From positions 88,578-112,577 of the forward strand of contig JAPNVD010000007.1 of the NCBI GenBank assembly GCA_026627305.1: DNA of 24,000 nucleotides, written 5' to 3'. The stretch comes from Sulfolobaceae archaeon (GTDB lineage: Archaea > Thermoproteota > Thermoprotei_A > Sulfolobales > Sulfolobaceae). The position numbers were made by a program, and so were the translations under genes. Under the pieces are notes generated by a model, which made no database searches, had not been told where the DNA came from, and was given only the letters and a program-made list of their open reading frames with translations. Positions within the stretch are counted from its first letter, which is position 1. Every line of letters starts with the position of its first letter. Of this stretch, positions 1 to 24,000 are shown piece by piece.

Positions 1-77
1 ATACTCTCTATCCTTCTCCACTTGTTGTGAGTAGAAGTTATCTCGAGGATCTTATTTAACTCGCTCGGAAGACTCAT
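1..77 (-). CDS. glyA: serine hydroxymethyltransferase, first ~25 codons only (gene runs off the left edge)
   Basis: The ATG at 77 (minus) opens a frame that stays open to position 1: MSLPSELNKILEITSTHNKWRRIES. The H..W(R/M)R(E)S stretch is what precedes the LIASEN motif in archaeal SHMTs (from memory). An A/T-rich TATA-like element lies ~25 nt upstream. Only 25 aa are visible, so the call is tentative. Confidence 0.4.
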   Translation of the reverse strand, partial: MSLPSELNKILEITSTHNKWRRIES

Positions 78-97
78 AATTAAATACTAACCAGTGG

Positions 98-108
98 AAA
101 TAAAAAAT
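98..108 (-). promoter_or_regulatory. TATA-like box for the glyA-like gene (leaderless layout)
   Basis: The minus strand reads ATTTTTTATTT, centred ~25 nt upstream of the ATG at 77 and immediately downstream of the hmgA stop codon (114-116). Confidence 0.35.
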
Positions 109-113
109 ATTAA

Positions 114-1373
114 TTAACTCTTAATATTTCTTCCTAACTTTTTATGTGCCTTTCCTAATTCTCTATTGGCTAAAGCAGAGAGAAGATTTAACTCACCTGC
201 AAGTACAGCGGCAGCAATAATTTCGGCGAATTTCTTACTATTGCTACCCGGAGGACTACCAGGACCATAAACACCTAATATTTCTAAAGCCTCTCTCTGA
301 GTAGGTAATCTTGTACCCCCACCTACTGTGCCTACTTCTAATGACGTTAATGTGACAGATATGTATAAATCATTACCCCTAACCTCAGTCCACGTATAAC
401 CGCTGCTGCTCTCTACAACTTGAGCTACATCCTGACCTGTAGCTATAAATATTGCAGTTACAATGTTAGCAAAATGAGCATTAAACTGAAACATTGTTCC
501 TGCCCTAGCACCACCGAGCCAATTCTTACGTAAATTAACATCATGAATCAAAGCTGCGTCACTCTTTAAAACGTTCTTTATAACGCTTTCTGGTATTAAA
601 GCTTCAGCGACAACTGTTTTACCCCTACCATGAAGGCTATTTATACTAGATTGCTTTTTGTCGCTACACATATTACCGCTAACAGCAACACAATCAGCAT
701 AAGGATAGTTCTTCTCGATATAATCGCACACACTTTCAACCGCAATAGTTACCATATTCATCCCCATAGCGTCTCCAGTCTCAAAGACAAATCTTAACCA
801 AACGTTGTTACCTAATACGAAAGGCTCAATATCTTTGAGCTTCCCATGACTAGTAGTACCTTCAGCTACTTCTTTAATCTTCTCGTAATTTTGATTAACC
901 CAGTTTAGAAAATCTGTAACTCTGGTAATACTATCTAGTTTAAAAACTGGAGCTCTGGCCATTCCATCAAAAATTATCTTTACATTAGCACCTCCGCTTA
1001 ATGTAATAGCTTTAGCTCCTCTATTTACGCTAGCTATTAAAGCTCCTTCTGTAGTAGCTAATGGAACATAAAACTCTCCCTTAGCATAGTCTCCATTGAC
1101 TTTTAATGGCCCCACTATCCCTAAAGGAATTTGCGTACCTCCTATAACGTTCTCAGCATTTCTATTTTTGATTTCAGAGTAATCTATTATAGTTGAGCCT
1201 ATAGCAGGTAGCTTAACGTTTAATATTTTTTCCAGAGCTTGCCTCCTAGCAACTACAGCAGCGTTTGCCTCTAATAAATCATCAACTCTGTGGAATTCTA
1301 TTTCCTTCTTTACTAGTTTCTCTACTATTTCGTCTATATTATTGACCTTCTGCTGGTCTGAATTTAACTCCAT
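114..1373 (-). CDS. hmgA: HMG-CoA reductase, class I (archaeal)
   Basis: 419-aa ORF with the class I HMGR motifs [13 protein letters not shown] and GTVGGGT, and a C-terminal LGKAH. It is the last gene of the mevalonate operon. Confidence 0.95.
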
Positions 1374-1752
1374 AGACTATCAATCCGTTAGATGAGTCTG
1401 ACCTCAATTTCCTTAAAGTTGCCTTTACTCTAATACCTTCCTTAATATTAGATTCGTTTACATCAGTTAGAGGAGCTACAATTGTAAATCCTTCGTCTAG
1501 CCTTATTATACCTACATACATTGGCAAGACTTTTTCAAACCCTTCTCTAGCCTGATAACTTACAGTATAGTCTATTAATGTACCCTCTCCCGAAAGTTTT
1601 ATAGACTTTACGTTAGTGGATCCACATTTTGAACATATTTGCTGATATGGAAAAGTTATGTTACCACAATCTTCACACTTTGCTGCAATAAGGTTGTATA
1701 AGCTGTCTTTTATTCTCCAAACCGAAGGAGGAGCTATTTTCATGATTTTCAC
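1339..1752 (-). CDS. DUF35 family Zn-ribbon/OB-fold protein (scaffold subunit of the archaeal thiolase/HMG-CoA synthase complex)
   Basis: 137 aa with a four-Cys ribbon ([20 protein letters not shown]) followed by a beta-rich OB-like region. Its start makes a 4-bp overlap with the stop of the upstream thiolase-like gene. Its 3' end overlaps the hmgA start by 35 nt. The HMGS/thiolase/DUF35 gene order is typical of archaea. Confidence 0.85.
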
Positions 1753-2855
1753 CTCCTAACATATACTAAATATGCGGATCTGGAAAGATCATCAGTGGAT
1801 AAAACAAATCCTCTTTCCGCACCTGATACTCTCTTTCCTTTGAACTCTCCCACAAGTTGTTGATGAACTTCAGCTAACTGATAAACACCAGTAGCACCGC
1901 CAGGATATCCTCTAGCTTTAAGACCTCCACTATAGTTAATGGGTATCAACGAATCTAATGACTTCAGCGATTTGCCGTATTCCGCTAGACCTAATTCCTC
2001 CAATTGTAACGCTGCCATAATACTATAAGAATCATGGATCTCAGCGAGCTCAGCCTGCTTTAAGAGATCCTTAGCTTCAAGACCTATGGATCTAACTGCA
2101 GGTAATCCTGGCACAAAATCTATATCAGAAGAGGAACCTGTAACGTATTCTATTTTACTATATTCATCAGAGATCTTACTAGAAATTTCATCAGTTGCCA
2201 AATAAACTGCTGCTGCTCCATCACCTCTAGCGCCTATATCAAACAATCTCAAGGGTTCTGCAATGACTTGAGAAGAAATTATTGCATTCATATTTGCGGG
2301 GAATCTCAAGTATGCATATGGATTTTCAACAGCATTAGAATGCATAGCTATACTCCAATTGGCGAAGTAGGAATAGTCAACATTATACTTCTTCATATAA
2401 GCCTTCATGAGGAGTGCAGCATATACATGTGGTACTAGCCCACTTTGGTATGAGTATTCCTCATCTAAATTATATGAAAGCGCTTCATTAAGGTACTTAG
2501 ATGGATAATCACTCAATTTCTCAACACCCAAGATCAAAGCAGTTTTTGCTATACCCGCTTTTAACAATGAGTATGCAGTAAATATTGCACTACCGCCGCT
2601 ACCATCACCCGCTTCTACTCTTAATGCTGTAGATGTTAGGCCTAAATATGTTGCCAGTTTACCAGCTAATACAAGTTGATGATTTACCGCTTCACCATAA
2701 GCATTAGCAACTAATACTACATCAGGCTTAACGAACTCCTTAAGTTTAGATTTCAACTCTTGTACAACTGCCACTGCTAAATCTCTTAATCCTAAGTTAT
2801 AGTGCCTATCAATCTTATACATTGATGAACCTACTACACGAACCTCAACCATCAT
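1749..2855 (-). CDS. thiolase-superfamily protein (SCP2/archaeal acetoacetyl-CoA thiolase-like) lacking all cysteines; probably non-catalytic
   Basis: 368 aa with thiolase-like blocks [34 protein letters not shown] and [17 protein letters not shown]. There is no Cys anywhere in the protein. It has 4-bp overlaps with both neighbours. Confidence 0.8.
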
Positions 2856-3898
2856 TCATACACCTTCATCTTATTTGTATTCTTTGCGTAAGTTGCATAA
2901 CTCACAACTATCTTATTTGAGATATAATAATCTGTAGTTGGCGCTAACTTCTGCCTTTCCTCTATCTTATCGGTTGTTACAACACTAAACGCATCGCTGC
3001 CTGCGCCACTACCGAAAGGTGCTACAAGTATACGTTGATTTGGTTTTGCAACATCAAGTACTTTAGCTAAGCCTAATAATGCAGAGGCGTTGTAAGGATT
3101 ACCGATAAGAGGAGATACTAACCCTTGTTTGACTTTCTCAAGAGGAACTCCTAGCTTTTTAGCCACTTGTAACGGGAATTTGCCATTGGGTTGATGAAAC
3201 ACAAAATAATCAAAATCTGAAATCTTATACCCTCCATTCTCTAGAAGAAGTTTAACGGCAGAAATTATGTGATCGAAGTAAGCAGGCTCCCCTGTGAATC
3301 CTTCACCATGAACTGGATATGGCATACCGTCCCTCCTCCAGAAGTCCGGAGTGTCAGAAGTATAAGAAGTTGAAGCCTCTATTAACGCTGAAGCCTCGCT
3401 TTCAGGACCTATAATGTACGCAACTGCAGCAGCTGCCGAGCTAAGCTCTAAGACATCTCCCGGATTTGACTGTGCAGTATCTGAACCTATTATCAATCCA
3501 TAACTTATTCTATTGGCTTCTACCATTGAAGCGCCTAACCTCAATCCCGCTGAAGCAGCCCTGCATGCAAATTCTAAATCAGCACCTAAACTAGCATTAG
3601 TTATACCTAAGGCATCTATTAATATTGTAGCTGTTGGCTTTACCGCATAAACTTTAGACTCAGAGCCGAAGAGAACCAAGTTTATCTTACTTGGATCTAT
3701 TTTAGCCCTCTTTAACGCGTTGACTGAAGCCTCCCAAGCCATTGTCGTAGAGTCTTCATCAGGACCTGGTACGGATTTCTCGGTTAGCCCTAAACTATTA
3801 ACGGTAGTTGTTTCAATACCCCAGTTTCTTGCTATATCCTCCACCTTTATTCTATACCTGGGTACGTAAGAACCCCAACCAATTATACCAGCTTTCAT
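2852..3898 (-). CDS. HMG-CoA synthase (archaeal type)
   Basis: Condensing-enzyme motifs are retained: the nucleophile in [19 protein letters not shown], and [13 protein letters not shown] place the start at ATG 3898 ([11 protein letters not shown]), not the TTG at 3922 used by the ORF track, because a TTTAAAT box at 3922-3928 is centred ~27 nt upstream of ATG 3898. Confidence 0.9.
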
Positions 3899-3921
3899 TC
3901 CAGTTCTTATATATGGAAGCA

Positions 3922-3928
3922 ATTTAAA
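3922..3928 (-). promoter_or_regulatory. TATA box of the mevalonate operon (leaderless HMGS mRNA)
   Basis: The minus strand reads TTTAAAT, 24-30 nt upstream of ATG 3898. Confidence 0.5.
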
Positions 3929-3938
3929 GGTTTTCGCT

Positions 3939-3964
3939 AATTGTCTATTAATACATAGACAGTT
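3939..3964. promoter_or_regulatory. imperfect palindrome AATTGTCTAT-N6-ATAGACAGTT just upstream of the mevalonate-operon TATA/BRE
   Basis: The arms match 9 of 10 positions, with the inner 7 bp perfect, and the spacer is 6 nt. It lies at about -41 to -66 relative to ATG 3898. Confidence 0.35.
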
Positions 3965-3970
3965 GACGAT

Positions 3971-4005
3971 TAAAAATAAAATAAAATAAATTTTTAATTA
4001 AAAAA
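3971..4005 (-). terminator. oligo-T termination region after the decarboxylase gene
   Basis: On the minus strand a T6 run (4000-4005) begins 12 nt after the stop codon. It is followed by TTTATTTTATTTTATTTTT. Archaeal RNA polymerase terminates at oligo-T. Confidence 0.5.
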
Positions 4006-4017
4006 TATATGAGTATG

Positions 4018-4425
4018 TTAGCTTGAACTTCTATCAGCGTAAAACATCTGATACCTCTTCGGATTTAGATTACTAACTATATACATAAATGCGGCTTCAG
4101 GATCACTATGTTCTCCACAAGTATACACATCAAGCGTTGCGTATTTATATTCGTTCCATGTGTGTAATGCTATATGGCTTTCCTCTACTAAGGCTATTAC
4201 AGACACTCCTCCTTTCTTACCACCAAAACTCCAGGATTTTATCTCCACCAACTTCATGTTAGCTATTTTCACAGCATCTAGCACAAGACGTTCCAGAAAC
4301 TCTCTATCCGTTAGCAATTTCTCATCGATATCGTATAGATTCCCGAAAACATGTTTTCCGATTATTCTATCCTCATTATCTTTGATTAAAGAACTTAGGT
4401 TTTCAGTGAGGGTCTGATTGGACAT
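4018..4425 (-). CDS. pyruvoyl-dependent decarboxylase proenzyme of the AdoMetDC (class 1b) family; either S-adenosylmethionine decarboxylase or the crenarchaeal arginine decarboxylase paralogue
   Basis: 135 aa with the self-cleavage site [13 protein letters not shown] (Ser83) and a downstream TCG. The size and motif are typical of the family. Confidence 0.85.
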
Positions 4426-4539
4426 CTCCTTCTAATATGCCCCCGTTTGATTGCTGAACCATCGTGATATATAAAGGTAACTGTTTTAAATTGTAGTAGG
4501 AATAACGTTATTATCTGAACAACCATAATACTTGAGAAC

Positions 4540-5442
4540 ATGTCAAAATTATCACTAGCCCTGGCAGGAATATTCATACTACTAATAATAATTGCTGGAC
4601 TATTTATAGCTGAAAATCTTGCATCACATCTTTCAATGAAAATCTACTCGCTTACTGTACTTTTATCGGGAAATGGTTCAGGAAATGTTATTCTTGAATT
4701 TAAAGGAACAGTTAATAATGGCGTCTTACCAAATAACTACACAATACTATTTTTAGCAGAGTTATCTAATGTTACACAATCTAAGACCTCGATACAATCA
4801 AAGCTAATTTATGTTTCAAACTATACATTTGTATATACAAAATCCTTTCAAACTAAAAACTTCTCCATTTACCTCGAAATACCTAAAGACGAATTAATCA
4901 GCGTAGATTTAAAGACTGGAACAGTGTCTATAAATCTAATAGGATTGGAGTATAGCGTTAGTGGACTTTACGGATATCATTTTCATGTTAATCTCAACAA
5001 CCTAGTTGGATTTCTTGATAATCAAATTTACTCACTAATCCTTGAAACCTCTAGTCCAAAAGAACCAAGTGCTACATATCAACTTATGGTTAATGATATC
5101 CCTTACAGTAATCTTAATCCAAACTTATTATCTCCTGCGTTTTATGCCTATGTGACAGTTAAGGGCTTAGAGTATTTCTTCTCTAACAACTCTGCACAGC
5201 TTATTCTAAGTTTTAACATGTATAAAGCATTACCAGCGAGTGATACTTTATACCTAAATTATGGACCCCATAATATTAGTATAGAACTGAACAACAAACT
5301 TATAGAACAGCAAGTGATGAACATAAATCCTAAGGAGTTAAATTACAGTCTAGCCTTTCAACTACCGATAAATATATCTAACCTAACAATACTAGTTTAT
5401 CAAAACTCAACAAGCTACTACTATCTGTACTACTCACTTTAA
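4540..5442 (+). CDS. hypothetical membrane-anchored extracellular protein, N-glycosylation-sequon rich
   Basis: 300 aa with an N-terminal hydrophobic anchor (LSLALAGIFILLIIIAGLFIA). I count 11 N-x-S/T sequons. The composition is rich in Ser, Asn, Tyr and Leu, and I recognise no enzymatic motif. A back-to-back TATA-like pair (4468-4475 minus, 4484-4490 plus) lies in the divergent intergenic region. Confidence 0.6.
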   Translation: MSKLSLALAGIFILLIIIAGLFIAENLASHLSMKIYSLTVLLSGNGSGNVILEFKGTVNNGVLPNNYTILFLAELSNVTQSKTSIQSKLIYVSNYTFVYTKSFQTKNFSIYLEIPKDELISVDLKTGTVSINLIGLEYSVSGLYGYHFHVNLNNLVGFLDNQIYSLILETSSPKEPSATYQLMVNDIPYSNLNPNLLSPAFYAYVTVKGLEYFFSNNSAQLILSFNMYKALPASDTLYLNYGPHNISIELNNKLIEQQVMNINPKELNYSLAFQLPINISNLTILVYQNSTSYYYLYYSL

Positions 5443-5533
5443 CTGTTGCCCTATAACACACCCTTAGTATCATAAAATTCCTGAAATAAGTAAGAAAGCG
5501 TTCGTTTTTATGTTTGTTACAAACTTATTATAG

Positions 5534-5587
5534 AAGACTTCACGAAAGACCTGTGTATATTTATCTTAGGAAATTTCATGAAGTCTT
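5534..5587 (-). other. 14-bp stem / 26-nt loop hairpin in the 3' trailer of tRNA-Leu
   Basis: The arms are 5534-5547 (AAGACTTCACGAAA) and 5574-5587 (TTTCATGAAGTCTT). The single non-complementary position is C.A on the plus-strand RNA but G.U on the minus-strand RNA, the strand of the tRNA. Confidence 0.3.
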
Positions 5588-5601
5588 AAATTAGCGGAGA
5601 G

Positions 5602-5686
<85 letters not shown>

Positions 5687-5712
5687 ACAAACTATTACTC
5701 TACTTTATCTGG

Positions 5713-5718
5713 TTTAAA
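5713..5718 (-). promoter_or_regulatory. TATA box for tRNA-Leu
   Basis: The minus strand reads gcTTTAAAcc, 27-32 nt upstream of the mature tRNA 5' end (5686). Confidence 0.5.
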
Positions 5719-5734
5719 GCTAATCCTTGTAAAC

Positions 5735-6007
5735 CTAAATACTATTAAGAATTAATTGCTTTACATTCTCTATACCTATTTTATTGGCATATTTTTCAAG
5801 TATCTTTAAAACTATATCGAAAAATTCCTTATTTGATAAGACATCCTGAGAATATAAGGAATAGACGTATATTGTAGAGACCTTTATATCATTGGACTTC
5901 TCGAAATCGTCTTGGATTTCATCTAATATCCTTTCAACTCTTGTCTTATCCATCTTCCCCTTAAAGCTTCTTAATCTCTCAAACTCCTCTGATGACATTA
6001 TTGACAA
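5735..6007 (-). CDS. hypothetical small helical protein (90 aa)
   Basis: This ORF begins 4 nt after the pyrH stop on the same strand, so it is probably co-transcribed. The sequence is charged and predicted helical, and I recognise no motif. Confidence 0.45.
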   Translation of the reverse strand: MSIMSSEEFERLRSFKGKMDKTRVERILDEIQDDFEKSNDIKVSTIYVYSLYSQDVLSNKEFFDIVLKILEKYANKIGIENVKQLILNSI

Positions 6008-6011
6008 TTTT

Positions 6012-6716
<705 letters not shown>

Positions 6717-6725
6717 TTATAGCTT

Positions 6726-6731
6726 AAAAAA
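6726..6731 (-). terminator. T6 terminator after cren7
   Basis: An A6 run on the plus strand gives T6 on the minus strand, 7-12 nt downstream of the cren7 stop codon (6738-6740). Confidence 0.5.
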
Positions 6732-6737
6732 GTATTC

Positions 6738-6917
6738 TTATACGGGGTAGTCGTCAGGTAACTTGTGCCTAAAGTACTTTCCGCTTTCTGGATCCTTAAA
6801 TAGCCCTATCTTTACTCCTTTTCTGCCCTTTGGCGCTAGTACCCAGGCTTTCTCAGGAACTAATTCAACCTCTTTGCCGCTTGGTGTTTTTACTTTAACT
6901 GATTTTTTGGAGCTCAT
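6738..6917 (-). CDS. cren7: chromatin protein Cren7 (59 aa); absent from the supplied ORF track
   Basis: My own translation of the minus strand gives [59 protein letters not shown]. This is near-identical to the Sulfolobus Cren7 sequence as I remember it ([31 protein letters not shown]). Confidence 0.95.
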
Positions 6918-6937
6918 TTTTCTTCTAATGTAATGTT

Positions 6938-6961
6938 AAAGGTTTAATCTTATAAACCTTT
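6938..6961 (-). promoter_or_regulatory. cren7 promoter: TTTATAA box (6950-6956) embedded in a perfect 9-bp inverted repeat AAAGGTTTA-N6-TAAACCTTT
   Basis: The TATA box lies 33-39 nt upstream of ATG 6917. The inverted-repeat arms are 6938-6946 and 6953-6961. Confidence 0.5.
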
Positions 6962-7052
6962 CCATGAGGCATTTAATTGATAATACCATGAGTAAGCTAA
7001 TGGTATTTAACGAAAAACTATTAATGTATATACTACGTATTACCTTATTAAT

Positions 7053-7850
7053 TTAAATAGCTCTAGAAGTACCGCCATCGACTAGGAAATAAGAACCTGT
7101 AATATAAGAAGACAAGTCTGATGCTAGGTATAATACAAAGGGTCCTAAATCCTCCTCTATATCTCCCACCCTCTTCACAGCAGAAGGTTCAACAACGTAT
7201 TTGCTCCAAAGCTCTTCATAACTTAAACCAACCTTATTAGCAATCTTATTTAGCGTTTCTATAGATGTAGGAGTAGGAAAACTCCCTAAAAGGATAGCAT
7301 TGACAGTTACATTATATTTACCCACTTCTCTAGCCAGTAGTTTAGTAAATTGCAATAGAGATGCTCTAGCTGTATCTGCAAGAGAAAAGAAATCCTGGGG
7401 TTCTTTTACAGTCCATGAAGAGATAAAGATTATTCTGCCAAACTTCTGTTTAATCATTATCTTTGCTACGTTTGTTGAAAGATATATTGGCCCTAAAAGA
7501 AAAAGTTTTATTGCGTATTCCCAATCCTCGATTGAGTTCTCTAGGACAGTAGAAGGCTCCCTCGGAGTGTTGCCACTATTTACGACTAAAACATCTATTC
7601 CGCCTAGTTTATTAAGCGTAGCAGAGATAAGCGAGTCTAAAGACTGATAGTTAGTCAGATCGCTTGTAAATCCATACACTTGATCAGAAACGCTTTTCAA
7701 TTCATTTATAGCCTCTTCAACATGAGATTCAGATCTTGATGTAATAACTACTTTACACCCCTCTTTTAAGAAAACCTTCGCTAAACCTTTTCCTATACCT
7801 CTAGTGGATGAAGTGATAAGAACCCTTTTTCCCGCTAACCTTATTTCCAT
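7053..7850 (-). CDS. short-chain dehydrogenase/reductase (SDR) family protein, atypical active site
   Basis: It has the Rossmann motif ITSSTRGIGKG and the VVNSGN (NNAG-like) motif. I prefer ATG 7850 (MEIRLAGKRVLITS) because a TTTTTAA box at 7873-7879 lies 23-29 nt upstream, and this start removes the overlap with the upstream gene. The expected YxxxK is not visible. Confidence 0.8.
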   Translation of the reverse strand: MEIRLAGKRVLITSSTRGIGKGLAKVFLKEGCKVVITSRSESHVEEAINELKSVSDQVYGFTSDLTNYQSLDSLISATLNKLGGIDVLVVNSGNTPREPSTVLENSIEDWEYAIKLFLLGPIYLSTNVAKIMIKQKFGRIIFISSWTVKEPQDFFSLADTARASLLQFTKLLAREVGKYNVTVNAILLGSFPTPTSIETLNKIANKVGLSYEELWSKYVVEPSAVKRVGDIEEDLGPFVLYLASDLSSYITGSYFLVDGGTSRAI

Positions 7851-7893
7851 AGTAAAAAGTATACTAGATACATTAAAAAGAATAGGCAGGTTT

Positions 7894-9143
7894 CTAATTA
7901 ACAAGTCCTCTTAAGAACTCCAAAGTTTGCTTAGCTACACTTTCCCAGGACTTATGCAACTCGAGGAATCTCTTCACATTTTCAGTCTCATGTTCACTCC
8001 TGTATTTTTCTAGATCTTGATCGAGAACTTCTTTAACTTTACTAGATAACGCCTCAATATCGTATTCTTTTACAATCTTCACAGGCCCTATATTACCATA
8101 GACGAACCTAATAGCTGGTATATCATAAGCAACAACGCTGGTACCTAAAGCTACACTATCTAACACTACCAGCGAGAAACCATCTTGATGTGAAGGATAT
8201 ATAACCACTTTTGCTTTGGCAACAGTTTGATATAACTCCTCAACAGGCCTGTAACCTCTATATTCTACGTTTGAAGTAATGCTCTTCATAAACCTTTTCT
8301 CCTCACTCTCATCCTGAAATTTTCCGAAAACTATTACCTTATATTTCTCTAACCTTCTAGCTATTTTAGGAAGTTCTCTAATGCCTTTTTGTGGTACTAG
8401 CCTAGCAAAAAACACTGCATAATCCTCTTTATTATTTAAGTTTCTGAACTTGCTGATTAGCTCCTGGTTATAAGCATTCCCTGGATATAAAACCTTTACG
8501 GGCACGCCATATTTAGATGCTAAAATATCTATCTTGGAAAGATAAACTGGAGCTTTGGATACCGCTAATATGCCTTTTAGTACTCCTTCCTTCATAGCCT
8601 GAATGTAAGCTTTTCTATCTATTCTGTAAAAGAAATACATCAGAGTATCGTATGCAAATCCTTTAATTCCCATTATCCTCCTATATCCTCTACCATAAGA
8701 ATACCTAAAGGGCTCATCATGTAAAAGTTTAACCAGGGGAACCTTGGCTCTTTTAGCTAAATTATAAGATACCTTGAGAGTTATCGCATCCTCATGCATG
8801 TCATACACTATATCAGGCTCCATATCGCTTAGCACTGATTGAATGTTCTTATTCTCTACTTCGGGTAAATCATTAAGGTTTCTTACTGCTAAGTGAGAAA
8901 ATAAAAAGTATGAATACCTAGATCTTATTGCAGTATAGCCTCTATCTATGAGCTCATAGGTAAAAGGGTTAACTTTTACTCCGTTTCGTTCTAAATCCTT
9001 CAATACATCTAGTTTATTAGAAACCAGAAAAGAAGGTACTAGGACCTCTACATCATTTCCTAACCTTACAAGATTCTTTAATACATTACTTATGTGTACG
9101 CTAACTCCTGAAATATTAAAAATATTTGCAACGGCTATTATCT

Positions 9144-9147
<4 letters not shown>
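7894..9147 (-). CDS. GT-B fold glycosyltransferase, family 4-like
   Basis: 417 aa. The C-terminal half has the GT4 pattern (FFARLVPQKGIRELPKIA ... PSHQDGFSLVVLDSVALGTSVVAYD). The N-terminal half is diverged. Confidence 0.75.
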
Positions 9148-10005
<858 letters not shown>

Positions 10006-10013
<8 letters not shown>

Positions 10014-11106
10014 TCTGATCGCTTTTTAAATAAATAGAGACCACACTCTTATGCTTTCCTCTACTATCTATAAGATCTATAGCCACAATTTGATAGTCTT
10101 TTAACTTCTCTTTTAACTCAGCATAGTTTTTAGCCGAAATTATCAGATCATAGAAGTTACCTGCTAATTTATTTCCGCCCACTGGCTCGTTTTGAGGAGA
10201 ATACACAACAACCCTATATGTTCTACTTGACGGTTTTATTTGTAGTAGTGCCTCACGCTCCCTTTTGCTAATTATACCTCCCTTTTTCAAAACATAACCA
10301 ATAGGTAAATCGATATAATCCCTATCATAATCTTTTAGGAGAATATAATACTCGTCAAAAATCCTAACCTCTGAAGGCTCGCTAAAATACGTTGTTGGCA
10401 TTACTTGGATTGCGTTTTCTAATGACTTACCATCCTTTGAATACCAGTTTACTAATGGAACGTTACGTTTAATTCTATTAAAAAAGTATAAATAGTACTT
10501 ATGCTGTGCTTCAGTAATTATTGTCCTCGAGGATATATCATAAAGTACTTCCATTTCAGGGCTATCCATCTCAGGAGGAAAGCTTAGGGATGCTAATTTC
10601 TTACCCACTTCCCTTTTTATTTCGTTTTTAATACTCTCATAATATGTTAGATTATTCTCTTCCACAAACTTATTCTCTTTCATTTTAAGATAATCCGATA
10701 ACTTCACGCCTAAAATATAGGATTTCGTTTTACTCGATTTTAACACTTCTAAGCTCTTTTTCAAAAAATCGTTCTTTAGTTCATCTAGCTGGTCTGCACA
10801 TATATAGCATTCTCTAGATTTGAAATCTTCATCAGTGAAATAGAGCTTATAGAATTCTTTAGCTGTTTCTTTCATATTTAGGAGTATTTCTTTTACCTCA
10901 TTTAGATCTTTGATTTTATGTTCCTTAATTAAGTAATCTAGTTGAAGCATGAGAGATATTTTGATAGCTTTACCCCTTTCCGCATTTGTTAACCCAGTGC
11001 CTAGCTTTGCAAAACATCTACCTAAACAGCTATCACAAAGGGAGTATTTTTTGAGAAGCTGAAGAGCTTTATCCAAAACATCATTGCTTAAAGAGAAGCT
11101 TTCCAA
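10006..11106 (-). CDS. Pus10-like protein (tRNA pseudouridine synthase Pus10 family N-terminus; catalytic motifs not recognisable)
   Basis: It has the N-terminal CDSCLGRCFA ... CYICADQL four-Cys ribbon characteristic of Pus10. It also has YLYFFNRIKRNVPLVNW where Pus10 has the GRY.K..R.IPQT.W block. I cannot find GREDVDVR, GRPF or the C-terminal Pus10 motifs. Confidence 0.5.
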
Positions 11107-12412
11107 GATCTTTTCTCCTCCTCAAATTCTTTAATGTTTTATTTAAAACATCATAATACTGTAACAACTCTTTCACATCCTCTGGAGAAACTCCTGCACC
11201 ATAGGCTATTCTTCTGATCCTAGACCTGTCAATTACTGATGGATCGTCAAGTTCTTTATAAGTCATGGAATCCATAATGTGAAGCCATTTATTCATCTTC
11301 TCTTCACTTAGCTTTAATTGCTCATCAGGTATAGTAAGCATGCTAAAACCAGGCACTAATTGTAAAACTTTTCTTAAAGGTCCCATTTTTCTAACAGTTA
11401 TAATCTGTTTATAAATATCGCGCAATGTCAGCTTACCCTTGCCAGTTAGGGCATCTTCAACCTTTTTCTGAATCTCCTCGTACTCCTGTACGCTCTTTAT
11501 CTTCTCTAGGATTGTCTCAATATCTCCCATTCCCAAGATCCTAGAAATGAACCTCTTAGGGTTAAAGACCTCGAAATCTTCTAATTTTTCACCAGTTCCT
11601 ATAAATTTTATAGTCGCGCCTGTGGCAACTACTGCTGAGAGAGCACCACCACCCTTAGCAGTGCCATCTAGCTTAGTGACAATGATAGAACCTATAGGGC
11701 TTACTTGATGGAACTGTTGTGCTAAAGCGTAAGCTTTTTGACCTATTGAGGCATCTATCACTAACATAACCTCATCAGGCTTTATTGTCTCATATATGTT
11801 CTTCATCTCTTCCAATAGTTTCTGCTCTTCCCCGTAACCATGTCTTCCAGCTGTATCAATTATAACTATTTGATATCCTTCTTTTAAGAACTTCTCAATT
11901 CCGTTTTTAGCTATCTTTACAGCATCCTGATTTCCAGGTTCTCCATAAACTGGAACCTTTATCTGTTGTCCTAATTGAGTTAGCTGGTCTAATGCTGCTG
12001 GCCTATATACATCTGCACCAACTAACGCGACTTTATACCCTTTCTCCTTATAAAATAAGGCTAGTTTTCCAGCTGTTGTAGTCTTTCCACTACCTTGCAC
12101 ACCAACTAGAAGAATAATGTAAGGGAATTTACTGGGAAAAACGTCTGGTTCTTTATCTCCTCCAAATAATTTTACAAGCTCATCATATACTATCGAGATA
12201 AACCATTCTTTTCTCTCTATCATACTGGGAGGTTTCTCGTTGGTTAACCTATTCCTTATCCTTTCGGTTAGATTAGCTACAACTTTTACGTTAACGTCAG
12301 ATCTAATTAGTTCTATAGTAAGATCGTTCAAAAAATCGTTTACCGCTTTCTCATAAACGTTACTACCAGTTAAAAACTTCCTTACCGCATCTTTTAACTT
12401 ATCTAGTACCAC
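11081..12412 (-). CDS. srp54: signal recognition particle protein SRP54
   Basis: The N and G domains carry [21 protein letters not shown] and [11 protein letters not shown] Met-rich C-terminal M domain follows. Confidence 0.95.
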
Positions 12413-12413
12413 A

Positions 12414-12809
12414 TCACTTTACCCTGACTATTTTCTTTTTATCCATAATTGTCCAATATTCTATTTCAGCACCCACTCTTATCTTAGATAACAAATCCTC
12501 TTCTTTAGGTTTCTCCATCTCAAAAGTTTCATAACTTTCTAAATCCATTACCTGCAATTTATCTCCCATATCTGCCAATATCTGTCCAACATGTTTCTCA
12601 ATAATCGGCACTTCTACCTTTTGATCTACAGGTGCCATAAGGGTTTTCTTATTACCAGTAAATACACCGATAGCTACAACATTAGCCTTAGCGCTTCCAT
12701 GTTTACCAGTTTTTGCCTTGCTTATTTCAACAACACGGCATGGTTCTCCATCAATTACAATATAACTACCTACTTTTAACTCTCCAACAGTAGTGTACTG
12801 AATGCTCAT
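12414..12809 (-). CDS. eif5a: translation initiation factor 5A (aIF5A), hypusine-containing
   Basis: 131 aa with the hypusination loop [15 protein letters not shown]. Its stop is 1 nt from the SRP54 start. Confidence 0.95.
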
Positions 12810-12824
12810 ACAGTCTCAACAGAA

Positions 12825-12836
12825 CTAAATAAAAAA
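12825..12836 (-). promoter_or_regulatory. A/T-rich TATA-like element for the aIF5A-SRP54 array (leaderless)
   Basis: The minus strand reads TTTTTTATTTAG, ending ~16 nt upstream of ATG 12809. The exact box register is ambiguous. Confidence 0.4.
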
Positions 12837-12946
12837 GAAACTTTTAACTCTTACCATTTTCCGCGCTTTGGCCCTTCATCATAATTCAGCTTAGTTAGGC
12901 TCTTCACCACTAATTTTATCTTTTTAACTAGCTATTAAAGCAAATT

Positions 12947-13093
12947 ATGGCTTGGAAAGTTAAGTGCACTTCATGTAATACTGAATGGATAGCTAATATA
13001 AGCTTTGATATAAGCAAGCAGAAATATTTGTACCACTACTGCAAAGTATGTAAAAGAAATACTTTTAACGAAATAATTGAATACATTGAATAA
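12947..13093 (+). CDS. candidate 48-aa zinc-ribbon miniprotein (not in ORF track)
   Basis: My translation gives MAWKVKCTSCNTEWIANISFDISKQKYLYHYCKVCKRNTFNEIIEYIE*, with a CxxC-N21-CxxC pattern. A T/A-rich element (12915-12927) lies 20-30 nt upstream of the ATG. There is no other support. Confidence 0.35.
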   Translation: MAWKVKCTSCNTEWIANISFDISKQKYLYHYCKVCKRNTFNEIIEYIE

Positions 13094-13095
13094 AA

Positions 13096-13147
13096 ATGAT
13101 GAACCCGGAAAATTTTGAACCTAAATGAAATAACCTGTCTCGGCTGA
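13096..13147 (+). ncRNA. C/D-box sRNA candidate (2'-O-methylation guide), 52 nt
   Basis: Its parts are: C box AUGAUGA (13096-13102), 12-nt spacer ACCCGGAAAAUU, D' box UUGA (13115-13118), 6-nt loop, C' box AUGAAAU (13125-13131), 12-nt spacer AACCUGUCUCGG, and D box CUGA (13144-13147). These are the canonical archaeal box order and spacings. Confidence 0.6.
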
Positions 13148-13149
13148 TC

Positions 13150-14310
13150 TCATATTATATAGTCTCCGTTGTTGATTTTATCTGGTATGTATGTAAATGC
13201 TAAAAACTGTAGACCTTTACTAGCCATAGCCTCTATTTCTAGCTTTGCTTTCTTCTTCAAGAAGATATCTATCTCTTTCTTCCACGACTCTGACTTAAAC
13301 CAGGGATAATTCATTATCTCTTGAGCTCTTTTTATATCAGCATCTTTAGCCTTAATTATAAAGTTCCTCCTTTCCTGCTCCGTTAAATACGCCTTTTTCT
13401 TTCCATCACCGAAAATGTCAACCATTGAAACCCCTAGGAACCTAGCGTTTGGGGTAGCTAACCTCTCACTTTCATATGAGAGATTTATTGAACCTATCCT
13501 GAAAACGCTATAAATATACCATCCGTAAGGATCAGCATCTGTTAAAATGTAAACTGGAAGCTTTAGCTCTTCATTTAATCTTCTAACGAATCTCCTTGTA
13601 GCTCTATCAGGCTGTCCAGCACTGGTAACTAGTATCGCCTTGTATTTTTTCCAAAAACCGACTCTATGAAGTTGCTGAAATACCGCATCTTTCTCCACAA
13701 CAAGGACAAACTCGGCATTTATGTCTATAAAATCGATTAAGTCTGGAGTTGGCTCTATAGAATAAGCACCATGTCCTAATTTACTCAGATCTATAACATC
13801 GTTCCCGCTTCTTATCCTCATATCCCCAACTACCTTTCCTTTCTCCTTGCTAAGAATCAACATATCTTCTCTTAAAAGTGACGTAAAAACTTCAATATCT
13901 ACAATCACTGAATCCGACTCTTTCTGCTCATCCCACGTATTCTCTTCATGAGTCTTACCCGAAGGATCCTTTATAACAATTGAATGTTTCCCTCTATAAT
14001 AAAGATCCCTTATCGTAGGATATTCATTGTTTATTAACGCATCGTAAATTATGCTAGCCATTAATGTCGTTTGCATAAATCTTTTAGCCTCATTTAAGTC
14101 TAGAAAGTTCCTCTTCAGCTTAGCTGAACCTAATAGTAATAGTTTCTTGTTTTCATCGTAGATTGTGTTAGATAAAGTACGTTTTGGTATTTCCATTATA
14201 GGAGGTTCTCCTTGATCTATAGCTTCCTTCAACTTTAGAAACTTTTGTCGTAATATCTCTGCAGCCTTCTTTCTCGCTTCTATATCAACCTTTGAAGTGA
14301 GCTCAGTCAT
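13150..14310 (-). CDS. top6A: DNA topoisomerase VI subunit A (Spo11 homologue)
   Basis: It has the catalytic-Tyr region TIRDLYYRGKH and the Toprim motifs VVEKDAVFQ and LTDADPYGWYI. It overlaps top6B by 4 bp. Confidence 0.95.
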   Translation of the reverse strand: MTELTSKVDIEARKKAAEILRQKFLKLKEAIDQGEPPIMEIPKRTLSNTIYDENKKLLLLGSAKLKRNFLDLNEAKRFMQTTLMASIIYDALINNEYPTIRDLYYRGKHSIVIKDPSGKTHEENTWDEQKESDSVIVDIEVFTSLLREDMLILSKEKGKVVGDMRIRSGNDVIDLSKLGHGAYSIEPTPDLIDFIDINAEFVLVVEKDAVFQQLHRVGFWKKYKAILVTSAGQPDRATRRFVRRLNEELKLPVYILTDADPYGWYIYSVFRIGSINLSYESERLATPNARFLGVSMVDIFGDGKKKAYLTEQERRNFIIKAKDADIKRAQEIMNYPWFKSESWKKEIDIFLKKKAKLEIEAMASKGLQFLAFTYIPDKINNGDYII

Positions 14311-15908
14311 TCAGACTCCACCTTCACCTGTTTTGCGTACTCTAGAATATCTTTCAATTCTAGTCTTTTTGAAACTAATTCTAATAATTTTGTTTGAATT
14401 TCATTCACTATTGAATTTAATTTAACTACGTCCTCCTTATTTGCTACCTCAAACACCGCTAAACTTCTGCTGACTTCAGGTATATATTTAAGGTAAGTTA
14501 TTAGTTTCTTCTTTGCCTCCTCTTCTTTCCTCTTCTCTGCAATATACAGCCTTAATTTTCTAGCAGCTTCCATAATAGCATTCCTGATCTCTTTCTCTAT
14601 CTCTTCAACATCACCTATTACCTCCTTTCCTGCAGTCTTATAGGGAACCTTTGTGCTGCACAAATGAACCATAACAACTAGTTGATACTGATCTCCTTCT
14701 ATACCATACCTCTTCCAATCAATCTCCTCTACAATCTTCCAAACCACATCTGATTTCTCATCATATACCAAGGGTATCTTATTTGCATACCTAAGTACTA
14801 TAGGCTCTTTAGCTTGAGGTATACTTCCACCATATGCTATGCCTGCCTCAACAATGAAAGGATGACCTTGATAGACTTTAGGTTTTCTGGTAACTGCCGA
14901 GACAAACTCAGGGTTGAATATTTTCTTAAGCCCTAATTCTATAAGCTCTTCACCTATAACAGATAGAGAATCCGCAGTGGGGGGTCTGAAGTCTTCGTAT
15001 TTCTTTAAAGTATTCATCAAAACTACTAGTTCTTGCTCTGTTAAGTCATGGATCTTTTTCTCAGGATTTATATTAGCTAACTCTAGCACTTTTTGCGCAG
15101 TGACTTCACCTACGCTCTGAAATCCCTCTATTAAGAATTCCTTTATTGTCATATTAGTCTTCTGTTGTGCTATCATCCCCTTTAGCATCTCTAAATCTAC
15201 ACCATGAGGATGAGGTTTCACTTCTTGTGGAGGCTTAGGTATAGTTGTGGTTATTCTCGGATAATACACTACATTACCTTCAGGATCCTTAAATATTATT
15301 TCGGCATACGGCGTTATTATATACGTTCTTTTTAGATACTCATATATCTTCTGTTTAGATCTTATCCAGTCACCATATATATATATTGTAACTGAAGTTC
15401 CATGCCAATTATTAACGTTAGAGATTGATGATCTCTCCAATATAATAGGTTCATTTTTAGTTATGTCGATCTTTATCTTGAATTTATATATCCTCTTAGA
15501 ATTTAGCGGAGAAGTTACAACTTCTACAGGCTTATCTTGATGCATTTGGCTATATAATACTGCAGCCTTCACACCGAGCCCATACATTCCTCTAGTTTGC
15601 CTATATACGTACTTCGAACTATAAAGAACTTGACCAAAGGCATAAGGAACATATTGAGGTGGTATACCTATGCCGTTATCCTCAACATTTATCCTATAGA
15701 TCTGTTTTTCCTCATCTTTTAGCTCAATAGTTATCTTTATGACAGGTAATATGTTATGCACATCTGTAGCGTCAAGAGAGTTTTCTACTAATTCCCTTAT
15801 AGTTTGGTATAGGGCCCGTGCTGGATTTGTAAAACCTACTAGTTCTGGATTCTTTTTGAAGAACTCAGCAGGAGAAATCTGAGTAAACTTCTCTTTAGCA
15901 ACCGACAA
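14307..15908 (-). CDS. top6B: DNA topoisomerase VI subunit B (GHKL ATPase)
   Basis: It has the Bergerat-fold motifs RELVENSLDA, DNGIGIP and GMYGLGVKAA. The start is a TTG preceded by a GGTGA Shine-Dalgarno-like motif 6 nt upstream and an in-frame TGA. The N-terminus MSVAKEKF matches Sulfolobus Top6B as I recall it. Confidence 0.95.
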   Translation of the reverse strand: MSVAKEKFTQISPAEFFKKNPELVGFTNPARALYQTIRELVENSLDATDVHNILPVIKITIELKDEEKQIYRINVEDNGIGIPPQYVPYAFGQVLYSSKYVYRQTRGMYGLGVKAAVLYSQMHQDKPVEVVTSPLNSKRIYKFKIKIDITKNEPIILERSSISNVNNWHGTSVTIYIYGDWIRSKQKIYEYLKRTYIITPYAEIIFKDPEGNVVYYPRITTTIPKPPQEVKPHPHGVDLEMLKGMIAQQKTNMTIKEFLIEGFQSVGEVTAQKVLELANINPEKKIHDLTEQELVVLMNTLKKYEDFRPPTADSLSVIGEELIELGLKKIFNPEFVSAVTRKPKVYQGHPFIVEAGIAYGGSIPQAKEPIVLRYANKIPLVYDEKSDVVWKIVEEIDWKRYGIEGDQYQLVVMVHLCSTKVPYKTAGKEVIGDVEEIEKEIRNAIMEAARKLRLYIAEKRKEEEAKKKLITYLKYIPEVSRSLAVFEVANKEDVVKLNSIVNEIQTKLLELVSKRLELKDILEYAKQVKVESE

Positions 15909-15951
15909 ATTTCATCACCGCCACTTTTTCCAAATACATACTATTAATCGC

Positions 15952-18341
<2,390 letters not shown>

Positions 18342-18371
18342 AGTGACCTATTCTTAAAATGACGTGACTAA

Positions 18372-18381
18372 TTTTATAAAA
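18372..18381 (-). promoter_or_regulatory. TATA box for rtcB
   Basis: The minus strand reads TTTTATAAAA, 31-40 nt upstream of ATG 18341 and directly after the stop of the upstream small ORF. Confidence 0.45.
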
Positions 18382-18389
18382 CTAAGTAT

Positions 18390-18626
18390 CTAAATTTTCT
18401 TTTCCGAAGCCTTACTTTTAGATTCTAGTTTTTCTCTAAAGTTTTTTATTGTAATTTCTAAACTATCACTTATACAATCAGTATTGGAATTTTCTATAAC
18501 AACTCTTAGAAATTTGTAAGCACATCCTTTACTATGAAAGTATAATTTCTTATCTGATATTGTTAAAATAATACCCTGACCTTCATAAAACTTCCTTCCA
18601 CATACCATACACGTATAATATTGCAT
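18390..18626 (-). CDS. small L24e/TRASH-like zinc-ribbon protein with Lys/Glu-rich tail (78 aa)
   Basis: CMVCGRKFYEGQGIILTISDKKLYFHSKGCAYKF follows the ribosomal protein L24e pattern C..CG..I..G.G......D.....F(C/H)S..C...F. An A/T-rich promoter-like region lies at 18643-18659. Confidence 0.5.
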   Translation of the reverse strand: MQYYTCMVCGRKFYEGQGIILTISDKKLYFHSKGCAYKFLRVVIENSNTDCISDSLEITIKNFREKLESKSKASEKKI

Positions 18627-18714
18627 ATCAATTGAACGGTGAATTTAAATCTTAAAAAACTATGTTCAGCTTTGCTACTAAAAATTAATGTAACATAATT
18701 AGGTGACAACACAA

Positions 18715-21537
18715 ATGGAAATAGATCAACGGATATTGACGCTAATAGAAAAACGAGGATGGAAAAGCCTTAATGAGATCCAGATGAGAAGTTATAAACC
18801 AATATTAGAGAATAAAAATGTCCTTATTATAGCGCCCACTGGTTATGGAAAAACAGAGGCAGCAATACTTCCAATTCTTGATATGATGTTAGATATCAAT
18901 CCCGAGCCTGTAGCAGTGCTATATATAACGCCTTTAAAGGCATTGATAAACGATTTAACTAATAGGATCAAATGGTGGGCTTCGTATCTAGGCTTTAGGG
19001 TAGGCAGAAAGCATGGAGAAGTCCCACAAAAAGAAAAAAATATGAGACTAAAAAACGCCCCTCATATCCTTATAACCACTCCTGAAGGATTGGAGATAGA
19101 TCTTGACTGGGCATCAAGGTTCAGAGAAAATTACAAAAATATAAGGTGGGTCATAGTAGACGAAATACATGAGTTAATATCTTCAAAGAGAGGGGCCCAA
19201 TTATCAGTTCTTTTAGAAAGGTTAAAGAATTACACGGGCTACGATTTCCAACGAATTGGAATTTCAGCTACCCTCTCTAATGAAGATGAAGTTCTAAAAT
19301 TCCTAATAGGCTCATCTACTAGACAAGCAGAAATAGTGAAAATTCCTTCTACTAAGAATTTTAGGTTAAAAGTGTTAAAAGTTAAATTGAACAACGAAGA
19401 TTCTGTATGGACAGAGAGCGCTAAAATTATTAAGAATGAGATAAAACCGCCCACATTAATATTTACGGACTCTAGATTTACAACAGAGAGATTGCATGAA
19501 GAACTTGAAAAACTTGTGGAAGATGGAGTATATGTACATCATTCGTCTATATCTAGAGAGATAAAAGATGATGTTGAAAAAGCATTAAAGGAGAATAACG
19601 CTTTGGCAGTTATATGTACCAAAACTCTTGAATTAGGAATTGATATAGGAGCAGTAAAAAATGTAATATTGTTTAGACCTCCACCATCAGTTTTCTCCTT
19701 CTTACAACGTATAGGAAGAAGTGGTCATTCAATTAATGAAACCTCTGAAGGAGAAGTCTTGTGCATTTACGATACTGATGTACTGGAATCCTTAGCCTTG
19801 TATTCATTAGCTAAAAAGAGATCTATTGAGAAGCTAACTATAACACCCTATCTTGATGTAGTAGCGAGAGAGATTGTAGGAATGACGCTACAAAATACAG
19901 AATTAGATATAAACACCGCATACGAAATAATAAAGAAATCTTACGTTTATAGAAAATTAGATTATAGCAAGTTTATGGAAATAGTAAAATATTTGGAATT
20001 CTCAGGATTAATAAAGATAGAAGAGAACAAAAATATAATAAAGATTGGAAATAAGTTCTTCAAAATTTGGAGGTTTAATAAAGATAAGAAGAACAGTTGG
20101 GTAAGAGGGTTTTCTGAGTTCTTTTCCTTTATAGTTAGTGATGATACGTTTTCTGTGAAATATAATGAAAATACGATAGGAGAAATAGATGCCATGTATG
20201 TTTACAAACACCTAAGAGTTGGGGACATAATACGTATTAGCGGAAAACTATGGAAAATACAAAAAATAGAACCATTAAAGATGTCTATACAAGTACAATT
20301 AGTTAATGGGGATTCTGGAGAAATACCTATATGGAGAGGAGATGTTATCCCAAAATCAGATCTTCTTCCGTATGAAATTTCATCGATAATTAAAAATAAT
20401 GAGGTAATAAAAGACGGATCATTGATTCTAGATCAGGAGGCTTTGAAGACTCTAATTAATATCACAAAAGAATACAAAGAACGTAATTTGCCCTTACCTT
20501 CAGATGATATCATGTACATAGAGAAAAACGGCGAAGACGAGTGGATCTACACGGTTTTAACGAGCGAAAAAATAACCAACACTATAGCCCATGCCTTATT
20601 ATATCTTGCAATGTGGAAATACGGTTTAAACGTATATTCAAGAGCCTCCATCTATGGCTTTGCTATAAAGGGACCTACTGAAGATCTGTTTAAGACATTA
20701 TTAGCAATGCCTGACGATAAAATTAAGGAAATAATAATAAAAGGAATAACAAGATCCCCACTATTCTTAGCTACAATCAAGGAAGTACAATACAGCTTTG
20801 GAAAGATAGGGAAGATCTCGTCAAAAGAAGATAAGCTCATACTTAAGGAGGCCCTTAAACAAACAATAAGGAAGTACTTCAGTGTAAGTAAAACGTTGAA
20901 ATTCCTTAATGAAGTTAAAGATGGTAAAATAAAAATAATAGACTTAAGTGAAGAGCAGCAGAACAACCTTACGCCTCTTGCAAGAGCTGTATTATTACAA
21001 GCCGCAGTGAGACCATGGTTCGCAGACATTTACGGCAAAATTTCACAAGTTCTTAAGGGTGGCGCTTTTACCTTAAAGGAACTCTCCGAAGCTATAGGTT
21101 TGTCAGAAAAAAGCCTGGAGAGCAAATTAAAACAGATGAGAAAACCAGATTCTAAATTTAGGGTAATAAATTTCATCGATGTTGACGATGAAAAGGTTAG
21201 ATGGTGCTTGGCTGACGAATTAAAGAATATAGCAGAGTCCGAGGAGTTCGCATCATCATTTACGCCAATCAATGAAAATGAAACATACATAGTTACTTTT
21301 AGGCCTTTTAATAGTAGCAGTAGTATGGAATTCATCATAAAAGTGAAAGACCTTCTAGATGATAATATAATCAATAAGAAAATACCATTCGAGGAATTAG
21401 AGGAAATTAGGGTAAAAGACCCTAACGATTCGTTGTTTCAAAGCATATCCCCTAAGTTCTTTTATGTTAACAGGAAAAACGTTAAATATATACTATTAAA
21501 CGCGATAACATATATCCAGAGTTTAAAGTACCTTTAA
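18715..21537 (+). CDS. Lhr-type superfamily 2 DExH helicase (large archaeal Lhr-like helicase)
   Basis: It has SF2 motifs I APTGYGKTEAA, Ia YITPLKAL, Ib TTPEGL, II VDEIHEL, III SATLSN, V TKTLELGIDIG and VI QRIGRSGH. A long C-terminal extension follows, as in Lhr. I prefer ATG 18715, because the GTG at 18703 used by the ORF track lies inside a GGTGA Shine-Dalgarno-like motif (18702-18706) 8 nt upstream of the ATG. Confidence 0.85.
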   Translation: MEIDQRILTLIEKRGWKSLNEIQMRSYKPILENKNVLIIAPTGYGKTEAAILPILDMMLDINPEPVAVLYITPLKALINDLTNRIKWWASYLGFRVGRKHGEVPQKEKNMRLKNAPHILITTPEGLEIDLDWASRFRENYKNIRWVIVDEIHELISSKRGAQLSVLLERLKNYTGYDFQRIGISATLSNEDEVLKFLIGSSTRQAEIVKIPSTKNFRLKVLKVKLNNEDSVWTESAKIIKNEIKPPTLIFTDSRFTTERLHEELEKLVEDGVYVHHSSISREIKDDVEKALKENNALAVICTKTLELGIDIGAVKNVILFRPPPSVFSFLQRIGRSGHSINETSEGEVLCIYDTDVLESLALYSLAKKRSIEKLTITPYLDVVAREIVGMTLQNTELDINTAYEIIKKSYVYRKLDYSKFMEIVKYLEFSGLIKIEENKNIIKIGNKFFKIWRFNKDKKNSWVRGFSEFFSFIVSDDTFSVKYNENTIGEIDAMYVYKHLRVGDIIRISGKLWKIQKIEPLKMSIQVQLVNGDSGEIPIWRGDVIPKSDLLPYEISSIIKNNEVIKDGSLILDQEALKTLINITKEYKERNLPLPSDDIMYIEKNGEDEWIYTVLTSEKITNTIAHALLYLAMWKYGLNVYSRASIYGFAIKGPTEDLFKTLLAMPDDKIKEIIIKGITRSPLFLATIKEVQYSFGKIGKISSKEDKLILKEALKQTIRKYFSVSKTLKFLNEVKDGKIKIIDLSEEQQNNLTPLARAVLLQAAVRPWFADIYGKISQVLKGGAFTLKELSEAIGLSEKSLESKLKQMRKPDSKFRVINFIDVDDEKVRWCLADELKNIAESEEFASSFTPINENETYIVTFRPFNSSSSMEFIIKVKDLLDDNIINKKIPFEELEEIRVKDPNDSLFQSISPKFFYVNRKNVKYILLNAITYIQSLKYL

Positions 21538-21541
21538 AGGA

Positions 21542-21589
21542 ATGATGAAAAAGAAGCTTTGAACGGATGAAATAGGCCCGTGTTACTGA
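21542..21589 (+). ncRNA. C/D-box sRNA candidate, 48 nt
   Basis: Its parts are: C box AUGAUGA (21542-21548), D'-like UUGA (21559-21562, with only a 10-nt spacer), C' box AUGAAAU (21567-21573), 12-nt spacer AGGCCCGUGUUA, and D box CUGA (21586-21589). A T6 run follows 4 nt later. It shares the UUUGAAC and AUGAAAUA box contexts with the 13096-13147 candidate. Confidence 0.45.
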
Positions 21590-21593
21590 ACAA

Positions 21594-21599
21594 TTTTTT
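21594..21599 (+). terminator. T6 terminator after the helicase and sRNA candidate
   Basis: TTTTTT at 21594-21599 on the plus strand. Confidence 0.45.
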
Positions 21600-21663
21600 A
21601 GATTAAAAAACATAAATCAATAATTTTATTTCTCTCGCTTCATTATCATTCTGATGATCAGTA

Positions 21664-21930
21664 ATGAAAAACATAAGCGAGATTTTAGTGACCAGAAATA
21701 AAAGCATTGATGATTATATTTTAGAAGCTATAGCAATGTTCAATCAGGGATATGATACCATATCATTAAAGGGAATGGGAAAAGAAATAAGTAAAGCAGT
21801 AGATATTTATAATAAATTGAAAGATAGGTTAGGAGATGGCGTAGTTTTAGATTCTGTTGAGACGGGAAGTGAGACAAAAGATAAAAAGAGGATATCATAC
21901 ATTTTGCTCAAGCTGAGAAGAGTTTATTGA
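21664..21930 (+). CDS. albA2: Alba family DNA/RNA-binding protein, Alba2 (Sso10b2-type) paralogue
   Basis: 88 aa. LFNQG..., LKG.G.EISKAVD.YN.LKDRLGDGV and the C-terminal RISYILLKLRRVY match the Sulfolobus Alba2 sequence as I remember it, rather than Alba1. Confidence 0.88.
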   Translation: MKNISEILVTRNKSIDDYILEAIAMFNQGYDTISLKGMGKEISKAVDIYNKLKDRLGDGVVLDSVETGSETKDKKRISYILLKLRRVY

Positions 21931-24000
21931 AGCCTGAACTACAGTTTCGGTATCAGTCAGGATTTCATGTATAACGTCATCTGCATTAATCTCACCTAAA
22001 GCTATCTTGTCCATTTTGTTCAATAGATCGGCAGTCCTTTTTACGGATACTAGATGAGAGAAATACTTAGATAAATAGCTGTAGACTTTTTCTCCTCTGC
22101 TAGAAGCTATTAAATATGCTCTCTTTTTAGATTCTATTATATATCCATGCCTCAATAAATTAGATAAAGTCTTTGAATAGGTACTAGGTCTACCTAGATT
22201 TAGCTCTTTCATTAACTGAATTACATTAGAATAAGTATAAAGATACTCTAATGAACCCTTATAAATCCTGATTTCAGGCACTATAACACCTTCAGCTATA
22301 TCGTTTACGGGAATGCTATATATTATGGAAAATCCTCCCTCCACTTTAGTTCTTAGCTCTACAGAATAAGATTCAGCAGAATTTATAGAGACTAAATACT
22401 TACCTATAGTAACTTTCGCCGGTCTCATTTGGCTAGCTATAAACCTTCTAAATATAAGGTCGTAAAGTTTTATATGAAGATTAGAAATTCCAAGATATAG
22501 CCTTGGATTACTAATTATTTCATTCTTAAGATCTTCTGCATCTAAAGGTCTAGTAGGTCTTATTGCCTCATGAGCACCAGAACTGCCCCAACTTCTACCT
22601 ACGAACTCTCCTGAATATCCTTTAGCTTCCATATAGCTTTTCGCTATGCTTATCCCTAAACTGGAAACATGTGTACTATCCGTCCTATGATATGTTATTA
22701 GCCCTCTCTCAAATAAGTCTTGAGCTAGTTTAATTGTTATGACAGGGTTTAATCTTAATTTCTCATACGCGTCCTCTAAAAGTGAATCTGTTGTGTATGG
22801 CGGTAAGGGATTGAGGATATCGACTTTTTCTGATATCTTCTTCACTTCTACTTTTATGTTCTTTGAGTAGTTTTCAGCATCAGCCTTAGAAGAGAATAAC
22901 TTCTTAATCCTATAGTTTTTAGAAATACCAATATCGACAATCCAACCCATTCTCTCTTTATACCTTTTAGTCTTGTCTAATATCAGCCCTAATACAGGTG
23001 TTTGAACTCTGCCAGCACCGTGATTTCTATCAGAGAATTTAGATTTGAGTATGTTACTTAAGCTAAATCCTATAAGCCTATCTTCAACCCTTCTCACAAC
23101 TTGGCTATATACTGCGTTGATATCTATCTTTCTTGGGTTACTTAAAGCAGCTAAAATAGCGTTTTTAGTAACCTCGTGATACGTAATTCTATAGATGTTT
23201 GAATTATACGGACTAACTATGACAGCTATATCGTATGCTATCTTTTCGCCTTCATAATCCGGATCTGTAGCTATAAAAATAGCATCTACTTCTAAAGCTA
23301 ATTTTCTTAGAGCGTTTATCACAGATAATGATGAAACGCTTTGGGTAGAACCACAATAAGGACACGTATCGGAATTCGAAGTAAAGGTCCTACCACATGA
23401 AAGACACTTGCTGATTTTAGTATAGTTTACAGTTATTGATTTCTCGTCGTGGATTTCTATACCATATGTCCCTATATCATCTACTGTAACATCGTATATA
23501 TGGCCTTTACTAGCCATGATTTCTGTTATCCATATAGTATCGTTATACGTTATTATTGTCTCGTAAACAGGCACGTTACCTATTATTCTCTGGCTCGGAA
23601 CACCGAACATTCTAGCTATAGTTCTAGCCTTAGTTGGTGATTCAACAACCATTAACGCGGTCTTTATCTTAAGCTCCTTCCCGTTTTCAGCGTTATTTGA
23701 AGATCTACTCTCATCTAATTTTTGTGAGATTTCTGAGAGATTTAGCTCGCTTAACCTTCTAAAATTAACATCATAAGAGAACCTTCTTAGCTTATTATAG
23801 AGTATTTCAAATAATTTTTGATCATCCACTAAAATTATTGACAGCCCCAATGTTAAAGCCCCGTTATAAAGTCTACTTGATCTTCCAGAACCTTGAATAT
23901 ACGTCATCACATCTGGGACAATATAATAATAAGTTGAGTCTACCTTTGATATGATAAAGTCCTCTCCAAAAAACCCCTCACCTAAGGACTTTAGATGTTC
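21895..24000 (-). CDS. rgy: reverse gyrase, C-terminal ~700 aa (end of the helicase-like domain plus the topoisomerase IA domain); 5' end lies beyond the right edge
   Basis: The frame stays open upstream of the ORF-track start to position 24000 (EHLKSLGEGFFGEDFIISKVDSTYYYIVPDV-MTYIQGSGRSSR, helicase motif VI). It has the Toprim block VVESPTKARTIA and DPDYEGEKIA, a CLSCG...CPYCG zinc finger, and the catalytic Tyr in LITYHRTDST. Confidence 0.95.
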   Translation of the reverse strand, partial: EHLKSLGEGFFGEDFIISKVDSTYYYIVPDVMTYIQGSGRSSRLYNGALTLGLSIILVDDQKLFEILYNKLRRFSYDVNFRRLSELNLSEISQKLDESRSSNNAENGKELKIKTALMVVESPTKARTIARMFGVPSQRIIGNVPVYETIITYNDTIWITEIMASKGHIYDVTVDDIGTYGIEIHDEKSITVNYTKISKCLSCGRTFTSNSDTCPYCGSTQSVSSLSVINALRKLALEVDAIFIATDPDYEGEKIAYDIAVIVSPYNSNIYRITYHEVTKNAILAALSNPRKIDINAVYSQVVRRVEDRLIGFSLSNILKSKFSDRNHGAGRVQTPVLGLILDKTKRYKERMGWIVDIGISKNYRIKKLFSSKADAENYSKNIKVEVKKISEKVDILNPLPPYTTDSLLEDAYEKLRLNPVITIKLAQDLFERGLITYHRTDSTHVSSLGISIAKSYMEAKGYSGEFVGRSWGSSGAHEAIRPTRPLDAEDLKNEIISNPRLYLGISNLHIKLYDLIFRRFIASQMRPAKVTIGKYLVSINSAESYSVELRTKVEGGFSIIYSIPVNDIAEGVIVPEIRIYKGSLEYLYTYSNVIQLMKELNLGRPSTYSKTLSNLLRHGYIIESKKRAYLIASSRGEKVYSYLSKYFSHLVSVKRTADLLNKMDKIALGEINADDVIHEILTDTETVVQASINSSQLEQNV

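What the first reader, a model, noticed from the sequence alone, without database searches (positions are those of the whole stretch)
1749..2855. Cysteine-free, apparently catalytically dead thiolase homologue inside the mevalonate operon
Seen directly: the 368-aa thiolase-superfamily protein contains no cysteine at all.

Where archaeal/SCP2-type thiolases (consensus from memory) carry their catalytic residues, I read four substitutions:
- [10 protein letters not shown] in place of RVEAaCaSGG, so the nucleophilic Cys becomes Asp.
- EIHDSYS in place of E.HDCF, so the acid/base Cys of the HDCF loop becomes Ser.
- [14 protein letters not shown] in place of GGL...GHP.GATG, so the His becomes Tyr.
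- LSTDDLSRS in place of the C-terminal hN.GG.G block.

Thiolase chemistry proceeds through a Cys acyl-enzyme intermediate. Yet the gene is full length. It is joined by 4-bp overlaps to an HMG-CoA synthase that keeps its Cys and His motifs and to the DUF35 protein, which scaffolds the thiolase/HMGCS complex in the published methanogen structure.

Hypothesis: it is retained as a non-catalytic structural subunit, a pseudoenzyme. Acetoacetyl-CoA would then come from another beta-ketothiolase; Sulfolobales have several, including the one in the 3-hydroxypropionate/4-hydroxybutyrate cycle. Alternatively it has acquired a different chemistry.
Basis: partly seen in the sequence, partly recalled or inferred. 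Interest (0 to 1): 0.72.

Follow-up and report, generated by a model that had tools for sequence, protein, structure and literature searches.

The report
Cysteine-less thiolase subunit in mevalonate operon
The gene annotated as acetoacetyl-CoA thiolase in this archaeon's mevalonate operon has lost the residues thiolases need yet is strictly conserved, and the same loss recurs in Sulfolobales and several other archaeal lineages, so these organisms probably enter isoprenoid lipid synthesis differently from the textbook scheme.

Summary
Window 1749-2855 (-) encodes an intact 368-aa SCP2-type thiolase-fold protein lying between an HMG-CoA synthase with all four catalytic residues and a DUF35 protein, followed by HMG-CoA reductase. 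Asp84 replaces the nucleophilic Cys, Tyr317 the GHP His, HDSY replaces HDxF, and S-T-D-D replaces N-x-G-G.

It is not a local oddity. All ~45 Sulfolobales orthologues share these substitutions. In an HMGCS-anchored metagenome sample, 17 of 60 adjacent thiolases lack the Cys (Asp, Glu, Asn, Gly or Ser), in at least five separate tree positions. These include Acidilobales/Desulfurococcales, a Thaumarchaeota genome and Heimdallarchaeota.

Cys-less copies diverge 1.4-2.3 times faster than their HMGCS partners, against about 1.05-1.1 for Cys-bearing copies. They remain under strong purifying selection (dN/dS 0.04).

Best reading (about 0.6): thiolase chemistry is lost and the protein persists as an obligatory non-catalytic subunit of the HMGCS/DUF35 complex. 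Main rival (about 0.25): a remodelled pocket with new acid-base chemistry, because the replacement residues are themselves invariant within Sulfolobales.

I found no paper describing this. Having no cysteine at all is not unusual in this proteome. The claimed 4-bp overlap with DUF35 depends on the start codon chosen.

The parts
2852..3922 (-). HMG-CoA synthase, archaeal type. The listed ORF starts at TTG 3922; the likely true start is ATG 3898 (Met9). Catalytic tetrad Glu88/Cys120/His243/Asn275 is intact.
   Evidence: phmmer hit to 6esq_I at E 6.5e-107, with residue-level alignment onto E82/C114/H238/N270. It passes the NCBIfam equivalog cut-offs, 542 vs 244 and 449 vs 353 bits. The L093 orthologue starts at MKASIVGWG.
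1749..2855 (-). Thiolase-fold protein, SCP2/archaeal ACAT type, 368 aa, lacking the thiolase catalytic residues. This is the subject of the finding.
   Evidence: Pfam Thiolase_C_1 3e-15 and Thiolase_N 2.5e-8. PDB alignments. AF2 pLDDT 94.8. Foldseek top hit 6et9_C at TMq 0.91. Fails NCBIfam AcCoTHIOL_METTL, 154 vs 600 bits.
2604..2606 (-). Codon for Asp84, in the column of the nucleophilic Cys (Cys85 of the M. thermolithotrophicus thiolase).
   Evidence: Alignments; codon coordinates. Asp is 98% conserved in 44 Sulfolobales sequences, against Cys in 100% of Cys-type operon copies.
2025..2036 (-). Codons for His274-Asp275-Ser276-Tyr277 (HDSY), replacing the HDxF motif. The His and Asp are retained.
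   Evidence: The His of this motif is essential in the methanogen complex (H284A; PMC12960953).
1905..1907 (-). Codon for Tyr317, in the column of the GHP His.
   Evidence: From the end coordinates of the 6ok1 alignments it probably corresponds to Tyr344 of the aldolase Ltp2 (inferred, residue-level alignment not displayed).
1788..1799 (-). Codons for Ser353-Thr354-Asp355-Asp356, replacing the C-terminal N-x-G-G loop.
   Evidence: Position 353 is Asn in 90% and position 355 is Gly in 100% of Cys-type copies.
1339..1752 (-). DUF35 protein with a Cys4 zinc ribbon and an OB fold. The listed ORF starts at GTG 1752; the likely true start is ATG 1743.
   Evidence: Pfam OB_ChsH2_C 1e-15 and zf-ChsH2 9e-7. 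Best PDB hit is 6esq_E, the DUF35 chain of the methanogen complex, at 3.3e-22. Four Cys.
1749..1756 (-). GGAGGTGA, a Shine-Dalgarno-like sequence inside the 3' end of the thiolase-like gene, 5 nt upstream of the DUF35 ATG.
   Evidence: Read directly from the junction sequence. Gene callers in L009 and L093 chose the equivalent ATG.
114..1373 (-). HMG-CoA reductase, 419 aa. Its start overlaps the end of DUF35 by 35 nt.
   Evidence: Pfam HMG-CoA_red 6e-136. The same gene order occurs in L001, L009, L010, L013, L014, L093 and L094.

Best explanation
The protein is the orthologue of the acetoacetyl-CoA thiolase subunit of the archaeal thiolase/HMG-CoA synthase/DUF35 complex. It has lost Cys-dependent thiolase chemistry and is kept as an obligatory non-catalytic subunit.

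**Shown:**
- It occupies the thiolase position in the conserved operon HMGCS - thiolase - DUF35 (- HMGR).
- It retains the fold.
- It lacks the nucleophile Cys, the GHP His and the N-x-G-G loop.
- It is under strong purifying selection.
- It nevertheless evolves about twice as fast as its HMGCS partner.

**Inferred:**
- It still assembles with HMGCS and DUF35. In the published methanogen complex the CoA-binding chamber is built from all three proteins, and HMGS alone is reported inactive. The subunit therefore could not be discarded when its own catalysis became dispensable.
- HMGCS would take acetoacetyl-CoA from the free pool. That pool would be made by other beta-ketothiolases or by the 3-hydroxypropionate/4-hydroxybutyrate cycle, rather than by a channelled partner reaction.
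- The clade-specific invariant polar and bulky residues (Asp84, Tyr277, Tyr317, Asp355) may stabilise or close the vestigial pocket, so that the pantetheine arm goes to the HMGCS site.
For: **Identity of the three proteins.**
- Each of the three operon proteins has its best solved relative in the same complex, 6ESQ/6ET9. HMGCS matches at 6.5e-107, DUF35 at 3.3e-22, and the thiolase-like model at TMq 0.91.
- The catalytic columns are replaced.
- The protein scores 154 bits against a 600-bit cut-off for the NCBIfam acetyl-CoA acetyltransferase equivalog. HMGCS passes its own equivalogs.

**Distribution.**
- All ~45 Sulfolobales orthologues share G-D / HDSYS / RGY(H)P / S.DDL.
- Synteny is conserved in L001, L009, L010, L013, L014, L093 and L094.
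- Among 60 HMGCS-anchored metagenome loci with a scorable adjacent thiolase, 43 have Cys and 17 have D, E, N, G or S.
- The Cys-less copies fall in at least five separate places in both the HMGCS and the thiolase NJ trees.

**Concerted decay of the catalytic apparatus**.
- The GHP His is kept in 43/43 Cys-type copies and lost in 17/25 Cys-less copies.
- The HDxF Phe is kept in 44/44 Cys-type copies and lost in 23/27 Cys-less copies.

**Rates and selection.**
- The divergence ratio thiolase/HMGCS is 1.4-2.3 within six Cys-less clades, against 1.05-1.11 for Cys-Cys pairs.
- Window vs L093 amino-acid identity: HMGCS 91.7%, HMGR 87.1%, DUF35 85.5%, thiolase-like 78.7%.
- dN/dS between the window and L009 is 0.04, against 0.03-0.04 for the neighbouring genes.
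- Only 33 of about 84 positions that are at least 90% conserved in Cys-type copies stay conserved in Sulfolobales.

**Literature.**
- HMGS is inactive and ACAT insoluble when expressed alone, and the CoA chamber is shared (PMC12960953).
- The CoA site is formed by all three proteins (PMC6392133).
- The mirror case, a dead HMGS subunit with an active ACAT, is established in the bacterial PhlACB, MucABC and PfACAT complexes.
- SSO0534 is abundant by mass spectrometry in S. solfataricus (PMC6105217).
- Sulfolobales have other ketothiolases that were assayed and found active, including Msed_0656 and Saci_1121/1120.
Against: - The replacement residues are not drifting. D84, S276, Y277, S278, Y317, S353 and D355 are 93-100% conserved in Sulfolobales, together with 25 other clade-specific positions.
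- HDSY recurs in Cys-less lineages that are separate in both trees: the TACK-like clade, Heimdallarchaeota and L063. This could mean a new function for the pocket.
- The His and Asp of HDxF, the essential catalytic His of the methanogen enzyme, are retained.
- Assembly with HMGCS and DUF35 was not tested, because no multimer prediction or coordinates were available.
- The source of acetoacetyl-CoA was not tested. No second thiolase lies in the window, and the rest of the genome could not be searched.
- The trees are NJ without support values.
- The metagenome sample is biased towards relatives of the HMGCS profile used, which was built from lineages with Cys-less partners.
Confidence: 0.6

Rival explanations
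1. The subunit has acquired a new function and is still an enzyme. The remodelled pocket (Asp84, His274, Asp275, Tyr277, Tyr317, Asp355/356) would perform non-covalent acid-base chemistry on a CoA thioester bound in the shared chamber. Candidates are enolisation or decarboxylation of malonyl-CoA, or aldol/retro-aldol chemistry as in the Cys-less thiolase-like aldolases Ltp2 and Sal. In that case the complex would still supply or process the HMGCS substrate, but by a reaction other than Cys-dependent Claisen condensation.
For: - The substituted residues and 25 further clade-specific positions are strictly conserved in Sulfolobales.
- dN/dS is 0.04.
- HDSY recurs in independent Cys-less lineages.
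- His274/Asp275 and the GGLK.RG loop are retained.
- There is precedent. Ltp2 (Y294DHF plus Tyr344), Sal (YDCY, Gly at the nucleophile) and TbSLP (YDCF, weak malonyl-CoA decarboxylase) are Cys-less SCP2-thiolase-fold proteins. Two of them are DUF35-bound enzymes (PMC12329534).
- The end coordinates of the 6ok1 alignments imply that window Tyr317 corresponds to the Ltp2 general acid Tyr344.
- The window model superposes on TbSLP, Sal and Ltp2 at TMq 0.78-0.86.
Against: - The residue at the nucleophile column differs between Cys-less lineages (D, E, N, G, Q, S), and so does the GHP column (Y, H, D, N, F). There is therefore no common new catalytic set.
- Evolution is accelerated relative to HMGCS in all six Cys-less clades.
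- The Tyr that defines Ltp2, Sal and SLP (YDxF) is absent; the window protein keeps His.
- No hydratase or other new partner gene lies in the operon.
- HMGCS shows no consistent compensatory change.
Confidence: 0.25
2. The protein is still the acetoacetyl-CoA-forming subunit but uses a non-canonical mechanism. For example, Asp84 could act as a general base or form an acyl-anhydride in place of the Cys thioester, so that channelling from acetyl-CoA to HMG-CoA is preserved.
For: - Operon position and tight translational coupling are unchanged.
- The HD dyad is retained.
- A carboxylate (Asp or Glu) occupies the nucleophile column in Sulfolobales and in the Acidilobales/Desulfurococcales-type clade.
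Against: - Every thiolase characterised in the literature I read uses a Cys acyl-enzyme.
- Related Cys-less lineages have Gly or Asn at this column, which cannot perform this role.
- The second catalytic His and the oxyanion loop are also replaced.
- The rate acceleration and the loss of 51 of about 84 ancestral conserved positions point to loss of the ancestral constraint.
Confidence: 0.07
3. The protein no longer belongs to an HMGCS complex. It would work only with DUF35, or alone, as an acyl-CoA or lipid-binding protein. Operon linkage would then be historical.
For: - Sulfolobales carry several thiolase/DUF35 pairs that act without HMGCS (bioRxiv 10.1101/2024.07.05.601840).
- Ignisphaera has a thiolase-DUF35 pair with no adjacent HMGCS (L012).
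- Thiolase-like proteins without catalytic Cys that bind CoA esters exist, such as TbSLP.
Against: - The order HMGCS - thiolase-like - DUF35, with overlapping or abutting genes, is kept in every Cys-less lineage examined over very long evolutionary distances.
- All three proteins match the three chains of one solved complex best.
- HMGS is reported inactive on its own.
Confidence: 0.05
4. It is a sequencing or assembly artefact, or a decaying pseudogene.
For: Some database entries for the S. acidocaldarius orthologue are corrupted by adapter sequence or carry a 3' frameshift.
Against: - The reading frame is full length.
- The same substitutions occur in about 45 independent Sulfolobales genomes and MAGs.
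- dN/dS is 0.04.
- The structure model is high confidence.
- The S. solfataricus orthologue is detected as an abundant protein.
Confidence: 0.01

Closest known systems
[quoted passage not shown] 2018)
   Same: - Same three genes in the same order.
- Each window protein finds its best solved relative in this complex.
- HMGCS keeps the E-C-H-N tetrad.
- DUF35 keeps the Cys4 ribbon and OB fold.
- The thiolase-like protein keeps the fold (TMq 0.91) and the His-Asp of HDxF.
   Different: - The thiolase subunit has Asp for Cys85, Tyr for the GHP His, HDSY for HDCF and S-T-D-D for N-x-G-G.
- It fails the NCBIfam equivalog built on the methanogen enzyme, 154 vs 600 bits.
- Channelled acetyl-CoA to HMG-CoA conversion by the published mechanism is therefore not possible.
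Bacterial HMGS/ACAT/DUF35-type complexes with one dead subunit: PhlACB (PpATase), MucABC (SmaATase) and PfACAT/HMGS-DUF35 (PMC6392133, PMC12960953)
   Same: - Same tripartite architecture.
- One of the two thiolase-superfamily subunits has lost its catalytic residues but is retained because assembly is needed for function.
   Different: - The polarity is reversed. In the bacterial complexes the HMGS-like subunit is dead and the ACAT subunit (Cys, His) is active.
- Here HMGS is intact and the ACAT subunit has lost its residues.
- The bacterial complexes have left the mevalonate pathway, whereas this one sits next to HMG-CoA reductase.
Cys-less SCP2-thiolase-fold proteins: aldolases Ltp2 (6OK1) and Sal (9MYR), and TbSLP (5AB4-7)
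   Same: - SCP2-thiolase fold without the nucleophilic Cys.
- Ltp2 and Sal work bound to a DUF35 domain.
- Ltp2 uses a Tyr (Tyr344) that probably occupies the column of window Tyr317 (inferred).
- Structural similarity is TMq 0.78-0.86.
   Different: - These proteins have Tyr in place of the HDxF His (YDHF, YDCY, YDCF). The window protein keeps His.
- Their partner is a MaoC hydratase and their substrates are steroid-CoA esters.
- Sequence similarity is weak (E 2e-4 to 6ok1).
- They are not orthologues.
ST0096 of Sulfurisphaera (Sulfolobus) tokodaii, 'thiolase-like protein' (PDB 4YZO)
   Same: - Best sequence hit in the PDB, at 5.9e-43.
- A Sulfolobales SCP2-type thiolase-fold protein that also lacks the nucleophile (NTSGSGG, Ser) and the HDxF Cys/Phe (HDMA).
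   Different: - It is a paralogue at about 29% identity, not the operon orthologue. The S. tokodaii-group operon orthologues are about 50% identical to the window protein and have G-D / HDSYS / GYP.
- ST0096 keeps the GHP His.
- No function or publication was found in the library.
KSQ and chain-length-factor ketosynthases (Cys replaced by Gln; decarboxylase or non-condensing partner). Recalled from general knowledge and not tested here.
   Same: A thiolase-superfamily subunit that lacks the active-site Cys and is retained as the partner of an active homologue.
   Different: - Different family (KS, not SCP2-thiolase).
- The defining Gln is not present here (Asp).
- Those proteins use ACP-bound substrates.

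Membership tests
Archaeal acetoacetyl-CoA thiolase (ACAT) of the HMGS/ACAT/DUF35 complex | Two-domain thiolase fold of the SCP2/archaeal type | tested here: met
   Pfam Thiolase_N and Thiolase_C_1 above their cut-offs. AF2 pLDDT 94.8. 6et9_C at TMq 0.91 and rmsd 2.3 A.
Archaeal acetoacetyl-CoA thiolase (ACAT) of the HMGS/ACAT/DUF35 complex | Gene located between HMG-CoA synthase and DUF35 | tested here: met
   The same order occurs in more than 60 related loci.
Archaeal acetoacetyl-CoA thiolase (ACAT) of the HMGS/ACAT/DUF35 complex | CxS motif with the nucleophilic Cys (Cys85 in M. thermolithotrophicus) | tested here: not met
   Asp84 occupies this column in pairwise and multiple alignments. 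The protein has no Cys at all.
Archaeal acetoacetyl-CoA thiolase (ACAT) of the HMGS/ACAT/DUF35 complex | HDxF motif with the essential His (His284) | tested here: inconclusive
   His274-Asp275 are present, but the motif reads HDSY. Phe is invariant in 44/44 Cys-type copies and is Tyr here.
Archaeal acetoacetyl-CoA thiolase (ACAT) of the HMGS/ACAT/DUF35 complex | GHx motif His | tested here: not met
   Tyr317. His is present in 43/43 Cys-type copies.
Archaeal acetoacetyl-CoA thiolase (ACAT) of the HMGS/ACAT/DUF35 complex | Curated family score (NCBIfam equivalog NF053570 AcCoTHIOL_METTL) | tested here: not met
   154.4 bits against a cut-off of 600. Also 227 vs 420 bits for subfamily PRK06064.
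Archaeal acetoacetyl-CoA thiolase (ACAT) of the HMGS/ACAT/DUF35 complex | Condenses two acetyl-CoA, or cleaves acetoacetyl-CoA | not testable with these tools
   Needs an enzyme assay of the purified complex.
Pseudoenzyme retained as a structural subunit | Loss of residues essential for the ancestral reaction | tested here: met
   Cys, the GHP His and the N-x-G-G loop are replaced. These residues decay together across Cys-less lineages.
Pseudoenzyme retained as a structural subunit | Gene maintained by purifying selection | tested here: met
   dN/dS 0.04 against L009, equal to HMGCS, DUF35 and HMGR. Present in all Sulfolobales sampled.
Pseudoenzyme retained as a structural subunit | Relaxed constraint relative to catalytic orthologues | tested here: met
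   The divergence ratio to HMGCS is 1.4-2.3 in six Cys-less clades, against 1.05-1.11 in Cys-Cys pairs. Only 33 of about 84 ancestral conserved positions are kept.
Pseudoenzyme retained as a structural subunit | Physical assembly with the active partner, and the partner's dependence on it | not testable with these tools
   Only literature on the methanogen complex is available: HMGS is inactive alone, and the CoA site is built from three proteins. No multimer prediction was available.
Pseudoenzyme retained as a structural subunit | No catalytic activity of its own | not testable with these tools
   Invariant replacement residues leave a new activity possible.
Ltp2/Sal-type thiolase-fold retro-aldolases | Catalytic Tyr in place of the HDxF His (YDHF, YDCY) | tested here: not met
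   The window protein has His274. Motif definitions come from PMC12329534.
Ltp2/Sal-type thiolase-fold retro-aldolases | Second catalytic Tyr (Ltp2 Tyr344) | tested here: inconclusive
   Alignment end coordinates (326 to 353 and 325 to 352) put Tyr317 opposite residue 344 of 6ok1_A. The residue-level alignment was not displayed, and the chain numbering is assumed to equal the residue numbering.
Ltp2/Sal-type thiolase-fold retro-aldolases | Partnered with a MaoC-type hydratase carrying the DUF35 domain | tested here: not met
   DUF35 is a free-standing 134-137 aa protein, and no hydratase lies in the operon.

The most novel reading that the evidence does not exclude
The Cys-less subunit is not a passive scaffold. 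It is a rebuilt active site (Asp84, His274, Asp275, Tyr277, Tyr317, Asp355/356, all essentially invariant in Sulfolobales) that performs cysteine-independent acid-base chemistry on a CoA thioester held in the chamber shared with HMGCS. Possible reactions are decarboxylative or enolate-forming activation that feeds HMGCS, or an Ltp2-like aldol reaction. If so, Sulfolobales, and perhaps other TACK and Asgard lineages with HDSY-type partners, would enter the mevalonate pathway by a reaction not yet described.
Probability: 0.15. Interest if true: 0.9.

Novelty: new variant of a known kind. Interest (0 to 1): 0.7.

Why it matters
**Challenge to the current picture.**
- The archaeal thiolase/HMGCS/DUF35 complex is presented in recent papers as the general archaeal solution to the unfavourable first step of isoprenoid lipid synthesis.
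- In Sulfolobales, the main crenarchaeal model organisms, the 'thiolase' of that operon cannot be a thiolase. The same is true of the operon thiolase in named genomes or MAGs of Acidilobales/Desulfurococcales, Thaumarchaeota and Heimdallarchaeota.
- These proteins are nevertheless annotated as acetyl-CoA C-acetyltransferase (AcaB-1, SSO0534) and listed as candidate ketothiolases in metabolic reconstructions.

**Consequences.**
- The source of acetoacetyl-CoA for membrane lipid synthesis in these archaea is an open and directly testable question.
- Pathway models and automated annotation need correcting.
- The family offers a natural series of independent enzyme-to-pseudoenzyme transitions within one complex, mirroring the bacterial PhlACB/MucABC case in which the other subunit died.

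Tried and rejected
1. **Link to 4-hydroxybutyrate CO2-fixation cycles.** I considered whether loss of the Cys tracks these cycles, which produce acetoacetyl-CoA as an intermediate. It fits Sulfolobales and a Thaumarchaeota genome. It does not fit Cys-less copies in Acidilobus and Zestosphaera, which I recall as heterotrophs, or the Cys-type copy in Pyrofollis and Pyrodictium. It is not supported as a general rule.

2. **Compensatory changes in HMGCS.** No column changes consistently. Only position 109 (Pro in 86% of Cys-type partners) differs, in 6 of 10 Cys-less clades.

3. **Genome scan with the thiolase-like protein.** The scan of genome contigs returned only 8 loci and was biased by the IHDSYSIM pattern. 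I therefore repeated the survey anchored on HMGCS.

4. **Residue-level alignment to Ltp2 (6OK1).** I tried a modified sub-sequence query, but 6ok1 did not rank among the five alignments shown. Only the end coordinates could be used.

5. **Papers not held.** Vogeli et al. 2018 (PMC5879682) and Aggett et al. 2019 (PMC6682727) are not in the library. The supplement of Hoshino & Gaucher 2018 is not held either.

6. **Literature searches for a prior description.** I searched for 4YZO, for locus tags, for DUF35 + thiolase + HMG-CoA synthase, for pseudoenzyme + thiolase + archaea, and for nucleophilic cysteine + mevalonate.
   - None described a Cys-less operon thiolase.
   - The nearest statement is that many 'other AACT homologs' of archaea lack the CH motif (PMC6107057).

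7. **Shortened S. acidocaldarius entries as evidence of dispensability.** Three of them are adapter-contaminated assemblies, so this was rejected.


Full report
**What is in the window**

On the minus strand lie four tightly packed genes:
- HMG-CoA synthase, 3922..2852.
- A thiolase-fold protein, 2855..1749.
- A DUF35 zinc-ribbon/OB protein, 1752..1339.
- HMG-CoA reductase, 1373..114.

The rest of the window holds ordinary Sulfolobales housekeeping genes: AdoMet decarboxylase, SRP54, aIF5A, deoxyhypusine synthase, topoisomerase VI A and B, RtcB, an Lhr helicase and a type IA topoisomerase. It holds no second thiolase. GC content is about 36%.

The closest relative is a MAG, GCA_037444425.1, at about 98% amino-acid identity across the operon. 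Named Sulfolobales genera are 46-53% identical for the thiolase-like protein. For HMGCS they are 71-79% identical, and the Metallosphaera locus L010 gives 73%.

**Checking the observation**

The 368-aa ORF is intact and has no Cys. Lack of Cys is not remarkable in itself. Seven of the 19 other genes in the window also lack Cys, and the chance of zero Cys in 368 residues at the local frequency (0.4%) is about 0.22.

- Residue-level phmmer alignments were made to three solved homologues: the thiolase of the M. thermolithotrophicus complex (6esq_A), P. furiosus thiolase PFC_04095 (7yvy) and ST0096 (4yzo).
- They put Asp84 on the nucleophilic Cys, Ser276 on the x of HDxF and Tyr317 on the GHP His.
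- Multiple alignments with 120 homologues and with about 70 operon-linked homologues give the same columns. They also show S353-T-D355-D356 in place of N-x-G-G.
- An AlphaFold2 model built on a 54-sequence alignment is very confident, with pLDDT 94.8 and pTM 0.94. Its best solved match is the thiolase chain of the methanogen complex, at TMq 0.91 and rmsd 2.3 A.

Three corrections to the finding are needed.
- The Cys of HDCF is not universal in functional archaeal thiolases. HDAF occurs in P. furiosus 7yvy and in 13 Cys-type operon copies. The residue shown to be essential is the His (H284A in the methanogen complex; PMC12960953), and the window protein keeps it.
- The 4-bp overlap with DUF35 depends on a GTG start. 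An ATG five bases after the stop, preceded by GGAGGTGA, is more plausible and is what gene callers chose in related contigs.
- The HMGCS start is probably the ATG at 3898.

**The partners are intact**

HMGCS matches the HMGCS chain of 6ESQ at E 6.5e-107. It aligns Glu88/Cys120/His243/Asn275 onto the E82/C114/H238/N270 tetrad (tetrad definition from PMC12960953). It also passes two NCBIfam equivalog cut-offs.

DUF35 matches the DUF35 chain of the same complex best, at 3.3e-22, and keeps its four Cys.

By contrast, the thiolase-like protein scores 154 bits against a cut-off of 600 for the NCBIfam equivalog built on the methanogen thiolase.

**It is clade-wide, not a local accident**

About 45 orthologues from Acidianus, Metallosphaera, Sulfurisphaera, Stygiolobus, Sulfolobus, Saccharolobus, Sulfuracidifex and MAGs all carry G-D at the Cys column. 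They also carry HDSYS, RGYP (RGH in S. solfataricus and S. islandicus) and S.DDL.

The arrangement AdoMetDC - HMGCS - thiolase-like - DUF35 - HMGR - SHMT, complete or as far as the contig extends, is found in L009, L010, L093 and L094. L001, L013 and L014 show HMGCS - thiolase-like - DUF35 - HMGR.

This excludes a sequencing artefact.

**It recurs across archaea**

A first genome scan was biased by an HDSY-containing search pattern. Even so, it showed HMGCS - thiolase-like - DUF35 operons with non-Cys residues in several lineages:
- Heimdallarchaeota, with Asn at the Cys column, HDSYP and GDP.
- A Thaumarchaeota genome, with Gly, HDSYS and GYP. That contig starts within the thiolase-like gene, so only thiolase-like - DUF35 is seen.
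- A Thermoproteota genome, with Asp.

I then anchored an unbiased-for-thiolase survey on HMGCS, using profile A1 in a metagenome scan that returned 80 loci.
- HMGCS - thiolase - DUF35 is the rule.
- Of 60 adjacent thiolases that could be scored, 43 have Cys and 17 do not: G 6, D 5, E 3, N 2, S 1.
- The sample favours relatives of the profile sequences, so 28% should not be read as a global frequency.

In NJ trees of HMGCS and of the thiolases, the Cys-less copies fall in at least five separate places:
- A large TACK-like clade that includes Sulfolobales and an Acidilobales/Desulfurococcales-type 'Glu' clade.
- L052/L075/L091.
- Heimdallarchaeota.
- L062.
- L063.

Named genomes confirm the mixture:
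- Zestosphaera has Glu and YDTY.
- Ca. Heimdallarchaeum endolithica has Asn, HDSH and GDP.
- Pyrofollis japonicus has a normal Cys/HDAF/GHP copy.

**Signs that the ancestral function was lost**

- The catalytic apparatus decays together. The GHP His is kept in 43/43 Cys-type copies but replaced in 17/25 Cys-less copies. The HDxF Phe is kept in 44/44 and replaced in 23/27.
- The replacing residues differ between lineages: D, E, N, G, Q or S at the nucleophile, and Y, H, D, N or F at the His.
- For pairs of loci, thiolase identity tracks HMGCS identity when both thiolases have Cys (ratio 0.9-1.0). It falls to 0.6-0.75 when both lack it.
- Within each of six Cys-less clades, the thiolase-like protein has diverged 1.4-2.3 times as much as HMGCS, against 1.05-1.11 for Cys-Cys pairs.
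- For the window against a 79%-identical relative, identities are HMGCS 91.7%, HMGR 87.1%, DUF35 85.5% and thiolase-like 78.7%.
- Of roughly 84 positions at least 90% conserved in Cys-type copies, only 33 remain conserved with the same residue in Sulfolobales.

**Signs that it is still needed**

- dN/dS between the window and L009 is 0.04 for the thiolase-like gene. The values for HMGCS, DUF35 and HMGR are 0.03, 0.04 and 0.03.
- The S. solfataricus orthologue SSO0534 is an abundant protein by mass spectrometry (PMC6105217).
- In the methanogen complex the CoA site is built from all three proteins (PMC6392133). HMGS is reported inactive and ACAT insoluble when expressed alone (PMC12960953, citing Vogeli 2018).
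- This gives a simple reason why the subunit cannot be lost even when its own catalysis is dispensable.
- The mirror situation, a dead HMGS-like subunit with an active ACAT, is documented for PhlACB, MucABC and a P. fluorescens complex.

**Best explanation**

With confidence about 0.6, the protein is a thiolase-derived non-catalytic subunit that holds the HMGCS/DUF35 assembly and its CoA chamber together. HMGCS uses free acetoacetyl-CoA made elsewhere.

Assembly and substrate supply are inferred, not shown. Sulfolobales do have other ketothiolases that were assayed and found active, namely Msed_0656 and Saci_1121/1120. They also produce acetoacetyl-CoA in the 3-hydroxypropionate/4-hydroxybutyrate cycle (PMC7078158).

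**Why 'dead' is not proven**

- In Sulfolobales the replacement residues are themselves 93-100% conserved: D84, S276, Y277, S278, Y317, S353 and D355. So are 25 further clade-specific positions, many of them Tyr.
- HDSY has appeared in Cys-less lineages that are separate in both trees.
- The His-Asp of HDxF is retained.
- Cys-less SCP2-thiolase-fold enzymes exist. The DUF35-bound aldolases Ltp2 (YDHF plus Tyr344) and Sal (YDCY) are examples, and TbSLP has weak malonyl-CoA decarboxylase activity (PMC12329534).
- Alignment end coordinates suggest that window Tyr317 sits opposite Ltp2 Tyr344. This is an inference only.

A remodelled, catalytically competent pocket therefore remains a serious rival, at about 0.25. 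Against it are three points: the lack of any common residue set among Cys-less lineages, the accelerated evolution, and the absence of the Tyr that defines the aldolases.

Conserved bulky and acidic residues could equally serve to stabilise or plug a vestigial pocket.

**Novelty**

Searches of the held literature found no description of a Cys-less thiolase in the archaeal mevalonate operon.
- Recent papers describe the tripartite complex as the general archaeal route.
- Msed_1647 and SSO0534 are listed as thiolases.
- The nearest remark is that many 'other AACT homologs' in archaea lack the CH motif (PMC6107057).
- The key paper, Vogeli 2018, could not be read, so prior mention there cannot be excluded.

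I class this as a new variant of a known kind of system.

Noticed in passing
P0037, P0045, P0046 (S. acidocaldarius orthologues): These database proteins contain peptides such as CLLYTSPSP, RQRQMCIRD, SLIHISEPTRP and GDVYKRQ in place of 20-30 native residues. They look like translated Nextera/Tn5 adapter sequence, meaning assembly contamination rather than real variants.
   Followed up: partly
L094:3520-3600 (S. acidocaldarius CP046615.1, GCA_028472365.1): The operon orthologue is called as 345 aa because a 1-nt frameshift after ...NAEK puts the last ~20 residues (GIILSNDDLGNTSYLAVLSR) in another frame. It could be a real strain mutation or a homopolymer sequencing error (A-run GAAAAGG).
   Followed up: partly
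window 1339-1373: The HMG-CoA reductase start (ATG 1373) lies 35 nt inside the 3' end of the DUF35 gene. A similar overlap occurs in L009 (35 nt), L093 (26 nt), L094 (17 nt) and Metallosphaera L010 (14 nt).
   Followed up: partly
window 4540-5442 (+): A 300-aa ORF with no Pfam hit, an N-terminal hydrophobic segment and an Asn/Ser/Tyr-rich sequence lies divergently upstream of the AdoMetDC-HMGCS cluster. A 300-aa gene without Pfam hits sits at the same place in L093.
   Followed up: no
PDB 4YZO (ST0096) versus window 1749-2855: Sulfolobales have a second family of thiolase-fold proteins without the nucleophilic Cys. It has Ser at that column, HDMA, and GHP retained. A structure has been solved, but no function or publication was found in the library.
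   Followed up: partly
L003-L006, L008, L097 (Heimdallarchaeota / Promethearchaeati) and L007 (Thaumarchaeota): In the Heimdallarchaeota/Promethearchaeati loci the HMGCS-adjacent thiolase has Asn/HDSY(P)/GDP. L007, whose contig starts within the thiolase-like gene so that no HMGCS is seen, has Gly/HDSYS/GYP. The Cys-less state therefore extends to Asgard and ammonia-oxidiser lineages, where Cys-dependent condensation by this subunit is excluded.
   Followed up: partly
L012 (Ignisphaera aggregans, P0091): The best Ignisphaera match to the window protein is a Cys-type thiolase (AAC/HDAF/GHP) paired with DUF35 but with no adjacent HMGCS. The operon is therefore not universal in Thermoprotei.
   Followed up: no
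window 3596-3598 (HMGCS residue 109): This HMGCS position is Pro in 86% of HMGCS proteins whose partner thiolase has Cys, but non-Pro in 6 of 10 Cys-less clades (Asn in the window). It is the only column with any such association, and its meaning is unknown.
   Followed up: partly
window 12414-12809 and 15952-16893: aIF5A and deoxyhypusine synthase are encoded about 10 kb from the operon. The S. solfataricus orthologue of the thiolase-like protein (SSO0534) appeared as an abundant co-purifying protein in an aIF5A pull-down, but also in the control (PMC6105217). This is probably abundance rather than a specific interaction.
   Followed up: no

Follow-up and report, generated by a model that had tools for sequence, protein, structure and literature searches.

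The closest described system is Sac-sR3 of S. acidocaldarius, a box C/D small RNA (sRNA) encoded at position 1117684 of the plus strand and represented by 2048 RNA-seq reads (Dennis et al. 2015, BMC Genomics 16:632, Additional file 1, PMC4644070). It is also listed as a 57-nt RNA in a small-RNA set (Daume et al. 2017, mBio, Table S1, PMC5539422), with an L7Ae RIP-seq peak of 4.21, read here as log2 enrichment (p 3.5e-18; Daume et al. 2017, PMC5539422). Its targets were given as "23S G28713," as printed, for the D guide and "NP" for the D' guide (Dennis et al. 2015, PMC4644070). Because Iho sR411 of Ignicoccus hospitalis is listed in the same source with the target 23S G2873, we read the Sac-sR3 entry as a typing error for G2873. 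Alignment position 2880 in that work is E. coli C2606 (Dennis et al. 2015, PMC4644070), which makes the target, G2873 of the alignment, equivalent to E. coli G2599. Other C/D sRNAs, namely Sac-sR13 and the pan-archaeal guides aimed at 23S U/C2880 (E. coli C2606), address the same helix 93 strand of the peptidyl-transferase region, but they carry a different guide sequence, have a target nucleotide 7 nt downstream, and form a separate gene family.

The window analyzed here, a 24,000-nt stretch of a Sulfolobaceae metagenome-assembled genome (MAG), encodes at 13096..13147 of its plus strand a box C/D sRNA that, on the basis of its boxes, synteny, and homology, we identify with high confidence as an ortholog of Sac-sR3, predicted to guide methylation of the G2599-equivalent and having a D' half without a target. 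A first-pass annotation had presented it as an unannotated RNA, which is correct for this MAG, but it is not new: it is the ortholog of a published RNA, whose family is already described and is missing only from the annotation of this genome. Read directly, 13096-13147 (+) is AUGAUGA-N12-UUGA-N6-AUGAAAU-N12-CUGA, the archaeal C-D'-C'-D order, exactly as first claimed, and both guide spacers are exactly 12 nt, the length (~12 nt) typical of archaeal C/D sRNAs. The C box AUGAUGA (13096-13102; consensus RUGAUGA) is followed by the D' guide ACCCGGAAAAUU (12 nt, 13103-13114), a D' box UUGA that is a degenerate CUGA (13115-13118), a 6-nt D'-C' loop ACCUAA (13119-13124), a C' box AUGAAAU that is a degenerate UGAUGA (13125-13131), the D guide AACCUGUCUCGG (12 nt, 13132-13143), and the D box CUGA (13144-13147). 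The C box RUGAUGA and D box CUGA are thus those of an archaeal C/D sRNA, and the internal D' and C' boxes, separated by their short loop, keep the same degenerate forms in orthologs. A terminal stem around boxes C and D would comprise at most 1 base pair, and the mature RNA probably extends a few nucleotides to either side of the boxes, as judged from the 57-nt length of Sac-sR3. Directly upstream on the same strand lies an open reading frame for a 48-amino-acid CxxC...CxxC zinc-ribbon miniprotein (miniORF; 12947..13093, stop included), of which the stop codon TAA (13091-13093) is 2 bases from the C box. Downstream, the convergent top6A gene (13150..14310, minus strand) has its stop codon (TCA on the plus strand, 13150-13152) 2 bases past the end of the D box, the spacing already noted in the first-pass annotation. 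With 2-base gaps on both sides, the sRNA fills the whole intergenic space.

The element shares with Sac-sR3 the order of the boxes, an identical 12-nt D guide and D box, the same predicted target (23S G2873, E. coli G2599), a D' guide without a predicted target, and a locus that follows a zinc-ribbon miniORF, converges with top6A, and has the sR14 gene ~250 nt away on the other strand. The published Sac-sR3 sequence was identical to the element found in family loci L010/L011. Several details differ: (i) the C box is AUGAUGA here and AUGACGA in Sac-sR3; (ii) the 12-nt D' guide ACCCGGAAAAUU corresponds to the 11-nt GACCCAAAAUA in Sac-sR3; (iii) the D'-C' loop, of 6 nt in the element here, has 3 nt in Sac-sR3; and (iv) the S. 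acidocaldarius miniORF stops at the UGA of the C' box, whereas the one here stops 2 nt before the C box. Expression and L7Ae binding are documented for the S. acidocaldarius RNA. In Iho sR411 the D guide, GGACCUGUCUCAAC, is homologous, keeps the register, and is likewise predicted to target 23S G2873. The two RNAs differ as follows: where the guide here has G, that of Iho sR411 has A, which matches U instead of C in the 23S at E. coli 2596; the Iho sR411 D box reads CCGA; the core CCACGGG of its D' guide is absent here; and it lies in another genomic context.

The MAG is 79.5% complete. A search of its contigs for 23S rRNA found none assembled, and the only 16S rRNA in the assembly is a fragment at a contig end (G000 C18:1-1129); tests of guide-target pairing therefore rely on the rRNA of relatives. 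The sense strand of the 23S rRNA in five relatives with a full 23S reads GUCG(C/U)GAGACAGGUCGG. In the four of these five that belong to the same family, guide bases 13133-13142 (ACCUGUCUCG) pair with 23S CGAGACAGGU through 10 contiguous Watson-Crick pairs without G.U, and the outermost D-guide bases, 13132 and 13143, face mismatches. As the threshold for a target we took at least 9 contiguous pairs with rRNA or tRNA together with Watson-Crick pairing of the guide base five positions before box D or D' (D+5 in the case of box D); the D+5 base, the C at 13139, forms a C-G pair with the second G of GAGAC in the family 23S, the MAG's own 23S being unassembled. The paired stretch corresponds to E. 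coli 2596-2605, on the strand with A2602 and beside helix 93 (the S. acidocaldarius 23S stretch with the target GAGAC is GUCGCGAGACAGGUC); the target G is three nt 5' of A2602 and is given as two nt from A2600. The first-pass annotation had placed the D guide antisense to this A2602-containing stretch and the D+5 nucleotide at the second G of GAGAC, approximately G2599; both placements stand, the first through the 10 pairs with the 23S of relatives and the second as the same prediction published for Sac-sR3 (Dennis et al. 2015). Two of its details need correction: the target given there, UGAGACAGGUU, reads CGAGACAGGU in the family 23S, and the single G.U pair it described is a G-C pair, since the family 23S has C at that position. 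Exact complements of the D and D' guides in the MAG itself were limited to the gene.

By the box-D+5 rule, fibrillarin is predicted to 2'-O-methylate the G equivalent to E. coli G2599. The genome encodes fibrillarin (PF01269, 343 bits) and Nop5 (PF01798, 268.7 bits) in adjacent genes on one contig and L7Ae (PF01248, 119.7 bits) on another. Under the established archaeal C/D sRNP model, L7Ae would bind the C/D kink-turn and the C'/D' kink-loop, two Nop5-fibrillarin dimers would assemble on the RNA, with exposed ends being trimmed, the D guide would pair with nascent 23S, and fibrillarin would be expected to methylate the 2'-OH of the nucleotide that faces D+5. A literature search for published Gm mapping at this 23S position in any Sulfolobales found none, and methylation thus stays a prediction, also for Sac-sR3. 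That result would suit an alternative in which the sR3-type sRNP is mainly an RNA chaperone holding the helix 93/A2602 strand, with methylation incidental or absent; chaperone roles for archaeal C/D sRNAs have been proposed (review PMC7994747), and selection for pairing in its own right would fit the fact that the conserved guide bases are precisely the 10 paired ones. We nevertheless regard a predominant chaperone function as quite improbable, because the register to box D is strict in all orthologs, including Ignicoccus sR411, while pure pairing needs none; the same G is always at D+5 and Watson-Crick paired; and the fibrillarin gene is present.

Comparative data from the family and the class favor a guide that acts on 23S rRNA. 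A protein search found top6A in all 41 sampled genomes of the family, representing 14 genera including that of the window, and in 30 of 30 fetched family loci a homologous C/D element, encoded on the other strand, closely follows the top6A stop, so that the synteny of the sR3 family (miniORF, sR3, convergent top6A) includes the element throughout. Together with the anatomy and the identity of an ortholog with Sac-sR3, this synteny supports the first reading of the element as a canonical archaeal C/D sRNA. In an alignment of 28 distinct family orthologs, the UGA and GA columns of the C box were invariant, and the UGA of D', the UGA of C', and the D box were invariant or nearly so (the D box is CUGA in most family genera and CGGA in one). 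The ten guide bases ACCUGUCUCG were also invariant, guide positions 1 and 12 took all four nucleotides, the D' guide differed between genera, and the downstream flank was unconserved. The check proposed in the first-pass annotation, conservation of the boxes but not of the flanks in relatives, was borne out across the 30 loci, the 10 guide bases being kept along with the boxes. An invariant run of 10 nt with free ends is the pattern that selection for pairing to 23S would produce.

For the wider class, the search pattern was the C'-guide-D half-mer UGA-N5-CCUGUCUC-NN-CNGA, which occurred once per genome in 161 of 201 sampled genomes (about 80%), as opposed to 2 matches for a reversed control pattern. 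A proper upstream C box was present in 11 of 12 copies sampled and, counted over the non-family copies inspected, in all but one of 22, and one non-family element (in G085) was identical to Iho sR411. The element here carries the D guide of the sR3 family, ACCUGUCUC(G/A), at its fixed distance from box D. Family guides end in ...CUCG opposite a 23S C in all 39 family genomes of the 201-genome sample; the non-family guides listed end in ...CUCA opposite a 23S U in all but two cases, and one of these two is no C/D RNA. On the rRNA side, a pattern search of the same 201 genomes returned CGTCGCGAGACAGGT in 34 of the 34 same-family genomes that gave a match, and the 23S-type matches listed outside the family all read CGTCGTGAGACAGGT; G057 and G065 each also hold a second copy with G at that position. 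The change between G and A in the guide against C and U in the 23S is a compensatory guide-target change. As this co-variation represents a single phylogenetic event, it is supportive evidence and not a statistical demonstration. Overall, the comparative data support real selection for pairing at the peptidyl-transferase center and probably also for methylation there; that the guide to the G2599-equivalent has tracked the C/U change in 23S is a modest addition to the published data.

The same comparisons bear on a function in cis, in which the element would chiefly serve as a kink-turn that L7Ae binds at the 3' end of the miniORF mRNA, or as an antisense to the 3' end of top6A, controlling those genes and guiding nothing in trans. 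L7Ae does bind k-turns in S. acidocaldarius mRNAs and regulate their translation (PMC5539422), and the sRNA abuts or overlaps the miniORF stop and is 0-3 nt from the top6A stop in most loci. A cis element, however, would not require 10 invariant nucleotides that are complementary to 23S and change in step with it; the same guide is found in other genomic contexts outside the family; and the ortholog accumulates as a discrete 57-nt RNA, all of which makes a mainly cis-acting role very improbable.

The frequency of such motifs was assessed with a loose and a strict C/D pattern, which gave 12 and 4 matches, respectively, in the 1.9-Mb genome versus 0 matches for both in six second-order Markov simulated genomes, indicating that a base composition of 37% G+C does not produce the motif by chance. 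The idea of a fortuitous box-like sequence in an AT-rich spacer with no RNA made from it, for which the only point is the lack of an Rfam match at the gathering score, can be dismissed almost outright given the simulated genomes, the conservation in syntenic loci and across the class, which refutes it, and the detection of the ortholog by both RNA-seq and RIP-seq. The Rfam covariance models, proposed in the first-pass annotation as a check, did not recover the element: at the gathering score, the whole window yielded tRNA only and no C/D family. Membership in the sR9 or sR5 family was considered and rejected, as the scores at E<=10 in the element region were far under the gathering thresholds (sR9, 17.6 bits against a cut-off of 36; sR5, 9.2 against 40). 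Rfam appears to have no model for the sR3 family, and the missing gathering-level match explains the missing annotation and is not evidence against the gene. The practical value of the identification lies in annotation, namely an RNA gene between two protein genes that escapes both Rfam and automatic pipelines. The present picture of C/D sRNAs is left unchanged by these findings. Elsewhere in the genome, three more matches to the strict pattern (G000 C37 (-) 9205, C40 (+) 43802, and C40 (-) 91313) are probably other unannotated guide RNAs.

No target could be named for the D' spacer in the first-pass annotation, which agrees with the "NP" entry for Sac-sR3 (Dennis et al. 2015) and with the results here. 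Against the rRNA operons of five relatives, the MAG's own partial 16S, and 28 of its own tRNAs, the D' guide gave no match above the null: its best rRNA/tRNA score was 9.5, inside the range of 9-11 obtained from 200 shuffled guides. The few 1-mismatch complements of the D' guide in its own genome were not above the estimated chance number. Elsewhere in the family, the D' guides of genus g16 pair over 9-10 nt with 16S CUUAUUGGGC, which may, as a lead only, reflect an ancestral D' target. Many non-family orthologs (loci L041-L047 and L053-L062) have the common D' core CCACGGG, which can form 7-8 pairs with 23S CCCCGUGG, a site that lies about 525 nt 5' of the D target. This 23S site we take to be near E. 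coli 2063-2070, in the A2058-G2069 neighborhood. The match is not unique, as other CCCGUGG sites exist, and the D' guide in the window pairs with none of them. Family 23S keeps CCCCGUGG, and the family D' guides no longer pair with it. These pairings hint, again as a lead only, that the ancestral sR3 may have been a double guide with both targets around the peptidyl-transferase center. In the lineage of the window, the D' half is best read as an orphan, its boxes being kept for a symmetric RNP.

The relationship between the sRNA and the miniORF is close throughout the family. In 26 of the 30 family loci (the window and L009-L037), a CxxC...CxxC miniORF of 48-58 aa extends up to or into the sRNA; in Pfam and NCBIfam it gives sub-threshold zinc-ribbon matches only. 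Measured from the first base of the C box, its stop ranges across family loci between 6 nt upstream and 27 nt downstream. Depending on the genus, it just precedes the C box (as here), falls within it, or coincides with the UGA of either the D' box or, as in S. acidocaldarius, the C' box. In several genera the miniORF therefore reads through the C box and the D' guide, making the D' spacer coding sequence there as well. Overlap with the 3' end of an open reading frame is common among archaeal C/D genes, the stop codon often falling in a box, and it may give rise to orphan guides (review PMC7994747). The miniORF is likely the host transcript or promoter donor of the sRNA. An A/T-rich TTTTTAA at 12921-12927, ~23 nt before the miniORF ATG, fits a leaderless layout, and the sRNA is probably transcribed from the miniORF promoter. 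A TATA-like TTTTAA at 13063-13068 (+), within conserved N-T-F-N codons of the miniORF and ~30 nt upstream of the C box, could be an internal promoter. The sRNA would accordingly be made either as the 3' tail of the miniORF transcript or from this TTTTAA. It is also conceivable, though unlikely, that the miniORF and sR3 constitute one bifunctional, family-wide unit in which the D' guide doubles as C-terminal codons in several genera. If so, L7Ae/sRNP assembly would couple to or compete with translation of the miniprotein, and the fast-changing orphan D' guide would be a by-product of the overlap, with no hidden target behind it.

The window also encodes a second unannotated C/D sRNA at 12860-12908 (-), upstream of the aIF5A start, which is the ortholog of Sac-sR14. 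Its layout is GGUGAAGA / GCCUAACUAAG / CUGA / AUU / AUGAUGA / AGGGCCAAAGCG / CGGA, and 29 of the 30 family loci carry an sR14 ortholog on the strand opposite sR3. L7Ae RIP-seq showed strong enrichment of Sac-sR14 (Daume et al. 2017, PMC5539422), and sR14 was listed without a target in a study in which only rRNA was scanned (Dennis et al. 2015, PMC4644070). The invariant D guide of sR14, GGGCCAAAGC, is exactly complementary to the anticodon stem-loop of tRNA-Gln(UUG) (G000 C5:78013), which, by the D+5 rule, points to wobble U34 of this tRNA as the predicted target.
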